Shown: in pieces, positions 1 through 44,185 of the stretch
Layout: each line of letters starts with the position of its first letter
How positions within the stretch are numbered: the first letter of the stretch is position 1
Virus record (IMG/VR): IMGVR_UViG_3300045988_018548
Length of the DNA stretch: 44,185 nt
Reading direction: 5' to 3' (one strand)
Origin: a virus
Taxonomy: Duplodnaviria; Heunggongvirae; Uroviricota; Caudoviricetes
Program-made: the position numbers and the translations under genes
The notes under the pieces: generated by a model
Database searches by the model: none
Told to the model about the DNA's origin: nothing
Seen by the model: only the letters and a program-made list of their open reading frames with translations

Positions 1-119
1 ATGCTTCGATATCTGTGATTTTCATTTCTCTCTACTCCGTTCTCGTTGTCGATGGAGTAAATATAATAGGGTCGAGGGTAATAGTCAACTAGTCATTGCA
101 GAAAATAGATAAAAAAAAT
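1..119. repeat. terminal direct repeat, exact copy of 44067..44185
   Basis: 119/119 nt identical at both window ends; length matches a common assembler k-mer, so probably circular-assembly overlap rather than a biological terminal repeat. Confidence 0.9.
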
Positions 120-376
120 CCCAGCTGGGTCAGGGCCGGGATAAAACTGGAGAGCAGAGGGATGGAACAGGAGGTGATTTAAGTATCGTCGGATTAGTCT
201 TAGGTGTCAACAGAGATTCTCCGGCACGCGTTATCGCACTTTGGCCCGACCTTGTTACAGGTCCGCGAGGGTGATGATACCCGGAATGCCCTCAATGTTG
301 TTTAATCTTCTGTTGCCGTTAGCAAATACGAAAAACTTGGCCTAACCAGAATACTAAACGCCTTCGTATTCGTCCA

Positions 377-862
377 TCATTTAACAGCCCTCCCGATAGC
401 CTCAGCCTCCTGCCACGGTTTACCGTCGAACAGCGCCAGACGACCTGCTGTACGGCGGCGCAGGCCGAGTAATGGTTTGCCGTTCTGGTTGATGAACAGC
501 GTTAGCTTGGCGCGAAGTATCGCAACATCACCAGATCGCAGTGCCTTACCTGTGCCAGTAGTAGCTGCAATCACGCCAGCACCCGCGTTATATACCAGGT
601 CGCACACTGCATCGAACTGCGCCTGTGCCAGTGAATGGTGTGCTGCGGCATCAACCGCAGCCACGGCCTTAGCCATATCACGATTCAGTAACAGGATGCC
701 TTGCCCCGGCGTGATGGTCTTACCTGGTGTTACGTCCGGCCCGTAGTGACCATAACCAATAGTCAGATACTTCTCGTTCGGCGTAGCACGATACGCAGTA
801 CCACGGAATCCCTCGAACGCGGCGGTGAAATGCAATCCATTATCTGAAATGTTTCGAGACAC
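377..862 (-). CDS. endolysin, phage lysozyme (GH24, P22 gp19 / T4 e-like)
   Basis: 161 aa; FEGFRGTAY...YLTIGYGH lysozyme N-terminal signature; GTG start at 862 preceded by GGAGG. Confidence 0.85.
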   Translation of the reverse strand: MSRNISDNGLHFTAAFEGFRGTAYRATPNEKYLTIGYGHYGPDVTPGKTITPGQGILLLNRDMAKAVAAVDAAAHHSLAQAQFDAVCDLVYNAGAGVIAATTGTGKALRSGDVAILRAKLTLFINQNGKPLLGLRRRTAGRLALFDGKPWQEAEAIGRAVK

Positions 863-1112
863 GCTTATGTCCTCCGTACGACAGCCACGCCTGACGAATC
901 TGACGCAGCGCGACTAATGTGATTAACGTCTCAGGCAACGTTGGTGACACGCTGCCCTGTAACAGGTGGATACATCCGGCGGCGCAGACAATCGCAGTCA
1001 GGATATAGAGCACACGCCCGAATAACCCGTCGTCCACGTGCTCATTATACACGTTGAACAGGGACGAAGCGCCCATTGCCAGCATTACGACAAACCAGAA
1101 TAGCTCAGTCAT
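840..1112 (-). CDS. holin-like small membrane protein (two predicted TM helices)
   Basis: Track ORF 840..1193; likely start ATG at 1112 (MTELFWFVVMLAMG) after GGGAGGA; hydrophobic segments LFWFVVMLAMGASSLF and VLYILTAIVCAAGCIHLL; overlaps endolysin start. Confidence 0.5.
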   Translation of the reverse strand: MTELFWFVVMLAMGASSLFNVYNEHVDDGLFGRVLYILTAIVCAAGCIHLLQGSVSPTLPETLITLVALRQIRQAWLSYGGHKRVSKHFR

Positions 1113-1413
1113 GAGGTCCTCCCGGGCGGGAAATATCGCCACCCGATACGATGCCAGAAAGGCGGGAATAGATAGGCATCCAGAGAATGGCAATGATGAA
1201 TCCGAGGCCAGCTATCTCGCGCTCACCGGTAATACCGAACCATTGAGCGGCAAGAGGCGCACCGAAAATGGCACACGCAAAGCCGGTTAGAAGAAATACC
1301 AGTCCGTCAATCGGCCCGGATATAGACTTTTTATGTTGTCTTAGTCCGACCAATCCACCGACCAGTGCGGCGGCGAGAAGCCACCCCGTCACTGTTTCAG
1401 TAAATTTATCCAA
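1105..1413 (-). CDS. holin/antiholin-like membrane protein (three predicted TM helices)
   Basis: 102 aa with three hydrophobic helices; stop overlaps start of next lysis gene (ATGACTGA). Confidence 0.5.
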   Translation of the reverse strand: MDKFTETVTGWLLAAALVGGLVGLRQHKKSISGPIDGLVFLLTGFACAIFGAPLAAQWFGITGEREIAGLGFIIAILWMPIYSRLSGIVSGGDISRPGGPHD

Positions 1414-1488
1414 GATGAATCCTCCAGGTGCGTATTAAGTATGCAGTAACTGGAGGATACCACGGGTAGGAATTATCCTAATAGTTGT

Positions 1489-1827
1489 TTATTTGTGTCT
1501 CCAGATGTATTGTCGTCTCTGCGGTTTCGTCGGAATATCATCGTACCCCAGCGATTTCCAGTAATTAAATAACCGATTAGCGATTGCTGCACGTTCCTTT
1601 GTTTTAAACTCACCGAGATTCACGGCCTTCCCGTTCTGGAATCCGCAGGCGCGGACTGCTTTGCGTCTGGCTTGAATCTCCGGGTGCAGCGCGTTACGGC
1701 GTCGCTTGTGTATTCTGGTGTTCGCTCTCGGTGAAAGCGGCGCAAGGCCGCTTCGTTTCAGGATGTCAGTTGCAAGGCTCATATTCCGAGAATCTCGCGG
1801 GCCATTTCTTCTGTAACTTTCGAACAA
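1489..1827 (-). CDS. hypothetical basic protein, possible AP2-like DNA-binding domain
   Basis: ORF in leftward accessory cluster; NGKAVNLGEFKTKERAAIANRLF resembles AP2 core by eye only. Confidence 0.3.
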   Translation of the reverse strand: MFESYRRNGPRDSRNMSLATDILKRSGLAPLSPRANTRIHKRRRNALHPEIQARRKAVRACGFQNGKAVNLGEFKTKERAAIANRLFNYWKSLGYDDIPTKPQRRQYIWRHK

Positions 1828-2178
1828 GGTTCGTTAATTACCTGTTCGGCGAATTCACGTAACTTTGCTTCAAGTTTCGCATAGTCTCTGTGGCCAACCC
1901 AGTCACCGTCTGCGTCTTTCTCTAAGTCAATACACCCAGTAACCCAGTCTTCTTTTAAATCGTATCTCTGTGCCATAATCACTTCTCCTGTTTACCAAGT
2001 CGCTTAGGGGAGCAGATAGCGCGTACCTCTGAATCGTTGGGTTTGTCCCCCTGAAACAGGAAGTGCGCATTTTCTGCGGCGCGTGCCGCTGACTGGCACG
2101 CCTCCATCGAGTAAAACGTTTCTGATGCCGCCAGTTGCATCTGGCCCGCGGACAATACCCATATAAATAAGATGCTGG

Positions 2179-2691
2179 TCATTTAAGTTTAGCCCCGCAA
2201 TCCAGACATTTTTTAGTAAACCCCGGCGCGAAGCCTTTACGTAACTGCGCTGTGTTGGCGTGCTTGCACTCATCAGCTTTGGTCACACCGCAATTAATAC
2301 ATACGGCGGGAGCCTTTCCGTTAACTAATCGCCAGTTATGGTGGCATTCCTGCGCGTCTTCTTTCCGGCAACCAGATTGTTCCGGCGGTACAGGCGTCGA
2401 GGTACACCGACAATTTACCGTTGTCCCAGGCACATGTTCACCCACTACATAGCGCTTACCACCATCGATGTACCCACCCTTGCGTATAAGTTTGTAGGCC
2501 TCCGCATCACCTGTTGCTTTGACCAAGGCCAGGTGCAACTCCTTAATCTGTGCCGAAGCGTCGCGTAACTGATTCTTAAGTGACAACACCTCGTGCGCCA
2601 GGTCTTCGCACTGTTGCTTGTACGGGTTGCTATTTACCTGCTGCCGTAGTTGGTCAATCAGCCACTCGAATACTTCGTTTTTGTTACTCAT
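2179..2691 (-). CDS. hypothetical Cys/His-rich protein (coiled-coil N-terminus, zinc-binding-like C-terminus)
   Basis: Track ORF 2179..2718; probable start ATG 2691 after GAGAGGAGAG; C-terminal CRC..C..HH..CINC..C pattern. Confidence 0.4.
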   Translation of the reverse strand: MSNKNEVFEWLIDQLRQQVNSNPYKQQCEDLAHEVLSLKNQLRDASAQIKELHLALVKATGDAEAYKLIRKGGYIDGGKRYVVGEHVPGTTVNCRCTSTPVPPEQSGCRKEDAQECHHNWRLVNGKAPAVCINCGVTKADECKHANTAQLRKGFAPGFTKKCLDCGAKLK

Positions 2692-2710
2692 CTTCTGTCT
2701 CTCCTCTCGC

Positions 2711-2989
2711 TTATTCAACAGCGCCTGTTATTGCGATAAGCCCGGTGTTATCGCGGCGACGATACTTACGAATCACCGTTTTAAGTTCTCCATTGCTACT
2801 CTGATGCCCGAAAGTGACCGGCAACTCTTCTCCTCCTGACATCCCGAACTCAGTGTCCGTCGGTTTGTTCCTCCACCCCTGAATAAACCCATTATTATCG
2901 CGCGTTATGTACCGGTAGTTGTTAGGGAGGGGCAACTCCAGCCCCTCAAAATCAACGGTCACGGTGTAGCTGTTAAAATTCATAGTCAA
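2711..2989 (-). CDS. hypothetical protein
   Basis: 92-aa ORF in same-strand accessory cluster, start overlaps stop of upstream small ORF. Confidence 0.35.
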   Translation of the reverse strand: MTMNFNSYTVTVDFEGLELPLPNNYRYITRDNNGFIQGWRNKPTDTEFGMSGGEELPVTFGHQSSNGELKTVIRKYRRRDNTGLIAITGAVE

Positions 2990-3145
2990 TTACCCCAAAC
3001 TCATTAATGATTTGAGCCTTGTAGAAGTTGCCGTGTTTAGCCAGGTGGTACGCCTGCGCCATAGTCATCTCGCGGTAAGTTGCAGCGCTGTTTTCGAACT
3101 CCATAATCATCAAAGTAACCATATTCTGCCTCTCCTCTCGTTTGT

Positions 3146-3183
3146 GTAAATGAATGGTATCCTATTCTCCCCCAGTGTGCAAG
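3146..3183 (-). promoter_or_regulatory. class II conserved promoter motif (degenerate copy) for leftward small genes
   Basis: Minus-strand reading TTGCACACTGGGGGAGAATAGGATACCATTCATTTACA aligns with motifs at 4199..4232, 26307..26342, 35924..35957; followed by GAGGAGAGG and ATG at 3123. Confidence 0.4.
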
Positions 3184-3338
3184 TAAATTTTATTGGTGTT
3201 TGTATTGTTGCATCTCCTGCAATAGTCGCTTCGATTGTTGCGTTTGGTGAAATAGAACAAAAATGAGAAAAATGATACGCTGCTGTGTAGCAGCGTAAGT
3301 CACTCAGTAAAATCTCAAACTATTGTTACAATATAGCA

Positions 3339-3533
3339 TCACAATTCTGGCGGCTGCGGTAACGGCATCCAGTACACCACGTCGCAGCTACGAATATTTG
3401 AATTGTTCTCCGTGAAACTATCCCAGCAGTAATTTCCATCAAGCCATTTAACTTCTACATCCACGCCATCTGAAACCAGCACATCTTCAAAGTCATCAGG
3501 CATCCGCTCACTACACTTAATCCACTTACCCAT
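3339..3533 (-). CDS. DUF551-like protein
   Basis: 64 aa; C-terminal VVYWMPLPQPPEL matches the W-M-P-L-P-x-P-P hallmark of DUF551; RBS GAGGTGA. Confidence 0.5.
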   Translation of the reverse strand: MGKWIKCSERMPDDFEDVLVSDGVDVEVKWLDGNYCWDSFTENNSNIRSCDVVYWMPLPQPPEL

Positions 3534-3536
3534 ATC

Positions 3537-3704
3537 TCACCTCGGATTCGCAACAGACAACACAACAGACAACACAACAGACAACACACCAGCTTTCCAC
3601 GCCCGCCACGCGAGACGCGTCTTGACGTTCAGGTACTCTTTCTTCGAACCCTTGTTAACGGGCAGACCCTCGACAACGGCCCACCGTTCGAATGCTTCTT
3701 TCAT
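3537..3704 (-). CDS. small hypothetical protein with C-terminal (VLSV)x3 repeat
   Basis: 55-aa ORF not in track (below 60 aa); stop overlaps downstream start; contains the 12-bp tandem repeat. Confidence 0.3.
   Translation of the reverse strand: MKEAFERWAVVEGLPVNKGSKKEYLNVKTRLAWRAWKAGVLSVVLSVVLSVANPR
3552..3587. repeat. 12-bp tandem repeat x3 (aacagacaacac)
   Basis: Three perfect contiguous copies read directly from sequence. Confidence 0.9.
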
Positions 3705-3707
3705 AAC

Positions 3708-3908
3708 TTAGTCCTCCAGAACTTCGCATTCAGAATTTCGGACGAACAAATTCTCGCCGCGATGATTTACAACAAACCCATATTCGCAACTAATCCCTAC
3801 GTCGAACTCATCTCCAACAGAGACGCCAAAGTACGCAAGGCTAACGTCCTGGTATTCCTCAGGGCATGTTTGTTCAACATCAGTTATTCGAATCCTCATT
3901 AACGGCAA
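3708..3908 (-). CDS. hypothetical protein
   Basis: 66-aa ORF, tightly packed in leftward cluster. Confidence 0.35.
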   Translation of the reverse strand: MPLMRIRITDVEQTCPEEYQDVSLAYFGVSVGDEFDVGISCEYGFVVNHRGENLFVRNSECEVLED

Positions 3909-4168
3909 CCTCCCTCAGAGTCGTCGGCACGAGCATCATGATTCGATGCCGTTGTGAATGAGGCTTTCAGTCCGCCATCGAATACCCCTTTGAATTTAAA
4001 ATTGTTGCCAATTAATTCCAGATTATCGCGTAAGGCGAACCCGGGTTTCTTTCTTACCAGGCCCCATACGTCGACTATATTATCCTCGTCATACTCGTTC
4101 TCGTCCTGCAACACTATTACGTACTGCCCACCGCGTTTCGTTTTCACCAACTGACCCTTCTTAAACAT
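3899..4168 (-). CDS. hypothetical protein
   Basis: 89-aa ORF; GAGGAG RBS upstream of ATG 4168; first gene downstream of class II promoter at 4199..4232. Confidence 0.4.
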   Translation of the reverse strand: MFKKGQLVKTKRGGQYVIVLQDENEYDEDNIVDVWGLVRKKPGFALRDNLELIGNNFKFKGVFDGGLKASFTTASNHDARADDSEGGCR

Positions 4169-4198
4169 AACCCCAACTCCTCTGTCTCGTTCCGATAA

Positions 4199-4232
4199 GT
4201 GAATAGTGTCCTATTATATTGGGGTGTGCAAG
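4199..4232 (-). promoter_or_regulatory. class II conserved promoter motif (TTGCAC-N17-CACTAT on minus strand)
   Basis: Minus-strand reading TTGCACACCCCAATATAATAGGACACTATTCAC; near-identical to motifs at 26307 and 35924. Confidence 0.5.
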
Positions 4233-4396
4233 AGAATAGTTACGATGCCGTTGTGATTCTTTCGTTTCTTAAAAGAGTACGCAACGCAGTGGGTGGGCGT
4301 TAGCCCACCCCAGCGGAGTGAAGTACTCTCTACCTTGCTTACGGCAACTATAGAAACTTTTAATTATCAGTGGCTTGGGTATTTAGGCGGGATTAA

Positions 4397-4540
4397 CAAT
4401 AGACTTTGGCCCTTCCGAAAGCGCCAGCGGAACTACACTCAAGTGCCTAATGGCACGCGTTGCGTTCCCTGCCGCTCCGCGGTCGCTTGCGATATCTCAC
4501 AAGCTCAGTGAAGCTTAGCATATTTTTAAGTAAAAGTCAA
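4397..4540 (+). repeat. ~144-bp intergenic element, copy A (paralog of 35715..35857)
   Basis: About 75% identity to copy B by eye, same orientation, with hairpins at matching positions (gtgcc-taat-ggcac; aagct-cagtg-aagctt followed by T-run). Confidence 0.8.
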
Positions 4541-4586
4541 TACCAGTAGCATCTTTTGTATCTTAGTAACTTTGTGTTCGGTTTTG

Positions 4587-4615
4587 GTTGCTTTTACAAA
4601 GTTACCGCCTTATAC
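4587..4615 (+). promoter_or_regulatory. sigma70-like promoter TTGCTT-N17-TATACT for the rightward early operon
   Basis: Hexamers read from sequence with 17-bp spacing, about 30 bp upstream of RBS AGGAG and ATG 4647. Confidence 0.5.
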
Positions 4616-4646
4616 TTCGATACATGTTACACAGGAGAGCGTGAAA

Positions 4647-4816
4647 TGACTATCAATGAAGTTGCAGAATTAATCGGCGTCACCCGCCAGACAATTAATA
4701 ACTGGATTAAGAGTGGAAAGTTTCCTGATTGCAGCGTTAAAGTAATGGGTCGCAGAATGCCGGGTACATTTGACCGTAATAAAGTTGAATCGTGGGTTAA
4801 AGAGAACGTTAAATAA
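4647..4816 (+). CDS. AlpA/excisionase-family HTH DNA-binding protein
   Basis: 56 aa; MTINEVAELIGVTRQTINNWIKSGKFP matches the AlpA-type HTH pattern; RBS AGGAG. Confidence 0.6.
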
Positions 4817-4874
4817 AAGAAAGCCCCGACGCGGTGAACGCCGAGGCCAAATTACTTGCTGAAGGAAATACAAC

Positions 4875-7163
4875 ATGTCCGATGTAATTTTATCCTACTC
4901 GTGGTCTCGTCGCAACGCGCGTGCAGAGAAAAAGGATATAAACGTCAGAACCACCCACACGGCAACACTGGACGACCTGAAAGAGCTAATCAAGCCGCTT
5001 GATGCTGTTCGTGGCGGGATTAACCCGAAGACCGCACCTGGCTATATCACTGCCGCGTGCGACTCGGCACACAGCACCGTAAAAGACCCGGAAACCGGTG
5101 ACTTTAAGCAAGCGCGTAAAGGCTTCTTCTATCGCTGCGATGCGTCTGTAAGCAAATCGTCGCTGGCGTATCTGGACTTCGACAGTGCAACACCGGAAGA
5201 GTATCAGGAAGCGGTGCGCCTGGTTAAGCGCAGCCGCCTGGTTATGTGCCTTTACACCACGGCGTCACATACCGATGAGTCCCCACGCTTTCGGGTCGTC
5301 ATGCCGCTTGCCCGCCCGGTTGAAGGCGGTGACATCATCCGCGTTCGTCATGGATTGCTAGAGCACTTCTTCAAAGGCATGGGGGCGGACCGCAGCGGGT
5401 TTACTCTGTCCCAGCCGATGTACCTGCCACCAGTTGGCTCGCAGGTTATCTGGTCGCGCCGCAACGACCTGATTGACCCGGACGAATTACTGGAAGGCAT
5501 CCCCGCCGTTGACGTTAGCAGCGCATCGGATTACCAGATACCGGAAGAACTGCGCACCGCGTTTACAGATGCGTTTGAAGCACTGGCATTCGAGTACGGC
5601 GGCATCATGACGCCGCGGGGCCTGAAGATGCCCGCTACGCCGGAACACGCAGAAAACTACAGCGACCCGACGCCGCGCCCGGACGACTTCCTGCTGTGTT
5701 TCCCGCGTGAAGGGTACGAAGCGCCGAACGTAACCATGATTCATGACACTGACATCACGGCGACCGAGGGCATGTCACCGAAGGAGGTGTGGAAGTATGC
5801 GTGCGACGCTACCGGGCTGCCGTTCAGTGAAGTTGCAGAGGCTATCGGATGGGGCGCGCGGGAGTCCGTTTCATGCAGCCTCGACGACCTGGAAGATGAT
5901 GACGAGGACTCAGGGGAGGACGAGGACTCAGGGGAGGACGAGCTACCGGAACCGTTAAAGGCTGATTTCGTCGTTGAGGGGTACATGCCGTCTGATTGCA
6001 TATGGGATATCGTCGGGGAGTCCGGTACGTATAAATCCTTCTATACGCTGGGGATGATGTACCTCAGCGCCGCCGGATACCGGTTTGCGGGGGCGGACAC
6101 CCAGCGTTGCCACCATTTCTATATCGACGGGGAGGGTGGCGCGGCTACTCGCACCCGTATCGACGCGCTCGCGGCTAAGTATGGCGGGGAAGGTAAAGAT
6201 TATGTACATGTTATCGATATGGGCGAGGTCGGAAAACTGAAAAGCCTGATTAAGTTAATGCGTGAAACTGCTGGCGACGAGCCAATCGGCATGGTTGCGT
6301 TCGATACTCTCAACCAGACACTGGCTCTGACGATTGATAAGTTCGACGAGAACAGTTCATCGACGGCAATCGGTATGGGTAAGGTTATCGCCATCCTGAA
6401 AGAAGTACGTGACGCGACTAAAGCTGCGGTGGGCGTCGTCCACCATACACCGAAGGGCGGAAAGAAAGCCCGTGGCAGCGGGGCGCTGTATGCGGGTGTC
6501 GACGTGGAACTGACAATCGAACGTGCAACCGACCGCCAGATAAACGTATACCACTCTAAGTTTAAGCACGGCCCTCAACAGAAAACGGTTGGCATGGTAC
6601 TTGAGTCAGTACAGTTCCGTGAAGCACCGCCACCGAAAGAGTATCGCGCTGTCGAGTTCCTCGGCAGCACCGAGGGGTACGGCACAATCGTAAACCTCGA
6701 CCTGCCCGAGCCACACAAGGCGCTTGTATTGATGCCGTGGGGCTTCGAACCGTTCAAGACTGACGAGGAGAAAGAACGGGAAGAAGGGCTGCCGAAAGAA
6801 GGTAAAGAAAACGTACGTAAAACCGTAGAGAACGCTGTCAACAGCTCGGAGGCCACGATACTGGCAGCGTTTGAACTGGCGGAAGGAACCTACAACGGCA
6901 ACGAAGGCATCACAGTCGCAGCAGCTAATAAGCTCGCACAGTCAGACCCCAACGCAAAGGCGTTTAACTCCAAAGAAGCCATAGAACGCGGGAAGATTAA
7001 GAAAATGGTTGAGGCTGGGTATCTTGTTCCGGGGACTGACGAAAACAATCAGATAATCCCTGGCCGTTACAGGCTGAACACCCGGATAACTGATAACAAG
7101 ATTCCGAAGACAATATACGAACCGAATGAGATGCTGATAGTGACAGAGGAGGATTTGGAATGA
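4875..7163 (+). CDS. bifunctional primase-helicase (AEP-type primase N-terminus, RecA-like P-loop helicase C-terminus)
   Basis: 762 aa; N-terminal LDFD and TTASH motifs; Walker A GESGTYKS; Walker B-like MVAFDTL; acidic linker between domains. Confidence 0.8.
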   Translation: MSDVILSYSWSRRNARAEKKDINVRTTHTATLDDLKELIKPLDAVRGGINPKTAPGYITAACDSAHSTVKDPETGDFKQARKGFFYRCDASVSKSSLAYLDFDSATPEEYQEAVRLVKRSRLVMCLYTTASHTDESPRFRVVMPLARPVEGGDIIRVRHGLLEHFFKGMGADRSGFTLSQPMYLPPVGSQVIWSRRNDLIDPDELLEGIPAVDVSSASDYQIPEELRTAFTDAFEALAFEYGGIMTPRGLKMPATPEHAENYSDPTPRPDDFLLCFPREGYEAPNVTMIHDTDITATEGMSPKEVWKYACDATGLPFSEVAEAIGWGARESVSCSLDDLEDDDEDSGEDEDSGEDELPEPLKADFVVEGYMPSDCIWDIVGESGTYKSFYTLGMMYLSAAGYRFAGADTQRCHHFYIDGEGGAATRTRIDALAAKYGGEGKDYVHVIDMGEVGKLKSLIKLMRETAGDEPIGMVAFDTLNQTLALTIDKFDENSSSTAIGMGKVIAILKEVRDATKAAVGVVHHTPKGGKKARGSGALYAGVDVELTIERATDRQINVYHSKFKHGPQQKTVGMVLESVQFREAPPPKEYRAVEFLGSTEGYGTIVNLDLPEPHKALVLMPWGFEPFKTDEEKEREEGLPKEGKENVRKTVENAVNSSEATILAAFELAEGTYNGNEGITVAAANKLAQSDPNAKAFNSKEAIERGKIKKMVEAGYLVPGTDENNQIIPGRYRLNTRITDNKIPKTIYEPNEMLIVTEEDLE
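5901..5942. repeat. 18-bp tandem duplication (gacgaggactcaggggag x2.3) in primase-helicase acidic linker
   Basis: Perfect contiguous copies encoding DEDSGE DEDSGE. Confidence 0.85.
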
Positions 7164-7304
7164 ACATCTACGATTTTATAGATAACCCGTTTAAAGCAGT
7201 GAGGGCGGGATACCGCCCGTCATACCTGACATGTGTTTCCGCGATAAGCGGCCACTGGTGGACTTTTTTGTGTGTATACGGCGGGGAGTTTTGCGGAGTT
7301 TAAA
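7161..7304 (+). CDS. small hypothetical protein
   Basis: 47-aa ORF; start overlaps primase-helicase stop; GAGGAGGA RBS. Confidence 0.3.
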
Positions 7305-7475
7305 GACATTTTAGATATGACACTGGCAGAGATTATAAAACGCCTTTCCAAATCAATTATTGCCACAGCTATTGCGGTAAGTTTCCCTGTAAGTGTGTGG
7401 TTTCTTGCCTGGGTTCAGTACCTGAAGGTGCAACACACAATTAAGAACTTGGAAGAACTTGATAAGTTGCAATAA
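7272..7475 (+). CDS. small membrane protein
   Basis: Track ORF; probable start at MTLAEIIKRL; hydrophobic helix IIATAIAVSFPVSVWFLAWV. Confidence 0.3.
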   Translation: MYTAGSFAEFKDILDMTLAEIIKRLSKSIIATAIAVSFPVSVWFLAWVQYLKVQHTIKNLEELDKLQ

Positions 7476-7480
7476 AAAGA

Positions 7481-7499
7481 AAGGGGCGTTAAGCCCCTT
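7481..7499 (-). terminator. stem-loop (GGGGC-GTTAA-GCCCC) between convergent genes, U-tract on minus strand
   Basis: Hairpin overlapping the stop of the XRE gene; A-run on plus side gives U-run on minus transcript. Confidence 0.5.
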
Positions 7500-7704
7500 C
7501 ACCGAACGCCAGCCACTTGGCGTCTACCTCCAGCACTTCCGCCAGTTTAAACAGCGTTGCCGGGCGGACGTCCTGGGTTACCCCAAGTGCCAGCTGGTTA
7601 ATTGCGCTCTGGGAAACCCCGGTCAGCACCGCCAGACGGCGCTGGGAGATGCCGAGTTCTTTACGGCGTTTTTCTACACGGATGCCTAGTTCAGATGGTT
7701 GCAT
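7489..7704 (-). CDS. XRE-family HTH transcriptional regulator (Cro/CI-like)
   Basis: 71 aa; ELGISQRRLAVLTGVSQSAINQLALG is a classic XRE HTH; RBS AAGGAG; divergent from early promoter. Confidence 0.75.
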   Translation of the reverse strand: MQPSELGIRVEKRRKELGISQRRLAVLTGVSQSAINQLALGVTQDVRPATLFKLAEVLEVDAKWLAFGEGA

Positions 7705-7724
7705 GACAATTACTCCTTAGTTAG

Positions 7725-7797
7725 TTGATATGTGAATAGTACCATATTAATTATTTTAGAAAAGCCCATTGACATGTGAATAGTTCACTATTATAGT
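7725..7797 (+). promoter_or_regulatory. early promoter TTGACA-N17-TATAGT (7769..7797) with two TGTGAATAGT operator-like sites
   Basis: Consensus -35 and near-consensus -10 at 17-bp spacing; dyad AATAGT-TC-ACTATT in spacer; second TGTGAATAGT copy 44 bp upstream. Confidence 0.6.
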
Positions 7798-7828
7798 TAG
7801 CCCATACCAAACGAGAGGAGAGAAACAA

Positions 7829-8350
7829 ATGTTAGAGAAATTCTTAGTATTACTGGAACGTTTCGTAGTTGCACATGAACTGATTGCTGCGAATAGTGCG
7901 AAACAACCGACCAATAAATCTATAGGTGAATTGACTGTTGACGTAGCGGTAACGGGGGTAGAGACAGTTAAAAAAGAACTGGCTAAAGCACTTGAAGAAG
8001 TCGAGAAGGCGAAAGAAATCCCGGTCGAAGGTGAAGACCTCGTTGACACTAAACCGGCGGAAGAAGAGAAGCCGAAACGTAAGCCGCGTAAAGCTAAAGT
8101 AGAGGAACCAACGCCAGAGCCGGAAGAAGAGAAGGAAGAAGTAGATTACCAGTCTCTGCGCGACCAGATTCAGGCTATCGACGATGCGATTAACGAAGGT
8201 CCGAGCGATGCCGCGTGTGATGATTCCGATGAACTGCTGGAAGAGTTCACCGGTAAGAAGATGAAGATTGCCGCGATTAAAGACGAAGACCTCGCCGAGT
8301 ACCTGGAGCGCCTGACGGCAATCAAGAACAAGTATTTCGAAGAAGAATAA
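7829..8350 (+). CDS. acidic early protein, function unknown
   Basis: 173 aa; strong RBS GAGAGGAGAG; C-terminal half very rich in Glu/Asp with a central Lys/Pro-rich patch. Confidence 0.5.
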   Translation: MLEKFLVLLERFVVAHELIAANSAKQPTNKSIGELTVDVAVTGVETVKKELAKALEEVEKAKEIPVEGEDLVDTKPAEEEKPKRKPRKAKVEEPTPEPEEEKEEVDYQSLRDQIQAIDDAINEGPSDAACDDSDELLEEFTGKKMKIAAIKDEDLAEYLERLTAIKNKYFEEE

Positions 8351-8357
8351 CTATCAC

Positions 8358-8377
8358 GCGGCCTTCGGGCCGCTTTA
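8358..8377 (+). terminator. stem-loop gcggcc-ttcg-ggccgc followed by TTTAACT
   Basis: Read from sequence just after stop of 7829..8350. Confidence 0.4.
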
Positions 8378-8393
8378 ACTGAGGGTCGGAATT

Positions 8394-8609
8394 ATGAGTA
8401 ACGTATACAAAGTAATAAACGAACAAATAGTTGTAGAAATAAGTGACTCAGATGTGGGTTGCCAGCAATTCTTTGTTTTGAATGGTGCGTGGCGCGGGAC
8501 TCTTGACTATGCCACCGGCGAATACTGGGCAGACATGTACCCAACCGATAAAACAGCGGTACATACAATTCGTCCCGCCGTTAAAGGTGAATTCGCACCG
8601 TACTACTGA
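8394..8609 (+). CDS. hypothetical protein
   Basis: 71-aa ORF with RBS GAGGGT. Confidence 0.35.
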   Translation: MSNVYKVINEQIVVEISDSDVGCQQFFVLNGAWRGTLDYATGEYWADMYPTDKTAVHTIRPAVKGEFAPYY

Positions 8610-8620
8610 GGGTCAGAATT

Positions 8621-8824
8621 ATGGCTATTTTAGTTAAGAAAAGTGGTCTTATGATTTCTGGTAGCGTTGTCTCTGAAAATGATTTGGTTTACGTATTTCA
8701 GGCGGTAGACAACAAACACCCTACGACGGTAAAGAAGGTCAGCAAAGTTGAGAAGGTTTTCGACGGCGATTTTTCTATTGACGATGTTTTCACGTGGATT
8801 AACTCTGCGAGGGTAAAGAAATGA
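8621..8824 (+). CDS. hypothetical protein
   Basis: 67-aa ORF with near-identical RBS context to the preceding gene. Confidence 0.35.
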   Translation: MAILVKKSGLMISGSVVSENDLVYVFQAVDNKHPTTVKKVSKVEKVFDGDFSIDDVFTWINSARVKK

Positions 8825-9093
8825 TTTACCAACTCTACCGCGCCGTAGACAGGCGGGATAACACAGAGGCGCTATGGCTGTTGCGCGCGCCGTCCGGTGC
8901 ACACCAGATGGAAGAGATGGCGTACTTAGGCAAAGTGCCACGGCCTAAAGACATAGGCCGCCACGTGTCACATATTAAGCGCACGACTTTCGCCAAACCG
9001 GACTTTTACGTCTTCGAGTCGATGTATGGCTGGGCTATGCACTGCGACCATAAGACACGACATTTAATTGACCAGTGGGAGAGCAGAGCATGA
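8821..9093 (+). CDS. hypothetical protein
   Basis: 90-aa ORF, start overlaps upstream stop. Confidence 0.35.
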   Translation: MIYQLYRAVDRRDNTEALWLLRAPSGAHQMEEMAYLGKVPRPKDIGRHVSHIKRTTFAKPDFYVFESMYGWAMHCDHKTRHLIDQWESRA

Positions 9094-10361
9094 TTCTTAA
9101 AGAACGTGGTGGCAATAACGATGTGCACGCCTTATTGTCACCATCCGGCGCTAAAAAGTGGTTAACCTGCGCCGCATCACTGGCCTGTGAAAAAGATATT
9201 CCTAACACGTCTGGTAAAGCCGCGGTATTAGGTACGGCTATGCACACCATAGCGGAGATGCACTTAAACCAGTACATCAAAGGCACTGCGTTGCCGTTAG
9301 AGCGTGAAGTTGGTGCTTATGTGCTGGATGAGGGTAAAGGTCAGATTAAGGCACTAATCAGTCCGATGAAAGGCGAGGTACTGATTACGGCGGATATGAT
9401 TGAGCAGGTGCGCAAGTACACCGACTACTGCAAAGCGATTATAGATGTAGCGACTTACGCCAGGCTGGAAATGCGCGTCAATCTTACTGAGGTATTGCAT
9501 CCGGGCTACGAAGGCGTTGAGACGTTCGGAACCGCCGACCTTGTTGCCGTACAGGAACTGGCTAACACCGACGAGCACATGCTCGTTATTGGAGACCTTA
9601 AAACAGGACGGCATCGTGTCGAAGCGAAAGAAAACAAGCAGCTTATGCTTTACGCTCTCGGTGTTTATCGCCGACTCAAGAGACGTTATAACATCACCGT
9701 GGTTCGTCTGGTCGTCTTCCAGCCGTATGCTGGCGGTGCGTCGGAGTGGGACATCTCGGTTGAAGGTCTGGAACTGTTCGCTAAGTTCGCGCAGAAACGA
9801 GCACTGTTAGCCCTTGATGCCTATTTCCGTGGTAAGAAGAACCTGAAAGCGTCGGACTTCAAGCCGTCGGTTGATGGCTGCCAGTGGTGTCGGTTCTCTG
9901 AACAGTGCGCCGCACGTACAAAAACCGTTAACGCTGTACTGGCGGAAGAACTGGAAGACGACTTTGCGCTGGAGCTTACGCCGGAGCAACTCGTAGCTGA
10001 GTATGAGAAGTTGCCGTTATTGCACCAGCACATCGACAAGGTTGAGAAAGCTATGGCAGCCGCGTTGCATTCCGGTAAGAAAGTGCCGGGGTACAAGCTG
10101 GTTGAGGGCCGCCCAGGAAATCGCGCGTGGAAAGATAAGCAGGCGCTTATGGACACCCTGTCTCGATTTGAGCTTGGTGTCGAAATGCTCCATAAAGAAG
10201 TCCTAATGTCCCCGACCGAGGCTGAGAAGCAGCATAAGGGCTCAGAGCTATGGGCTGCGCTGGAGAAACACGTAACTCGTAACCACGGCACACCATGTGT
10301 CGCAACGGCAGATGATAAACGGCCTGAGTGGAATCAGGTTAGTGAAGACGATTTAGAATAA
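9075..10361 (+). CDS. PD-(D/E)xK nuclease, DUF2800 / Cas4-like
   Basis: N-terminal LSPSGAKKWLTC, core GTADLV...IGDLKTG, C-terminal CQWCRFSEQC cysteine cluster; ATG at 9090 after GGGAGAG may be the true start. Confidence 0.75.
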   Translation: MGEQSMILKERGGNNDVHALLSPSGAKKWLTCAASLACEKDIPNTSGKAAVLGTAMHTIAEMHLNQYIKGTALPLEREVGAYVLDEGKGQIKALISPMKGEVLITADMIEQVRKYTDYCKAIIDVATYARLEMRVNLTEVLHPGYEGVETFGTADLVAVQELANTDEHMLVIGDLKTGRHRVEAKENKQLMLYALGVYRRLKRRYNITVVRLVVFQPYAGGASEWDISVEGLELFAKFAQKRALLALDAYFRGKKNLKASDFKPSVDGCQWCRFSEQCAARTKTVNAVLAEELEDDFALELTPEQLVAEYEKLPLLHQHIDKVEKAMAAALHSGKKVPGYKLVEGRPGNRAWKDKQALMDTLSRFELGVEMLHKEVLMSPTEAEKQHKGSELWAALEKHVTRNHGTPCVATADDKRPEWNQVSEDDLE

Positions 10362-10365
10362 AGTG

Positions 10366-10394
10366 TTGACACCTGAATAGTTAGCTATTATAGT
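10366..10394 (+). promoter_or_regulatory. promoter TTGACA-N17-TATAGT with AATAG-N4-CTATT dyad in spacer
   Basis: Hexamers and spacing read directly; same architecture as 7769..7797 and 14210..14238. Confidence 0.6.
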
Positions 10395-10459
10395 TCTAAT
10401 CACTGGCCGGGCAGCTTCCCGGAGTAAACTGAAAATCTAAACTTAATGAGGGCTGAACT

Positions 10460-11086
10460 GTGGGACTGAAATTAAATCTGCGTAAAGTAAACACTGCATG
10501 GGTTAACGTATTCGAACGCGAAAAAGACCGTGAAAACGATGATGGCTCAATCACTAAAGGCCAGTACAGCGCGACTATCATCCTGCCGTCTGACCACGCA
10601 CAAATCGACGCGCTCTACGACACCGTTTACGCTGTGGTTGAAGAAGCGTTAGGCGCAGCCGCCGCAGAGAAGTGGATGAAGTCCAACTACGGCGAAGGAA
10701 AGCACATGGATAAATGCGCGATTAAAGACATTGCCGAGCGTGACAATCCGTTTGAAGACTTCCCGGAAGGCTTCTACTTCAAAGCGAAGGCACAGAAACA
10801 ACCGCTGATTGTAACCTCTAAAAAAGGCGAGACTCAGGTAGAGCAGGACTTCAATGTAGACGGCGAACAGATTGAAGGCGAACAGGTTTACAGCGGCTGC
10901 GTAGCTAACGTAAGCGTTGAAATCTGGTTCAGCCAGAAATATAAAGTTCTCGGGGTTAACCTGCTGGCGATTAAATACGTCGGCGAAGGTAAAGCGTTCG
11001 GTGGTTCTAAAGTCGCTGCAAGCGTCGATGACCTTGAGGACAACGAAGAAGATGAAGCACCGCGCCGCGAACGTCGCCGCCGCTAA
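10460..11086 (+). CDS. DUF2815-like single-strand DNA-binding protein
   Basis: 208 aa; acidic C-terminal tail DDLEDNEEDEA typical of SSBs; sits beside DUF2800 as usual for this module; GTG start. Confidence 0.55.
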   Translation: MGLKLNLRKVNTAWVNVFEREKDRENDDGSITKGQYSATIILPSDHAQIDALYDTVYAVVEEALGAAAAEKWMKSNYGEGKHMDKCAIKDIAERDNPFEDFPEGFYFKAKAQKQPLIVTSKKGETQVEQDFNVDGEQIEGEQVYSGCVANVSVEIWFSQKYKVLGVNLLAIKYVGEGKAFGGSKVAASVDDLEDNEEDEAPRRERRRR

Positions 11087-11105
11087 TATCTGAATCAATT
11101 TAACT

Positions 11106-11130
11106 AAGGCCCTTCATTGGGCCTTTTTAC
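11106..11130 (+). terminator. rho-independent terminator (aaggccc-ttcatt-gggcctt + TTTTT)
   Basis: GC-rich hairpin followed by T-run, immediately after stop of 10460..11086. Confidence 0.7.
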
Positions 11131-11145
11131 TAAGGGTCGAAAATA

Positions 11146-11424
11146 ATGGCAGCGGAACTTAAGAGATACAGACGCATCACCTACTGCAAATTTTGTAAGG
11201 CAGAAGGTAAAAAAGTTAGAGCAATTTGGATGACTAAATATCCTCCTGCTTACAAGTTACGAGACTGGTATAAACACTATGCATGCGACGAGCATAAACA
11301 TTTAATAGAGGACACAGACCCAAACCGGACTTGGGCAGAAATCCTAGAGCGCAGTAAAAACCAGAAACCAGAACGCGACGACCATCTCACAGAAGCAGAC
11401 TATCAGACGTGGTACAGACTATGA
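11146..11424 (+). CDS. small zinc-ribbon-like protein
   Basis: 92 aa; CKFC ... CDEH Cys/His pairs. Confidence 0.4.
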   Translation: MAAELKRYRRITYCKFCKAEGKKVRAIWMTKYPPAYKLRDWYKHYACDEHKHLIEDTDPNRTWAEILERSKNQKPERDDHLTEADYQTWYRL

Positions 11425-13604
11425 ACACATTGCTTTACTTAGACTTTGAAACATTCTCCGAAGCCGATTTAAAGAAAGTCGGCTCCTACGCTTACGCCGA
11501 ACACCCGACTACAGAAGTGCTCATCTGTACCTATGCTTTTGACGACGAGCCTGTACAGGTATGGGATTGCACCGACGGCAGCGACATGCCGGGCGATTTG
11601 CATCGCGCGTTACGCCGTCTGGTTAAGCCGAACAGCCGCATTAAGATGGTGTGGCACAACGGCTCAATGTTCGACCGCCTAATCATGAAGCACTGCTGGG
11701 ACTTTGATATTCCGGTAAGCAACACCGTTGATACGATGATTTGGGCGTTTCGTCACGCGCTACCTGGTTCACTTGATGCGTTGTGTGAAGTGCTGGGCGT
11801 GTCCGCAGACAACGCGAAAGATAAACGCGGCAAGGCGCTGATTCAGCGTTTTTCTAAACCGACGCCGAAGAACTACAAAATCCGCCGATACACCGCCGAA
11901 ACGCACCCGGATGAGTGGGCGCTGTTCATCAAGTATGCCGTGAGTGACATCACGGCGATGCGTGAAGTGTTCCATAAGCTGCCGCGGTGGGGTAACTCCG
12001 AGTTCGAAGACCGTGTACTGGAGCTGGACCAGTTAATTAATGACCGCGGGTTTAAGGTAGACGTTGCACTGTCGGAAGCCGCGATTGAAGCCGTGGAGAA
12101 GCACAAGGCACAGTTACAGGAAGAAGCCCAGCGCAAATATGGCGGCTCTCTTACTGGGAAGGACTTTCTGCCTATTCTGCGTGAACTTGCGCCAGCGCAC
12201 CGCATCAACAACGCACAGAAGTCGACGCTTAACGACCTGCTGGCGGATGATGACTTACCGGACGACGCACGCACAATTATCGAAATGCGCCTCGGGGCTG
12301 CGTCCACCGCATCAACGAAATATAACCCGCTGCTGTTGGGTCGCTCGTCGGACGACCGCCGCCGCGGTTGCATTCAGTACGGCGGGGCCAAGCGTACGCT
12401 ACGGTTTGCTGGCAAAGGCTTCCAGCCACAGAACCTGGCGCGCGGGTACTATCACGATGATGAGCTGGATAAAGGCATTTCTGCGTTACTTAAAGGCCGT
12501 GCGCACCGTCGTTTCGATGTAGCCAAACTAACGGCATCGACGGTTCGTAGCTGCATCATACCGGAAGCTGGGCATAAGTTTGTCGTAGCTGATTACTCTA
12601 ACGTTGAAGGCCGTGGTTTGGCGTGGCTGGCTGGCGAAGAAACCGCGCTCGATACATTCCGTGCCGGGCTGGATATTTACTGCGTAACCGCAGGTAAGAT
12701 GTTCGGCATGGAGCCGGATTACATTAAGAAAGAACGCAAAGACTTGCGCCAGATAGGTAAGGCCTGCGAACTTGGACTTGGCTATGCGGGCGGGGTAGGT
12801 GCTTTCGTTCAGTTTGCTAAGAACCTCGGCCTCGACCTGGTTGATATGGCAAAAACAATGGATGGGACTTTCCCCGACCACATCTGGGCCGCTACCGCAC
12901 GTGGATATGAGTGGGCGCGTATTCAGGAAGCCAAGCGACCACCACGTCCAGGTGAAAAGGATGACCGACCATCATATATTCTTGATAAGAAAGTGTGGCG
13001 TACCTGTGACGCTATCAAGCGCATGTGGCGCGAGTCTCACCCGGAAACAGTAGCTTTCTGGCGAGATATTGAAGATGCAGCTATGGCGGCTATCCGCAAC
13101 CCAGGTAAAGAGTTCACCGCAGGGCCGCGGGGTGTTAAGTTTTCGCGTAACGTAGAAACAGACACCAACGGCAACAAAGTCGCGGGCTGGTGGTTGCGCA
13201 TGACGTTGCCGTCGGGCCGCGTTATGTCTTACCCGGGCGTTGGTTTAAGTGTATCAAAAGAGACAGACGAAGACGGGAAGGTGTCTACTAACGTGCGCAT
13301 AAAGTACCAGGGTGAAAACCAGTTAACCCGTCAGTGGGGCTTCCAGTACACATATTCCGGTAAACTCGTGGAAAACTGCACTCAGGCGCTGTGCCGTGAT
13401 TTGCTGGCTAACGCCCTGCTGAACGTAGAGGCCAACGGCTACCCGATTGTACTTCATGTTCACGATGAAATTATCTGCGAGACACCAGATTTACCAGAAT
13501 ACAATGTCGCAGAGCTGGAACGGTTGATGTGCGAATTACCGGAGTGGGCAGAGGGTTTCCCTCTTGTAGCGGAAGGTGCGGAGTTAAAACGTTATGCTAA
13601 GTAA
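11409..13604 (+). CDS. DNA polymerase, family A (3'-5' exonuclease + polymerase domains)
   Basis: 731 aa; Exo I LDFETFS; polymerase motif C VHDEIICE; probable start ATG 11421. Confidence 0.9.
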   Translation: MVQTMNTLLYLDFETFSEADLKKVGSYAYAEHPTTEVLICTYAFDDEPVQVWDCTDGSDMPGDLHRALRRLVKPNSRIKMVWHNGSMFDRLIMKHCWDFDIPVSNTVDTMIWAFRHALPGSLDALCEVLGVSADNAKDKRGKALIQRFSKPTPKNYKIRRYTAETHPDEWALFIKYAVSDITAMREVFHKLPRWGNSEFEDRVLELDQLINDRGFKVDVALSEAAIEAVEKHKAQLQEEAQRKYGGSLTGKDFLPILRELAPAHRINNAQKSTLNDLLADDDLPDDARTIIEMRLGAASTASTKYNPLLLGRSSDDRRRGCIQYGGAKRTLRFAGKGFQPQNLARGYYHDDELDKGISALLKGRAHRRFDVAKLTASTVRSCIIPEAGHKFVVADYSNVEGRGLAWLAGEETALDTFRAGLDIYCVTAGKMFGMEPDYIKKERKDLRQIGKACELGLGYAGGVGAFVQFAKNLGLDLVDMAKTMDGTFPDHIWAATARGYEWARIQEAKRPPRPGEKDDRPSYILDKKVWRTCDAIKRMWRESHPETVAFWRDIEDAAMAAIRNPGKEFTAGPRGVKFSRNVETDTNGNKVAGWWLRMTLPSGRVMSYPGVGLSVSKETDEDGKVSTNVRIKYQGENQLTRQWGFQYTYSGKLVENCTQALCRDLLANALLNVEANGYPIVLHVHDEIICETPDLPEYNVAELERLMCELPEWAEGFPLVAEGAELKRYAK

Positions 13605-13725
13605 ACTGATTATCGCGGTGCTGGCGGGATTCGCCGCCGGTGTCTACTGTCACGAGGGTCAATACGGCATGATGGCCGCCGTATTGGGTATGTTAGTAGC
13701 AATTCATCTGTGGGTGATGGAATGA
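13594..13725 (+). CDS. small membrane protein
   Basis: 43-aa hydrophobic ORF (below track threshold) overlapping polymerase stop. Confidence 0.3.
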   Translation: MLSKLIIAVLAGFAAGVYCHEGQYGMMAAVLGMLVAIHLWVME

Positions 13726-13807
13726 AAATTTACTGGTTCTACGAAGAAGACTGCCGAATCTGTCCGCGCTGCGGGATTGAGCACACGAAACGAGAGGGGT
13801 GCGTATT

Positions 13808-13960
13808 ATGACAAGGTTTGTATTTTGGGCAATAGTAACCATGCTCGCACTGTTACTCGGTGCGGGAGTAGCTGCAATGTTCTGTTACAGCATGTTTTTT
13901 AAGTTTGTCGGTGTTGCCCTTCTAGGCGGGGCCTTCATTACCCGGATTCTGCGGTCATGA
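13808..13960 (+). CDS. small membrane protein
   Basis: 50-aa ORF with two hydrophobic helices; ATGA overlap with downstream VRR-NUC start. Confidence 0.3.
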   Translation: MTRFVFWAIVTMLALLLGAGVAAMFCYSMFFKFVGVALLGGAFITRILRS

Positions 13961-14241
13961 CTCCGGAAGGCAAGATTCAGAAATACGCAAAAGACCGATT
14001 CGAGGCCATTGGCGGCCTCGTTCGCAAGATGGCATTTGAAGGCCGGCGAGCCGCCATGGACCTCCTGGTAATTCTCCCCGGTGGCATCGTCTGGTTCGTC
14101 GAGATTAAGAAAGACGAAAATACGAAGCCAGACCCGCACCAGATACGTGAACACGAGAGATTCCGAAAACGCGGCGCAAATGTTTTTGTCGTTGGGTCGT
14201 TCAAACAGGTTGACGACCTAATAGCGAACTATTATAGTTAG
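13957..14241 (+). CDS. VRR-NUC domain nuclease
   Basis: 94 aa; ...VWFVEIKKDENTKPDPHQ... matches VRR-NUC D/E-x-K core by eye. Confidence 0.6.
   Translation: MTPEGKIQKYAKDRFEAIGGLVRKMAFEGRRAAMDLLVILPGGIVWFVEIKKDENTKPDPHQIREHERFRKRGANVFVVGSFKQVDDLIANYYS
14210..14238 (+). promoter_or_regulatory. promoter TTGACG-N17-TATAGT with AATAG-N4-CTATT dyad, embedded in 3' end of VRR-NUC gene
   Basis: Hexamers and spacing read directly. Confidence 0.55.
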
Positions 14242-14271
14242 TCCTACACCAACAATATAAGGAATTGAGAA

Positions 14272-14466
14272 ATGAAACACGAATATGACCGCAAACCAGC
14301 ACGTGACATCGTACCGGGCGATATGATTTTCAACGTTAAGACTCGCCAGCCTGTTGCCGTTGATACGGTGTTCGTAGAGTCAAACGGTAAACTGGTCATC
14401 GAAGATGTAACTGGTAACGTTACGGCGTTCGGACGTAAAGAGCTGGTACTCTACGTTAAGGATTGA
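14272..14466 (+). CDS. hypothetical protein
   Basis: 64-aa ORF with RBS AAGGAA. Confidence 0.35.
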   Translation: MKHEYDRKPARDIVPGDMIFNVKTRQPVAVDTVFVESNGKLVIEDVTGNVTAFGRKELVLYVKD

Positions 14467-15893
14467 GTATGTCTAAATTTATCCGTCGAGAGTACCAGAA
14501 GCTCATGACTTCGTTCATGCTGCAACACCCGCGCTGTAATATCTGGTGCGGCATGGGAGGGGGTAAAACCTCCTCCACTATGTGGGTGCTAAACCGCCTG
14601 TTTCGCAACGGGCAACTTACAGAAGAGGACCGCGTGTTAATCCTCGCCCCATTGCGAGTTGCGTCAGGCACGTGGCCTGCTGAACAAGAGAAATGGAACT
14701 TCCCTTGTCTGCGTGTTGTCGACGCTACGGGTTCAGAGAAGCGCCGCATCGCGGCGCTGGAGTCTGATGCTAACGTGGTGTGCACTAACTACGAAGTTAT
14801 CGAGTGGCTTATCGACTACTACGGCAAAGACGACTGGCCTTTTACGGTTATCGTTGCCGATGAAAGCACGAAGCTTAAATCATTCCGTAGCCGTTCTGGC
14901 GGAAGCAAGCGAGCAAAGGCGCTTAGTAAAGTGGCATTTGGAAAGGTTAAACGTTTCATCAACCTGACTGGCACACCGTCGCCAAACGGACTCAAAGACT
15001 TGTGGGGTCAGAACTGGTTTATCGACGCTGGCGAGCGACTCGGCTCATCGTACACAGCATTCACAGACCGCTGGTTTAACTCGGTACAGAAAGGTAAGTC
15101 GGCGATGGCGCGTGAATATCACGCGCGCCCGGGTGCAGATAATGAGATTCATCAGAAGATGAAAGACATCAGCCTTACCATCGACCCTGCTGAGTGGTTT
15201 GGATGTGAAGCACCAATTATCGTGCCGGTTGAAATCGACCTGCCTAAGAAAGCGCGTCAGGCGTACATAGATATGGAGGAGAAGTTATTCGCGGAACTGG
15301 AGAGCGGAGAAGTTGAAGCGGCTAACGCTGCGGCGAAGACGTCGAAGTGTTTGCAGATTGCCTCTGGTGCCGTGTATGTATCGGGCCCGGACGGCGAAGC
15401 AACGAAAGACTGGGAGAAAGTGCACGACACGAAACTGGATGCGCTGGAGTCCATTGTTGAGGAGTTACAGGGTGCGCCGCTACTGGTAGCCTATCAGTTC
15501 AAGCACGAACTGGAGCGCATCCTTAAGCGATTCCCGCAGGCGCAGGCGTTTGCAAAAGGTGCTAAGGGTAATAAACAGATGGAGGCGTGGAACCGTGGCG
15601 AAATCGAAATCTTATGCGTCCACCCAGCGTCCGCTGGTCATGGTTTGAATTTACAGGACGGCGGACATCATCTGGCGTTTATTTCGCAAGGCTGGAACCT
15701 CGAGCACTATTTGCAGGTTGTCGAGCGCATAGGCCCGGTACGCCAGAAGCAGGCAGGCCACGAGCGCCCGGTATTCCTCTATCACATCGTTGCTAAAGAC
15801 ACGCTGGACGAGGTTGTTGCCGCGCGCACCGACGAGAAGAAATCTGTACAGGAAGAATTGCTTAATTACATGAAGAGACGAGGTAAGAAATGA
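14463..15893 (+). CDS. SNF2-family (DEAD/DEAH-box) helicase
   Basis: 476 aa; Walker A GMGGGKTS, DEAH-like VIVADESTKLK, LTGTPSPNGLKDLW motif. Confidence 0.8.
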   Translation: MSMSKFIRREYQKLMTSFMLQHPRCNIWCGMGGGKTSSTMWVLNRLFRNGQLTEEDRVLILAPLRVASGTWPAEQEKWNFPCLRVVDATGSEKRRIAALESDANVVCTNYEVIEWLIDYYGKDDWPFTVIVADESTKLKSFRSRSGGSKRAKALSKVAFGKVKRFINLTGTPSPNGLKDLWGQNWFIDAGERLGSSYTAFTDRWFNSVQKGKSAMAREYHARPGADNEIHQKMKDISLTIDPAEWFGCEAPIIVPVEIDLPKKARQAYIDMEEKLFAELESGEVEAANAAAKTSKCLQIASGAVYVSGPDGEATKDWEKVHDTKLDALESIVEELQGAPLLVAYQFKHELERILKRFPQAQAFAKGAKGNKQMEAWNRGEIEILCVHPASAGHGLNLQDGGHHLAFISQGWNLEHYLQVVERIGPVRQKQAGHERPVFLYHIVAKDTLDEVVAARTDEKKSVQEELLNYMKRRGKK

Positions 15894-16075
15894 AACTTAA
15901 TGTTGGCGATGAAATATACAGCGTACATTCATTCAATACTTTCACCATCGAGTACATATCAAAAGACGGCAACAGCTTTGTCTTGGTAAGCTCGGACGGT
16001 AAATACGAAAAGTCACGCTGCTACACGCTGCCGGACATAAAGCGCAGTTTCAAGAAAAGCGAAGGTAAGAAATGA
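15890..16075 (+). CDS. hypothetical protein
   Basis: 61-aa ORF overlapping helicase stop. Confidence 0.35.
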   Translation: MKLNVGDEIYSVHSFNTFTIEYISKDGNSFVLVSSDGKYEKSRCYTLPDIKRSFKKSEGKK

Positions 16076-16209
16076 ACATCATAGCTCCGATTCCGGCATT
16101 GCAAAAACGTATCAAGGAACTTGAGGAGGAGGTTCTACGACTACGACAGCAAAGAGACGCCGCTAATGCGCAACTGGCGTTTGTACTGGAGAAGTTATCC
16201 GAAGATTAG
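16072..16209 (+). CDS. small coiled-coil protein
   Basis: 45-aa ORF, ATGA overlap with upstream gene. Confidence 0.3.
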   Translation: MNIIAPIPALQKRIKELEEEVLRLRQQRDAANAQLAFVLEKLSED

Positions 16210-16213
16210 AGAA

Positions 16214-16240
16214 AAGGCCCCGATTGGGGCCTTAGTTTTA
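16214..16240. terminator. bidirectional rho-independent terminator (aaggcccc-gatt-ggggcctt)
   Basis: 8-bp GC stem flanked by A-run upstream and T-run downstream, between convergent early and tail operons. Confidence 0.7.
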
Positions 16241-18232
16241 TCCTAGTTTTGTATACGTCCAGTTAAATGTCGTCGTGCCCTGACTTGTTATCGCTACATT
16301 CCTTCCTGATGCAGAAAACGTTATGAATGCCCCCGCTTTTAATGGCGTTAGAGCTAACGCACCATTATACATCGCTAGTTGGGTAGAAGAGTAGTTGGTT
16401 CCGCTACCCGAAGCCCATACACTAATGAGATACATCCCCTGCATATTTGGCAATGTAAACAATGTTGTTTGCGTACGGGCATTTACTGGTTGCGTTCCTT
16501 TCGCGGTGTAGAAACCGGGGGTCTGTAGACCAGTGGATGATACTTGTTGGGTGTACCCACCAGATACAAGACCAGATATCGGGGTGCAGAACCAGTTAAC
16601 GTTACCCTGACTAACCACTGATATAGCGGGGGTGCCACCTGCAGGCGCGCGCCAGCGTCCGCTGTACACGTCAATTCGGGATGTTGCGTCCTTAGCGTAT
16701 AACGTAACAGGGTATCCAGTTCCGGTGTAAGGGATTGCGTTCTCCGACAAGTCATCCTCAGAAGAATCAATTATAACCTGACTTGTTCCGGATGCCTTTA
16801 TGAAAGAAACGACACCACTTGCCGCGGGGGCTACAGTTTTCATCTGGTTTTGATGGGCTGTTAGGCCTGATATTTTGCCATTAGTATTCTCAAAATGGAA
16901 AAGAGTTGCATCCCCACTACCATCTGTGGAAATTATATTTCCTTCCGCATCAAATCCCACAATGTTAACGCTGTGTGAGTTAACGAAATGGACACCTGCT
17001 CCGCCGAATGAACCACCAGAAAGTGTAATGCTTGATTGGTCCATAGCGCAGTTGAGCATAGTTACAGACATAACGGCGCCAAATTGATACGGCGATACGC
17101 ACCCGGAAGTGTAGCAAGTCTCCATCAAAATGGTCGTCCCAAGCGCCTTAATAAAACCATCATGACAATTTCGCGCCCATACGTTTTGTAACTTAGTCAG
17201 ATAAGTCCCGGTGGTGTCGGAGAAACAGCGCCATGCGCCATGTACTGTGCAGTTTTTAATCTCAGACATTTCAAGACCAGTAGTACCGGCTTCAGTGGAA
17301 TAGAAATTAAATGCTATCTTCCCACTATTTCCTGTTGTGACGGTTGGCGTATCTCCCGGATTGTAGAAAATATACAATCCATCAATGAACAGTTGAATCA
17401 TTTTCGTCCCACCGGAAGAGCTGCCCTGAGCGAGCGCGAAAAGGGATATATCTCCGTCAACGGATATAAACGACTGGGCACGGTTGATGCCGTCGGTGTT
17501 CTCGCCGACGATTCTGACGCTATTATTGAAATAGATGGTGGAGTTAACGAAGCCCGTTCCTTTTGGGATTAGCACTGTCTTTTTGGAGTTGCATGCGGCC
17601 TGGATGGCGGCGTAGTCAGTTGACTGGTCAAGGCTGGTAACAAAGGGGTAAACCATCTGGGCTGCTGTAAGAGTAGAGAATTTCTCGCTTAGTGGGTGGA
17701 TGTCACCATCCCATGTAGCGCCGAAGTCATAAATACTCACGGCATCACTTACCTTGCTATGTAGGGTTCTCCCAACGGCTCCGGCCAGTACAGATTTAAC
17801 CCCGACCATGGCGTCGCCTAGTTGCACATCGTCCGTGTTTGCTAAATCATCGCGTAGATATGGGTCGGTCTGCGGCTTCCAGTTAGCGTTACCGACCGGG
17901 TTAAACGATGCATGGACAACAACCGGAAGCGTACCCGCGTATGAGTACCACGTTTTACTTACAGGGTCATACACCACTTTGTCGCGGTCATTAACTGTTA
18001 ACGTACCGCCGGTGGAAAAGTCCCACGATACAGGAGAAAAACCAGCGCCACGCAACACGGCAGGGAGCGTCTTTTGAGTCTGGCCCGTAACAGCATTGGT
18101 CGCGTAATCAATATCAGCGCCACCAGCAACACCGCCGGATTTACCGGTGATAACCTCGGCTTCGAAAATCTGGTGCTTCTTGGCGGTTTGTAAATCCGCC
18201 AGGCTTAAAACGTCACCGCATCCGCTTGACAT
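16238..18232 (-). CDS. tailspike / tail fibre with probable beta-helix depolymerase domain
   Basis: 664 aa, last gene of tail module, Gly/Thr/Ser/Asn-rich repetitive beta-strand composition; specificity not determinable. Confidence 0.55.
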   Translation of the reverse strand: MSSGCGDVLSLADLQTAKKHQIFEAEVITGKSGGVAGGADIDYATNAVTGQTQKTLPAVLRGAGFSPVSWDFSTGGTLTVNDRDKVVYDPVSKTWYSYAGTLPVVVHASFNPVGNANWKPQTDPYLRDDLANTDDVQLGDAMVGVKSVLAGAVGRTLHSKVSDAVSIYDFGATWDGDIHPLSEKFSTLTAAQMVYPFVTSLDQSTDYAAIQAACNSKKTVLIPKGTGFVNSTIYFNNSVRIVGENTDGINRAQSFISVDGDISLFALAQGSSSGGTKMIQLFIDGLYIFYNPGDTPTVTTGNSGKIAFNFYSTEAGTTGLEMSEIKNCTVHGAWRCFSDTTGTYLTKLQNVWARNCHDGFIKALGTTILMETCYTSGCVSPYQFGAVMSVTMLNCAMDQSSITLSGGSFGGAGVHFVNSHSVNIVGFDAEGNIISTDGSGDATLFHFENTNGKISGLTAHQNQMKTVAPAASGVVSFIKASGTSQVIIDSSEDDLSENAIPYTGTGYPVTLYAKDATSRIDVYSGRWRAPAGGTPAISVVSQGNVNWFCTPISGLVSGGYTQQVSSTGLQTPGFYTAKGTQPVNARTQTTLFTLPNMQGMYLISVWASGSGTNYSSTQLAMYNGALALTPLKAGAFITFSASGRNVAITSQGTTTFNWTYTKLG

Positions 18233-18244
18233 ATAGAGTCCTCT

Positions 18245-20875
18245 TTAATTAAAACCATCGCTGAATCCGTCGGAGAAACCGCTGCCGTATGGCGCGACGC
18301 CGTCGTATTTATAGAAATCTGCTTCATAGTTAATCCCGATAATCTTAACCGTTCTGTCGTCTCCGGGGTCAACTGTAGAAACAAGAATCATCTGAGCATT
18401 ATGCCTTGCTTCGTTACCGAATGAAAACTCAGTTTTTAGTGCGCTATTCCCTGTGTATATCGCCTCTTGAGGCGCAGAGAGCATAACCACTTCACGGTCG
18501 TGGCTTCCAGGCACAACAGCAACACTTTGAACTCCGCCGTCTCTCTTCTTAAGAATCAGTGAGTGGTCATCCCCCGGAGTAAACGTAACCGGCTGAGAAA
18601 GAGTAAGGGTAAGCCCATTAACGGCAACGACATAACCATCTTGAGGTGCTACTCGCGAGCCTTTAACTACGCTTATTGCCCGTCCTGGAAGCACAAAAAC
18701 CCCTTCTTCTGTCGCCGTGAATGATACCGTCACCTTCTTCAACAGGTTCTTCTGGTACCGACGGTACGCCGCCCAGTACGCCTGACGATAATTACGTATA
18801 CCTTTAGAGTCATACGTTTCTGTGTTAACACCGCCCTCGGCGGGAATGCTGATGGTCTCTTTTACGTTAGTATCTGGGTCGATGTAGGAGAACTTAAGAC
18901 TATCGTATACCTGAGCGTCGTTGAATGTGCGCGTCCACTTTTCCGAAGCTGTTGTCTTACTTCGATGTGTGAATACCATTTCCGGCCCCATACGCGGGCG
19001 CTCGAAATCCAGTAATATGTCTTGCCCTTTACGATATGGAGTGCAGAAAATAGCATCGGCTATTGTGCTGATGATATCCTGCATGGTCATTTTATAGTCG
19101 TCAAAAGTGTAGCAGAATTGACCCGCCTCCACGTTACCGAAATAGTTTTCTATCTCGGTCTGAGTCGCTAACAACTTGTCCATATTGGATGTTGTTAGGT
19201 TCAGATTACCGACTACCGGGTCGCGGGCAAGACGGATTAAGGATTGAATTGCCTGAGTATTCGGCGTCATAACCGTGTCGAATACGCCGTTGCCGCGGTA
19301 TTTGTACACCATCTCCGTGGCAACCATACGTAGTTGTGGCTGCTTAATCTCCGCGGCACGCGGCGTTTGCTTACGCGCGGAGTGTACGGTAGTACGGTTG
19401 CCATAATGTGGCGTAGTGTCGCGAACCTGCCCATAAAGGTTGATGTACGAAACCTCATCTACCACGGTACCCTCGAAATCGAGGTCCAGATTAGTTACAC
19501 GGCGGGCGCGTACCCTAACTTTCGACCGAACGGGCAAGTCGGCGTAAATAGTAACTCCGGTGTAGTCGGCGGACCGACCAGATATAACGGCCTGTTTTGA
19601 ATAGATACTCCCGTATGGGGCACCGGTTTCATCGAGTAGTTGGTATTGGAGTTCAATAGTTACCGACGTACGCAATTTACTGCCGTTGTCTTTATACATA
19701 CCGTTAGCGGCAGCGATGTTGGCTACTACGCGTTCAACTTCCAGGCGGTTTAAGGTGGTCCAGTCGGTTAATGTTCTTTTATACGTATCCACGGGGCCTA
19801 CCCACGTGTCACTTCTCTGGGAAAGTGAATAGGTGGTTGAGCCTAAAGCAGCCCAATTAGACGCGCCGCCGGTGTCGACCCGCAGCTCGAAGTTATCGAC
19901 ATAAAGAACACGAAAGTTGCCGTTGGTATTTGTTACGTCCGGAACGTCAAAGTTATTGAACGACGCGGTGTCACCAACAGATAATATTTCCGCGAAGCCA
20001 GAATCCCCCGTGCCGTCATACAGGTATCCAATTTTTGTAGCAGAGTCATATCTCACGCGGCCCGTGTCGCTTGGGTTGACCCGAATATCGTTCTGGGCTT
20101 TAAGAACGGCTCCATCTACTTCATTAGACGCGATAGTTATATAAAGATTCTGATTGATAGGTTCCCCCACCAGAAGCTGCGGGGTATTTGTATTGTTGGG
20201 GGATGTAAACGGCGCGTACACCGCGACAGAGGTCCCCGTAATCTCCTGTACCTTAGTATCGCCGTCGGTAATATCTTCGGCCTTGATGTCCAGATACCCA
20301 CGACCGGCATCGTAGTATCCGTATTCAATAATGCGACCAGATTCATCGAATATTTTATAGGTAGTCATGAGGTCATTAGGGATAGTCTGGACTCTGCCGC
20401 AAATATCATACGACCGTTCATATGGACGGGGTTTATTGTTTCGGTCCGTCAGGCTGTTGTTGGGGGACTCAGCCTGCCGGTTCGCTAAACTCGTTTTAGG
20501 CGTTTTCTGCGACGGAGAAATCAACTTGGTAACAAATTTAAGCACACCCAAAGGGTCCAGGAGTTTACCCAGAAAACCGCCACCGCCACCAGCGCCTTCG
20601 ATAATATGGAAAACATCGTCTTCTTTCAGCGCTTCGAAATCTTCAGTTACTTCCGTGTCCTCGCCGATCTCGCCACGGTAAATACGTACAGGCACCCCGT
20701 CGGGGATGTTAGCGACGACGTATTCCATCGGCGGTACGTTGTGCCGTTCGCGGTCGAAAGTACCGTCTTCGTTACGGGTGTAATGTAATGTCAGCGCCAA
20801 AATTCTATCTCCGCATAAGTTTCGCGCAAGTCTTCCAGACGGTCTAACCGTACCTGGCGACTCGCCAGCTCGCAA
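18245..20875 (-). CDS. tail tip host-specificity protein (lambda J-like position)
   Basis: 876 aa directly downstream of K/L/M-like genes; track start probably too far upstream (overlaps K-like gene). Confidence 0.6.
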   Translation of the reverse strand: MRAGESPGTVRPSGRLARNLCGDRILALTLHYTRNEDGTFDRERHNVPPMEYVVANIPDGVPVRIYRGEIGEDTEVTEDFEALKEDDVFHIIEGAGGGGGFLGKLLDPLGVLKFVTKLISPSQKTPKTSLANRQAESPNNSLTDRNNKPRPYERSYDICGRVQTIPNDLMTTYKIFDESGRIIEYGYYDAGRGYLDIKAEDITDGDTKVQEITGTSVAVYAPFTSPNNTNTPQLLVGEPINQNLYITIASNEVDGAVLKAQNDIRVNPSDTGRVRYDSATKIGYLYDGTGDSGFAEILSVGDTASFNNFDVPDVTNTNGNFRVLYVDNFELRVDTGGASNWAALGSTTYSLSQRSDTWVGPVDTYKRTLTDWTTLNRLEVERVVANIAAANGMYKDNGSKLRTSVTIELQYQLLDETGAPYGSIYSKQAVISGRSADYTGVTIYADLPVRSKVRVRARRVTNLDLDFEGTVVDEVSYINLYGQVRDTTPHYGNRTTVHSARKQTPRAAEIKQPQLRMVATEMVYKYRGNGVFDTVMTPNTQAIQSLIRLARDPVVGNLNLTTSNMDKLLATQTEIENYFGNVEAGQFCYTFDDYKMTMQDIISTIADAIFCTPYRKGQDILLDFERPRMGPEMVFTHRSKTTASEKWTRTFNDAQVYDSLKFSYIDPDTNVKETISIPAEGGVNTETYDSKGIRNYRQAYWAAYRRYQKNLLKKVTVSFTATEEGVFVLPGRAISVVKGSRVAPQDGYVVAVNGLTLTLSQPVTFTPGDDHSLILKKRDGGVQSVAVVPGSHDREVVMLSAPQEAIYTGNSALKTEFSFGNEARHNAQMILVSTVDPGDDRTVKIIGINYEADFYKYDGVAPYGSGFSDGFSDGFN

Positions 20876-21156
20876 TGACTAACCATACCGTCATAGTATA
20901 CTCCGGCGTGCCAGATTACACGGTTTCTGTGCCGTGTTGCCATCAGCACGGCATCGAAGTTTTGCGGAGTTTCTACGCGTACAAGGCCTTTAGTATCTTT
21001 ATGGCCTTCTTCGAAGGCGTCGTTAATCTGTGTTGGCGAAGCGACGTTAAACTCAGGCGTAAAGAGGCCTACATCCGCACGAACGTTACGGACATGGTGC
21101 CAGCAATTACGACGGCGAAAGTCGTACGGCAACCCTGTATAAGAATTAATATTCAT
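20791..21156 (-). CDS. tail assembly protein with NlpC/P60-like domain (lambda K-like)
   Basis: 121 aa; Cys-His pattern CWHHVRNV ... HAGVYYDG; position between L-like and J-like genes. Confidence 0.55.
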   Translation of the reverse strand: MNINSYTGLPYDFRRRNCWHHVRNVRADVGLFTPEFNVASPTQINDAFEEGHKDTKGLVRVETPQNFDAVLMATRHRNRVIWHAGVYYDGMVSHCELASRQVRLDRLEDLRETYAEIEFWR

Positions 21157-21668
21157 GTGGACAAAACGCCCCGTAACAATGGGATTACTGAAGGGGTCAT
21201 TAGTTCACCAGTGGCCCTTTGGTTCAACATAGGAACGCCAACGTCGGCGGTAAATAGCCCCTTTTCCTGGTTTATCGACTGCAACTCGTACACAACAGGC
21301 CCATCAGCCGGGTAAGACAAATCAGTACCAACAAAACGGCGGAATATGAATTTAGGTAGCACGGTATTATCAGGCGGTATCCTGTCCATCTCATCATCTA
21401 ACTGGTTACCAATATCAGGTAATGCGAACGACGCCCGCTGGTCCATGTCGTTATTGTTGGCGGCCCCTTTAGCCTCCATAGGGGTAGCCTCAAACGTTAC
21501 GACTTCTCCGGTCTCTAACGTCGCCGTCAGGTCGGAAGTTCCGCGCACAAGCAAATACCGCTTTGAAAGAAGCGGGTGTACTATCTCCAGCGTCGTGTAG
21601 TCAATTTCGCCGTCGGGATTTGAGGCCAGCTTACGGCGGTAGGCTGCTTCTACAGATTCCTGGCTCAT
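21153..21668 (-). CDS. minor tail protein (lambda L-like position)
   Basis: 171 aa; assigned by position only. Confidence 0.45.
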   Translation of the reverse strand: MSQESVEAAYRRKLASNPDGEIDYTTLEIVHPLLSKRYLLVRGTSDLTATLETGEVVTFEATPMEAKGAANNNDMDQRASFALPDIGNQLDDEMDRIPPDNTVLPKFIFRRFVGTDLSYPADGPVVYELQSINQEKGLFTADVGVPMLNQRATGELMTPSVIPLLRGVLST

Positions 21669-21671
21669 AAA

Positions 21672-23084
21672 TTAACCGTCCACATTAAAATCAATACGAG
21701 TAATATATTTACTGCCCCACGCCGAATCCGCTCGGGGGATGGCGGCGTAATCATCAACAGCTTGAACGTTTACCACAGAGCCGTCTGAATATGTAATATC
21801 AATGCTTGTTGCACCGTTCATTACTACTTTTGCGGTTGCTGTAGGTCTGGCCACCGGCGATGCTTCTGTTACTATCGGGGATGTGGAGAATTCTGACTTT
21901 TCAACTTGTGAGTGTGCTACTAAAATGCCGCGGACGCCATCCCCTGTAAATGAGGCGAGTCTTGTAGATGAAGGAGACGCCGCGGGAGATATTATGAATT
22001 GTCTATTTACCGACATATCGCCGGTAATAACTACCGACATGGCACAGTAGTACCACCCATTACCAAGAGGATATATTAACTTATCCTCTGCACTTCCTGC
22101 GGAAACGACCCCGGCTTCCAAGTCAAAATTAGCGTACAATTCTGAGACGCCAGTTGATCCGCCAAAATATAGAGTTTGCAGAGTCGATGCCGTGTTTGCT
22201 TTGGCGATGACAGAGCATGTTAATTTTGTGCCAATAGGTGCTAATGGTATAGCACCTCCTATATAGTGCGACCCTGTCGCCGTGGTAGGTATAAGAGAAG
22301 AAGACTCAACGCCGTTAAACAACATATCAGTATTTGGCGTCGTTATAATCCTACTGCGAAGATTCCAATTTGCGCCATTAAAATCACGGCTATCCGGCAA
22401 AATATTTTCCGCCATATTTTCCGGCGGCACACGCCCAACCGCAACACCATCAATAAACGTAAGAGGCCATTCATTAGTGGCGGACTGCACAAGATTTCCG
22501 TTGCGATTGATGTAATAAACCTGCGGCCCGTCGTACACAATGCGGCTAGCCAGGGCGGACGCCAGAAGGTTAATCGGCGGGTATCCTGCGGGCCCTTCAT
22601 CGCTCCAGATGCGCGGGAACGTAGTCTCATAGTTCGCGTATATTTTCAGGAAACTACCCAGACAATCCCCGTAGCAACCATACAAATCTGGCAGATTCTT
22701 AGTAAGACATGTGTCTTCCTGAATTGCTGTGCGCTCTGCTGTAGCCGTAAACGTAATGACCCAGTTCTTGCCGTCGTCTGTGCTATCGCTAATGTCCGAC
22801 GTAATAAGTACCTGGTGGTCTTCGAGACCTAAACCCGTATCGTGCGGCATGGTAAATGAAGACGCACCGCCGTCTATGTTGTTCAGGAAGCTATAGAAAG
22901 CCTGGCGACCGAGCGATGATACGACCAGGGTAACGCTAATCGGCACCGGTTCGAAGTATGTATCACGCCCCTGACGAGGCACACCGCCCTGAACTTCTGT
23001 ACGCCAGATATTACTCCCTCGCGTTTGGGAGTACCCCTTCGACACTATTGGTCGAAGGGACATAGGGAATCTCAAATCACTCAT
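21672..23084 (-). CDS. minor/distal tail protein (lambda M-like position)
   Basis: 470 aa immediately downstream of tape measure gene. Confidence 0.45.
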   Translation of the reverse strand: MSDLRFPMSLRPIVSKGYSQTRGSNIWRTEVQGGVPRQGRDTYFEPVPISVTLVVSSLGRQAFYSFLNNIDGGASSFTMPHDTGLGLEDHQVLITSDISDSTDDGKNWVITFTATAERTAIQEDTCLTKNLPDLYGCYGDCLGSFLKIYANYETTFPRIWSDEGPAGYPPINLLASALASRIVYDGPQVYYINRNGNLVQSATNEWPLTFIDGVAVGRVPPENMAENILPDSRDFNGANWNLRSRIITTPNTDMLFNGVESSSLIPTTATGSHYIGGAIPLAPIGTKLTCSVIAKANTASTLQTLYFGGSTGVSELYANFDLEAGVVSAGSAEDKLIYPLGNGWYYCAMSVVITGDMSVNRQFIISPAASPSSTRLASFTGDGVRGILVAHSQVEKSEFSTSPIVTEASPVARPTATAKVVMNGATSIDITYSDGSVVNVQAVDDYAAIPRADSAWGSKYITRIDFNVDG

Positions 23085-23087
23085 TGG

Positions 23088-25424
23088 TTAATACCCCGGC
23101 TGGTTTCGTGTAGCCCGGCGGGACTTGGAGATTGCACTGTTGCTGTCTTGTAACGCCGCCGATACTGTTTCACTGATGATAACACGTAACCGCCCTTCGT
23201 CGTCACGCTCTGTAACGGCGGAATCAACTCGTCCGGTGGTGTTGTTGACGATTGTCACGCTGTCACCGCCTGACTTGTTGCCGTTCTCGCCCATAATCTG
23301 GCGCATCTGTTCTGCGGTACGGACGCGTGACGCACCTGCCGGCATAATAACTTCGGGCTTGTTACGTTCTGCAATGGTGGATAGCTGCCCGGCAGCTAAG
23401 TTACCACCCTGTTCACGGGCCGAACGAATCTTGCTGATGTTAGCGAGACCTGCCGCTACCGCTGTAGCTGCTGCTATCGGCCCAAGTATCCAACCAACAA
23501 AAGGAATCGCGGACGCAGATTTATAAGCCTCGATGGCGGATGTGTATGTGGCGATGGTGGCCTGGGCGATAGCAAACGCTTTATAAGCGGTAGACGCTTC
23601 GCCAAGCGACGATTTAATATTATCCGCCATCATTCCGAAAGCGTTACCGGTAGCGTTGGCACGTTTCAAGGCATACTGGTCGTTTATAGCATTAACCGCA
23701 GCCTGGTACTGCTCCTCGTTAATAAGGTTCTGTTCGCGATATCGGTCTGCAACGTCAAGTTTTTGTTGTTCCTGAATCTCCAGAAGCTCAAGCTCTGCGG
23801 CATTCTGACCCATAATCTGAGCCATGAAGTCTTCACCTTTCTGGTTCTTCTCCTGTCGTTCTTTCTCCCGCTTGGCGAGTTCTTCCTGGCGAGCGGTGTC
23901 CGCCTCCAACATAATCTGAGTTTTAGCGTTCTCGTATTGCTGGTCGCTAAGAAGCTGATTGCCGTAAAACTCCTGTAGCTTGGTTAGCTGCTGTTCCTGG
24001 TTGGCTTCTATTTTCTGGAATACGTCATCATTGAGATGAATCGACTGGTAGTAGAAATCCTCAGCGGCTTTCTTCTGGCGCTCGAACGCATCTGCGGCTT
24101 TCTTAGCGGCTTTTGCACCTGCGCTATCATCTTCGGATCCGCCACCAGTACCGGTTACCTTAAATTTACTAAGACCTTCTTCCTTAGCGGCTTCTTTGTC
24201 GATGTCATATGCCGCGCGTTTAAGCGCGACAATATTTTGCTGAGCCTCCACCTGTTCGCGGAAACTTTTACGGGTCAGGTCCGCAACATCACGCTGAGTA
24301 TCCAGTGCCATCCCTAACTGGAAGTTAATGTTTTTTGCTACGTCTACGGATTCCCCTGGTGTGAAGGCAGCTTTCACCAACCGGCCAGCGTCCTGTGCCC
24401 CTTTAACCATATCTTCAAAGAATCGCTCCATCGCGGTAAATTCTTCCGCTATGAAATCGAGTGCATCGGCGGCTGATTCCGCGATGGTTGTCGCCGTTTG
24501 TTCACCGCTATCGGTGATACTTTTACTGCTAAAATCCCAAAGTTCATTCAGCCCGTTTATCGCGTCGCCTACGAAACCAAATGCCGCGTCGAACGACATC
24601 TCTATCGCGCTGCCCACTTCTGATGCGATGTCACCCCACATACGCATCTCGGCGGCGAGTTCACCGGATGCCACCTGTGCGTTAAGTTCCTGGATTAAAT
24701 CATCGATGTACCGGATAGGTTCCGCAAGAGCACCAACATCAAGGCTGGTAGCCAGTGTCATTTTTAACTGCGACCAGGAATCGCTGGCACTGGCGATGGC
24801 CCCGTTAAGTGTGTTGGCCTGGTCCGCCATAGCCCCCGCGAAGTTTACGTTACCAATGTTGAGCAGGTATTGCTCGATGTCGGCAGCGCTCTTCTTAACT
24901 ACCGTAGTGGTGCCCTGGAATGTAAATTCAACATCGTCTTTGTTTTGCTTGGCCTTGATGCCGAATTCTTTAAGGCGCTCAAATTCAAATGTACTGGCGT
25001 CCGCAACGGCCTCAATCATCTGATTAAGGTCTTTACCCATAGCAGCGGCAGTGTTGCCATAGGAGCGCAACGCTTCTTCTGACGGTGTAAGGCCGAGAGC
25101 CACCAGTTTACGGAATCCCTCTACCGCCTGTTCAAGACCATACGGGGTGTCGCGCGCGAAGTCTTGCAGGATGCTTAACGCCTGTCTTGCACCCTGCGTG
25201 CTTCCGGTTAGTGTTTTCAGGCTGGCGGACATCTTGTCCAGTTGCCGTTGGGAGTCTACCAGTTCCTGTGCGGCCTTGTACGCGGTAGCGGCGACGATGG
25301 AAGCGAGGCCCGCTACCGCAGCTCCGGCTACCTTTGCAGACTTGGAAAGGTTATCAAGACGGTCTGATGTAGCTTTCGCGCCTTGCTCTGATACTTTTAC
25401 AACTAAACTAGCTACATCAGCCAT
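23088..25424 (-). CDS. tail tape measure protein
   Basis: 778 aa, Ala/Gln/Glu-rich and predominantly helical, after chaperone pair. Confidence 0.8.
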   Translation of the reverse strand: MADVASLVVKVSEQGAKATSDRLDNLSKSAKVAGAAVAGLASIVAATAYKAAQELVDSQRQLDKMSASLKTLTGSTQGARQALSILQDFARDTPYGLEQAVEGFRKLVALGLTPSEEALRSYGNTAAAMGKDLNQMIEAVADASTFEFERLKEFGIKAKQNKDDVEFTFQGTTTVVKKSAADIEQYLLNIGNVNFAGAMADQANTLNGAIASASDSWSQLKMTLATSLDVGALAEPIRYIDDLIQELNAQVASGELAAEMRMWGDIASEVGSAIEMSFDAAFGFVGDAINGLNELWDFSSKSITDSGEQTATTIAESAADALDFIAEEFTAMERFFEDMVKGAQDAGRLVKAAFTPGESVDVAKNINFQLGMALDTQRDVADLTRKSFREQVEAQQNIVALKRAAYDIDKEAAKEEGLSKFKVTGTGGGSEDDSAGAKAAKKAADAFERQKKAAEDFYYQSIHLNDDVFQKIEANQEQQLTKLQEFYGNQLLSDQQYENAKTQIMLEADTARQEELAKREKERQEKNQKGEDFMAQIMGQNAAELELLEIQEQQKLDVADRYREQNLINEEQYQAAVNAINDQYALKRANATGNAFGMMADNIKSSLGEASTAYKAFAIAQATIATYTSAIEAYKSASAIPFVGWILGPIAAATAVAAGLANISKIRSAREQGGNLAAGQLSTIAERNKPEVIMPAGASRVRTAEQMRQIMGENGNKSGGDSVTIVNNTTGRVDSAVTERDDEGRLRVIISETVSAALQDSNSAISKSRRATRNQPGY

Positions 25425-25776
25425 CGTTTCTACCCTCGAAAATAGCGTCTAAGCTCATGATGATGTCAGATTCGAACATGCCTATATTCTGGCCTGAAAC
25501 GGTGCTGTATGCCACTAAATCCGACCATCTTAACTGTTCGCGCGGGTACATCTTGATGCCATCATCGTCCACTCGGCGGGTGAATTTGATTTCCCTGTAC
25601 TTCTCGAAGGTGGTTAATAGCTCAGGGGGGCATTCCGGCCCTGTGTCCTGCGTTGCTTCCGGCGCGTCTTGCATAACCCCCATAGCAATTAGCGCGGCTT
25701 TATGCCCGTCGGCGATACTGTCAAACTCCCGCCGTTTGTGGCGGGTTATGAAGTTCCAACGGGCAAACTGGAGCAA
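25417..25776 (-). CDS. tail assembly chaperone, frameshift-extension (T) segment
   Basis: No ATG start (track uses TTG); in -1 frame relative to the upstream chaperone ORF. Confidence 0.5.
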   Translation of the reverse strand: MLQFARWNFITRHKRREFDSIADGHKAALIAMGVMQDAPEATQDTGPECPPELLTTFEKYREIKFTRRVDDDGIKMYPREQLRWSDLVAYSTVSGQNIGMFESDIIMSLDAIFEGRNDG

Positions 25777-25781
25777 CGCGT

Positions 25782-26198
25782 CTACTTTTCCTGCAATTGG
25801 TGAAGCTGTTCATTGTGGAAAACAACAACGTGTTCAGCGAGTCGTTTATATTGTGAGAAAAGAGTATTCAGGTTCTCTTTATTAAATTCATCGTCGAGAC
25901 TCCAACCGTTAACCAGTTCAAGCGCTAACTGGCGGTTAAGGTCCGTTGCGGCGTCTTCCATCTTGATGTTGTATTCCGAGAAATCTTTCAGTTCCTCGCA
26001 TTTATCGCGAAGCGGTTTCAATTTACCTAATGCCGCGCGGTACGCAAGTGTAAACGCCCTCATAGCTTTAACAGCAACGTCTGCCTCCGGTGAAACAACG
26101 TTCAGCCACTCCCCTGAATCGGTGCCGTCTTTCAGTGGTATCGGCATACGGGCGCCTTTTTCTGCCTCAGCTTCGTAATAAAAATCAGAAAGTTTCAT
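25782..26198 (-). CDS. tail assembly chaperone (G-like)
   Basis: 138-aa acidic ORF directly upstream of tape measure, canonical position. Confidence 0.5.
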   Translation of the reverse strand: MKLSDFYYEAEAEKGARMPIPLKDGTDSGEWLNVVSPEADVAVKAMRAFTLAYRAALGKLKPLRDKCEELKDFSEYNIKMEDAATDLNRQLALELVNGWSLDDEFNKENLNTLFSQYKRLAEHVVVFHNEQLHQLQEK

Positions 26199-26306
26199 TC
26201 TTTAATCCTTTGGTTAAGAGGTTACAGGTTAATGGTAAATGCGCCAGACGGGAACCACCCGCTTTTCGTGTGCGACACTAGGCGCAAAATTATTCTATCA
26301 CATTAC

Positions 26307-26342
26307 TTGCGCACCCCAACATAATAGGATACTATTCACTTA
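26307..26342 (+). promoter_or_regulatory. class II conserved promoter motif (TTGCGC-N17-TACTAT)
   Basis: TTGCGCACCCCAACATAATAGGATACTATTCACTTA, about 35 bp upstream of ATG 26377. Confidence 0.55.
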
Positions 26343-26376
26343 CACCAACAATGTTAACTCAAACAGGAGCTACACC

Positions 26377-26568
26377 ATGACAGGTATTACTATGTTCTTC
26401 TTAATCATTATCGTTTTAGTTTATTTTATCCCGTTTTTAGTGGCCCATATGCGCGGACATAAAGCGAAACTGGCGATATTCATGGCTAATCTGTTTCTCG
26501 GCTGGGTTCTGCTGCCGTGGGTATTTATTTTAATCTGGGCTTGCAACTCGAATGTCAAAGAGAAGTGA
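26377..26568 (+). CDS. small membrane protein (two predicted TM helices)
   Basis: 63 aa; MFFLIIIVLVYFIPFLVA and LFLGWVLLPWVFILIWA; RBS AGGAG. Confidence 0.45.
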   Translation: MTGITMFFLIIIVLVYFIPFLVAHMRGHKAKLAIFMANLFLGWVLLPWVFILIWACNSNVKEK

Positions 26569-26606
26569 GCTAGTATAGGACAAATCCTAAACACGAGGAA
26601 GTAAGC

Positions 26607-27737
26607 ATGGCCCGGAAGAAAATAACCGACGAACAGTTACAGGAAGAATTGAACGCCGGAACAAAGATTATCGACATATCCCGTAAATACGGCATCTCAG
26701 ACCGAGTTATTCGTATCCGTAAAGCGAAGCTGGCGAAGAAAGGCGTAGGTCACGGTCGTGACGTTAGCCATCTTGTCCCGGACGGCTACAAAATTAAAGG
26801 AACGTCGTCACTGGTGGACGAGTTCGGCAACACTAAGTTGCAATGGGTTAAGACAGACACCGACGCCGAACGTCAGGTCGAGTTAATGAAAGCCGTGATC
26901 GAAGGAATGAAGTCGGAGATTACGCCAGTTGCGCCGGTTAAAGCGACTCGAGCCAAACGCGATGATAAACTACTCAATCTGTACACGGTATCTGATTTCC
27001 ATCTTGGTATGCTGGCCTGGGCTGACGAGAGCGGCGACGACTGGGATATGAAGATTGCGGAAGACCTGTTCTCCCGATGGTTCGATGCGGCGTTTCAGAA
27101 AGCACCAGATGCAGGAACTGGGGTTATTAACCTGCTGGGTGACTTCGCGCACTTCGATAGTCTGGATGCGGTTACGCCAGCGAGTGGTCATGTTCTTGAT
27201 GCGGACACTCGTTATCAGAAACTGGTCCGATACATGATTCGTATGGTACGCCGTGTTGTTGACATGGCGCTGGTTAAGCATAAATCTGTTCGCTTGCTTA
27301 TCGTGCAAGGGAACCACGACGAAAGCGGAATGATTTGGTTAGCTGAGATGTTTAGTACGCTGTACGACAATGAGCCGCGTGTGTTCGTCGATACGTCGCC
27401 GGATGTTTACAAGATGGTCCAACACGGCAAAACTACGCTGTTCTTTCACCACGGGCATAAGGCGCGATTCGACGCTATCGAACCGGTAATGATTGCCAAG
27501 TTCCGTAAAGCGTTCGGCGAGAGTGTTTACAGCTACGCCCACGTAGGCCATCTGCACCACCAGAAGATTGTAGAAAGCCGTAACATGATTGTTGAGCAAC
27601 ACCGCACCTTAGCGGCTAAAGACGCCTACGCCTCGCGCGGCGGATGGATGTCGGGCCGTAGTGCAAATGTAATTACTTATAGCGCCGAATATGGCGAGGT
27701 CGCACGTTTAACTATTTCACCGGAGATGCTGGGATGA
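26607..27737 (+). CDS. HTH domain fused to calcineurin-like metallophosphoesterase
   Basis: 376 aa; N-terminal HTH-like IIDISRKYGISDRVIRIRK; phosphoesterase motifs DFH, GDFAH, GNHDE, HHGH, GHLHH in canonical order. Confidence 0.7.
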   Translation: MARKKITDEQLQEELNAGTKIIDISRKYGISDRVIRIRKAKLAKKGVGHGRDVSHLVPDGYKIKGTSSLVDEFGNTKLQWVKTDTDAERQVELMKAVIEGMKSEITPVAPVKATRAKRDDKLLNLYTVSDFHLGMLAWADESGDDWDMKIAEDLFSRWFDAAFQKAPDAGTGVINLLGDFAHFDSLDAVTPASGHVLDADTRYQKLVRYMIRMVRRVVDMALVKHKSVRLLIVQGNHDESGMIWLAEMFSTLYDNEPRVFVDTSPDVYKMVQHGKTTLFFHHGHKARFDAIEPVMIAKFRKAFGESVYSYAHVGHLHHQKIVESRNMIVEQHRTLAAKDAYASRGGWMSGRSANVITYSAEYGEVARLTISPEMLG

Positions 27738-27934
27738 AAGATATGTATGAATGTACCGATGTGAGTCCGTACGCGGAGAAAAATGGATTCGAAGTAGGTG
27801 CGGTATATGAAGGGGTCACCCTAGAGAACGGCGACGTAAGAATGTATTCGCCTAAATATCGCAGCTTCTTTGAAATAGGCAACATTAACGAGTCAGGCAT
27901 AGCCCGATTTAAGAGAGTTAACAGTGACAAATAA
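27734..27934 (+). CDS. hypothetical protein
   Basis: 66-aa ORF, ATGA overlap with upstream gene. Confidence 0.35.
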   Translation: MKDMYECTDVSPYAEKNGFEVGAVYEGVTLENGDVRMYSPKYRSFFEIGNINESGIARFKRVNSDK

Positions 27935-28154
27935 ATACAACCGCACAATGACAAACATTCACGGCAGCACTATGACGGTTGACGTTTACGACGTGCTACG
28001 CGCCTTCGACATACGGGACCCAGCGTTACAGCACGCATTGAAGAAGCTATTGTGTATGGGCCTTCGCGGACACAAAGACACAGGAACAGACTTAGCGGAA
28101 GCAATTGAAAGCCTGGAGAAGTTACGGGAGTACAGGGGTAACATTGATGAGTAA
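27924..28154 (+). CDS. hypothetical protein
   Basis: 76-aa ORF overlapping upstream gene. Confidence 0.35.
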   Translation: MTNKYNRTMTNIHGSTMTVDVYDVLRAFDIRDPALQHALKKLLCMGLRGHKDTGTDLAEAIESLEKLREYRGNIDE

Positions 28155-28157
28155 GAA

Positions 28158-28177
28158 AAGGCCCCGAAAGGGGTCTT
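28158..28177 (+). terminator. stem-loop aaggcccc-gaaa-ggggtctt
   Basis: GC-rich hairpin after stop at 28154; weak T-tract. Confidence 0.45.
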
Positions 28178-28190
28178 ATCGCAACAGGAG

Positions 28191-28685
28191 ATGATTATGG
28201 ACTGGAATGAATTTTTCATATACGACTTAATTTCAGGAAGGATATTTAACAGAGTAACCCGGTCCGGGAGGGCTAAGGCTGGAGAGGAAGCGGGTACTGT
28301 CCAGCGAGACGGATATAGAAGGATATTTTTCCGAGGTAAATGGCACGCGGCGCACCGTATAGCTTGGGACTTAAACAATCCTAACGATAAGCTAACCTCG
28401 TCAGATCAAATAGGCCATCTAGACCATGACCGAATAAACAATAGACCGCTTAACTTAGCTAAAAAGTCCAATGCGGAAAACCATAAAAATATGTCAAAAC
28501 AGCGTAATAATAAATCAGGAGTAACCGGGGTTTACTGGAACGCGAAAGAAAGGTTGTGGTACGCACAGATATTCAACAATAACGTAAAAACACACATCGG
28601 GTGCTTTAAAACGCTACTAGATGCAGTTGCCGCGAGGAGAGTTGCTGAAAGAGATTTAGGGTTCCACGAGAACCACGGTAAATAG
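28191..28685 (+). CDS. HNH homing-type endonuclease with C-terminal AP2 DNA-binding domain
   Basis: 164 aa; HNH core AHRIAWDL ... IGHLDHDRINNRPLNLA ... AENHKN; AP2-like SGVTGVYWNAKERLWYAQI; likely start at second ATG (28197). Confidence 0.8.
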   Translation: MIMDWNEFFIYDLISGRIFNRVTRSGRAKAGEEAGTVQRDGYRRIFFRGKWHAAHRIAWDLNNPNDKLTSSDQIGHLDHDRINNRPLNLAKKSNAENHKNMSKQRNNKSGVTGVYWNAKERLWYAQIFNNNVKTHIGCFKTLLDAVAARRVAERDLGFHENHGK

Positions 28686-28686
28686 T

Positions 28687-28710
28687 AAGGCCCCTTTCGG
28701 GGCCTTTTCC
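28687..28710. terminator. bidirectional terminator aaggcccc-tttc-ggggcctt + TT
   Basis: Perfect 8-bp GC stem between convergent genes. Confidence 0.65.
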
Positions 28711-29883
28711 TTACGCGTAGCTAATACGCTGTATTACAATAGAAGATTGATATTGATTGCCTGTGGACTGTCCTTCTATGCTTTGCGTAATTGATTCCGG
28801 GCCAGATATTTCTGGCGTAACCGCCGTAAGCTCTGCGCGTTTCAGGCTGAAAGACATAGCCCCGTTTACCCCCGCCAGAATAGAGTTAATCTCTACCTGC
28901 TGTTCGTTGATAAACTTCTGAATCATCGCCATGTCGTACAGCTTACCAGAGATGGAGAATGTGTTAGCTGCGCGGCCACGTTCCACGAACGCAACACTAC
29001 TGTTGCCGAGTTCGAACTGCGCGGAAGCACCGTTGTCGTTGGTGATGGTCAGAGTATCGCAACGCAACGGCGTAGAACCGTCGAACACAGACACATCTAC
29101 GGATGAGAACGGCTCATCGGTAAACGTCACCTGAGAGAAATCAGAACCTGCTGGCAGTGCAGAAAGAATTTCCTGACTCAGACCGATGAACGGGAAGCTG
29201 CCTGTCACCATCGCGTTTACGGCCTGTTCAATGGTGAAACCGGAGATTTCCACGCCTTTGGTCAGCATGTACGCGTCATGGTTCCTGCACTGTCCTTTGA
29301 ACCATGTCAGGATGGAGAACGTCTTACATGCGTTACCGGTTTCCAATTTATCGCCTGTTTTAGCGTCGGTGGTTACAGTCTCTGCTGTCAGCGTGTGCTG
29401 GATACCCGCACCCGTAACTACAAGAGCAGAAACCGCGGTCACGATAAACGGTTTTGCGTTGTCGCCGGTTAAGTCGGTGAATGCAATCAGGTCGCCAACC
29501 TCTACACCGTCAGTAATGAAGCTACCGGCAGCGCGGGTGAATGTTTTACCTGCTGGAGCGACCGTAATTTCAGCACCCGTAATCTCTACCCCGTCCTGCC
29601 ACGTAGAAGTCATAGCACCCGCAAGGAAATCATCCTGGCTACGTGAGCTAAGTTCGATGGCGTACTCCCCGCTAACCTGTTTGTTACCGGTGCGGATGGA
29701 TGTGGTTTCTCTGCTGCCGTCGAGTTCGTTGGAAGTCAGCGCATCGCGGGTTACCGCAGGAACACCGCCAGTGTTACGCAACGGCGACCAGACCGGGTTA
29801 GTCGGTGTTACGCCAGGGGTCACTTCCGCCACATAGAATTGCGCGGTATTCGCGCCCTTAAAAGGAGTTGTAGCCATATTCAC
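28711..29883 (-). CDS. major tail protein (by position and size)
   Basis: 390 aa, last structural gene before the chaperone/tape-measure block. Confidence 0.45.
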   Translation of the reverse strand: MNMATTPFKGANTAQFYVAEVTPGVTPTNPVWSPLRNTGGVPAVTRDALTSNELDGSRETTSIRTGNKQVSGEYAIELSSRSQDDFLAGAMTSTWQDGVEITGAEITVAPAGKTFTRAAGSFITDGVEVGDLIAFTDLTGDNAKPFIVTAVSALVVTGAGIQHTLTAETVTTDAKTGDKLETGNACKTFSILTWFKGQCRNHDAYMLTKGVEISGFTIEQAVNAMVTGSFPFIGLSQEILSALPAGSDFSQVTFTDEPFSSVDVSVFDGSTPLRCDTLTITNDNGASAQFELGNSSVAFVERGRAANTFSISGKLYDMAMIQKFINEQQVEINSILAGVNGAMSFSLKRAELTAVTPEISGPESITQSIEGQSTGNQYQSSIVIQRISYA

Positions 29884-30296
29884 AGCCTCTTGGTGAATGC
29901 AATAAAGTTAATTGACAATGGTCGTTTGGCCCATCCGTTTTCTACAATCAGCGGCCCCAGGCTAACCGATTGAACCTCGGCGCAGATGTCGTTACGCGAA
30001 AATGACTTACCTGCTTTAAACGCCGTGTTAAGTAAGTCTGCCATTTTATTGATTGGCGCGCTACCTTTCACCGATGCGTAGTTAATGTCGACCTGATAAA
30101 CACCTGAGCGTTGTTCTGTGAAGAACAAATCTGCCTGTTCTGTATCCGCAAGTAACATGTAACTCGCCAGATACGGTGTATCGGTTGACGTCGGCGCGTC
30201 GATGTTTTCAAGCGCGACTTTGATGCCGTTGGCGGTTCCGAAGGCTACCAGCGGCACATCAAATGCTTTGGTTAAGTCCTCAAAGTAGCCCATCAT
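29880..30296 (-). CDS. tail completion / neck protein
   Basis: 138-aa ORF in neck-gene position, overlapping neighbours. Confidence 0.4.
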   Translation of the reverse strand: MMGYFEDLTKAFDVPLVAFGTANGIKVALENIDAPTSTDTPYLASYMLLADTEQADLFFTEQRSGVYQVDINYASVKGSAPINKMADLLNTAFKAGKSFSRNDICAEVQSVSLGPLIVENGWAKRPLSINFIAFTKRL

Positions 30297-30688
30297 TTCA
30301 CCTTGTTGGCTTCTTCGTTAATGAGTTGCTGGAAGCGGGACACATTCACCCGGACAAATCCTTGTGGCGCTTGCTGCGACCAGCCATACTCCAGCCGTTG
30401 TGCATACGGCAGATTATTTGTCAGCGTGAACTCGTGCCAGTCTGCGGCTTTCAGTACGAAACTTGTAGCGTTTCCGGTTGCCGTGTTTCCTGATTTATCG
30501 GTGGCGTCCGTAATCCCGGAAGCAGAAGTACCACCAGACGCCATCCAGTTCATACGAAAGCGGCCGGTGTCCACTGGACTAGCCTTTATGATAGCGGAAA
30601 ACAGCTTGATAGACACCTGACGCATCACCTTCTCAGGATTCTTCTTCGCCTTTTCCACGAACTTAGAGACATCAAGCGCGAAACTCAT
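30293..30688 (-). CDS. neck / head-tail joining protein
   Basis: 131-aa ORF, overlapping starts and stops. Confidence 0.4.
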   Translation of the reverse strand: MSFALDVSKFVEKAKKNPEKVMRQVSIKLFSAIIKASPVDTGRFRMNWMASGGTSASGITDATDKSGNTATGNATSFVLKAADWHEFTLTNNLPYAQRLEYGWSQQAPQGFVRVNVSRFQQLINEEANKVK

Positions 30689-31125
30689 TTTCTCACCTGA
30701 ATAAAGTAGGCCACGACATCATTGTTAACCATCTTCTTCTCGATAGCTACGACAGACCATTGCTCGCCGCCGAATTGCACCTTGTCTTCCATTTTCGGGA
30801 CGACACTGCAATCCGCTTTAGCAATCATGTCGCCCGCCTGAATCGTAGTACCGTTCACCAGTCCTGCGTTAACAGGAACCGGAACAGCTTTCAACGGCAG
30901 CACTTCATCCGCGGACCGGACATACTCACCGAGAACTTCATCCCACACTTTCGAGCCAGCGCGAACAAGAGATACCGTGCTACCGAATTTGGTTAGCAGG
31001 CGTGTACCGACGCCTTGCATACGTTTACTGAAAGCGGTGCTCATTTTAGCACCTCTTGCAGCGTCAAAAGAACACCGTAACTGTGCAAGGCTACCGCGGT
31101 AAGAAAACCAAAAACTACACCACAT
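30685..31125 (-). CDS. head-tail connector / head closure protein
   Basis: 146-aa ORF in connector position. Confidence 0.4.
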   Translation of the reverse strand: MWCSFWFSYRGSLAQLRCSFDAARGAKMSTAFSKRMQGVGTRLLTKFGSTVSLVRAGSKVWDEVLGEYVRSADEVLPLKAVPVPVNAGLVNGTTIQAGDMIAKADCSVVPKMEDKVQFGGEQWSVVAIEKKMVNNDVVAYFIQVRK

Positions 31126-31138
31126 GTGAACTTATTCA

Positions 31139-31753
31139 TCAGGCGGCCTCCAGTCTCGAAATAACCAATAGCGCGGACGGCGCTGTACCCCATGCAGTTA
31201 CGGTAGCGGCTTGTGGGTATACGCCGCCGAAGTTACTCCCGGCGCTATCCCGCATAATCTGAACGGCAAACGTCTGGCCTGCGGTCGGGTTAATAGCAAC
31301 ACGAGACTCAATAGGAATTGTAGTATCCGCGCTTACCAGTTTCGTAGCGGCTGGCGAGCCGTATTGTGCGCCATTAACCAGAATGCGCGATAGCAAGATA
31401 GAGGTTCCGCTAGCACCAGTGCGGCCTGCCTGTAACTTGATGCGAACGGCGTAGTTACCCGCGGTGTTGAACGTAACCAGCCCCGCAGCATTAATCATTA
31501 CCGGGTCAGATGCACTACCCTGAGCAGAGCCGAACGATACCTGCAACGCCGTATCTACCGCGGTAGGCGCTTGTGTTACGGTAGACGCGGCGCGGAGAAC
31601 TTCGACCTCTTTAACGCCAGGAGTGGCGTAAATAGGCGAGTCAGCCATCTGCGTCATTACCTCGCGTAGCTTCTCTGGGGTAATAAGTCCGGTGGTGCTA
31701 TCGGGGAGGTTCGCACCGATAAGGGTGAACATCTCTGTTTTAGTCTTCGCCAT
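31139..31753 (-). CDS. virion structural protein
   Basis: 204-aa Ala/Thr/Gly-rich ORF between capsid and tail genes. Confidence 0.4.
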   Translation of the reverse strand: MAKTKTEMFTLIGANLPDSTTGLITPEKLREVMTQMADSPIYATPGVKEVEVLRAASTVTQAPTAVDTALQVSFGSAQGSASDPVMINAAGLVTFNTAGNYAVRIKLQAGRTGASGTSILLSRILVNGAQYGSPAATKLVSADTTIPIESRVAINPTAGQTFAVQIMRDSAGSNFGGVYPQAATVTAWGTAPSALLVISRLEAA

Positions 31754-31755
31754 TT

Positions 31756-32268
31756 TTAACCCCGGTACACGTTAAACGAGAAGCCATTGTTAAGACCACC
31801 ACACAATAACGGGCGTAAGGCGTCGTCCGCAGCTGTAATCGCGGTTGTAGCGCCACTGCTGCCGTTGTTGAAGTAGGTCACGGTCACTGCGCCTTCTACG
31901 CGCTCAGTCTGCACGGAGCGCCCATCAGAGTTAGCCCGCACTTCCGTACCGGCACCATATGTAACAGCGGCGATTACCTGCGCAAGAATTACCTGTTTCG
32001 GAATGACATTGTTCTCGACAGGGAAACCATTCAACGTTACACCAGCGCGAGGGTATGCAAGAGACTGTTCAGCGGATACGCGACGACCACACATCTGCGG
32101 CTCTGCCAGCCCGACATAAGTAGCACCATTGCGCAAGGCCACCTCCGCGGCGGTATCGTCTTCTGGCAGCTCAAGGCCATAATTAGCCGCTAACGCGCGG
32201 GCGTCAGCCAGACTAATGTAACTGTCGGCATTCGGGACGATCACCCCAGTTTCCACGATTAGCGGCAT
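31756..32268 (-). CDS. virion structural protein
   Basis: 170-aa ORF between capsid and tail genes. Confidence 0.4.
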   Translation of the reverse strand: MPLIVETGVIVPNADSYISLADARALAANYGLELPEDDTAAEVALRNGATYVGLAEPQMCGRRVSAEQSLAYPRAGVTLNGFPVENNVIPKQVILAQVIAAVTYGAGTEVRANSDGRSVQTERVEGAVTVTYFNNGSSGATTAITAADDALRPLLCGGLNNGFSFNVYRG

Positions 32269-32271
32269 AAA

Positions 32272-32511
32272 TTATTCCTCTGACTTACGGCGACGACGCT
32301 TAGTACCACCGCCGTTGTTGTGCGCTTCTTCGTTGTCCGGTTGAGTCGCAACCAGTTCATCCGCTTCTACCACACCGCGAACAGGCATCACCTGACCATC
32401 AACACCGCGAACAGGCATCACCTGACCATCAACACCGCGAACAGGCATCACCTGACCATCAACAACGTCAACGTGGGTGTATTTTTCGCGGATTACATAA
32501 TTATCTACCAT
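32272..32511 (-). CDS. small protein with three DGQVMPVRGV repeats
   Basis: 79 aa; contains the perfect 30-bp tandem triplication; basic C-terminus. Confidence 0.4.
   Translation of the reverse strand: MVDNYVIREKYTHVDVVDGQVMPVRGVDGQVMPVRGVDGQVMPVRGVVEADELVATQPDNEEAHNNGGGTKRRRRKSEE
32371..32460. repeat. 30-bp tandem repeat x3 (aacaccgcgaacaggcatcacctgaccatc)
   Basis: Copies 2 and 3 identical, copy 1 differs at one base; in-frame. Confidence 0.9.
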
Positions 32512-32547
32512 GACCTTTCCTTATTACGGCCCCGAAGGGCCGTGGTA

Positions 32548-32895
32548 TTAAGACACAGTTGCTACAGTGCTGCTGGAGATAATATTACCATACACATCGT
32601 GAACAACCACTTTATACGTACCAGAATCTGCGGTAGTAGTGGACGCCTTCACATAGGAAGCAGCGTTTGCCCCGGCGATAGCGTTGTTATCCTTGTACCA
32701 CTGGTAGGTGTACGGAGCCAGACCGCCGGTAACAACTACGGTCAGTGTCATAGTCTGACTGGCTGTAACTGCTGTGGTAGCGTTCAGTGCGGTAGAAAAA
32801 GACGCTGGAGAGATATTTGCCATATCGATTTCAACCTGACCGTCAGAGTCTTGATCAGAAACACCGGTAATACGACGCTTGATTACATCAACCAT
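32548..32895 (-). CDS. Ig-like (Big_2-type) domain protein, probable virion decoration
   Basis: 115 aa; LTVVVTGGLAPYTYQWYKDNNAI ... SGTYKVVVHD matches bacterial Ig-like pattern. Confidence 0.5.
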   Translation of the reverse strand: MVDVIKRRITGVSDQDSDGQVEIDMANISPASFSTALNATTAVTASQTMTLTVVVTGGLAPYTYQWYKDNNAIAGANAASYVKASTTTADSGTYKVVVHDVYGNIISSSTVATVS

Positions 32896-32907
32896 TTTTA
32901 AGCTACT

Positions 32908-33213
32908 TTAGCTTACAGTTCCTGCGTTTTTAAGCGCGGTTAACAGGTTCGCTACGGTAGTGCGCAGCGCGGTAACATCAGTTAGAAGTTTGTTGTATTC
33001 CGCTACAAGCGCATCGAACTCGGCTTTAGTCGGATCCGCAGCGGACTGCGCCCCGGCGGCGGCGGCGGCGGTAATGGCCGCAGGTGCAGTCACAGTAGCT
33101 GACTTTTTAACCCCACCAACTACGCTGGTAGTAGCAGGCGTGACTGGGATATCAAAGTCGCCGAAATCGACATTCTGAAGGCTGCGCGGCAAGCCTTTTC
33201 CGGTCTTGGCCAT
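32908..33213 (-). CDS. hypothetical Ala-rich structural protein
   Basis: 101-aa ORF immediately downstream of major capsid gene. Confidence 0.4.
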   Translation of the reverse strand: MAKTGKGLPRSLQNVDFGDFDIPVTPATTSVVGGVKKSATVTAPAAITAAAAAGAQSAADPTKAEFDALVAEYNKLLTDVTALRTTVANLLTALKNAGTVS

Positions 33214-33272
33214 AATTTACCTCTTAGTAAATGAAAAGAGGGACCGAAGCCCCTCTCTATTATAGCTTAACC

Positions 33273-34322
33273 TTAAGCACCGACACCAGTTACCAGGAAG
33301 GCAATCGGTACGTGCTTACGGTCAACAACACGATTCCAGTTGGAGGCGTTCGCCAGGTCCTGCCATGAAGCAGAGCGCGGGGTAGTCTCAGTACCGTTAC
33401 CGGTGATTACCGCGCTGGTGAAGCTGTAACCAAACGGATGTAGCAACCAGGTCTTGCGGGTCCACAGGGTTTCAACACCACCGCCGTTGCCGCGAGATGC
33501 TTCGCGCTCGTATTCCAGCGGGTTGGACGGAGAACCTTCACCGTAACCGATAGCGCCGTTGCCGAAGATGATGGAGATGAACTTACGGCTGACGCCGGAG
33601 CCAACTACGGTCATGCTGTCGTCAACAATCACGCGATAGCCCTGGTAGGTGGCGAACATGGTGTTATTGTCGGCGTCACGGATGAAGTCGATAAGCTGCT
33701 GCTTACGTGCCTGCGCATAAACGAAGCTGTGCATAGCAATAGCACCCAGCACTTCACCACCGTTGCCCATCAGCGCATCGCCCATAGTCTGGGTAGCGTC
33801 GATAAACGCGCCGGAGTCGAAGCCCAGAGAAGCAGACACGTCTACAACCATGTCATTCTGCTTGTGGTAATCATCGTCAGCGGCTACGTTGTCGTTGTAC
33901 AGGCCGAGCGCGGTAGCAATCAGACGACGTTGTGCCTGGCGCTGCCAGAAGTTATCCAGACGGGACGCTACGGAGCGCAGCGGCTGCTGGCTGGTCAGTT
34001 CAACAGTCAGGTCAGCCTGTCCAAAGCCTTCGTTCAGGTAGGCTACGCGAACGTCCATCTCACCGGTTTGCACGTTACGCGGGGTAGCGACGTCCTGGTA
34101 TACGTCGTTCGAGTAGTTCGGCTCGATAGAGGTATCAATCGCTTTCCAGTACGGCAGAACAGCTTTGTTAGACGGGCCGTTAGCGATAGCAGCGGCATAC
34201 GGAGTCGGGGTAAGGATACCAGACTGGAAGAACGCAGTTTTTTCTACCGGGTCTTCTGTCATGTAAGACAGAATGACCGATTCTTTACCAGTTACGATGT
34301 CGCCGATAGTAGTAATTGCCAT
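33273..34322 (-). CDS. major capsid protein
   Basis: 349 aa, directly after scaffold gene with TAATG-type overlap. Confidence 0.7.
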   Translation of the reverse strand: MAITTIGDIVTGKESVILSYMTEDPVEKTAFFQSGILTPTPYAAAIANGPSNKAVLPYWKAIDTSIEPNYSNDVYQDVATPRNVQTGEMDVRVAYLNEGFGQADLTVELTSQQPLRSVASRLDNFWQRQAQRRLIATALGLYNDNVAADDDYHKQNDMVVDVSASLGFDSGAFIDATQTMGDALMGNGGEVLGAIAMHSFVYAQARKQQLIDFIRDADNNTMFATYQGYRVIVDDSMTVVGSGVSRKFISIIFGNGAIGYGEGSPSNPLEYEREASRGNGGGVETLWTRKTWLLHPFGYSFTSAVITGNGTETTPRSASWQDLANASNWNRVVDRKHVPIAFLVTGVGA

Positions 34323-35026
34323 TATTTTTTCCTCAGGGCTTTAAGTTGCCGTTCAAATTCGGCAGGGTTCGATTCGTACAGAGCGATACGCTCCGCTTCA
34401 CTCATGTCTTTAAACGCTGGTGCGGCCCCGCCGCCTTTGCTACCGGAAGCCCCGCCGCCGGAAGCTGCATTTGCTTTAATCAAATGCGAAAACGCTTTGT
34501 GTTCGCGCAGGTATTTGCGGAACTGTTCCGGGTCAGTCGTGATTACGTTGCCATCTGCGCCAACAAACTTAGTAACCACATCATCGCCTTCAAACTCAGT
34601 CTTGACGAACGGCGCAAGAATGTCTACTGCTTCCGGGGTGATAAAGTCGCCCGCGAAAGAGCCTAACACCGCTTTACGTTCGCTGCCGAGGATGCGCTCT
34701 GCCATTCTGGAGATGCGACCATCTTTCTCGGCTAACACCGGGTCATACTGGCTACGAATCGTCTTTTCAAACTCGTCCATCTTACCAGCGGCTTTTAACG
34801 CCTCCTGGTGGGCACGCTGCCGTTCTTCTTCGGCCTCTTTTGCTTTACGAGCGGCTTCTTTCTTCTCCGCCAGCAATGCTTCCTGATTGGCCTTAAGCCC
34901 GGCGACTTCTTTCTCAATCAGCGCCTGAACTTCTTCGGCTGTGAACATTTTCGGCGCGTCACCGCCACCAGATTTATCTTCTACCCCAGCTTCTTCCTGG
35001 AACGGATAACGTAAAAAACGATTCAT
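34322..35026 (-). CDS. scaffolding protein
   Basis: Track ORF 34322..35080; start ATG 35026 (MNRFLRYPF); Lys/Glu/Ala-rich coiled-coil composition. Confidence 0.6.
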   Translation of the reverse strand: MNRFLRYPFQEEAGVEDKSGGGDAPKMFTAEEVQALIEKEVAGLKANQEALLAEKKEAARKAKEAEEERQRAHQEALKAAGKMDEFEKTIRSQYDPVLAEKDGRISRMAERILGSERKAVLGSFAGDFITPEAVDILAPFVKTEFEGDDVVTKFVGADGNVITTDPEQFRKYLREHKAFSHLIKANAASGGGASGSKGGGAAPAFKDMSEAERIALYESNPAEFERQLKALRKK

Positions 35027-35108
35027 AGTCAGTATGTCCCCTGGACGTTGGAATCCGGGCCACCCGGATTTACATGTCAAGAATAAATTATTCCACTTAC
35101 TAAGGCAA

Positions 35109-35372
35109 CTATTCCAGAATATTCCTCACGTAATCCTGCAACATGAACACTTTCAGTCGCAGTTGCCGTGCGCATTCGGCGTTCTGAACGTCAATAGCCA
35201 AATCCTCGTCTGCGTCGCTACTTGGCGGGGCCAGTTTGCACGGCGGCTGCATCATCGTCGTATCCGGGTATGGAATTGGCGTTTGCGACGGCGCGGGACT
35301 TGAGCTGCACGCGCTCATGGTCAAAAGTGCACACGCTGCGGCCAGGCGTTTTAATGTACTTAACGACTTCAC
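35109..35372 (-). CDS. o-spanin (Rz1-like outer-membrane lipoprotein)
   Basis: 87 aa; signal peptide with lipobox-like LLTMSAC, proline-rich mature region; overlaps 3' end of i-spanin in another frame. Confidence 0.6.
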   Translation of the reverse strand: MKSLSTLKRLAAACALLTMSACSSSPAPSQTPIPYPDTTMMQPPCKLAPPSSDADEDLAIDVQNAECARQLRLKVFMLQDYVRNILE

Positions 35373-35604
35373 GGGTAATCACCTCCGATTTCGTCTTGCC
35401 TTCGTTGTCCGCGGCTGCGGCCTTTGATTCGTCCTGCTGCTGCCGTTGTGTTTTCTTAGCTAACTCAGCCTGTGCTTTCTGCTGTTGCTGCGAAACGAGA
35501 TTCGCCCGGCCTTCGTTCCAGCCGGCGCGATACTGGTAGATGCCGTGTGCGTAAGCCAGGATGATGAAACATGCCCCCGCTACGACAGTCGCTTTAAGAT
35601 TCAT
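35218..35604 (-). CDS. i-spanin (Rz-like)
   Basis: 128 aa; N-terminal TM helix VVAGACFIILAYAHGIY then Gln/Lys/Ala-rich coiled coil. Confidence 0.65.
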   Translation of the reverse strand: MNLKATVVAGACFIILAYAHGIYQYRAGWNEGRANLVSQQQQKAQAELAKKTQRQQQDESKAAAADNEGKTKSEVITREVVKYIKTPGRSVCTFDHERVQLKSRAVANANSIPGYDDDAAAVQTGPAK

Positions 35605-35628
35605 GTTTCTCCTTTCTCGATAAGTAAA

Positions 35629-35648
35629 GCCCCGCCATAAAGCGGGGC
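35629..35648 (-). terminator. minus-strand terminator (gccccgc-cataaa-gcggggc then U-rich)
   Basis: 7-bp GC stem; minus transcript continues UUUACUUAUC; lies between head genes and spanin start. Confidence 0.5.
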
Positions 35649-35714
35649 GCTAGTCCTTATCATTTAAACATAGAAACGGCGTAATCTCAGTAAACCAGTT
35701 ACTTTTTACACAAG

Positions 35715-35857
35715 CAATAGAGTACGGCCCTTCCGAACGCGTCAGCGTAACTACACTCAGGACTTACGTCCCGCTCCGTTACCTGCCCGCGCCGCGGTCG
35801 CTTGTTCATACTTCACAAGCTCAGGTGGAGCTTATCATATTTTTAGTGAAAAGTCAA
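35715..35857 (+). repeat. ~143-bp intergenic element, copy B (paralog of 4397..4540)
   Basis: Aligned by eye to copy A; hairpins ggac-ttac-gtcc and aagct-caggtgg-agctt at matching positions. Confidence 0.8.
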
Positions 35858-35870
35858 CTATTCGAATAGT
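35857..35870. promoter_or_regulatory. perfect 14-bp palindrome ACTATTCGAATAGT (operator-like)
   Basis: Self-complementary; half-sites match the AATAG/CTATT dyad in promoters. Confidence 0.5.
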
Positions 35871-35923
35871 TTATTCTAACATTTACAATTACGAAGAATA
35901 ACTGGAATACGTAAACAAATAGT

Positions 35924-35957
35924 TTGCAGACACCAATATAATAGGGTACTATTCACT
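35924..35957 (+). promoter_or_regulatory. class II conserved promoter motif (TTGCAG-N17-TACTAT)
   Basis: TTGCAGACACCAATATAATAGGGTACTATTCACTCA, about 25 bp upstream of ATG 35982. Confidence 0.55.
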
Positions 35958-35981
35958 CACACCAACAAGAGGCGAGAAGAA

Positions 35982-36233
35982 ATGATTACGAAACCAGCAA
36001 AACATCGTGTACAGGACCTTGGTTCCTTTCTTAAAAAAGAGTATGAACAGGCTGAATTACGCGGCGATATTTCGGCGTATATTGAGCTTCAGCAGATGCA
36101 ACTGGACGCGCAAGAAGACGGGGATATGTCTCTATCCGCCGCGCTCGGTAGAAGTATGCGCCAGATTCGTGAAAAGTATAACCAAAACGTCTGGAATAAA
36201 GAGATTAACTTAACCCAAGAGACTGGGTATTGA
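35982..36233 (+). CDS. small hydrophilic protein, lone rightward gene inside late region
   Basis: 83 aa with own promoter and terminator; RBS AGAGG. Confidence 0.45.
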   Translation: MITKPAKHRVQDLGSFLKKEYEQAELRGDISAYIELQQMQLDAQEDGDMSLSAALGRSMRQIREKYNQNVWNKEINLTQETGY

Positions 36234-36237
36234 AACT

Positions 36238-36259
36238 AAGGCCCCGTAAGGGGCCTTTT
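36238..36259. terminator. bidirectional terminator aaggcccc-gtaa-ggggcctt + TT
   Basis: Perfect 8-bp GC stem between convergent genes. Confidence 0.65.
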
Positions 36260-36260
36260 A

Positions 36261-36722
36261 TCATTCTGGTTTAGTGACCTTCGCCGCCTTGCTCACCGCC
36301 TCTACCCCATCGGCATCAGTAACTTTAACGAAGTATTCACCGACCGCATTAACCGTCAGTGACGAGGCCTCTTCCGGGGCGTTTACAACTTCCTTACCGT
36401 CTTTGTACCAGGTCAGCGCGTACGGGGCTTTACCCGCCTTAACTTCAACAGTGATAATTGCGCTGCCGTCCACCAGTTCGGTGCCTTGCGGTTGTACGGA
36501 GAAATACACATCGCCAGCATCGGCCAGATACGGAATTTCATAAAGCATACCTGCCGCGGAGAGTGCGATACCGGTTTTATCCGCGTACGGCATCTCGTCT
36601 ACAGGTGTACCTAGTACACTTTCATCTTCAACGTAGGTTACGTTCTCGCCGGAGCCAGACACACGAGCGTACTGGACTACGCGACGCGACGGCACATCAG
36701 TTACTTTGAAAAAGCCCATCAT
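36261..36722 (-). CDS. Ig-like (Big_2-type) domain protein
   Basis: 153 aa; C-terminal ITVEVKAGKAPYALTWYKDGKEV ... GEYFVKVTDADG; start overlaps stop of head morphogenesis gene (TAATG). Confidence 0.5.
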   Translation of the reverse strand: MMGFFKVTDVPSRRVVQYARVSGSGENVTYVEDESVLGTPVDEMPYADKTGIALSAAGMLYEIPYLADAGDVYFSVQPQGTELVDGSAIITVEVKAGKAPYALTWYKDGKEVVNAPEEASSLTVNAVGEYFVKVTDADGVEAVSKAAKVTKPE

Positions 36723-38614
36723 TAATCCCCTTTCAGATAATCAGCAACACGTTTATCGAGTTCCGCCATCTGCTTAAGCGTGAGCGGATTCCCGAAACCA
36801 TCTACAGATATTACGCGAAACTCTTCCGGTGATATACCGCTGTTACGGAAAATCTTACCGCGAACAGGGCCGAGCGCCTGGTCCTGAAACCACGCAGGTT
36901 GTTGTTTGAGGAACTCATAATAGGTGGTGTCTGCACTTACCTGCATACCACCGTCCGCACCCTTAGCCGCGCGTTTTGCGCCTTTATCGAGGAAGTCGAA
37001 CTCAGAACTGATTACTGGCGCGGTTGTTGAGCGACAATTATGTGCTATAATTCCATTTGCGAGATACCAGTTCTGTTCATTTTCGAGGTTATAAACATGC
37101 CCGCAAAAATCAGCTTCACTAAAGACCAAATCGACAACATCATCAAGCTCTATACCGACGGCATCGGACCAGTTGAAATCGGAAAGATTATCGGCGTTTC
37201 GTGTAACCCAGTCATACGCGTTCTCAGAGAGAACGGCGTTAGTATTCGCGGTGTCAGCGACGCTATGTTTATCAGAATGGCTAAAGCTACTCCCGAGGAG
37301 CGCCTCGCTCTCTCCGCCGCGGCGCATGAAGCTGTCCGAGGGAGAAAGGCCGACCATGCTGAACTGCTTCGCAGAGCCAAAGCCAGAGAGGGAGTCATAA
37401 ATGCGGGAAGCCACTGGGAGTTCCTTGTCAATGATTTGCTTATTCAGTCCGGACTTGACTTTATCCCAGGAAAGGCGGTTGACAAGTACAATCTCGACTT
37501 CGCCGTCGGTTCCGTCGCCGTGGAAGTCTTCGGTGGTGGTTGGGCTTGTACGGACCGCCGCAGGATTGACCGCTACATTAGCCGCACTAAACAAATCGGA
37601 GAACTTGGCTACAACGTTGTGTTCCTTATGCTTGAGAGAGAGCGCAGAGTCCTTAGCGCACACGAGCTTGTCGCCTACATTGAGAAGGCCGGAAGCAACC
37701 CAACCATTGGTAGTCAATACCTGGTGGTTTGGGGTGATAGACAAGGTGCGACCGGACCTTGTAGAGACATAGACTATAGTGCCTTTGTACGCCCGTTTAA
37801 AAATGTTAGAAACCGGACTACCGGTAGATACTACAGTATCCCCAAGTAAGCAATTATGATGGGCCGGAGGCATCGGCCCTTTACCGATTTCCCACGTCAT
37901 CCTGTCTCTGGCTCTGCAAATCGTACTGGTACGGCTGTCCAGCGTTGATACCCACTCGTATTTCTCGATGATGTCGTCGTTCTGGCGGTACGTCTCGTTA
38001 CGGGCTTCGTTGGATACATGAGACAGCGCGGTGCGGATTACTGTAGCCGCGTTACGTTCTGAGATGTCGGCCAGCCCACCAGAGCCTACGACATTCTTAA
38101 CAATCTGCCGTGTGGTTTGACCTTGTACAAAGCCCATCTTAACTCCAGTTACGAGGCGGGCGACTTCGGTTTCACCCCAACCAGACATCAATTTAGTGAA
38201 GTCAACAGGCTTGTCGTTTAACGATAATGGCTGAAAATCGGCGGCGGCCCACACCTGTTCGGCGGTAGGCGTAACAAATTCCGCGTTAACGTTGGCGGTT
38301 AGTGTCTTTACGTTCCACTCAGCCTCGTATGCCGCCAGTTCCTTAAGGTCTTCTGTCAGCTTTGTTTGCCAATCGCCGGTAAGTCCGGTTAGCGCTTCTT
38401 CAAGGTCGAGTAACAGTTTATTCAGTCGCGCAGTGCTCCGCCCGTCATCACCGAATAACAGCACCTGCCGTTTTATTTCATCCCGCATCTCCTTAATGAA
38501 CGGTGCGAGGTCTTTCACCTCACCGGATGCGGTGCGTTGCAGCCATATCTGATGGCTGATGAGTGATGTAAGTAAGCTCATAGTTAAACCCTGTGGTGCT
38601 AAAGTTAATAGCAT
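36722..38614 (-). CDS. head morphogenesis protein (phage Mu F / SPP1 gp7-like) containing an intein
   Basis: 630-aa precursor; exteins join to ...STICRARDRMTWEIGKGPMPPAHHN-CRSTTAP..., matching the H-x-N-C-R signature of this family; located between portal and capsid genes. Confidence 0.75.
   Translation of the reverse strand: MLLTLAPQGLTMSLLTSLISHQIWLQRTASGEVKDLAPFIKEMRDEIKRQVLLFGDDGRSTARLNKLLLDLEEALTGLTGDWQTKLTEDLKELAAYEAEWNVKTLTANVNAEFVTPTAEQVWAAADFQPLSLNDKPVDFTKLMSGWGETEVARLVTGVKMGFVQGQTTRQIVKNVVGSGGLADISERNAATVIRTALSHVSNEARNETYRQNDDIIEKYEWVSTLDSRTSTICRARDRMTWEIGKGPMPPAHHNCLLGDTVVSTGSPVSNIFKRAYKGTIVYVSTRSGRTLSITPNHQVLTTNGWVASGLLNVGDKLVCAKDSALSLKHKEHNVVAKFSDLFSAANVAVNPAAVRTSPTTTEDFHGDGTDGEVEIVLVNRLSWDKVKSGLNKQIIDKELPVASRIYDSLSGFGSAKQFSMVGLSPSDSFMRRGGESEALLGSSFSHSDKHSVADTANTNAVLSENAYDWVTRNADNLSDFNWSDAVGIELDDVVDLVFSEADFCGHVYNLENEQNWYLANGIIAHNCRSTTAPVISSEFDFLDKGAKRAAKGADGGMQVSADTTYYEFLKQQPAWFQDQALGPVRGKIFRNSGISPEEFRVISVDGFGNPLTLKQMAELDKRVADYLKGD
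37024..37051 (+). promoter_or_regulatory. extended -10 promoter (TTGTTG-N16-TGcTATAAT) inside the intein, plus-strand
   Basis: Perfect TATAAT at 37046..37051 with TG at 37043..37044; 45 bp upstream of GAGGT RBS (37085..37089) and ATG 37097. Confidence 0.45.
37037..37852 (-). other. intein (272 aa, Hint splicing domain) within the head morphogenesis gene
   Basis: Begins CLLGDTVV (block A), TPNHQVLT (block B), ends VYNLENEQNWYLANGIIAHN followed by Cys (blocks F/G); no in-frame LAGLIDADG or HNH module seen. Confidence 0.8.
37097..37849 (+). CDS. HTH + DUF559/Vsr-like (PD-(D/E)xK-fold) endonuclease-like protein, encoded antisense within the intein
   Basis: Track ORF 37040..37849, start revised to ATG 37097 with GAGGT RBS; N-terminal HTH-like GPVEIGKIIGVSCNPVIRVLRENG; core YNLDFAVGSVAVEVFGGGW ... 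DRRRIDRYISRTKQIGELGYNVVFL resembles DUF559; balanced K/E/D/I composition unlike shadow ORFs. Caveat: same codon register as the minus-strand gene. Confidence 0.5.
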   Translation: MPAKISFTKDQIDNIIKLYTDGIGPVEIGKIIGVSCNPVIRVLRENGVSIRGVSDAMFIRMAKATPEERLALSAAAHEAVRGRKADHAELLRRAKAREGVINAGSHWEFLVNDLLIQSGLDFIPGKAVDKYNLDFAVGSVAVEVFGGGWACTDRRRIDRYISRTKQIGELGYNVVFLMLERERRVLSAHELVAYIEKAGSNPTIGSQYLVVWGDRQGATGPCRDIDYSAFVRPFKNVRNRTTGRYYSIPK

Positions 38615-38624
38615 ACTATAAGAA

Positions 38625-38640
38625 AGCCCCTTTCGGGGCT
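38625..38640 (-). terminator. stem-loop agcccc-tttc-ggggct, U-rich on minus strand (possible attenuator between portal and head genes)
   Basis: Hairpin with A-run on plus-strand 5' side. Confidence 0.4.
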
Positions 38641-38650
38641 ATATGTGAAC

Positions 38651-40132
38651 TTACGGCTGAGTGGTGTCCTGTTGTTGCGCCGACTGCGGAATCTCTCCCG
38701 CCACCTGAGCAACAGCACCCAACGGCAGAGGTGCGTCTTCGATAGCGTTCTGGATATCCTCGTCTGTCCAGTCAGTTACCCCGGCCTTGCGCAACGCAGC
38801 ATAGTAGGCCGTAGCCGGTAACAGGCCTGCGTTAATATCCGCCATCCACTGAGCGCGGTCCTGAGCTGTCATAGGTTGCAGGAAGAACTCCATATTCAGC
38901 TTGAACTCAATCTCTGTGTCTTCGCGCAACCCTAGCATCGCAGCTACCCAGCGCAACGCATCTGTATACGCCATACTTACGTTACGTGCGATTGTCGCCA
39001 TAACTGAGGTGTCAGCGCCGCGTTGCAGTCGGGCAGATTCAGCGGTGATTTGCTGCGTCGGGGTAATAAGCTGCGCACCAATCTGGATGGCCTGATTCTC
39101 TTTATCCAGCATGTTCTGCTTGGCGAGGTTGTTCTCGCCGGCCTGAACCAGAAACGCATTGCCGCCGTAACCGATGTTATGACCTGAACGCGACCCCATG
39201 CGCACGCCGTGTGGGTTAGCTTCTTTCCACTGTTCCATGCTCATGTTCTCGCCCGGGGCAATGAACAGAGTGGGCTGGCCTACAACGAAGCTGGACTCCT
39301 CATTGTCCGCGCTGTTGCGGAAATGTCCGATATTGAGCTCAGCCAACGGTAGCAAAGGCGCATCGTCGATGGTTGCGTCGTTGTTGCTCGCCCCAATGAA
39401 CGTGAAGGGGATTTTGCCGCGCAACTGTTCGCCAAGTTCCGGGAATATTTCGATTACTTCACCCTGAGCACCACCTCCGGCATCGAAGCGGTAAATGCGC
39501 TGGCGGTAGCGCCCGTCAATCAAATCGAGAACGCGATACTGCTCACCGAACTTTGTTTCGAACTCTGCACCCGGTTCTGAGTATTCCCATACTTCGCGCA
39601 ACACGACCATTGTCACGCGGTTAACTGAACCAACGCGAGTTAGTCGCCAGTTGATGATGTTCTCTGCGGTATAGAAAGCGATGACCGGGTTTAGTAATCC
39701 CGCGTTCTGTTCTGCCGCCGTTGCCGCGGCTGTCTCCGGGGCGTCCACCAGCAACCCGCCACGACCAACCGAGTCAATCTCCATTAGCGTATCCTGCGCG
39801 TGCTGCCACAGCCCGACACCAGAACCATCGGCGTTACGTAACAGGTACTCCAGTTCAGGCGGAATAATCTGTTCAGGGTCTTTGCGCATCACCGACCCCA
39901 CCATCCCCGCCAGGGTACGTTTAGTGAAGTTGTAGCAGATAGCACCATTCTCGTATTCTTCCTGGCGCTGCGCCGCGTAGGCCGGGTCGGGTTCGTTCTT
40001 CCCGACGTTGCGCAGATAGCGAATAAGGTCACCTTCCAGCGCGTGGCGTACCTTCTGCCATTTATTGAAGTGATGCAGCCATTCCCGGTGTTTTGTCTTA
40101 ACACCCTGATTCTGACCGTTCATTGTTAACAT
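38651..40132 (-). CDS. portal protein
   Basis: 493 aa, immediately downstream of large terminase, acidic C-terminus; assigned mainly by position and size. Confidence 0.65.
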   Translation of the reverse strand: MLTMNGQNQGVKTKHREWLHHFNKWQKVRHALEGDLIRYLRNVGKNEPDPAYAAQRQEEYENGAICYNFTKRTLAGMVGSVMRKDPEQIIPPELEYLLRNADGSGVGLWQHAQDTLMEIDSVGRGGLLVDAPETAAATAAEQNAGLLNPVIAFYTAENIINWRLTRVGSVNRVTMVVLREVWEYSEPGAEFETKFGEQYRVLDLIDGRYRQRIYRFDAGGGAQGEVIEIFPELGEQLRGKIPFTFIGASNNDATIDDAPLLPLAELNIGHFRNSADNEESSFVVGQPTLFIAPGENMSMEQWKEANPHGVRMGSRSGHNIGYGGNAFLVQAGENNLAKQNMLDKENQAIQIGAQLITPTQQITAESARLQRGADTSVMATIARNVSMAYTDALRWVAAMLGLREDTEIEFKLNMEFFLQPMTAQDRAQWMADINAGLLPATAYYAALRKAGVTDWTDEDIQNAIEDAPLPLGAVAQVAGEIPQSAQQQDTTQP

Positions 40133-40144
40133 TGAATAATCCTC

Positions 40145-41395
40145 TTAAAGTGCGAAAGTCACCGGGATGTTGATTACGGGTTTAACCACCGGCATCTCGT
40201 AAACTACAGGATAGCCGAGAGCATCCGCCATATGGTCAATGACGCCATCTTTAGCTGGCTCCCCGTTATCGTCGTATGCCTGCTGCTCCAGCGTCTTCGC
40301 TATCTCAGGGCATAAGTGGTCGTTAACCCACAGCTTACCTTTTTCCAGCGCGGTATTCACCGCTAAAACACGGTCTTTAACAGGGGGGTTGGCGGATTTA
40401 GCGCGAACATCAAACCCTGCCTGCTGTAGTAACGCGATATCGGAGATTGACGCCGAGTTGGTTTTGCGGTTCTTGCCGCTGGCGTCCGGGTAAACGACGA
40501 TGCGGTGGCCTTGCGACTTCCACTTCTCAGTAATAACACGCACGGTGTCCGGCGTGTCAAACAGGCCCTTCAGTTCCGCCACCGCGTGCCAGCCGTCTTT
40601 ACGTTGCACATACACAGCGCTGGCGTTCTTTGTAACGTTGAAGTCCTGCCCGATGTACAGTGTATCGCCCGGCTGAATTGTCTCTTTACTGCGGTGCTTG
40701 CGACGGTCATAGGCGTAATACACGCTGCCGGATGTCAGGTTGACGAACTCACCGTTCAGATACGCGTTAATCAGTTGCGCCGGGTAAGTCTCGGTCAGCG
40801 AACTGATGTAATCCGGTGGCAGGAATCGCGCATTCTCGTGTGTGGAAGCCTGCACCATCGAGTAACTCGGTGTTGGATTCTCTTTGAACTTGGCATAGAC
40901 GAACTTGAACCCTTCCGGCGTCGTGGTGACAGAGATGTGGTTAATTACACCGGGGATAACCAGACGCATACGGGCTACTATTTTGTTCCACGCCAGCTCG
41001 GCTTTCTCGCGGCTCAGTACATCCAGCTCATCCACGACCGCAGCAGCGATTTTGAAACCTACGATAGAGCCAGGGTTATCCATCGAACGGCAGATAACCG
41101 TTCCTAGCACCGTCTTACCGCGAGTAACCACGACTTCTTTGTCGCCGGATTTAACCAGCACATCAAGGCCGAGCAGGTTAGCCGCTTCCTCGAATGTCGG
41201 GTAGAAGATGTCACGGATAGCCGGGTAGGTCGGGCCGAAGTAGCCAAGGCGCGTACCAGGGTGCTTGAGCATAAACGTAAGCAGGTCAAGGCAGCCAACA
41301 AATGTCTTGCCACTACCGAAGCCGCCGACGTATGCCTTGTATTTATTGTCACAATTCAGGAACAGTGCCTGAGGGGCCGATAGCTGAATACTCAT
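40145..41395 (-). CDS. terminase large subunit
   Basis: 416 aa; Walker A YVGGFGSGKT; Walker B-like AAVVDELD; nuclease-domain acidic residues in C-terminal half. Confidence 0.85.
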   Translation of the reverse strand: MSIQLSAPQALFLNCDNKYKAYVGGFGSGKTFVGCLDLLTFMLKHPGTRLGYFGPTYPAIRDIFYPTFEEAANLLGLDVLVKSGDKEVVVTRGKTVLGTVICRSMDNPGSIVGFKIAAAVVDELDVLSREKAELAWNKIVARMRLVIPGVINHISVTTTPEGFKFVYAKFKENPTPSYSMVQASTHENARFLPPDYISSLTETYPAQLINAYLNGEFVNLTSGSVYYAYDRRKHRSKETIQPGDTLYIGQDFNVTKNASAVYVQRKDGWHAVAELKGLFDTPDTVRVITEKWKSQGHRIVVYPDASGKNRKTNSASISDIALLQQAGFDVRAKSANPPVKDRVLAVNTALEKGKLWVNDHLCPEIAKTLEQQAYDDNGEPAKDGVIDHMADALGYPVVYEMPVVKPVINIPVTFAL

Positions 41396-41937
41396 TCCTC
41401 TACCTCACCCATATTCGTTGTTACGATTTTACCTACAGGCTCCGCGACACTGAAAACAATCTCCGTCGGGGCGGTTTCTTCTGTCGATTCAACAGGTTTC
41501 TCTTTACTAAGGCCCAGCTTAGCGGCAGCAAACGTAGCAGAGATGCCGGCGGCCCCTGTCTCGGTGAAATACGCCTCTTCCAGTGCCTGTGCTGTTTCAT
41601 AGGCTTCCGCAAATGCGGGAATCTCACGCAGCCACAGCTTAATAATCGGGATAGTGACGCCTATGTGTAAGGCGAATCGGGCCAGTGACGGTGGTTTATC
41701 CTGAATCAACGGGCGTTCATCACCCTTGGACGTAGGCACAAGTTCCCACGACGTGCGGTCGAAGAACTCGATTAACGCGTCGCAATAGTCCGGGTCCCAC
41801 AGCGCGGCGGAATTACGGGATGATTGATAAAGGCTCTGTTTACCGCGCGGTCGTTTACGGCGACGATTTGCGCTAACAGCTTCTTCATGTGCAGCTTGCA
41901 CCACCTCTGGCGATGGCCGCTTAAGTTTCAGCTTCAT
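41392..41937 (-). CDS. terminase small subunit (putative)
   Basis: Track ORF 41392..41976; start ATG 41937 after AGGGGA; HTH-like SLARFALHIGVTIPIIKLWLREI; ATGA overlap with large terminase. Confidence 0.5.
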   Translation of the reverse strand: MKLKLKRPSPEVVQAAHEEAVSANRRRKRPRGKQSLYQSSRNSAALWDPDYCDALIEFFDRTSWELVPTSKGDERPLIQDKPPSLARFALHIGVTIPIIKLWLREIPAFAEAYETAQALEEAYFTETGAAGISATFAAAKLGLSKEKPVESTEETAPTEIVFSVAEPVGKIVTTNMGEVEE

Positions 41938-41977
41938 AGAATCCCCTTTCGTATGCGTCTGACCATCAGAGCGCACC

Positions 41978-42031
41978 AGACGCGCCCTACGCGTCTAAAG
42001 GGATTATATAAGTGGATTGGGTGGGATGTAC
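41978..42031 (-). promoter_or_regulatory. putative late promoter (perfect minus-strand TATAAT at 42003..42008, weak -35) plus leader inverted repeat 41978..41996
   Basis: Lies between the upstream terminator and the terS start; 19-nt hairpin AGACGCG-ccctac-GCGTCT in leader. Confidence 0.4.
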
Positions 42032-42036
42032 AGAAA

Positions 42037-42054
42037 AGCCCTCCATAGAGGGCT
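42037..42054 (-). terminator. minus-strand terminator (agccctc-cata-gagggct then UUUUCUG)
   Basis: 7-bp stem, U-rich tail on minus transcript, at end of the leftward early operon. Confidence 0.55.
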
Positions 42055-42113
42055 TGTATCAGTTATATAGGCCGCGTCGCGGTGCTCTCTTACCATCGCC
42101 GCCGTAATGGTCG

Positions 42114-42386
42114 TTAGCTACGGCTATAGTCCAGGCATTCGGAAAGACTAAAAGTTGCATTAAATTCCTCAAGGTCTATTTTACGAATACATGGTGAAAA
42201 GCAATCAGCGAAAACCAACTCACCAGAATCAATAACGACGAATCGCCAGCCTTTGAATATGTTCTCGGAAATACCCTCCGCAACTTCGCGCACATTAGGC
42301 ATGTGTTCTGGGAAATCGTGGAAGTTTCTGGACAAAAATTCAAGGGCCTCACACCGGTTTATGTGGTAGTTATCATATTCAATCAT
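42114..42386 (-). CDS. hypothetical early protein
   Basis: 90-aa ORF, last gene of leftward early operon. Confidence 0.4.
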   Translation of the reverse strand: MIEYDNYHINRCEALEFLSRNFHDFPEHMPNVREVAEGISENIFKGWRFVVIDSGELVFADCFSPCIRKIDLEEFNATFSLSECLDYSRS

Positions 42387-42619
42387 TCCCCGCTCTCCTC
42401 TTTAGCAATTCGTAGCTCAGTTTTAGTGATACCACGGCGCGTGAATAACACCGGGCTTGTCTTAACGTGCGTCATGAGACGATTGTTATAAATTACATGG
42501 CGCTCGCAATCGACGTCTTTGCTGTACTTCGCAATCGTCATTTCATTGAGTCCAGTTTGTCGGCATGTCTCCGCCATCGTGCCAAATTCTTTAATCAGGT
42601 TCGGAATGCTGGTAATCAT
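42383..42619 (-). CDS. small HTH-like early protein
   Basis: Track ORF 42383..42643; start ATG 42619; GTMAETCRQTGLNEMTIAKYSK looks like an HTH. Confidence 0.4.
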   Translation of the reverse strand: MITSIPNLIKEFGTMAETCRQTGLNEMTIAKYSKDVDCERHVIYNNRLMTHVKTSPVLFTRRGITKTELRIAKEESGE

Positions 42620-42786
42620 CCTAAAAAATTCCTCGTTGTCCACATCGCATTCGGATATTTGTTATCGCGGTCCTGCACTACGGCAATCATGTTTCCGTGT
42701 TGCACCAGGCAGAAGTGCCGTTGCTGTTCGCCGTTGTAGCGACGCCAGATTGCTTCCTCGATTGCTGCGTTAATGTCACTGAACAT
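42616..42786 (-). CDS. small hypothetical early protein
   Basis: 56-aa ORF (not in track), overlapping starts and stops with neighbours. Confidence 0.3.
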   Translation of the reverse strand: MFSDINAAIEEAIWRRYNGEQQRHFCLVQHGNMIAVVQDRDNKYPNAMWTTRNFLG

Positions 42787-42873
42787 TAGTATCTACCCCA
42801 CAGAAATCCAACCAACAGCCCAATGAAGTAACTAAGACCGACCAGACCTATAACCACCTCAAGACTCATACTC

Positions 42874-43068
42874 TCACCCCACTATCTCATCACCAAGCCA
42901 CGCTGTTTCTCGTATATCGTCGACCACACAGGCGGCGTGCTCACGGCTAATTGCAAAAATGTAGAAGCTAAACTTCTTCCCGTCGGCGTCGATGTGGTTA
43001 ACCGAGTAGGGCTTCCACAGGACACCATCAATTACTACTGGTTTAGGCGACTTCATACGCTTTACCAC
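42874..43068 (-). CDS. hypothetical early protein
   Basis: 64-aa ORF in operon. Confidence 0.35.
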   Translation of the reverse strand: MVKRMKSPKPVVIDGVLWKPYSVNHIDADGKKFSFYIFAISREHAACVVDDIRETAWLGDEIVG

Positions 43069-43300
43069 ATTTTAAGCATGTGGCTCGATGTACCCCATCA
43101 ACTAAATGCAGGCGGTAATCATGCTCGCAGGCGTTCATCTTTTCCTCTTCTCCTCTCAACAACATGAGAAGAACCTTAAATGCGGCTAACTGGTACTCAC
43201 CGTTAATTGACAGTTGTCCGCCTAACGTCTGTTTCTCTGACTCGAGTACCAGAATACGGCGCTCAAGTGATGTGATTGTGATTTTAGGCATTGGCGTCAC
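43043..43300 (-). CDS. hypothetical early protein with C-terminal zinc-ribbon-like motif
   Basis: 85 aa; CEHD ... CLKCG. Confidence 0.35.
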   Translation of the reverse strand: MTPMPKITITSLERRILVLESEKQTLGGQLSINGEYQLAAFKVLLMLLRGEEEKMNACEHDYRLHLVDGVHRATCLKCGKAYEVA

Positions 43301-43493
43301 CTTTGTTCAGGTTGAAGCGGTTAATCAGTTCACGGCGGCGTTCCATAAGATTATCTACCTGCCGTAAGTGGTGTTCGATGTGGGCGTCAATCCACACTAT
43401 TTCAGATTCACCAGTCGCGGATTCGACGCATGCTTTTTCATACTCACGGTCGGTCATAAAACTCGTCCTCGTCAACGTACTCGCAAGTACCAT
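43284..43493 (-). CDS. hypothetical early protein
   Basis: 69-aa ORF in operon. Confidence 0.35.
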   Translation of the reverse strand: MVLASTLTRTSFMTDREYEKACVESATGESEIVWIDAHIEHHLRQVDNLMERRRELINRFNLNKGDANA

Positions 43494-43635
43494 CGTTAAA
43501 ATTCAGACACCAAACAGCCTTAACATCTAACTGTGGCATTGAGTGTCTTTCACGGACAACTGCTGTTATTTTCAGCCTTCTCCACTCAGGGGTTAACCAG
43601 CTATCGCCAACTTTTGGTAACGGTTTACGTCTCAT
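43444..43635 (-). CDS. hypothetical early protein
   Basis: 63-aa ORF, ATGA overlap with upstream gene. Confidence 0.35.
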   Translation of the reverse strand: MRRKPLPKVGDSWLTPEWRRLKITAVVRERHSMPQLDVKAVWCLNFNDGTCEYVDEDEFYDRP

Positions 43636-43790
43636 TCTTTACACTCTCCCCACATGCGATTGAGATACTTGTTCTTGTCCGGCCCCGGGAAACTGTTACG
43701 TTTCATCAGTTCCTCACGTGTCGGGAACGGGGTGTGACTGACTTTACGGCCAACCCGTAATGGTTGGCTTACTTGACCTTGTTCGCTCAT
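43632..43790 (-). CDS. small hypothetical early protein
   Basis: 52-aa ORF (not in track). Confidence 0.3.
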   Translation of the reverse strand: MSEQGQVSQPLRVGRKVSHTPFPTREELMKRNSFPGPDKNKYLNRMWGECKE

Positions 43791-43945
43791 CACTTAACCT
43801 CGTAATTATTAATTTCAACAACATCGTAGTAGCCAGCGGTTCGCACTAACTCCGCAGCTTTTTTGGCCTTCTCTTCATTTGCAAACACGTTAATAATTTC
43901 TGTATCACGCAGACATCGCCAACCAGTAACAATATAAACTGTCAT
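43790..43945 (-). CDS. small hypothetical early protein
   Basis: 51-aa ORF (not in track), RBS GGAG. Confidence 0.3.
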   Translation of the reverse strand: MTVYIVTGWRCLRDTEIINVFANEEKAKKAAELVRTAGYYDVVEINNYEVK

Positions 43946-44091
43946 TTCTCATCTCCTGCATAAGCTGCTTTCAGTGTCTGCATCGCGGCGAACCAGAACG
44001 CGTCCGCCGGAATGCTGTTGCTCAGGTTACCAACGGCGATGCGTGCCATCAGTTGTGCGTCTTTGAATGCTTCGATATCTGTGATTTTCAT
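43942..44091 (-). CDS. small hypothetical early protein, first gene of leftward early operon
   Basis: 49-aa ORF with RBS GGAG; start codon lies inside the 119-bp terminal repeat. Confidence 0.3.
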   Translation of the reverse strand: MKITDIEAFKDAQLMARIAVGNLSNSIPADAFWFAAMQTLKAAYAGDEK

Positions 44092-44185
44092 TTCTCTCTA
44101 CTCCGTTCTCGTTGTCGATGGAGTAAATATAATAGGGTCGAGGGTAATAGTCAACTAGTCATTGCAGAAAATAGATAAAAAAAAT
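44067..44185. repeat. terminal direct repeat, exact copy of 1..119
   Basis: 119/119 nt identity to window start. Confidence 0.9.
44126..44154 (-). promoter_or_regulatory. minus-strand promoter TTGACT-N17-TATATT for the leftward early operon
   Basis: Hexamers at 17-bp spacing; lies within the terminal repeat, so also present at 60..88. Confidence 0.5.

Follow-up and report, generated by a model that had tools for sequence, protein, structure and literature searches.

An HTH-fused metallophosphoesterase common among small virulent siphophages is a predicted stand-alone DNA nuclease

Mre11, SbcD and phage T4 gp47 are nucleases in which a metallophosphoesterase (MPE) core is followed by a capping domain, and which have a coiled-coil ATPase partner (Rad50, SbcC or gp46). 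In Mre11, motif II reads GDLFH. The nuclease MPE of P. putida is a Mn2+-dependent single-stranded DNA endonuclease whose gene lies in a repair cluster that also encodes an exonuclease, a helicase and a ligase. In phages, the T5 record gives A1 a part in host-DNA degradation, jointly with the DNA-binding protein A2, and places the 5'-dNMP phosphatase gene dmp three genes from A1 in the same pre-early block. Cluster A mycobacteriophages encode MPEs with all five motifs (Bxb1 gp47 and A10ZJ24 gp48; PHROG 221), and A10ZJ24 gp48 is a reported phosphodiesterase that damages host genomic DNA and that the phage requires to replicate in M. tuberculosis (PMC12287305). In this report we focus on an MPE with its own HTH, found in a window of 44,185 nucleotides from a Caudoviricetes virus (IMG/VR record IMGVR_UViG_3300045988_018548), which we propose, with moderate confidence, to be a stand-alone, metal-dependent DNA nuclease tethered by that HTH and serving phage DNA metabolism. 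The gene, an ORF with an ATG start and 376 codons plus stop, and the parts of its product are as follows.

26595..26599, + strand: Shine-Dalgarno GAGGA, with the ATG 7 nt downstream (direct sequence reading)
26607..27737, + strand: HTH-metallophosphoesterase coding sequence, PHROG 704 / T1 gp16 family (ORF list; PHROG profile; identical protein in GenBank)
26607..26741, + strand: tri-helical HTH, residues 1-45, third helix very basic (DRVIRIRKAKLAKK), net charge about +7
26742..26780, + strand: flexible linker, residues 46-58 (pLDDT 61-66, below 50 at residues 48-51)
26781..26918, + strand: family-specific long beta-hairpin (61-70, 76-85), then a helix (87-104)
26961..27734, + strand: MPE catalytic domain, residues 119-376 (pLDDT mostly >90)
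26994..27002, + strand: motif I, D130-F-H132 (DFH, residues 130-132); D130 and H132 kept in 143/143; aligned with gp47 GDWHLG
27138..27152, + strand: motif II, G178-D179-F-A-H182 (GDxxH, residues 178-182); G and D in 143/143, H182 in 140/143
27309..27323, + strand: motif III, G-N236-H237-D-E (GNHDE, residues 235-239); N and H in 143/143
27447..27458, + strand: motif IV, H-H282-G-H284 (HHGH, residues 281-284); H282 in 143/143
27546..27560, + strand: motif V, G314-H315-L-H317-H (GHLHH, residues 314-318); G314 and H317 invariant; aligned with gp47 GHFH
27606..27650, + strand: post-motif-V segment, T334-L-A-A-K-D339-A-Y-A-S-R-G-G-W through M348 (hhalign alignments)

The initial annotation had described a calcineurin-like metallophosphoesterase with five canonical motifs in order behind an HTH-like segment of about 45 aa, and each element of that description is borne out. 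The five ordered motifs that provide dinuclear metal ligands (DxH, GD, GNH[DE], H and GHxH) are all present, so that the motif residues fall at metal-ligand positions. In an alignment of 143 representatives, one per different 50%-identity cluster, nine motif columns are 100% invariant (D130, H132, G178, D179, N236, H237, H282, G314 and H317) and three further motif columns are nearly so (H182, 140/143; H284, 128/143, the rest having D; H315, 136/142), a conservation that is beyond chance. Purifying selection on the gene is strong, with 58 synonymous and 5 non-synonymous codon differences from phage KMB36, and 101 and 9, respectively, from phage fEg-Eco06. Taken together, the invariant dinuclear-site ligands and this selection point to an active enzyme. 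Assignment to the superfamily is drawn from the motifs and the predicted model, which has the MPE fold, and not from Pfam: the protein scores below the gathering thresholds of Metallophos_2 (22.2 vs 27 bits) and Metallophos (18.7 vs 21.5), and just 11/40 and 7/40 family members match these two models at E<=0.01. These sub-threshold scores reflect a divergent family and do not conflict with the motif and fold evidence.

The N-terminal module is predicted to fold as three bundled helices, one of them a recognition helix, and resembles known DNA-binding domains of the resolvase / LuxR-GerE / sigma-70 region 4 class. Its composition (13 K/R vs 6 D/E in residues 1-46) is suggestive of DNA binding. 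According to column counts, the family has a linker motif, G-[YFW]-[SA]-P-[ED]-H-D-[ML], that is degenerate in the window protein (GVGHGRDV). The beta-hairpin, in which G74, W80 and K82 are near-invariant, and the helix after it have no recognisable structural relative.

Where the initial annotation does not hold is in treating this fusion as non-standard for a phage. The window protein matches PHROG 704 ("DNA repair exonuclease") at E 1.7e-165, residues 4-375 covering profile positions 2-389 of 390, with further matches to PHROGs 20703, 20762, 284 and 21891, and the family HMM gives T1 gp16 (ST16, YP_003929) a score of 425 bits. This PHROG 704 / T1 gp16 family is already catalogued and common, comprising >2000 phage records and 4648 50%-identity clusters. 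Its layout of HTH, hairpin plus helix and MPE shows no material difference from that of the window protein, and fusion to an HTH, sometimes duplicated, is the family norm. The window itself comes from an E. coli Kagunavirus, and GenBank already contains identical proteins, that of phage fBC-Eco01 being 100% identical. The gene is found in essentially all Guernseyvirinae and, more widely, in essentially all members of the T1-like Drexlerviridae and Webervirus as well, which places it among the most widespread conserved genes in small virulent siphophages. Existing database labels range over 'DNA repair exonuclease', 'DNA polymerase II small subunit', 'oxidoreductase', 'phosphatase' and 'hypothetical'. 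The first of these, used as the family name, derives from the predicted fold, and in the literature on Kagunavirus, Jerseyvirus, Drexlerviridae, T1 and anti-defence MPEs, we found no published experimental work on any family member or behind its labels. The protein has no match in NCBIfam, and a BFVD fold search returned uncharacterised phage homologues only.

Among described enzymes, the catalytic core is most like the Mre11/SbcD/gp47-DP1 branch of metallophosphoesterases, with the Mre11, SbcD and gp47 nucleases as its closest structural relatives. When a sequence profile was run against all PDB sequences at E<=10, the sole MPE entries retrieved were the P. putida 'Nuclease MPE' and the T. 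maritima Mre11/SbcD, both nucleases and each a non-significant match. The P. putida enzyme (6nvo), the best MPE match by profile, has a similar GNHD context and a motif II (LGDFLH) of the same GDxxH form. Searching the PDB with the protein alone yielded nothing but spurious matches (a designed helical barrel and the STIV B204 ATPase). When SbcD, T4 gp47, Bxb1 gp47 and T5 A1 were compared with it as single sequences in hhalign, the outcome was uninformative (4-17% probability, about 4% for gp47 and SbcD), HMM-versus-sequence scores were all <=6.4 bits, and a usable ranking came only from small family profiles built on IMG/VR loci. In local profile-profile comparison, the T4 gp47 family aligned over 182 columns including motifs I-III and V (68% probability, E 4.8e-5, from thin profiles), followed by the Bxb1 gp47 family (54%) and the T5 A1 family (17%). 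Motif III aligned with the GNHD of gp47, SbcD and Bxb1 gp47. The gp47 and HTH-MPE profiles also have in common an extra motif, TLxAxD....RGxW, which lies in the post-motif-V segment (shared with the T4 gp47 family, TLTAGDENDPRGFW, by hhalign) and in which T334 and D339 are each kept in at least 126/143 representatives. At the level of sequence, the links to gp47 and SbcD are nevertheless weak.

There are also clear differences from these nucleases. The protein lacks a capping domain and ends 59 aa past motif V, a region modelled as just four strands and two helices, all short, whereas the N-terminal HTH and hairpin are features of its own. No Rad50/SbcC-like gene is encoded in the window or recurs near the gene in 118 surveyed loci, and PHROG 100, which is matched by both T4 gp47 and E. 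coli SbcD, is not matched by the window protein. Furthermore, T4-like Campylobacter phages of the Eucampyvirinae (Fletchervirus) carry both families, with an HTH-less PHROG 704 member in F348 and a gp47 homologue in CP81; the two families are therefore not interchangeable. DP1, the small subunit of archaeal PolD (a 3'-5' proofreading exonuclease; 5ihe), was the top match at 12% identity. This suggested a proofreading-subunit role, which we rejected as generally applicable: T1-type phages carry the gene yet lack any annotated DNA polymerase, which makes a dedicated role of this kind unlikely. The DP1-type arrangement of an OB-fold and a PDE domain acting with a DP2 subunit is not seen in the protein, and no DP2 is encoded.

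Comparison with other phage MPEs gives a similar picture of partial likeness. The Bxb1 gp47 family aligns with HTH-MPE across motifs II-V, but the cluster A proteins belong to a different PHROG, are only 255 aa long, lack an HTH and come from another host and type of phage. T5 A1, with A2 and Dmp, is a functional analogy only. Its C-terminal half contains DIH, NHD, HGH and GHTH in that order, and the profile match is confined to 40 columns round motif III, with size and N-terminal half both different. The DNA-binding protein is separate in T5, whereas here a putative DNA-binding module is part of one chain with the MPE domain, and the proximity of dmp to A1 is echoed in sister phages of the window, where a phosphatase and a dNMP kinase adjoin the MPE gene. 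We considered A1/A2 as a split version of the fusion and rejected it, since the homology is weak, A2 is unlike the HTH and neither protein matches Pfam. PTXU04 appears not to be a relative either, its 2198-aa polyvalent protein having little likeness to known proteins; separately, the PTXU04 paper never mentions Kagunavirus or phosphoesterase. The 'phosphoesterase' mentions in the literature on PUA-Cal-HAD and Lamassu concern host defence proteins.

In the mechanism that we favour, HTH-MPE would be a two-metal phosphodiesterase acting on DNA, with a dinuclear centre formed by D130, H132, D179, N236, H282, H315 and H317 and assisted by H237 and H182, the metal probably being Mn2+ or Mg2+. Access to DNA would not need a Rad50/SbcC ATPase clamp: the basic tri-helical HTH, on its flexible linker, may keep the enzyme on duplex DNA, with the family-specific hairpin and helix adjoining the catalytic domain. 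Phosphodiester cleavage would take place at ends, nicks, and single-stranded or structured regions. The likeliest role, we infer, is either the breakdown of host (or competitor) DNA to feed dNMP salvage, or the trimming of ends and intermediates in support of concatemer processing and of replication that depends on recombination. Evidence on this side consists of the ligands and the selection on them, the nuclease matches in the PDB, the gp47 profile link, the form of motif II, the HTH as family norm, the gene neighbourhoods and the precedent of A10ZJ24 gp48. On the other side are the weak gp47/SbcD links, the lack of a capping domain and a Rad50/SbcC partner, the co-occurrence in Campylobacter phages and the variability of the neighbourhoods. 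In addition, Kagunaviruses are reported to be highly sensitive to restriction-modification systems (PMC11990801), which counts against a host-DNA-degrading nuclease in that the sparing of the phage's own DNA has to be explained.

The surroundings of the gene bear both on this nuclease and on its nearest rival. Related loci were searched with a 9-sequence alignment. We surveyed 118 loci from many lineages and found no universal partner gene. In 17 of them a HAD_PNKP phosphatase and a dNMP kinase lie no more than four genes away from the MPE gene (directly downstream in the listed layouts). This pair (the phosphatase being phrog_415, Pfam E 1.1e-19, and the kinase of the P-loop type) stands directly 3' of the MPE gene in many Guernseyvirinae and recurs in a lineage whose protein is only ~53% identical, where an ATP-dependent DNA ligase comes next. 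T1, in which the MPE gene follows helicase and Dam methylase genes, also encodes a phrog_415 phosphatase, and in Campylobacter phage F348 the MPE gene comes after genes for a Holliday-junction resolvase and a DNA ligase. The surveyed loci also encode RusA, Endo VII, NinG, ATP-dependent DNA ligase, a phrog_107 exonuclease, a dATP/dGTP diphosphohydrolase and HNH proteins, and the P. putida repair cluster would resemble these neighbourhoods. The PNKP-type phosphatase, the kinase and the ligase would also suit an end-healing phosphoesterase, in which the MPE clears DNA or RNA breaks of 3'-phosphate, 2',3'-cyclic-phosphate or other blocking groups at the 3' end and these neighbours act as its partners in repairing damage by host nucleases. 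An MPE-type phosphatase domain does such end healing in bacterial Pnkp. We regard this as unlikely, though the best placed of the rivals.

In the window, the gene sits in a local island with the following features.

26297..26325, + strand: weak sigma-70-like promoter candidate for the imm-MPE unit, ATCACA-17-CATAAT (consensus scan; site count no higher than in shuffles)
26377..26568, + strand: Imm superinfection-immunity membrane protein, upstream of the MPE gene in one + strand unit (Pfam Imm_superinfect, E 3.1e-13)
27734..28154, + strand: two small downstream ORFs, of 66 aa and 76 aa, at a variable cargo position (ORF list)
28160..28175, + strand: GC-rich hairpin GGCCCC-GAAA-GGGGTC past the 76-aa ORF (terminator-like by eye; not flagged by the terminator scan)
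28191..28685, + strand: HNH homing-type endonuclease gene, between two hairpin copies (Pfam HNH_3, E 1.1e-4, below cut-off; KMB36 annotation)
28687..28706, no strand assigned: hairpin AAGGCCCC-TTTC-GGGGCCTT, between the island end and the stop codon (28711) of the convergent tail-tube gene

The imm gene likely starts at 26377 rather than 26239, as judged from the RBS and ATG and from the 63-aa product annotated in both KMB36 and fEg-Eco06. The promoter candidate is not evidence of function. The 66-aa and 76-aa ORFs, the latter matching just the C-terminal part of longer PHROGs, stand where sister phages have the HAD_PNKP phosphatase and dNMP kinase. T1, AugustePiccard, a Vibrio phage and MAG contigs all have an HNH gene of the same cluster directly 3' of the MPE gene. 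The hairpin at 28160-28175 is an inverted copy of that at 28687-28706, which is present as one copy at the equivalent place in fEg-Eco06 and is probably a bidirectional terminator.

Slightly less probable than end healing is a small-molecule phosphodiesterase or pyrophosphatase, acting on cyclic or linear immune-signal nucleotides, dNTP, NAD-derived or sugar-nucleotide substrates, with the HTH making it a 'trigger enzyme' transcriptional regulator or serving as a mere anchor, and with immune evasion or nucleotide-pool reprogramming as the outcome. The phage signal-degrading enzymes Acb1 and Apyc1 are small stand-alone proteins with other folds, and in PADLOC no defence or anti-defence family was matched at E<=1. 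The gene is present essentially throughout whole phage subfamilies and families and not patchily, as accessory genes are; no operator-like repeats were found round the island promoter region; motif III has GNHD where the YfcE/MJ0936 group has GNCD; and, as described above, the MPE entries among the PDB matches are nucleases without exception. Much less probable is a protein that mainly binds DNA or acts as a scaffold and not as a catalyst, such as an accessory factor in replication or recombination. This reading has precedents in Bxb1 gp47, which has the MPE fold and reportedly serves as an integrase directionality factor, and in eukaryotic polymerase B subunits, which have an inactive MPE fold with degenerate sites. 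In HTH-MPE, by contrast, the metal ligands are invariant or nearly so, and the phage is virulent, with no integrase among the annotated KMB36 genes or the genes scanned in the window. Least probable of all is a Ser/Thr/Tyr protein phosphatase brought to DNA-bound targets, a reading helped by a superfamily shared with lambda phosphatase and by a DNA-binding domain that could localise it, but the PPP-family signatures of the lambda phosphatase type (GDxHG, GDxVDRG and GNHE) are absent from the window protein.

Returning to the self-tethered nuclease, a broader and more tentative proposal, doubtful as it stands, is that the family constitutes an uncharacterised class of Rad50-independent, self-tethering Mre11-like nucleases, and is the host-chromosome-degrading and nucleotide-salvage nuclease of many small virulent siphophages, the T1-like and Jersey-like ones included. 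To our knowledge, the host-DNA-degradation function of T1 is genetically defined and has never been assigned to a gene, and HTH-MPE could correspond to it. The variable HTH might let each lineage choose its own target, such as host or competitor DNA in preference to the phage's own. We propose the annotation 'HTH domain-containing metallophosphoesterase (T1 gp16 family), predicted nuclease', rather than a polymerase subunit. The groups that carry the gene are among the most often isolated coliphages and Salmonella and Klebsiella phages, many of them used in therapy or biocontrol. Were small-molecule hydrolysis to prove true, the family would represent a new type of phage counter-defence enzyme; if instead it is a host-DNA-destroying nuclease, this would bear on host-gene transduction, and hence on the safety of therapy, on the supply for DNA synthesis and on which defence systems are triggered.

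Few conserved genes of small virulent siphophages are as widespread as the HTH-metallophosphoesterase (MPE) gene. The window comes from an Escherichia coli Kagunavirus (Guernseyvirinae) that shares 88-98% DNA identity in the MPE region with phages KMB36, fFiEco03, fBC-Eco01 and others. In it, the gene sits in a + strand island (imm, MPE, two small ORFs, hairpin, HNH, second hairpin) between two - strand late genes, to which the island is convergent and divergent:

25782..26198, - strand, tail assembly chaperone
26377..26568, + strand, Imm-type superinfection-immunity gene (Pfam E 3.1e-13)
26607..27737, + strand, HTH-MPE CDS, ATG start, 376 aa; ribosome-binding site GAGGA 7 nt 5' of the ATG, same strand
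27734..27934 and 27924..28154, + strand, two small ORFs (66 aa and 76 aa)
28160-28175, GC-rich hairpin between the small ORFs and HNH
28191..28685, + strand, HNH endonuclease gene
28687-28706, second GC-rich hairpin, an inverted copy of the first, abutting the tail-tube stop codon
28711..29883, - strand, tail tube

The ORF list reproduces exactly the coordinates of the initial annotation, and its five MPE motifs are all present in the protein between residues 130 and 318 (DFH 130-132, GDFAH 178-182, GNHDE 235-239, HHGH 281-284 and GHLHH 314-318). Key motif positions proved invariant or nearly so across 143 aligned representatives of 50%-identity clusters: D130, H132, G178, D179, N236, H237, H282, G314 and H317 are invariant, and H182, H284 and H315 nearly so. 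A profile search gave an end-to-end match to PHROG 704 ('DNA repair exonuclease'; E 1.7e-165). Relatives were found by tblastn in 2054 phage records, including Guernseyvirinae, T1-like Drexlerviridae, Klebsiella Webervirus-type phages, Vibrio, Ruegeria, Flavobacterium and Campylobacter phages and a jumbo Salicola phage, and HMMER, run exhaustively over 1.84 billion representatives, yielded 4648 family clusters at 50% identity. The phage T1 member, gp16/ST16 (377 aa), scores 425 bits against the family HMM. Codon differences from the related phages KMB36 (58 synonymous, 5 non-synonymous) and fEg-Eco06 (101 and 9) complete the evidence, with the PHROG match, the breadth of homologues and the invariant ligands, that this ORF is more than chance. 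Essentially all Guernseyvirinae carry the gene: at identities of 60% and above, a search with the tail-tube protein recovered 495 records and one with the MPE protein 462, beyond which lie further Salmonella Jersey-type phages at ~55% identity. Because of this breadth, the earlier view that such a fusion is not a standard phage component finds no support. In some records (e.g., Shashou; PHROGs 20703 and 20762), the gene is split into two ORFs.

An AlphaFold2 model built with a 40-sequence alignment (mean pLDDT 90.1, pTM 0.75) defines the architecture of the protein. At the N terminus are three helices (8-16, 21-28 and 32-44; residues 1-45), joined by a linker modelled with low confidence (residues 46-58) to a long beta-hairpin of two strands and a helix (residues 59-104), where G74, W80 and K82 are near-invariant; the MPE domain (residues 119-376) follows, with pLDDT mostly >90. 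The N-terminal segment of about 45 aa was originally described as HTH-like. In the window protein it is too divergent to match Pfam; since the N termini of homologues match Sigma70_r4_2 (1.5e-9), GerE (2.4e-8), HTH_8 and HTH_23, the HTH is real and the norm for the family. It is strongly basic (13 K/R vs 6 D/E in 46 residues). Some members have two HTHs, and those of Campylobacter, Ruegeria and Salicola phages have none. We found no recognisable relative of the hairpin-helix segment. In most members the disordered HTH-hairpin linker contains a conserved linear motif, G-[YFW]-[SA]-P-[ED]-H-D-[ML]. This motif could bind a partner or act in autoinhibition; the window protein has a degenerate version, GVGHGRDV (26742-26780, residues 46-58).

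Several lines of evidence, each modest alone, agree in pointing towards the nuclease branch of MPEs. No close solved structure exists for the protein, and the only MPEs matched in a PDB-wide sequence-profile search (E up to 10) were P. putida 'Nuclease MPE' and, from T. maritima, Mre11/SbcD; the matches are individually non-significant, and every one is a nuclease. Motif II has the GDxxH form of the P. putida nuclease MPE; in Mre11 it reads GDLFH. PPP-phosphatase signatures are absent. When small profiles built from IMG/VR loci were compared locally with hhalign, the T4 gp47 family aligned with 68% probability (E 4.8e-5, 182 columns) across motifs I-III and V, plus a further shared segment after motif V (TLAAKDAYASRGGW in the MPE protein, TLTAGDENDPRGFW in T4 gp47), the mycobacteriophage Bxb1 gp47 family with 54% probability, and the T5 A1 family with 17%. 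The Bxb1 RefSeq record puts the label 'recombination directionality factor' on the small gene Bxb1p46; the published factor is gp47, the adjoining metallophosphoesterase, so this may be a mis-annotation (the two genes occupy 8021-8788 and 7876-8016 in the Bxb1 locus, L042).

The protein is not an Mre11/SbcD orthologue. It lacks a capping domain, since the modelled chain stops 59 residues past motif V, and it belongs to PHROG 704, unlike gp47 and SbcD (PHROG 100). We found no Rad50/SbcC/gp46-like ATPase gene in the window, whose large ORFs encode a primase-helicase, an exonuclease (phrog_69), a Gp2.5-like annealing protein, PolA, a helicase and structural proteins, and no recurrent one near the MPE gene across 118 loci. 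Furthermore, Eucampyvirinae (Fletchervirus) Campylobacter phages have both families, an HTH-less PHROG 704 member in F348 and a gp47 homologue in CP81, which are therefore not redundant. Set beside characterised enzymes, the MPE protein is probably an uncharacterised architectural variant of Mre11/SbcD-like nucleases, with HTH and hairpin standing in for Rad50 and the capping domain.

Across other Guernseyvirinae, the MPE gene stays constant and its flanking genes vary. Upstream lies imm or a gene for a 108-aa protein (phrog_14165) with an apparent signal peptide, read from sequence; both products could be superinfection-exclusion functions. Downstream lies a HAD_PNKP-type phosphatase with a dNMP kinase, the 76-aa ORF or HNH. 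This 3' slot is a variable cargo position (27734-28154 in the window; 4128-5170 in comparison locus L005), filled in many sister phages by the phosphatase (annotated 'polynucleotide kinase') and dNMP kinase. The same pair follows the MPE gene in an unrelated, ~53% identical lineage, with Endo VII and phrog_107 exonuclease genes before and an ATP-dependent DNA ligase gene after. Immediate neighbours elsewhere include RusA, NinG and dATP/dGTP diphosphohydrolase; in T1, helicase and Dam methylase genes precede the MPE gene and HNH and the lysis cassette follow; in Campylobacter phage F348, it lies 3' of DNA ligase and Holliday-junction resolvase. No partner gene is universal among these neighbourhoods, but the genes nearby consistently belong to DNA and nucleotide metabolism.

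The imm gene of the island, preceded by the ribosome-binding site ACAGGAG (26364-26370), almost certainly starts at ATG 26377 (63 aa), as annotated in related phages; the mechanical ORF (26239-26568) has 109 aa. Matches of the 76-aa ORF to longer PHROGs are confined to ~70 C-terminal positions (phrog_2452, 150-220 of 235; phrog_17613 'ATPase', 171-237 of 246); the ORF may represent either a leftover fragment or a C-terminal domain that stands alone. Very distant phages have an HNH endonuclease gene of a single blastp cluster 3' of the MPE gene (window 28191-28685; six comparison loci, L002, L003, L006, L019, L020 and L043); it directly adjoins the MPE gene in T1, in AugustePiccard, in a Vibrio phage and in two MAG contigs, and lies one gene away in a third contig. 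This pattern fits free-standing homing endonucleases targeting, or homing beside, a highly conserved gene. In the window, the inverted hairpin copies bracket HNH; fEg-Eco06 carries just one, where its island ends, and the pair looks like the footprint of HNH insertion beside a terminator. As the island (26377-28710) lies opposite to the - strand late operon, between its tail-tube and tail-assembly-chaperone genes, late transcription must either stop at hairpin 28687-28706 and restart, a promoter-like - strand site being present at 26357-26329, or run antisense through the MPE gene. Elsewhere, the window's PolA-type DNA polymerase (11409-13604, 731 aa) lacks a ~294-aa insertion of its KMB36 orthologue (1031 aa; 4538-7633 in L001, the KMB36 locus), and the KMB36 minor head protein has an annotated intein; core genes of Kagunavirus evidently gain and lose mobile insertions.

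The invariant dinuclear site argues that the protein is an enzyme, and the fold, profile matches and gp47-like extra motif place it with nucleases; on balance, it is probably a stand-alone metal-dependent DNA nuclease. The basic HTH on its flexible linker would be a simple substitute for the Rad50 clamp, keeping the protein on DNA. Because a dNMP kinase and a PNKP-type phosphatase recur beside the gene, one output might be nucleotides for salvage; the resolvase, ligase and exonuclease neighbours would fit equally well with a role in trimming intermediates of recombination or replication. Parallels for the former exist in T4, whose record annotates gp46/47 as needed for recombination and host-DNA degradation, and in T5, whose record assigns A1 to host-DNA degradation jointly with the DNA-binding protein A2, and where the 5'-dNMP phosphatase gene dmp lies three genes from A1 in the same pre-early block. 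T5 A1 (host-DNA-degradation and second-step-transfer protein; 1706-3376 in the T5 locus, L124) has no Pfam match and aligns with the PHROG 704 family around motif III only; by eye, its C-terminal half shows DIH, NHD, HGH and GHTH in MPE order. Recent work on a phage MPE family separate from PHROG 704 reports that it damages host DNA and supports replication (PMC12287305).

The same phosphatase, kinase and ligase neighbours could instead be partners of an end-healing phosphoesterase, but this is unlikely, since PHROG assignment makes the kinase a dNMP kinase and motifs of the lambda-phosphatase type are missing. A phosphodiesterase or pyrophosphatase acting on small molecules, possibly in immune evasion, would suit the moron-like appearance of the island, and small-molecule MPEs are only 2-4 Z units behind nucleases. 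However, the DNA-binding-type domain, presence in essentially all members of whole phage groups, absence of PADLOC matches and nuclease-only PDB sequence matches make it quite unlikely. A non-catalytic factor, contradicted by the invariant metal ligands, is very improbable, and a protein phosphatase scarcely credible.

Neither sequence nor family is new as an object: both are public, labelled MPE, exonuclease or wHTH protein, and phage fBC-Eco01 carries a 100% identical protein annotated 'DNA polymerase II small subunit'. Other records say DNA repair protein, metallophosphoesterase, phosphoesterase, oxidoreductase or hypothetical. Full-text literature searches found no experimental study of a PHROG 704/T1 gp16 family member. 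A phage MPE nuclease would not surprise a specialist. What makes this one of interest is that it is ubiquitous in therapeutic phage groups, is annotated inconsistently and may be what degrades host DNA in T1-like phages.

Follow-up and report, generated by a model that had tools for sequence, protein, structure and literature searches.

Endonucleases encoded backwards within inteins have been described before. Antisense VSR-like endonucleases occur in the inteins of actinobacteriophage minor capsid proteins (Gosselin, Arsenault and Gogarten, 2025, bioRxiv 10.1101/2025.01.02.630785), and an antisense LAGLIDADG endonuclease is found in the DnaX intein of Synechocystis (Gorbalenya, 1998, as related in the same preprint). 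I-Bth0305I represents the EDxHD (Vsr-like) family of homing endonucleases (Dassa et al., 2009, PMC2677866; Taylor et al., 2011, PMC3239194). The members described in those two papers reside in group I introns or between the halves of split inteins, in so-called "fractured genes", and are oriented like the host gene.

We analyzed an intein in a stretch of 44185 nucleotides (the window; IMG/VR record IMGVR_UViG_3300045988_018548, to which all coordinates refer) from a Kagunavirus-like siphophage. In the passages of Gosselin et al. (2025) considered here, the inteins resemble ours in that the host is a MuF or minor capsid gene and the endonuclease ORF lies opposite an unsplit intein, between its splicing blocks. 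Those passages also have in common with our case a nuclease that matches 3R3P, an unstructured sense centre and signs of horizontal transfer. Three Gordonia phages named there as part of the survey (Vivi2, Angelicage and Affeca) were direct tblastn matches of the antisense protein studied here. Their survey, as described in these passages, covers PhagesDB only, whereas our case is placed in the Guernseyvirinae of E. coli and Salmonella and has wider relatives. Our clade also differs in having no catalytic His, and strand-specific selection, codon register and expression signals are treated here but are absent from those passages. From what the preprint relates of it, the Synechocystis DnaX intein is similar in having an endonuclease ORF opposite a contiguous intein; unlike the antisense LAGLIDADG inteins, ours has a Vsr-like nuclease and sits in a phage head gene rather than a bacterial chromosomal gene. 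In contrast to the known EDxHD members, our gene runs antisense to an intein that is unbroken, its DNA-binding module is a resolvase-type HTH rather than a NUMOD, and the equivalent of His213 in I-Bth0305I is Ala. Gp004 of Escherichia phage Snoke (MK931441) is 94% identical in DNA, with the same insertion site and an intein of 272-273 residues. It is annotated as an "intein-containing capsid morphogenesis protein", and the Snoke record has no gene on the opposite strand. The backwards-endonuclease layout is already known but rare, and the source phage is a further example with added mechanistic detail.

The intein and its MuF host gene

The host ORF (36722–38614, minus strand; 630 aa from the first ATG) matched PF04233 (Phage_Mu_F) with 38.2 bits against a cut-off of 29.6, which agrees with an earlier reading of the sequence alone (the sequence-only reading) that it is a MuF-like head morphogenesis protein. 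The score against TIGR01641 was 38.7, slightly below the cut-off of 39.65. Since the precursors of relatives have 619 aa, the true start is probably the second Met at 38581, giving a 619-aa product, rather than 38614. The N-extein (37853–38581, minus strand) ends in PMPPAHHN and has a sense dN/dS of 0.03–0.16. The C-extein (36722–37036, minus strand, stop codon included) starts with CRSTTAP and has a sense dN/dS of 0.03–0.05.

By its sequence, the segment between the exteins (37037–37852, minus strand; 272 codons) is a class-1 Hint-domain intein at the H-x-N/C-R motif of the MuF/SPP1-gp7 protein, the slash marking the junction here and below. Its translation begins CLLGDTVV, reads TPNHQVLT at codons 40–47 and ends NGIIAHN, after which comes the +1 Cys. 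In an alignment of 54 diverse loci, Cys1 and the T, N and H of the Block B motif TPNH (codons 40–43) were invariant, and the terminal N/C was nearly so. The length of 272 codons did not vary among 11 relatives. Profile-HMM searches with intein splicing models, which the sequence-only reading had proposed as a check, gave scores above cut-off for PF14890 (Intein_splicing; 42.8 bits, cut-off 35.8), TIGR01445 (25.4, cut-off 24.5) and TIGR01443 (18.8, cut-off 15.6). Its claim that a 272-residue Hint intein interrupts the 630-aa ORF is upheld by these Pfam and NCBIfam matches, the complete set of catalytic residues, the intein-free alleles and the Snoke annotation; the agreement goes well beyond a chance resemblance.

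Deletion of 37037–37852 joins the exteins as ...KGPMPPAHHN/CRSTTAPV..., a product of 358 aa, as had been predicted. The comparison with intein-free homologs came out likewise: a 600-nt extein-joined probe had a match colinear across the junction in 407 phage records. (About 1 kb of additional sequence in the match from phage UPWr_S5 falls outside MuF.) The empty site in phage XY2 reads KGPMPPAHPN/CRSTTAPVIS, and the empty-site DNA of the XY2/K1H allele is ...CCAGCCCATCCTAAT/TGCCGAAGTACC.... Presence of the intein is sporadic, with intein-free homologs of 347 aa alongside intein-bearing ones of 619 aa. The intact catalytic residues and the purifying selection suggest that the intein splices out and restores MuF.

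The N-terminal Hint splicing region (intein codons 1–70; 37643–37852, minus strand) contains Block A (37829–37852) and Block B (37712–37735); its sense dN/dS was 0.07–0.42 and the AF2 pLDDT of residues 21–60 was 73–86. The C-terminal Hint region (codons 231–272; 37037–37162, minus strand), with Block F HVYNLE (37082–37099) and Block G NGIIAHN (37037–37057), had a sense dN/dS of 0.03–0.24; at each of the three codon positions it is conserved better than the rest of the element. The centre (codons 71–230; 37163–37642, minus strand) is open in the sense direction, appears unselected there from dN/dS and codon periodicity, and is predicted to be unstructured (pLDDT of 22–38 for sense residues 69–225). 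A Pfam search of the sense-strand centre returned no match; together with the low pLDDT and a sense dN/dS of at least 1, this fits the earlier observation that it has no LAGLIDADG or HNH signature. The centre had also been said to look like antisense-derived filler. Its antisense origin stands, but it is not mere filler, since the antisense strand is a selected Vsr-like gene.

Other forms of the insert were considered and rejected. An Rfam scan of 36500–38800 gave no match at E ≤ 1, so there is no group I ribozyme core, and a group I intron is ruled out by this result and by the open sense frame with its Hint blocks. A fractured gene or split intein does not fit a single unbroken ORF of 630 aa and an in-register frame that, with both strands open, is found at 79 of 80 related IMG/VR viral loci. 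The broken MuF ORF in one TARA contig, a candidate split intein, is due to N-gaps in the scaffold.

The gene on the opposite strand

The antisense gene (37097–37849, plus strand; 250 aa plus TAA) lies inside the intein in exact codon register, such that the intein centre is its reverse complement codon for codon. The open frame reaches upstream to 37040, and the start at MPAKI is fixed by a stop slightly upstream of it in two relatives (L011 and L020). With the antisense protein as query, tblastn found matches in 119 phage records. Register 0 with both strands open was also seen in 10 distant phages and one TARA contig. By Pfam classification, the host ORFs of related loci matched Intein_splicing in 47 of 54 cases and a MuF-type family in 35 of 54. 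A free-standing homolog with no Hint on the opposite strand occurs in Acinetobacter phage IME285. None of the 31 Leu and Ser codons of the antisense gene is TTA, CTA or TCA (P~0.001). Long in-register antisense frames arise by chance in the source phage (up to 293 codons), so openness alone is no proof of a gene. The 385-aa ORF on the plus strand at 33729–34886, opposite ORFs of 349 and 252 aa for a putative capsid or scaffold protein, has a low-complexity translation and looks like such a chance shadow ORF. The antisense gene is annotated as 14 database proteins versus 457 viral loci; among the records inspected, that of PK1 alone calls the ORF, as a "hypothetical protein".

Selection switches strand within the intein. 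Sense dN/dS was 0.03–0.4 in the exteins and Hint ends, while in the intein centre it was 1.0–6.1, with an antisense dN/dS of 0.04–0.16; all 9 pairs examined showed this flip. Over codons ~81–230 the codon periodicity shifts to sense position 1, and substitutions in the centre cluster at the antisense third position. Antisense protein identity exceeded sense identity at all divergence levels compared, and the minimum of antisense dN/dS falls over the nuclease domain. Matches by tblastn were significant with both the sense and the antisense frame. Selection signals are mixed where the endonuclease ORF, in its final ~60 residues, coincides with the N-terminal Hint region. These data support the idea that the antisense strand carries a real Vsr-like homing endonuclease gene that is strongly constrained by purifying selection. 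Rather than lacking an endonuclease, the intein has one that is encoded backwards.

An AF2 model of the antisense protein had a mean pLDDT of 83. At its N terminus is a resolvase-type HTH (residues 8–46; 37118–37234, plus strand) with predicted helices at residues 9–20, 25–32 and 36–45. The region is well conserved; HTH_7 matched 13 and HTH_23 matched 12 of the 26 family members, and the family profile matched the resolvase HTH structures 1res and 1gdt. A Vsr-like, EDxHD-type nuclease domain (residues ~100–200; 37394–37696, plus strand) was recognized from conserved residues, profile and fold. The family profile matched I-Bth0305I (3r3p_A) with E=8.1e-8 over profile positions 157–240, and structure searches with the AF2 model found Vsr-type nuclease folds. 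The family profile was needed for the match to 3r3p_A, as a phmmer search of PDB with the single antisense sequence gave only spurious matches to designed repeats.

E108 (37418–37420), D134 (37496–37498) and E143 (37523–37525) were invariant in the 26 family sequences, including those of the source clade, and R163 was nearly invariant. D134 aligned with the metal-binding D196 of I-Bth0305I and E143 with the Glu of AIEV. The catalytic His (H213 in I-Bth0305I) is absent: the source has Ala150 (37544–37546) after Trp149 in GGGWA, its clade has Ala or Ser, and the His is retained, as GGxWH, in the more distant members P0009–P0013 alone. D158 is one residue off register from D222 of I-Bth0305I, and its column varies among D, N, S and A. 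With the catalytic His missing from the source clade and no clear conservation at the position of D222, the catalytic mechanism, and even nuclease activity, is uncertain. The motifs and predicted fold suggest that the antisense protein is an HTH joined to a Vsr-like domain that would act as a nuclease.

Expression signals and mobility

Read on the plus strand, synonymous codons of Blocks F and G spell the ATG of the endonuclease gene, a Shine-Dalgarno sequence and a candidate TATAAT. The Shine-Dalgarno GAGG (37085–37088) is 8 nt before the ATG and is the reverse complement of the Block F Asn-Leu codons (AAC CTC). A candidate extended –10, TGCTATAAT (37043–37051), lies 45 nt upstream of the ATG; on the intein strand, these bases form the Ile-Ile-Ala codons of Block G. 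A generic promoter scan, whose –35 threshold excludes extended –10 promoters, gave no plus-strand sigma-70 site upstream of the ATG, and tests on synonymous codons were used in its place. The P values from these tests are overstated, as the loci are not phylogenetically independent: the Block F Leu was CTC in 27 and CTT in 11 of 43 diverse loci (CTC background 27%, P=7e-7), the His was CAT in 37 of 43 (P=7e-12), and Ile-Ile was ATT-ATA in 15 of 20 diverse loci compared with 5.6% expected (P=2e-15). The TATAAT element formed by Ile-Ile keeps its 45-nt distance in diverse loci and is retained in 10 of 11 close relatives. The –35 of the candidate promoter is weak, and its –10 is a consensus match only. 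An enrichment of the –10 over random extein windows (38/43 vs 10%) was set aside as an unfair control, the Ile-Ile codons being AT-rich, and the synonymous expectation was used instead.

Between phages whose exteins were 72–84% identical, the intein was 94–96% identical, and identity fell sharply at both junctions. This sequence comparison indicates that the intein homed between phages recently. The phages of the relatives have hosts in Vibrio, Klebsiella, Aggregatibacter, Edwardsiella, Cronobacter and Idiomarinaceae, and relatives also occur in marine metagenomes.

The two-strand element and its alternatives

We put the probability at about 0.8 that the insert is a two-strand selfish intein, with Hint ends on the sense strand, an antisense Vsr-like homing endonuclease, embedded expression signals and homing into MuF. 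Read in the sense direction, the insert encodes Hint at its two ends, and the ~160 codons that separate them would be kept solely as an open, unstructured linker. This openness would let the precursor be translated and the intein excise itself, restoring MuF. The opposite strand would yield the endonuclease on its own, rather than as a domain of the intein. Each codon of one frame mirrors a codon of the other, so the sense frame would stay open provided that TTA, CTA and TCA are absent from the endonuclease gene. With signals written into the codons of Blocks F and G, the splicing motifs and the nuclease expression signals would share bases at synonymous positions. On co-infection the endonuclease presumably cleaves intein-free MuF alleles, and repair would copy in the whole unit; homing driven in this way would explain a near-identical intein among phages with far more divergent exteins. 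A more far-reaching version, for which we see the odds as even, holds that intein and endonuclease are interlocked with selected synonymous signals, that sense openness comes purely from codon avoidance, that the element is an ancient and stable lineage at the MuF site (in phages of Proteobacteria, Actinobacteria and marine hosts) rather than a transient accident, and that the enterobacterial clade cleaves without the His.

An unlikely alternative, though the least so of those weighed, is that in the enterobacterial clade the antisense protein, though real and selected, has lost its activity as a homing endonuclease and acts through DNA binding (for instance as a regulator or competitor-exclusion factor) or as a nickase with altered chemistry. 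The clade-wide Ala or Ser at position 150, in place of the His213 general base on which I-Bth0305I depends, the unconserved D222 equivalent and the well-conserved HTH would all suit such a protein. However, an invariant E108, D134 and E143 would be unexpected in a dead active site, the lowest antisense dN/dS is over the nuclease domain, and the difference in identity between intein and exteins implies ongoing mobility that needs a nuclease.

It is quite improbable that the insert does not splice at all and is a tolerated surface loop of MuF, comparable to ShiLan-type hidden-endonuclease insertions, with relics of Hint at its ends. Out-of-frame endonuclease insertions that do not splice are known in phage methylases (PMC11855218), and a centre predicted to be unstructured would agree with this, but relics would hardly keep the full class-1 catalytic set, near-invariant across the 54 loci, profile scores above cut-off or Hint ends under sense purifying selection (omega 0.03–0.42), and the insertion point is within the most conserved MuF motif. 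Least probable by far is that the plus-strand ORF is a shadow whose openness and conservation are by-products of constraint on a sense intein, possibly one with a decayed in-frame endonuclease domain. Chance frames of comparable length in this phage and tblastn significance in both frames speak for it; it predicts the opposite of the third-position clustering and the sense dN/dS of at least 1 in the centre, and it does not account for an antisense product that, unlike the sense centre, is confidently modelled as a known nuclease fold, or for the free-standing homolog in IME285. The observations already contradict a shadow ORF.

Together, these data indicate that inteins that look endonuclease-less can hide a homing endonuclease on the other strand, where gene callers and annotators nearly always miss it. 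For phage-therapy genomes, an unannotated nuclease gene is flagged within a structural gene. Natural intein-plus and intein-minus alleles in readily cultured E. coli and Salmonella phages (Kagunavirus and Jerseyvirus) make this a tractable system. It bears on the way in which inteins are joined by endonuclease genes that stood alone (the "splicing-first" model), on the sharing of codons between opposite strands and on the tolerance of inteins for an unselected linker of ~160 residues.

The intein and its host gene

The 630-aa minus-strand ORF at 36722..38614, a MuF/SPP1-gp7-like head morphogenesis gene, is interrupted as the sequence-only reading had described. The 272 residues encoded by 37037..37852 begin with CLLGDTVV, contain TPNHQVLT and end in NGIIAHN followed by Cys, and deletion of this segment joins ...PMPPAHHN to CRSTTAP.... 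That reading had called for an intein profile search; in it PF14890 (42.8 bits against a cut-off of 35.8), TIGR01445 and TIGR01443 all scored above their cut-offs, as did PF04233 (Phage_Mu_F) with the N-extein, and the intein call is statistically solid. Escherichia phage Snoke (Kagunavirus) is 94% identical to the window, and its GenBank record already labels the same gene "intein-containing capsid morphogenesis protein". A 600-nt extein-joined probe gave colinear matches in 407 phage records, the empty site of phage XY2 reads KGPMPPAHPN/CRSTTAPVIS (slash, junction), and protein databases hold both a 619-aa intein-plus and a 347-aa intein-minus form.

Because the homologues have 619 aa, the second Met (38581), with AGGG just before it, is a likelier initiation codon than the start of the 630-aa ORF, which suggests that it is the true start; 38582..38614 would then be an extension of 11 codons ahead of the start common to all 619-aa homologues. 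At N-extein residue -2 (37856..37858) the window has ...PPAHHN/C, as against ...PPAHPN/C in 10 of 10 relatives and the empty alleles examined; this replacement of Pro by His, two residues ahead of the splice junction, might alter how efficiently the intein splices or how the endonuclease recognises its site. Only the Snoke and KMB36 records mention an intein. Several Salmonella phage records (GenBank MZ560703, OQ507916, NC_073183) name the intein-containing gene "NAD+--asparagine ADP-ribosyltransferase", and others call it a hypothetical, structural or tail protein. Among the records inspected, the antisense ORF is called only in PK1, as a hypothetical protein.

Strand-switched selection and shared bases

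A plus-strand ORF (37040..37849, 269 codons) is nearly coextensive with the intein and in exact codon register with it, sense position 1 pairing with antisense position 3. We calculated Nei-Gojobori dN/dS for nine pairs among the window and ten Guernseyvirinae relatives, in all of which the intein has 272 codons and zero indels. Sense dN/dS was 0.03-0.16 in the exteins, where apparent antisense dN/dS was above 1, and 0.03-0.42 in intein codons 1-70 and 231-272, where the antisense reading is not selected. In codons 71-230, sense dN/dS was 1.0-6.1 and antisense dN/dS 0.04-0.16. A sliding count of variable sites per codon position flips likewise, from about codon 81 to codon 230. Since selection switches strand and the codon positions flip with it, the intein centre is the mirror image of a plus-strand gene under strong purifying selection. 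The sequence-only reading, to which the centre looked like antisense-derived filler, was correct as far as it went, but the antisense strand carries a gene. The AF2 model of the sense polypeptide has pLDDT 67-86 at the Hint ends and 22-38 over residues 69-225. It is unlikely that the insert is merely a non-splicing loop in MuF, as the Hint residues are intact and under selection.

The nuclease gene (37097..37849, 250 aa) starts at the ATG of MPAKISF (37097), a position fixed by an upstream stop codon in two relatives. In these, Salmonella phages vB_STM-ZS and TS6, the Leu of Block F (HVYNLE) is CTA, so that the antisense frame has a TAG five codons ahead of the ATG and the Shine-Dalgarno is reduced to a weaker TAGG, suggesting that this lineage expresses less of the endonuclease. 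The last ~65 endonuclease residues (~183-250; 37643..37849, plus strand) overlap the N-terminal Hint blocks. Codon-position signals are mixed there, PF.NVR..TGRY.S.P[KR] is kept across the clade, and AF2 models beta-strands (pLDDT 68-82); this tail may be functional, or translation may simply run on to the first stop that it meets, which mirrors the Leu2 TTA. Elsewhere in the window, a 385-aa plus-strand ORF (33729..34886) antisense to putative capsid/scaffold ORFs of 349 and 252 aa contains a 293-codon in-register open stretch; its low-complexity translation is rich in Ser/Arg/Ala and it looks like a chance shadow ORF.

In exact register, the sense frame can acquire a stop only where the nuclease gene has TTA, CTA or TCA; the window's uses none of the three in its 17 Leu and 14 Ser codons (P about 0.001 under the phage's own codon usage). 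The nuclease start signals fall in the best-conserved motifs of the intein: the His codon of Block F is complementary to the ATG, its Asn-Leu codons to GAGG, which lies 8 nt ahead of the ATG, and the Ile-Ile-Ala codons of Block G (NGIIAHN) to TGCTATAAT (37043..37051). Across 43 diverse loci, whose lack of independence means that the P values are overstated, Block F His is CAT, mirroring ATG, in 37 of 43 (background 35%, P=7e-12); Leu is CTC, mirroring GAGG, in 27 of 43 (background 27%, P=7e-7) and CTT, mirroring AAGG, in 11 more; and Block G Ile-Ile is ATT-ATA in 15 of 20 (expected 5.6%, P=2e-15), mirroring TATAAT, always 45 nt ahead of the ATG. Synonymous sites are saturated between clades, so this apparent bias toward nuclease start signals is meaningful. 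TATAAT, the candidate nuclease promoter, is a consensus match that a generic promoter scan did not flag.

Identity, spread and mobility of the predicted antisense nuclease

As a single sequence the antisense protein matched HTH_7 and REase_MTES_1575, both weakly. In a 26-member family alignment E108, Y131, D134 and E143 are invariant, and the family profile matched 3r3p, the catalytic domain of homing endonuclease I-Bth0305I (E=8.1e-8), the DUF559 structure 3hrl (1.4e-4) and resolvase-type HTH domains. The essential His213 of I-Bth0305I, an enzyme characterised by Taylor et al. 2011 (PMC3239194), aligns with Ala150 in the window and with Ala/Ser across its whole clade; more distant family members keep the His. 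Because of this Ala, we can only infer that the protein is an active nuclease.

A tblastn search with it matched 119 phage records. The match lies opposite a MuF/head gene in Vibrio, Gordonia, Klebsiella, Aggregatibacter, Cronobacter, Idiomarinaceae and Edwardsiella phages and a second E. coli phage, in all of them at register 0 with both strands open, and likewise in a TARA ocean contig. An IMG/VR scan gave 457 stretches; among the best 80, the in-register opposite frame is stop-free across the nuclease gene in 79, and the other two opposite-strand frames have 3-43 stops. Of 54 non-redundant host ORFs, 47 match Intein_splicing and 35 MuF-type families; among them Cys1 and T-x-N-H are invariant and N/C nearly so. 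Only 14 proteins of the nuclease family are present in a 5.8-billion-protein database, since gene prediction seldom reports a frame that is nested in a longer ORF of the opposite strand.

The MuF gene of a second Kagunavirus, Escherichia phage vB-Eco-KMB36 (OR525703; locus coordinates 862..2832), also contains an intein, at another site, ...AIVKN/CRARD, ~22 residues upstream of the window's H-x-N/C-R site. On its antisense strand, in register, is a Vsr-like endonuclease that shares only 24% identity with that of the window, and Cys-Arg follows both sites. In Acinetobacter phage vB_AbaM_IME285 (MH853786; 455..1348, plus strand, and 1342..2118, minus strand) the homologue is annotated as a free-standing gene, and the strand opposite it lacks Hint sequence. 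It is convergent with a short MuF gene, which ends soon after its ...CKCR motif and whose 3' end it overlaps by 7 nt; the same pairing of endonuclease and target may be seen here in a state before or after the intein.

The intein is 94-96% identical between the window and Jerseyviruses LP31, LSPA1, BPS11Q3 and sidste, as against 72-90% over the 300 nt of extein on either side. Mean pairwise identity falls sharply at both junctions, and dS is 1.0-1.8 in the exteins versus 0.17-0.22 in the intein centre. This contrast is the footprint to be expected of recent horizontal spread by homing.

Three findings contradict the view that the plus-strand ORF is only a shadow of the intein: the direction in which selection flips, the free-standing homologue in IME285 and the confidently predicted nuclease fold. 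The most serious alternative is that the nuclease of the window's clade, lacking the His, has no activity or serves a different role; the invariance of its acidic residues and the signature of mobility speak against this.

Relation to known inteins

Dassa et al. 2009 (PMC2677866) described Vsr-like endonuclease genes between split-intein halves, oriented as the host gene, and noted that inteins were not known to contain endonucleases of this type. In the minor capsid proteins of actinobacteriophages, Gosselin, Arsenault and Gogarten (bioRxiv 10.1101/2025.01.02.630785) describe full inteins with "anti-sense VSR-like HENs" that match 3R3P in HHpred, and they cite antisense LAGLIDADG endonucleases from as early as Gorbalenya 1998. 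The architecture is therefore already known. Their survey was confined to PhagesDB, and the passages retrieved from it are silent on promoters, ribosome binding, codon register and strand-specific selection. Unlike those actinophage inteins, the window's belongs to enterobacterial phages, and it is a further case of an intein with an antisense Vsr-like endonuclease. It adds evidence for an old and broad lineage that is under selection, and a concrete picture of how intein and nuclease gene share their bases.

Follow-up and report, generated by a model that had tools for sequence, protein, structure and literature searches.

The head-morphogenesis gene of a Guernseyvirinae phage likely harbors a composite mobile intein, a single stretch of DNA that encodes one function on each of its strands. 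The window, by which we mean the whole stretch of 44,185 nucleotides that was analysed, belongs to this phage. The open reading frame (ORF) on the plus strand within the intein is a protein-coding gene under purifying selection and not a shadow, and its product is predicted to be a Vsr-like PD-(D/E)xK nuclease with an N-terminal helix-turn-helix (HTH). The centre of the minus frame evolves without amino-acid constraint, yet it is kept free of stop codons. A first-pass annotation of the same DNA had placed the plus-strand ORF at 37097..37849, inside an intein at 37037..37852, and these coordinates hold. The layout, though rare, is not unprecedented, as antisense nucleases in inteins were already reported in 1998 and in a preprint of 2025.

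The Host Gene and the Intein

The minus-strand features of the locus are as follows.

36722..38614, minus strand: MuF-like (SPP1 gp7 / Mu F) head-morphogenesis gene, 630 aa, open through the intein
37037..37852, minus strand: class-1 intein, 272 aa, from Cys1 to His-Asn and followed by Cys+1; identified by Pfam, the empty allele and sharp identity borders
37649..37852, minus strand: Hint-N, the N-terminal splicing region (blocks A and B, TPNH...T..GW), with invariant T40, N42, H43, T47, G50 and W51
37151..37648, minus strand: intein linker of about 166 aa, the antisense reading of the nuclease gene
37037..37150, minus strand: Hint-C, the C-terminal splicing region (block F GHVYNLE, block G NGIIAHN), with invariant G251, H252, V253, Y254, N255, Y263, H271 and N272

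The product of the host gene scores above the curated Pfam cut-offs for both Phage_Mu_F (38.2 bits) and Intein_splicing (40.2 bits, cut-off 35.8), and it matches the head-morphogenesis family phrog_241 of PHROGs with E=1e-147. In relatives, the annotated MuF start lies about 11 codons further downstream, at MSLLTSL (~38581), and the Snoke record labels the homologous gene an intein-containing capsid morphogenesis protein. All the hallmarks of a class-1 intein that we looked at are present, namely Cys1, the TPNH of block B and the C-terminal ...GIIAHN-C (here and below, a hyphen within a motif marks the splice or insertion point). The first residue is the Cys of codon 37850-37852 (CLLGDTVV...), the end reads ...GIIAHN with the Asn codon at 37037-37039, and the Cys+1 that follows is codon 37034-37036. 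This puts the insertion point after the N and before the C of a conserved MuF motif, PPAH(H/P)N-CRSTTAPV.

The linker differs in character from the two splicing regions. No segment of the gene is more conserved than Hint-C, which has 88-100% nucleotide identity and a minus-frame dN/dS of 0-0.1 over 37037-37096; Hint-N is selected mainly in the minus frame as well (dN/dS 0.26-0.49, versus 0.58-1.2 in the plus frame). The linker contains 24 Ser in 166 residues, and the combined fraction of Ser, Thr, Asn, Asp, Gly and Pro is 0.43. A Pfam search of the minus-frame protein found no match in the intein centre. The AF2 model of the minus-frame intein has a pLDDT of 41.5, with residues 69-223 below 50 and the centre, at 23-38, predicted to be disordered.

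A fractured gene, or split intein, was also considered, since metagenome gene calls show the plus gene between broken minus genes. The minus frame is open there too; no stop breaks it in the window or in any of the 21 related intein loci, so that the gene is not a fractured one.

Selection on the Two Frames

The plus and minus frames are exact codon complements: position 1 of a plus codon is position 3 of a minus codon, and the second positions coincide. One could argue that the plus ORF is a chance shadow that merely mirrors the conservation of the minus-strand intein, the codon-antisense frame being the one most prone to long shadows. There are other long shadow ORFs in the window, for example one of 480 codons at 33444..34883, antisense to the capsid and scaffold genes, and ORF length was for this reason dropped as evidence for the plus gene. 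The conservation of a codon also propagates in part to its complement, and the minus-frame motif FHGDGTDGEVEIV mirrors the plus-frame catalytic core.

The pattern of substitutions, however, favors the plus frame in the intein centre. Among 10 related phages, variable sites at plus codon positions 1, 2 and 3 number 304, 84 and 121 in the exteins and 50, 23 and 105 in the intein centre (chi-square p=2.5e-17); in other words, the substitutions in the centre sit at the wobble position of the plus frame, and the exteins and splicing blocks show the reverse. The Nei-Gojobori dN/dS ratios tell the same story: 0.08-0.18 in the plus frame and 1.07-3.2 in the minus frame of the centre, against at least 1 (plus) and 0.02-0.11 (minus) in the exteins, with 0.02-0.06 in the C-extein, although the overlap of the frames biases the absolute values, so that it is just the contrast between regions that can be relied on. 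The minus-frame amino-acid identity in the centre drops to 48-49% where the plus frame holds 78-79%. The first-pass impression that the minus reading of these bases is not protein-like is thus borne out, both by its dN/dS of at least 1 and by its predicted disorder.

Distant loci point the same way. Over 13 of them, the bit scores of the centre run from 49 to 139 in the plus frame and from 0 to 63 in the minus frame, the plus frame scoring two to three times the minus frame in every one; for Hint-N, essentially no frame but the minus one gives a score. When the same DNA is used as the query, the plus frame finds 50%-identical homologues at E=1e-76, and the minus-frame intein reaches distant ones only at E=1e-24. 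The free-standing homologue in Acinetobacter phage IME285 has no ORF opposite it, that strand being full of stops. In addition, the plus product is modelled confidently as a nuclease and the minus centre as disordered. The 480-codon shadow ORF served as a negative control. It is interrupted by stops in relatives and follows the wobble of the minus-strand gene, hence failing the very tests that the plus frame of the intein passes. With all this, we give the chance-shadow explanation hardly any credence, and the original suggestion that the nuclease module is a real gene in antisense stands on the plus-frame wobble, the low dN/dS and the scores of the distant loci.

An Open Frame Without a Predicted Fold

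The plus ORF is open in 22 of the 22 loci examined (21 with the intein, plus IME285 without it). In each of the 12 distant intein loci, which come from Vibrio, Klebsiella, Aggregatibacter, Gordonia and other phages as well as from metagenomes, neither frame is broken by a stop and the codon-antisense phase is the same. Given the plus protein and the local codon usage, the chance of an open minus frame ranges from 1e-9 to 0.1 per locus, and the summed log10 P over the 12 is -49. The price of this openness can be seen in the window, whose plus gene uses 17 Leu and 14 Ser codons without a single TTA, CTA or TCA (P=1.1e-3). The intein frame had been said merely to stay open through the nuclease gene, and the avoidance of stops over the 12 distant loci agrees with that description.

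Selection this strong for an open minus frame could also mean true dual coding, with the minus-frame centre forming a functional domain of its own, be it DNA-binding or assembly-regulating, in the precursor or in the excised intein. The intermediate dN/dS of both frames in the Hint-N overlap would be in keeping with this, and so would the plus-frame motif antisense to block B, which is also found in the free-standing IME285 protein. In the centre, however, where such a domain would have to lie, the minus frame has the dN/dS of at least 1 and the poor amino-acid identity described above, no Pfam match, and AF2 pLDDT values of only 23-38; all that the minus-frame alignment conserves is the splicing blocks and a mirror image of the plus catalytic core. 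Dual coding in this strict sense is very unlikely, and we take the centre of the minus frame to be a stop-free linker.

The Predicted Nuclease Encoded by the Plus Strand

On the plus strand, the gene and its two predicted modules are located as follows.

37097..37849, plus strand: antisense gene, stop included, for an HTH and Vsr-like nuclease of 250 aa, a putative homing endonuclease; identified by wobble, dN/dS, homologues and the AF2 model
37118..37231, plus strand: HTH DNA-binding module, N-terminal, aa 8-45
37409..37741, plus strand: predicted Vsr-like PD-(D/E)xK nuclease core, aa ~105-215, with E108, D134, E143 and G146 invariant and W149 and R163 nearly so

An N-terminal HTH and a DUF559/Vsr-like core had been proposed from the first reading. 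Taken as a single sequence, the product gives only weak Pfam matches (HTH_7 at E=0.078; MTES_1575 at E=0.12, 12.9 bits with a cut-off of 38.2); a single-sequence search of PHROGs returned weak matches to the HTH segment only, and a PDB sequence search with the plus product alone returned only spurious helical-repeat matches. The classification therefore needed a family profile and a structure model, and both confirm it. The family profile matches I-Bth0305I by sequence (E=9.7e-6), and the AF2 model of the plus protein has a pLDDT of 83 and a pTM of 0.60. The input alignments of the AF2 models were shallow, with 14 and 8 sequences. Five of 14 relatives match the Vsr-like REase families MTES_1575 (PF18741) or DUF559 (PF04480) at E<0.01, and precomputed matches to PF18741 exist on many family members and to PF04480 on two. 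These comparisons place the product as a relative within the Vsr/DUF559 superfamily, one that falls below the membership threshold of MTES_1575/DUF559. Vsr aside, its closest characterised relative by both structure and sequence is I-Bth0305I, a proven homing endonuclease.

The family is a large one. Homologues number 14 with the single sequence and at least 138 with the profile, several of them named 'very-short-patch-repair endonuclease' by JGI; tblastn of the plus protein finds 106 phage records. Across these searches the homologues reach down to 27% identity. Most of the relatives have duplicated HTH modules, and the clade of the window has one. Within the nuclease core, nucleotide conservation amounts to 90-98%.

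The motif EVFGGGW, at aa 143-149, had been read as a possible sign of a degenerate catalytic site. As far as the motif goes, this reading did not survive: E-V-F/L-G-G-x-W is the conserved form of the family, close to the F-V-H-G-C-F-W-H of Vsr and the I-E-V-N-G-V-Y-W-H of I-Bth0305I. E108 and D134, corresponding to E170 and D196 of I-Bth0305I, are invariant in 14 of 14 sequences, and E143, the equivalent of E206, is invariant as well. What remains of the suspicion concerns the next position, that of Vsr H69 and I-Bth0305I H213, which is Ala150 in the window and Ser or Ala in the close clade, with His found only in deeper-branching members (P0009-P0013). In the profile alignment, D222 of I-Bth0305I (Vsr D97) stands opposite Tyr160; the nearby Asp158 is not conserved across the family. 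On both counts, catalysis may proceed differently or be weaker.

The Start Codon and Candidate Expression Signals

The plus ORF extends from stop to stop over 37031..37846, with a TAA at 37847-37849, and contains two ATGs, at 37040 (269 aa) and 37097 (250 aa). The latter is the usable start, because a TAG lies in frame 9 nt upstream of it in L013 and L018, two relatives. Two candidate signals accompany this start.

37085..37099, plus strand: Shine-Dalgarno GAGG at 37085-37088, 8-nt spacer, ATG at 37097-37099
37043..37051, plus strand: TGCTATAAT, a candidate extended -10 promoter element that is complementary to ATT ATA GCA (Ile-Ile-Ala) in block G

The ATG and the invariant His codon of block F are the two readings of one triplet, and most distant lineages too have their start Met opposite a His codon of block F; the Shine-Dalgarno is the complement of the Leu-Asn codons of block F. 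The sequence TGNTATAAT has a single occurrence in the 44 kb of the window, located 46 nt upstream from the ATG, and there is a possible -35, TTGTTG, at 37024-37029 (+). Vibrio phage L003 has a perfect TGnTATAAT in the corresponding position, Idiomarinaceae phage L008 has one within block G, and Aaphi23 (L006) has another TGnTATAAT upstream of the antisense start. The codon choice that yields the extended -10 has a probability of about 0.016; the element was first spotted by eye and tested afterwards. It is no more than a match to the consensus, and the phage relatives from Klebsiella and Edwardsiella lack it, as do the GC-rich relatives. A standard -35/-10 promoter scan gave no qualifying plus-strand promoter near the gene, the sole upstream plus-strand match being a weak one at 36429-36458, 640 nt away. 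The antisense gene may be transcribed from the extended -10.

Distribution and Mobility

A comparison of related phages with and without the insert, suggested at the outset as a check, turned up an uninterrupted allele in 135 phage records, so the presence of the intein is polymorphic; the intein-less allele of fFiEco03, ...PPAHPN-CRSTTAPV..., provides an exact empty site. Relative to the window, the inteins are 78-96% identical and the exteins 67-93%. The disparity is well illustrated by LPSE1, with 95.7% in the intein and 73.1% in the exteins, and inteins that are about 94-96% identical are shared by phages with about 73% identity in their exteins. The nucleotide identity shifts sharply at both borders, and the segment that is transferred horizontally matches the intein. 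As judged by these comparisons, the intein moves horizontally. A search of the extein junctions for a signature of immunity or co-conversion found synonymous differences with no consistent intein-plus versus intein-minus pattern, one intein-minus allele being compared. In SGP007, intragenic recombination has occurred inside the intein.

The nuclease family is almost confined to inteins of the MuF type or to sites beside an intein-less MuF gene. Relatives are present in phages of Vibrio, Klebsiella, Cronobacter, Edwardsiella, Aggregatibacter and Idiomarinaceae, in a Helicobacter prophage, and in marine and soil metagenomes. In IME285 the free-standing homologue is annotated as a gene; it abuts a MuF gene that has no intein, is convergent with it, and lies some 50 bp from the CKCR site.

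The plus gene could also be real without being a homing endonuclease. It could encode a DNA-binding regulator, or a nuclease for superinfection exclusion, anti-defence or recombination, the intein being a tolerated site that is spread by ordinary recombination. The Ala at the Vsr H69 position of the clade and the apparent lack of conservation of the last Asp of EDxHD would suit such a role, as would the prominence of the HTH modules and their duplication in most relatives; phage genomes are mosaic anyway, and SGP007 has recombined within the intein. Set against this are the near-restriction of the family to MuF-type inteins and the vicinity of intein-less MuF genes, as expected of a site-specific homing enzyme, the match of the transfer unit to the intein borders, the invariance of E108, D134 and E143 in a core that is 90-98% conserved, and the proven homing activity of the nearest characterised relative besides Vsr. 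A role other than homing is on balance unlikely.

Relation to Known Systems

The closest precedent is the work of Gosselin, Arsenault and Gogarten (bioRxiv 10.1101/2025.01.02.630785), who describe homing endonucleases of the VSR-like kind, encoded antisense in full inteins that interrupt the minor capsid proteins of actinobacteriophages, in a survey of PhagesDB only. Their examples share with ours the unbroken MuF-type intein, the opposite-strand Vsr-like ORF between the splicing blocks and the structureless in-frame centre. When our plus protein is the tblastn query, Gordonia phages Vivi2 and ViaConlectus are matched on the strand opposite their MuF genes, the former with 35% identity at E=6e-25 and the latter at E=5e-8; ViaConlectus is included in the minor-capsid phylogeny in Figure 7 of the preprint. 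Our case differs in that the hosts are phages of Enterobacteria (Guernseyvirinae) and that the clade of the window has one HTH and lacks the H213-equivalent His. The codon-level test of selection, the stop-avoidance analysis and the expression signals are added here; none was found in the passages of the preprint that were searched. Earlier still, antisense LAGLIDADG ORFs were noted in inteins of Synechocystis DnaX and others (Gorbalenya 1998, 'Non-canonical inteins'; Gogarten et al. 2002; both as cited in the preprint). As presented there, these too have a homing endonuclease on the opposite strand and an intein frame that is open through the nuclease gene, but the enzyme is a LAGLIDADG rather than a Vsr-like PD-(D/E)xK one, and the host genes are cellular rather than those of a phage.

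I-Bth0305I of the EDxHD family (Taylor et al. 2011, PMC3239194) and the Vsr-like nucleases of fractured genes (Dassa et al. 2009, PMC2677866) have in common with the window gene an N-terminal HTH/NUMOD-type region, a C-terminal Vsr-like domain and a link to self-splicing elements in phage genes. The homology extends over sequence and structure, the equivalents of E170, D196 and E206 being kept; compared with the EDxHD family, the equivalent of H213 is Ala in the clade of the window and that of D222 does not seem to be conserved. The home of I-Bth0305I is a group I intron (PMC3239194), that of the window gene an intein. The fractured-gene nucleases (PMC2677866) are free-standing and in the same orientation between split-intein halves, whereas ours is antisense and its host gene unbroken. 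ShiLan-type out-of-frame HNH insertions in phage methylase genes (Arsenault et al. 2025, PMC11855218) are similar in having a nuclease in an alternative frame of an insertion that is open in the host frame. They differ in that the overlap is on the same strand, the nuclease is an HNH, and the insertion has no splicing domains and stays in the host protein as a loop.

The window gene, then, lies inside an intein, in contrast to the IME285 homologue, which adjoins an intein-less MuF gene. Free-standing homing endonuclease genes beside their targets are well known from the intronless or 'collaborative' homing of T4-like phages and cyanophages, and the IME285 homologue is alike. Its arrangement would fit a free-standing nuclease, aimed at the MuF site, that later moved into a mini-intein, and it lends support to the notion of composite inteins originating from the invasion of a mini-intein by a free-standing nuclease gene.

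A Proposed Mechanism

In the composite intein that we favor, the MuF gene on the minus strand would be translated straight through the insert. The two Hint segments, the N-terminal ~68 aa and the C-terminal ~38 aa, would then fold together and splice the insert out, restoring ...PPAHHN-CRSTT...; the ~166 residues between them would act only as a flexible, stop-free linker. The intein is presumably competent to splice, the C-extein having a dN/dS of 0.02-0.06 and the minus frame being kept open. From the plus strand, the 250-aa HTH and Vsr-like nuclease, related to I-Bth0305I, would be made from its own start at 37097. In a mixed infection, this putative enzyme would cut intein-less MuF alleles at or near HxN-CR, and repair from the intein-bearing genome would copy the entire cassette into the cut allele (homing); both the nuclease activity and the target site are inferred here. 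The start codon, the Shine-Dalgarno and the candidate -10 all lie within the C-terminal splicing motifs, and the cassette would thus travel complete.

The two functions may even be interlocked codon by codon, through the block-F codons that supply the start and the Shine-Dalgarno and the Ile-Ile-Ala/Thr codons of block G that supply the extended -10. Selection for splicing would protect the expression signals of the nuclease, the codons of the splicing motifs would be chosen for promoter strength, and the nuclease would pay with the avoidance of TTA, CTA and TCA, in a general design shared by phages of Proteobacteria and Actinobacteria. This idea is tentative and somewhat less likely than not. 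MuF inteins have reportedly been described as lacking an endonuclease, that of Methylococcus capsulatus in 2004 for example; if true, the codon interlock may explain this long-standing description.

Implications

About 750 bp are read here on both strands, one coding for a predicted folded enzyme and the other needing only the avoidance of stops and flexibility. The capsid-morphogenesis intein of the Guernseyvirinae had already been annotated; the endonuclease within it was not recognised. In many records the plus gene is absent or 'hypothetical', and metagenome gene callers call it and split the MuF gene around it. The layout, previously known only from sequence surveys of actinophages, is now found in lytic phages of E. 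coli and Salmonella that have many natural intein-minus relatives. Such a setting makes it possible to test the expression of an antisense homing gene against a late structural operon, the activity of a nuclease without the Vsr-type His, and the efficiency of splicing around a 166-residue 'nonsense' linker.

An antisense nuclease gene within the MuF intein

The window phage belongs to the Guernseyvirinae (Kagunavirus/Jerseyvirus group), with Escherichia phage Snoke as its top DNA match (94%). Its MuF-type head gene carries an intein, and the product exceeds the curated Pfam cut-offs for both Phage_Mu_F and Intein_splicing. A "large intein" was already indicated in the Snoke record and genome announcement, where it is given as present in LSPA1 and absent from K1ind2, and where an endonuclease is not mentioned. 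The features concerned are the following.

36722..38614, minus strand: MuF/SPP1-gp7-type head-morphogenesis protein, 630 aa (phrog_241, E=1e-147)
37037-37852, minus strand: intein, from the Cys codon 37850-37852 (CLLGDTVV...) to the Asn codon 37037-37039 (...GIIAHN), followed by Cys+1
37097-37849, plus strand: ORF of 250 aa, from ATG 37097 to TAA 37847-37849

The first-pass annotation had placed the intein and the plus ORF correctly; the presence of the antisense ORF is confirmed, and its reading as an endonuclease-like gene is supported by the analysis below. The plus and minus frames over the intein are exact codon complements. An in-frame ATG upstream, at 37040, would yield a protein of 269 aa; since two relatives carry a TAG between the two ATGs, 37097 is the start usable by all.

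Which strand is selected where

The length of the plus ORF is not decisive, because the window also holds a long stop-free ORF opposite two other head genes. Selection was therefore tested directly.

33444..34883, plus strand: 480-codon stop-free ORF
33276-34340, minus strand: major head gene
34325-35125, minus strand: scaffold gene

The MuF gene was aligned with those of nine related phages (78-96% identity in the intein), and a count of variable sites was made for each codon position. The variation falls at the minus-frame third position in the two exteins and the C-terminal splicing region, with counts at plus positions 1, 2 and 3 of [213, 70, 97], [91, 14, 24] and [16, 1, 6], while in the intein centre, the region between the two splicing regions (37151-37650), the third position of the plus frame is the one that varies most ([50, 23, 105]; chi-square p=2.5e-17 against the exteins). 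The dN/dS values (Nei-Gojobori) follow the same division, being 0.08-0.18 in the plus frame and 1.07-3.2 in the minus frame of the centre, and 0.02-0.11 in the minus frame and >=1 in the plus frame of the exteins. Between the window and phage vB_STM-ZS, the plus-frame reading of the centre retains 79% amino-acid identity and the minus-frame reading only 49%.

The 480-codon ORF served as a negative control. It has neither a family match nor a PHROG match, it is broken by five stops in one relative and by one in another, and its variable sites track the wobble positions of the genes opposite. Such behaviour marks it as an ordinary shadow ORF. The initial annotation had named shadow-like behaviour of the plus ORF as grounds for refutation, and because the control behaves in the opposite manner, this refutation does not apply. 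The plus ORF can be regarded with very high confidence as a real gene under selection, encoding a protein with an HTH and a predicted Vsr-like nuclease.

The minus frame, for its part, is held open by selection. The plus codons TTA, CTA and TCA are stops on the minus strand, and none of them is found among the 17 Leu and 14 Ser codons of the plus gene (P=1.1e-3 given phage codon usage). The same calculation for 12 distant loci, which include AT-rich hosts with TTA as the commonest Leu codon, gave 1e-9 to 0.1 per locus, the log10 values summing to -49. Purifying selection on the C-extein is strong (dN/dS 0.02-0.06), and its production requires translation through the insert. For these reasons the host MuF gene does not count as "fractured"; translation continues across a stretch of about 166 residues whose sequence is set by the opposite strand.

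The two products and the nuclease active site

The model of the plus protein (14-sequence alignment; pLDDT 83, pTM 0.60) consists of three short N-terminal helices, a helical linker and an alpha/beta core. It was likened to RAP domains, which we take to be Vsr-like folds, and its N terminus to the HTH domains of GcrA and Tc3. The minus-frame intein model has pLDDT 41.5, with residues 69-223 below 50, reaching moderate confidence only in parts of both splicing regions, and the minus-frame centre is rich in Ser (24 of 166 residues). The top PDB match of the family profile is I-Bth0305I (E=9.7e-6).

Residues of I-Bth0305I and their counterparts in the plus protein and its family
I-Bth0305I E170 (EDxHD): window E108; invariant in the family
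I-Bth0305I D196: window D134; invariant in the family
I-Bth0305I E206: window E143; invariant in the family
I-Bth0305I N208: window F145; Phe or Leu in the family
I-Bth0305I H213: window A150; His only in deeper-branching members
I-Bth0305I D222: window Tyr160 (aligned); not conserved in the family

The motif EVFGGGW had been suspected of marking a degenerate catalytic site. Residue conservation across the family indicates that the motif is the family norm rather than a sign of decay; the suspicion stands insofar as one canonical catalytic His is missing from the window's clade, so that its catalytic chemistry may differ.

The HTH and the nuclease core flank the sequence AHEAVRG (aa 76-82, within AAAHEAVRG; 37322..37342, plus strand), in which A76-H77-x-A79-x-x-G82 is invariant or nearly so across the family. 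Since the Vsr-type His is absent at position 150, one could speculate that His77 is its substitute. A second stretch, NPTIGSQYLVV (aa 201-211; 37697..37729, plus strand), is antisense to intein block B (TPNHQVLTTNGW). It mirrors this conserved block, and the homologue from Acinetobacter phage vB_AbaM_IME285, which has no intein opposite, has the similar NPLPDGYFKVL. Two explanations are offered: genuine dual coding of the stretch, or descent of the free-standing gene from an intein-borne one.

Distribution of the family

A tblastn search with the plus protein matched 106 phage records. Beyond Salmonella and E. coli phages, there were matches in phages of Vibrio (44% identity), Gordonia (35%), Klebsiella, Cronobacter, Aggregatibacter (Aaphi23), Idiomarinaceae, Edwardsiella and Acinetobacter, and in a Helicobacter prophage. 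In all fetched loci except that of Acinetobacter phage IME285, the match is antisense within an annotated MuF or head gene. All 12 distant intein loci (three of them metagenome contigs) have both strands open in the identical codon-antisense phase; the centres of 13 distant loci score 49-139 bits in the plus frame versus 0-63 bits in the minus frame, and scores for the N-terminal splicing region are essentially restricted to the minus frame. Distant relatives are found only weakly with the minus-frame intein as query (E=1e-24, versus 1e-76 with the plus frame). Two N-terminal HTH modules are present in most relatives (about 300 aa or more) and a single one in the 250-aa proteins of the window's clade. 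Both frames of the intein are apparently shifted in the record of Salmonella phage GE_vB_M5 (MG969410.1), with the tblastn match in two places and a minus-frame protein that diverges mid-way, due to either sequencing error or a decaying copy.

The protein database holds at least 138 family members, lying on short contigs (~0.9-3 kb) in 13 of the 14 first listed and in most of those from the profile search. Several are named "very-short-patch-repair endonuclease" (JGI), and many have precomputed MTES_1575, DUF559 or HTH domains. In the long metagenome contigs, gene callers picked the nuclease gene (4001-4903 in L021, 2144-2890 in L022 and 4001-5062 in L020) and left the MuF gene split or truncated on its account. 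All three contigs nonetheless have a minus frame that runs without stops through a recognisable intein (HxNC/L...HN/C in two, the third ending ...SSN/C; slashes mark the junctions), and the splitting is a systematic annotation artefact for the antisense-nuclease intein.

Mobility and a free-standing relative

In every comparison the intein is more similar to that of the window than the exteins are (95.7% versus 73.1% for LPSE1), with abrupt shifts in identity at the intein borders. The uninterrupted MuF allele is found in 135 phage records, at up to 91% identity across the junction. That of fFiEco03 reads ...PPAHPN/CRSTTAPV... at exactly the site corresponding to the expected spliced product of the window, ...PPAHHN/CRSTTAPV..., and the intein-less junction DNA (K1ind2 or fFiEco03) is ...CATCCTAAT/TGCCGAAGC... 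The intein of Salmonella phage SGP007 (equivalent of window 37040-37850) is a mosaic: the portion with most of the nuclease gene shares ~97% identity with the window, the Hint-N part only ~68-88%, and there is a breakpoint near window 37600-37625. This pattern suggests recombination or partial gene conversion within the intein. That the plus protein serves as the homing endonuclease of the intein is considered likely, on indirect grounds.

Acinetobacter phage vB_AbaM_IME285 shows the nuclease without the intein.

455-1348, plus strand: homologue of the plus protein, 297 aa, annotated "hypothetical"
1342-2055, minus strand: intein-less MuF-like gene, ending ...PMCKCRAKL...

The homologue is a normal gene with many stops on the opposite strand, convergent with the MuF-like gene and overlapping its 3' end by a few bases. 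Being free-standing, it makes the nuclease family independent of any intein frame. This arrangement is possibly the ancestral or an escaped state of the element. It would agree with the invasion of a mini-intein by a free-standing nuclease that targeted this MuF motif, an origin also favoured by Dassa et al. (PMC2677866) and by Gosselin, Arsenault and Gogarten (bioRxiv 10.1101/2025.01.02.630785).

Candidate expression signals

Block F (GHVYNLE) has an invariant His codon whose complement forms the ATG at 37097, and the start Met is antisense to a block-F His codon in most distant lineages as well. A GAGG lies 8 nt upstream (37085-37088). The extended -10 sequence TGNTATAAT is located 46 nt upstream of the ATG (37043-37051, plus strand), its sole occurrence on either strand of the 44-kb window; on the minus strand it corresponds to the block-G codons ATT ATA GCA, a codon choice with a probability of ~0.016 given phage usage. 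Perfect extended -10 elements also occur in the Vibrio phage (corresponding place), the Idiomarinaceae phage (block G) and Aaphi23 (upstream of the start), and 5/6 matches in several other relatives; none is seen in the relatives from Klebsiella and Edwardsiella phages or in the GC-rich ones from actinophages, and a standard -35/-10 scan gave no promoter at the candidate site in the window. Judged from these motifs, an intein-borne promoter for the nuclease gene is a plausible proposal of moderate confidence.

35982-36233, plus strand: gene upstream of the hairpin
36238..36257: GC-rich hairpin terminator, AAGGCCCC-GTAA-GGGGCCTT
36261-36722, minus strand: Hoc-like decoration gene

The hairpin separates these two genes, and the Snoke annotation has a bidirectional terminator at the corresponding place; it would stop read-through plus-strand transcription toward the antisense nuclease gene.

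Comparison with known systems

It is worth pointing out that this intein architecture is not new. The preprint (10.1101/2025.01.02.630785) describes "anti-sense VSR-like HENs" in full actinobacteriophage inteins, with minor capsid proteins among the host genes. For inteins with antisense LAGLIDADG endonucleases it refers to Gorbalenya 1998 and Gogarten 2002, and it includes in its minor-capsid phylogeny ViaConlectus, whose locus is homologous to the window's element. Given these actinophage examples, the element belongs to a rare, recently described kind, now seen in enterobacterial phages. It differs from the Vsr-like nucleases of Dassa et al. 2009, which are free-standing genes of the same orientation between split-intein halves, and from the same-strand, out-of-frame HNH of Arsenault et al. 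2025 (PMC11855218), which lies in a non-intein insertion. The MuF (Mu gp30 F) intein in a Mu-like prophage of Methylococcus capsulatus was described in 2004 (PMC517821) as probably immobile, since no endonuclease could be recognised in it; an antisense nuclease of the same kind may be present there.

What is added here is a demonstration at codon level of which frame is selected in which region, the stop-avoidance statistics, the breadth over metagenomes and phages of Proteobacteria, a free-standing homologue adjoining a MuF gene that lacks the intein, and a start codon, Shine-Dalgarno sequence and candidate promoter built from the intein's own splicing-motif codons. An odd and little-studied architecture is now found in hosts that allow it to be put to the test.

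Follow-up and report, generated by a model that had tools for sequence, protein, structure and literature searches.

A Vsr-like nuclease gene antisense to a MuF intein of a Guernseyvirinae phage, with predicted expression signals in the splicing-block codons

That inteins can carry a nuclease gene on their opposite strand is a very recent finding. In a 2025 preprint, Gosselin, Arsenault and Gogarten (bioRxiv 10.1101/2025.01.02.630785) described antisense 'VSR -1 ORF' inteins in the MuF-like minor capsid proteins of actinobacteriophages. There, a nuclease open reading frame (ORF) occupies the opposite strand of the intein and the intein frame stays uninterrupted. The survey is restricted to actinophages; Escherichia is absent from its main text, in which promoter, RBS and start codon do not occur either. 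The route by which such genes are expressed had not been addressed before. According to descriptions relayed in the same preprint, antisense LAGLIDADG endonucleases are also found in inteins (Gorbalenya 1998; Synechocystis DnaX; a Chloroflexus SpoVR-like protein). As described there, they resemble the present locus in placing a homing endonuclease opposite its host intein and differ from it in nuclease family and host proteins.

The nuclease family relevant here is that of I-Bth0305I, the 'EDxHD' Vsr-like homing endonucleases (Dassa et al. 2009, PMC2677866; Taylor et al. 2011, PMC3239194). The members known so far occur as free-standing genes between the halves of split inteins, inside group I introns or alone, and they are encoded on the strand of the host gene. 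Their expression is controlled by RBS-sequestering hairpins and T4-late-promoter-like boxes.

We analysed a 44,185-base stretch of phage DNA (the window). In our judgement, with a probability of about 0.7, the MuF gene of this Guernseyvirinae phage harbors a composite selfish element which consists of an intein on the minus strand, a nuclease gene on the plus strand and expression signals for this gene within the intein codons. Antisense Vsr-like MuF inteins are already known from actinophages; the embedded signals are the new detail. The element is homologous to examples listed by Gosselin et al. In contrast to these, its clade is gammaproteobacterial, has a perfect extended -10 element and lacks the general-base histidine of the nuclease.

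The host gene (36722..38581, minus strand; 619 codons and a stop) encodes a MuF / SPP1 gp7-like head morphogenesis (minor capsid) protein. Pfam Phage_Mu_F scores above its cut-off and PHROG 241 (head morphogenesis) matches with E=1e-147. The ORF is open to 38614; relatives begin at the Met at 38581 and annotate the gene as 1860 nt, and nine alleles align without gaps. Within it lies a class-1 intein of 272 residues (37037..37852, minus strand), which extends from Cys1 (37850-37852) to Asn272 (37037-37039) and is followed by the codon for the nucleophile of the splice junction, the +1 Cys of the C-extein (37034..37036). The block A nucleophile Cys1 is kept in all loci examined, and block B (T-P-N-H, 37724-37735) in close and distant loci. 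Block G at the C-terminus reads ...I-I-A-H-N|C. The C-terminal splicing region (TIGR01443) and Pfam Intein_splicing (40.2 bits, cut-off 35.8) score above their cut-offs, and the TIGR intein N-terminal domain falls just under (24.3 vs 24.5 bits). An endonuclease domain in the intein frame was considered and rejected, as no LAGLIDADG or HNH match was found and the minus-frame dN/dS in the intein centre is 1.36. The intein interrupts the MuF motif ...P-P-A-H-x-N|C-R-S. The L004 allele is intein-free and reads PPAHPN|CRSTT, precisely and without gap or duplication. At the nucleotide level, intein-free alleles such as GertrudWoker/K1ind2 have the sequence CCAGCCCATCCTAAT|TGCCGAAGTACC around the insertion point. 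The intein probably splices, as the head protein has to be functional and the splicing blocks show dN/dS values of 0.03-0.40. Compared with the window, the intein has 78-96% nucleotide identity and the N-extein 67-92%; in LP31 the values are 95.8% and 70.1%. The intein has thus diverged much less than the gene around it, which implies recent spread, and it is much younger than that gene.

On the plus strand, the same DNA contains a gene of 250 residues (37097..37849) whose product is a helix-turn-helix (HTH) and Vsr-like homing-endonuclease homologue of the I-Bth0305I family. Gene and intein codons mirror each other exactly in register (position 2 opposite position 2), and the stop TAA of the gene opposes the intein codon 2, Leu2 TTA. 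The plus gene is under purifying selection. In the intein centre, the nine ungapped alleles give a dN/dS of 0.11 in the plus frame versus 1.36 in the minus frame, and variable sites at minus codon positions 1/2/3 number 96/19/36. The exteins (minus-frame dN/dS 0.05-0.09) and blocks F and G (0.03) are constrained in the minus frame, and a sliding window places the switch of selection to the plus frame at nuclease residues ~28-152. Distant pairs behave in the same way: in 11/11 pairs the centre is better conserved in the plus frame, and in 11/11 the splicing blocks are better conserved in the minus frame. A stretch at 37628..37849, where nuclease residues ~178-250 overlie the N-terminal blocks A and B, is constrained on both strands: dS is reduced in both frames, dN/dS is 0.40 (minus) and 0.63 (plus), and the intein frame is the better conserved one. 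The intein frame is open across the nuclease match in 98/100 related loci. It is held open through avoidance of TTA, CTA and TCA codons, which do not occur in any of the 51 non-redundant nuclease ORFs (~305 expected); for a window-type allele alone the expectation is 7.7 (P ~1e-4). The original prediction of a nuclease-family gene on this strand and of a dual coding constraint is borne out by selection, homologues, fold, distant pairs and codon avoidance. The overlap with the C-terminal splicing blocks stood as well. Its extent had been understated, since the plus ORF spans nearly the entire intein, including blocks A and B.

Homologues of the plus gene reach down to ~25% identity, and one of them, in Acinetobacter phage P1068, is free-standing. 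The gene was annotated in none of 12 intein-carrying phage records inspected, and annotation pipelines therefore probably miss it routinely. Phage genome papers which mention the intein (Snoke, UPWr, vKMB36) leave the antisense gene unmentioned. Searches of the protein against Pfam, PHROGs and NCBIfam and single-sequence PDB searches returned marginal HTH matches only, and its family is recognised only through a profile or a structure model. The structure model is confident in fold and shows a Vsr/I-Bth0305I nuclease with an N-terminal HTH. A 14-sequence profile matches 3r3p with E=9.7e-6 over 79 positions, which establishes homology to I-Bth0305I at the sequence level.

As in the EDxHD family, a predicted N-terminal DNA-binding region of HTH/NUMOD type (37118..37231, residues ~8-45) precedes a C-terminal Vsr-like core (37412..37696, residues ~106-200, aligned to 3r3p). 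The protein also shares with this family the Asp that binds Mg, an additional acidic residue where Vsr has Phe62, the conserved Trp, and the phage-borne, intein- or intron-associated setting. The invariant residues of the core are E108 (37418-20), Y131-N132-x-D134 (D134 at 37496-98) and E143 (37523-25). Among these, E108, D134 (aligned with Mg-binding D196) and E143 (the acidic residue at the Phe62 position) are invariant in 22 sequences. The His of EDxHD, which serves as general base (H213 of I-Bth0305I, H69 of Vsr), is in contrast replaced by Ala150 (37544-46). The second catalytic Asp of I-Bth0305I, D222, aligns with Tyr160, although the local alignment is uncertain there, and D158 and D153 close by show partial conservation only. 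An (S/T)-(D/E) pair is conserved three residues after the Trp.

Enterobacterial sigma-70 promoters of the extended -10 (TGn) type carry TG at -15/-14 and do not need a -35 element. The window has such a sequence, TGCTATAAT, i.e. TGcTATAAT, at 37043-37051 of the plus strand, with TG at -15/-14 and a perfect TATAAT. It differs from these promoters, to which it is likened by sequence, in that each of its bases belongs at the same time to a codon for an essential intein splicing residue on the opposite strand. TATAAT opposes the block G Ile-Ile codons (ATT ATA) and TGC opposes the Ala codon GCA. Downstream, the Shine-Dalgarno (SD) sequence GAGGT (37085-37089) opposes block F Asn-Leu (AAC CTC) and is separated by 7 nt from the start codon ATG (37097-37099), which opposes the conserved block F His codon CAT. 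The minus strand under these motifs thus reads N-G-I-I-A-H-N in block G (37037-37057) and G-H-V-Y-N-L-E in block F. Inspection of the sequence confirmed the positions, the spacing and the location within C-terminal splicing-block codons that had been claimed for these motifs. The adjective 'strong' given to the promoter turned out to be an assumption: at 16-nt spacing the -35 is poor (TTGTTG, 3/6 match), and the close relative LSPA1 reads TATAAC. A generic sigma-70 scan did not list the site and returned only weak 9-of-12 sites elsewhere; the scan demands a -35, which accounts for the omission. The string TGNTATAAT occurs once in the window, both strands included, where shuffles expect 1.07, so a lone TGnTATAAT is not significant by itself. 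An alternative start at ATG 37040 (269 aa) was rejected, as in-frame plus-strand stops precede 37097 in relatives (L015, L009, L017, L018, L023). The stretch between the two ATGs evolves under the minus frame.

A plus-strand start site is predicted near 37058. The resulting leader contains no RBS-sequestering hairpin and folds worse than shuffles (z=+1.0), and neither such hairpins nor T4-late-promoter-like boxes, both known from EDxHD genes, were seen at this gene. An Rfam search of 35500-39500 (E up to 1) gave no match. Upstream on the plus strand, a terminator (36238-36257) marks the end of the closest gene, and read-through into the antisense gene is therefore not expected. No alternative plus-strand promoter was found for the gene, nor was a plus-strand terminator found after it up to 39367; in the hairpin at 38625-38640, only the minus side carries a T-run. 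A literature search produced no usable transcriptome for this phage group.

Conservation carries most of the argument for the expression signals. In close alleles, TGcTATAAT is intact in 8/9, the exception being LSPA1; GAGGT is kept in 8/9 (L015 has TAGGT) and ATG in 9/9. The distant comparison comprised 51 non-redundant loci, plus an alignment of 15 loci and a stricter set of 23 loci. Loss of the -10 and the RBS from homologous inteins had been named beforehand as the finding that would speak against these signals. Instead, the codon opposite the block F His is ATG in 42 loci and GTG in 6 (48/51; another codon in 3), and 42/51 have an SD of 4 nt or more. TAnnnT is found in 32/51 and the exact TGnTATAAT in 12/51, with only one occurrence among 23 high-GC loci, lineages from which it is nearly absent. 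TGnTATAAT-type motifs recur in Vibrio, Idiomarina and metagenomic lineages, and in Aaphi23 the motif is present again at a shifted position. The -35 shows no conservation (best match 2.4/6 vs 2.7 at control offsets).

Silent positions separate the signals from the coding requirement. Relative to each locus's own extein codon usage, the bases which form the signals are in excess: -15T is observed 33 times vs 7.8 expected, -12T 34 vs 8.9 and -9A 37 vs 13.7. The block F Leu is CTC in 33/45 loci (10.6 expected), which forms the GAG of the SD, and the block F His is CAT in 42/48 (19.4 expected), including 18/23 high-GC loci. Overall, these silent sites (-15T, -12T, -9A, SD GAG, ATG) are enriched 2.2-4.2 fold with P = 1e-14 to 4e-18, values which overstate independence because the loci are related. 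For the -10 silent sites the enrichment is 2.7-4.2 fold in the 51-locus set, and it holds against the baseline of the local AT-richer block (P ~1e-8 to 1e-10; <=1.5e-8); the SD and ATG sites likewise stay significant against a local baseline. The enrichment persists in the stricter 23-locus set and in both GC classes. It is largest in high-GC phages, with 6-7 fold for -15T/-12T (A-ending codons) and ~5 fold for -9A (T-ending); A-ending Ile/Val/Leu codons occupy these sites in 12/23 high-GC phages vs 1.6 expected. Conservation of the -10 exceeds the coding constraint, and conservation of the silent sites behind the signals extends across phyla.

How the element might operate can be outlined from these observations. 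On the minus strand, the class-1 intein would be translated together with the head protein and would have to splice itself out. The same DNA on the plus strand encodes the separate 250-residue HTH and Vsr-like protein, and this antisense gene needs expression signals of its own because it runs against the surrounding late operon. These would be contained in the best conserved codons of the intein. Block G Ile-Ile-Ala, written ATT-ATA-GCA, would supply a -35-independent extended -10 for the host sigma-70 polymerase. Block F would supply the Shine-Dalgarno sequence through Asn-Leu, written AAC-CTC, and the ATG through its His CAT. Transcription from the predicted start site would yield an unstructured leader of ~39 nt. 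The protein presumably recognises intein-free MuF genes of co-infecting phages and cuts or nicks them at ...CAT CCT AAT|TGC CGA..., and the ensuing repair would copy the intein into the intein-free allele. Promoter activity, its timing and DNA cleavage are aspects which we infer from sequence. The collision with late mRNA and the temporal separation that had been proposed for this arrangement would be possible consequences of such expression. A broader version of this scheme, to which we assign about even odds, combines two propositions. Blocks F and G would double as promoter, RBS and start across phyla, forming an obligately two-stranded mobile unit whose signals are shielded from decay because the same bases are constrained as splicing-block codons. 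In addition, an enterobacterial/marine clade would use another residue for the general-base His and thus represent a new catalytic variant.

The -10-like and SD-like strings could be by-products of amino-acid conservation in an AT-rich block, with a genuine plus gene transcribed from elsewhere or by pervasive antisense transcription. Several observations are compatible with this explanation, which we consider quite unlikely. The Ile/Val codons impose -11A, -8A and -7T, half of the -10 hexamer, irrespective of any selection. Control codons within the block end in A/T 1.25-1.5 fold more often than extein codons do; since the whole block is richer in such codons, part of the silent-site bias is regional. 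Furthermore, one TGnTATAAT per window equals chance, the -35 is not conserved, LSPA1 deviates and most high-GC loci are without a good match. However, the enrichment at the target silent sites is well over the local baseline and peaks in the high-GC phages, where A/T-ending codons are rarest. By-products also do not account for the return of the Aaphi23 motif at a shifted position, and the biases at the SD and the ATG make little sense unless translation starts at 37097. The upstream terminator and the missing second promoter leave little room for transcription from elsewhere. Translational pausing would offer a source of the bias that involves no promoter: ATA, GTA and CTA are rare codons, lie ~4 codons before the splice junction and could slow ribosomes for intein folding. 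This idea is highly improbable, as it leaves unexplained the preference for a T ending in the adjacent Ile codon (-9A), the A-ending Ala/Thr codons (TG), the Leu CTC and His CAT biases and the match of the combined string to TGnTATAAT.

Doubts about the plus gene itself have different weights. That the 250-codon ORF is a meaningless mirror-frame ORF opposite a real gene is refuted by the present data. Long spurious ORFs do arise most readily in the position 2-on-2 antisense frame, and the database records of close relatives lack the annotation, but neither selection on the plus frame (0.11 vs 1.36, and 11/11 distant pairs) nor a confident nuclease fold, homology to I-Bth0305I and the free-standing P1068 homologue would be expected of such a frame. 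More substance lies in the suggestion, unlikely but worth keeping in view, that the protein of this clade no longer cleaves DNA as a homing enzyme but acts as a nickase or a DNA-binding regulator, or is a remnant, either domesticated or decaying. With Ala150 in place of the general-base His, it may not be a conventional nuclease: the H213A change was used to inactivate I-Bth0305I, all relatives with at least 39% identity have Ala or Ser at this position, and a conserved Asp equivalent to D222 was not found. Most of the more distant members shown have His. Against loss of cleavage stand the strong purifying selection on the core, the invariant Asp134, Glu108 and Glu143, and the recent spread implied by the low divergence of the intein relative to its host gene. 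The conserved (S/T)-(D/E) pair beyond the Trp could supply a substitute base.

The case indicates that silent codon positions of three splicing-block motifs are chosen to give a promoter, an RBS and a start codon. Such embedded signals explain how the nuclease gene can function although a late operon of opposite direction surrounds it, and they tie nuclease and intein into one unit. The phenomenon is placed in E. coli and Salmonella phages (Snoke, Jersey-like), which are easy to manipulate. Because the central 150 intein codons are free to vary, the nuclease could be knocked out or the promoter recoded without altering the intein protein. The intein is also annotated in the Snoke record, and its distribution is patchy, with ~67 of 284 matching Guernseyvirinae records carrying it.

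The window genome is that of a Guernseyvirinae siphophage of the Kagunavirus/Jerseyvirus type; L025, an IMG/VR contig, is 100% identical to it across the nuclease gene. The MuF head morphogenesis ORF (36722-38614, minus strand) matches Phage_Mu_F and Intein_splicing above the Pfam cut-offs as well as PHROG 241 'head morphogenesis', and the records of relatives annotate a 1860-nt version (36722-38581, minus strand). Its intein occupies 37037-37852 on the minus strand, from Cys1 (37850-37852) to Asn272 (37037-37039), directly followed by Cys+1 (37034-37036). Block B reads T-P-N-H and block G I-I-A-H-N/C, the slash marking the splice junction. The intein-free allele of phage GertrudWoker reads PPAHPN/CRSTT at the exact insertion point. 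Extein residue -2 (37856-37858, minus strand) is His in the window (A-H-H-N/C) and Pro (A-H-P-N/C) in eight intein-containing relatives and the intein-free allele.

Antisense to the intein, a plus-strand ORF of 250 codons runs from the ATG at 37097 to 37849. Its codons lie in exact mirror register with those of the intein, position 2 opposite position 2, and the ORF ends in a TAA that is intein codon 2 (TTA, Leu) read on the opposite strand; both frames are therefore almost coextensive. The original prediction correctly placed the expression motifs inside splicing-block codons and understated the extent of this overlap. The plus ORF is annotated in none of the 12 intein-carrying phage records inspected, close and distant relatives included.

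The predicted motifs are all found: the extended -10 TGCTATAAT at 37043-37051, the Shine-Dalgarno (SD) sequence GAGGT at 37085-37089 and, after a 7-nt spacer, the ATG, all on the plus strand. In the window alone, promoter, SD and start amount to no more than chance. TGnTATAAT occurs once in the 44 kb against 1.07 expected, and three of the six -10 bases are dictated by Ile/Val codons. The support is comparative. Among nine close alleles the ATG is unchanged, TGcTATAAT is intact in eight (LSPA1 has TATAAC) and GAGGT likewise in eight, the SD of L015 being weakened to AGGT. Through the same change L015 gains an in-frame stop (TAG) upstream of 37097, so that a start at the ATG at 37040 is ruled out.

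Block F to block G spacing is fixed at 22 residues in 94 of 98 loci. Of 51 non-redundant loci, 42 have ATG and 6 have GTG as start codon on the block F His codon, 42 have an SD of 4 nt or more, and 32 have TAnnnT at the fixed position. Exact TGnTATAAT is found in 12 (11 of 28 with GC below 0.6, 1 of 23 above). Idiomarinaceae phage 1N2-2 has no block F His at the usual place; its nuclease ATG lies three codons further on, likewise opposite a His codon, and it keeps TGCTATAAT on block G. In Aaphi23, TGTTATAAT is shifted by about 17 nt toward the start codon.

Signal bases set only by synonymous choice in the intein frame were then compared with the extein codon usage of each locus. Observed against expected counts were 33 and 7.8 for -15T, 34 and 8.9 for -12T, 37 and 13.7 for -9A, 33 of 45 and 10.6 for Leu as CTC, and 42 of 48 and 19.4 for His as CAT, with P from 1e-14 to 4e-18, values that, like all silent-site P-values here, are optimistic because the loci are related. 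The effects hold in a stricter 23-locus set and in both GC classes, and are greatest where such codons are rarest, in the high-GC phages. The other codons of the block F/G region (37037-37099, 51 loci) also favour A/T endings, 1.25-1.5 fold above the exteins of the same gene; in high-GC phages A-ending codons reach 2-fold, beyond the promoter and SD positions. Measured against this local baseline, P for the three -10 positions still lies between 4e-10 and 1.5e-8, and between 8e-4 and 2e-2 for the stricter 23 loci, again optimistic values. No -35 conservation was found, a result that fits an extended -10 acting independently of a -35, and the leader is unstructured. Expression by read-through is argued against by the plus-strand terminator upstream (36238-36257). 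The best explanation is that the antisense predicted nuclease gene has an extended -10 promoter, SD and start of its own; we put the promoter at a probability of about 0.7, and consider the start and SD more secure. The original interpretation, which also envisaged collision with the head-gene mRNA and a separate timing of nuclease expression, is supported in part: for the dedicated signals and for dual coding.

Dual coding of the stretch is demonstrated by three lines of evidence. In a gap-free alignment of nine alleles (Nei-Gojobori), minus-frame dN/dS is 0.05-0.09 in the exteins, with the plus frame above 1; in the intein centre (152 codons) the values are 1.36 and 0.11, in the N-terminal splicing region 0.40 and 0.63, with low dS in both frames, and in blocks F and G (20 codons) 0.03 and 2.7. 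These values show that selection switches strand along the gene. In the centre the first, second and third minus-frame codon positions have 96, 19 and 36 variable sites, and in a sliding-window analysis the plus strand dominates over nuclease residues 28-152. Secondly, when both frames were scored on identical codon columns in 11 distant pairs, the plus frame was better conserved in the centre and the minus frame over blocks A and B in all 11; it is therefore chiefly the intein that shapes the final 50-70 residues of the plus protein. Lastly, the intein frame stays open only if the nuclease gene is free of TTA, CTA and TCA: none occurs in 51 non-redundant nuclease ORFs, against about 305 expected from the codon usage of each locus. 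Intein residues ~76-225 (37178-37627, minus strand), about 150 in number, form a 'mirror translation' of the nuclease gene that is rich in Ser and has the dN/dS of 1.36; evidently the intein tolerates an unconstrained linker of such size between its splicing halves.

Sequence searches show that the arrangement is widespread and maintained. With the plus protein, tblastn matched 106 phage records, from hosts including Salmonella, Escherichia, Klebsiella, Vibrio, Acinetobacter, Haemophilus/Aggregatibacter, Idiomarina, Edwardsiella, Helicobacter, Gordonia and Mycobacterium; IMG/VR added 139 relatives. Among the matches listed, named features are head, MuF or minor-capsid genes with one exception, labelled 'NAD+--asparagine ADP-ribosyltransferase'. 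The mirrored intein frame is open over the entire nuclease match in 98 of 100 loci. In the first of the two exceptions, Acinetobacter phage P1068 (OQ689089, 1264-2969), MuF is intact and intein-free (PMCKCRA), and the nuclease homologue is free-standing and convergent, overlapping the MuF 3' end by 7 nt; a state preceding intein capture, or collaborative homing, is possible. In the other, contig L033 (IMGVR_UViG_3300028214_000030), one frameshift (~1231-1285) splits both ORFs together, indicating either a decaying copy or an assembly error. Between the window and LP31, identity is 95.8% for the intein, 70.1% for the N-extein and 80.8% for the C-extein. The intein is thus far less diverged than its host gene and is carried by only about a quarter of matching Guernseyvirinae records, both of which are the mark of recent horizontal spread.

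Single-sequence library searches of the plus protein gave marginal HTH matches only. A large protein search recovered 14 homologues (E down to 1e-76; BLASTP identity 27-50% for 13 long matches, 91% for one short fragment), one of them called a very-short-patch-repair endonuclease by one source. AlphaFold, given 14 sequences, produced a confident model (mean pLDDT 83), and the family profile matches the I-Bth0305I structure 3r3p at the sequence level (E=1e-5). In this alignment D134 pairs with Mg-binding D196 and E143 with a family-specific acidic residue. Membership of the Vsr-like nuclease family is therefore clear for this putative enzyme. Ala150 (37544-37546, plus strand) aligns with the general-base His, H213 of I-Bth0305I and H69 of Vsr; His213 was changed to Ala to inactivate I-Bth0305I (Taylor et al., PMC3239194). 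All relatives of at least 39% identity carry Ala or Ser here, then a conserved (S/T)-(D/E); among the more distant loci shown, the majority retain W-H...G.H.

Knowledge of antisense LAGLIDADG genes in inteins goes back to 1998 (cited in bioRxiv 10.1101/2025.01.02.630785). The Vsr-like homing nucleases, defined in split-intein 'fractured genes', introns and stand-alone inserts (PMC2677866), include the characterised enzyme I-Bth0305I (PMC3239194). Gosselin, Arsenault and Gogarten (preprint, October 2025 version) describe 'anti-sense VSR-like HEN' inteins in actinophage MuF-like minor capsid proteins. Their table includes the Gordonia and Mycobacterium phages recovered here as homologues; the window element therefore belongs to this known kind, in enterobacterial phages. 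The preprint's main text does not mention promoter, ribosome-binding site or Escherichia, and the Snoke, UPWr and vKMB36 genome papers noted the intein without mentioning the antisense gene. New here are the predicted expression signals within the codons of blocks F and G, the map of selection switching strands, the statistics on avoided stop codons, the range of phyla covered and the absence of the general-base His.

Two further features of the neighbourhood were observed. In the interval separating the portal gene from MuF, a perfect GC-rich hairpin (AGCCCC GAAA GGGGCT, 38625-38640) has a T-run on the minus strand only and looks like a terminator or processing site within the late operon. 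Between the spanin genes and a Hoc-like decoration gene, a plus-strand cargo slot (35650-36260) holds an ORF of 83 residues (35982-36233) ahead of the terminator in the window, a sliding-clamp-like gene in Snoke, endonuclease VII in LSPA1 and RusA in SaI_NFG_5577.
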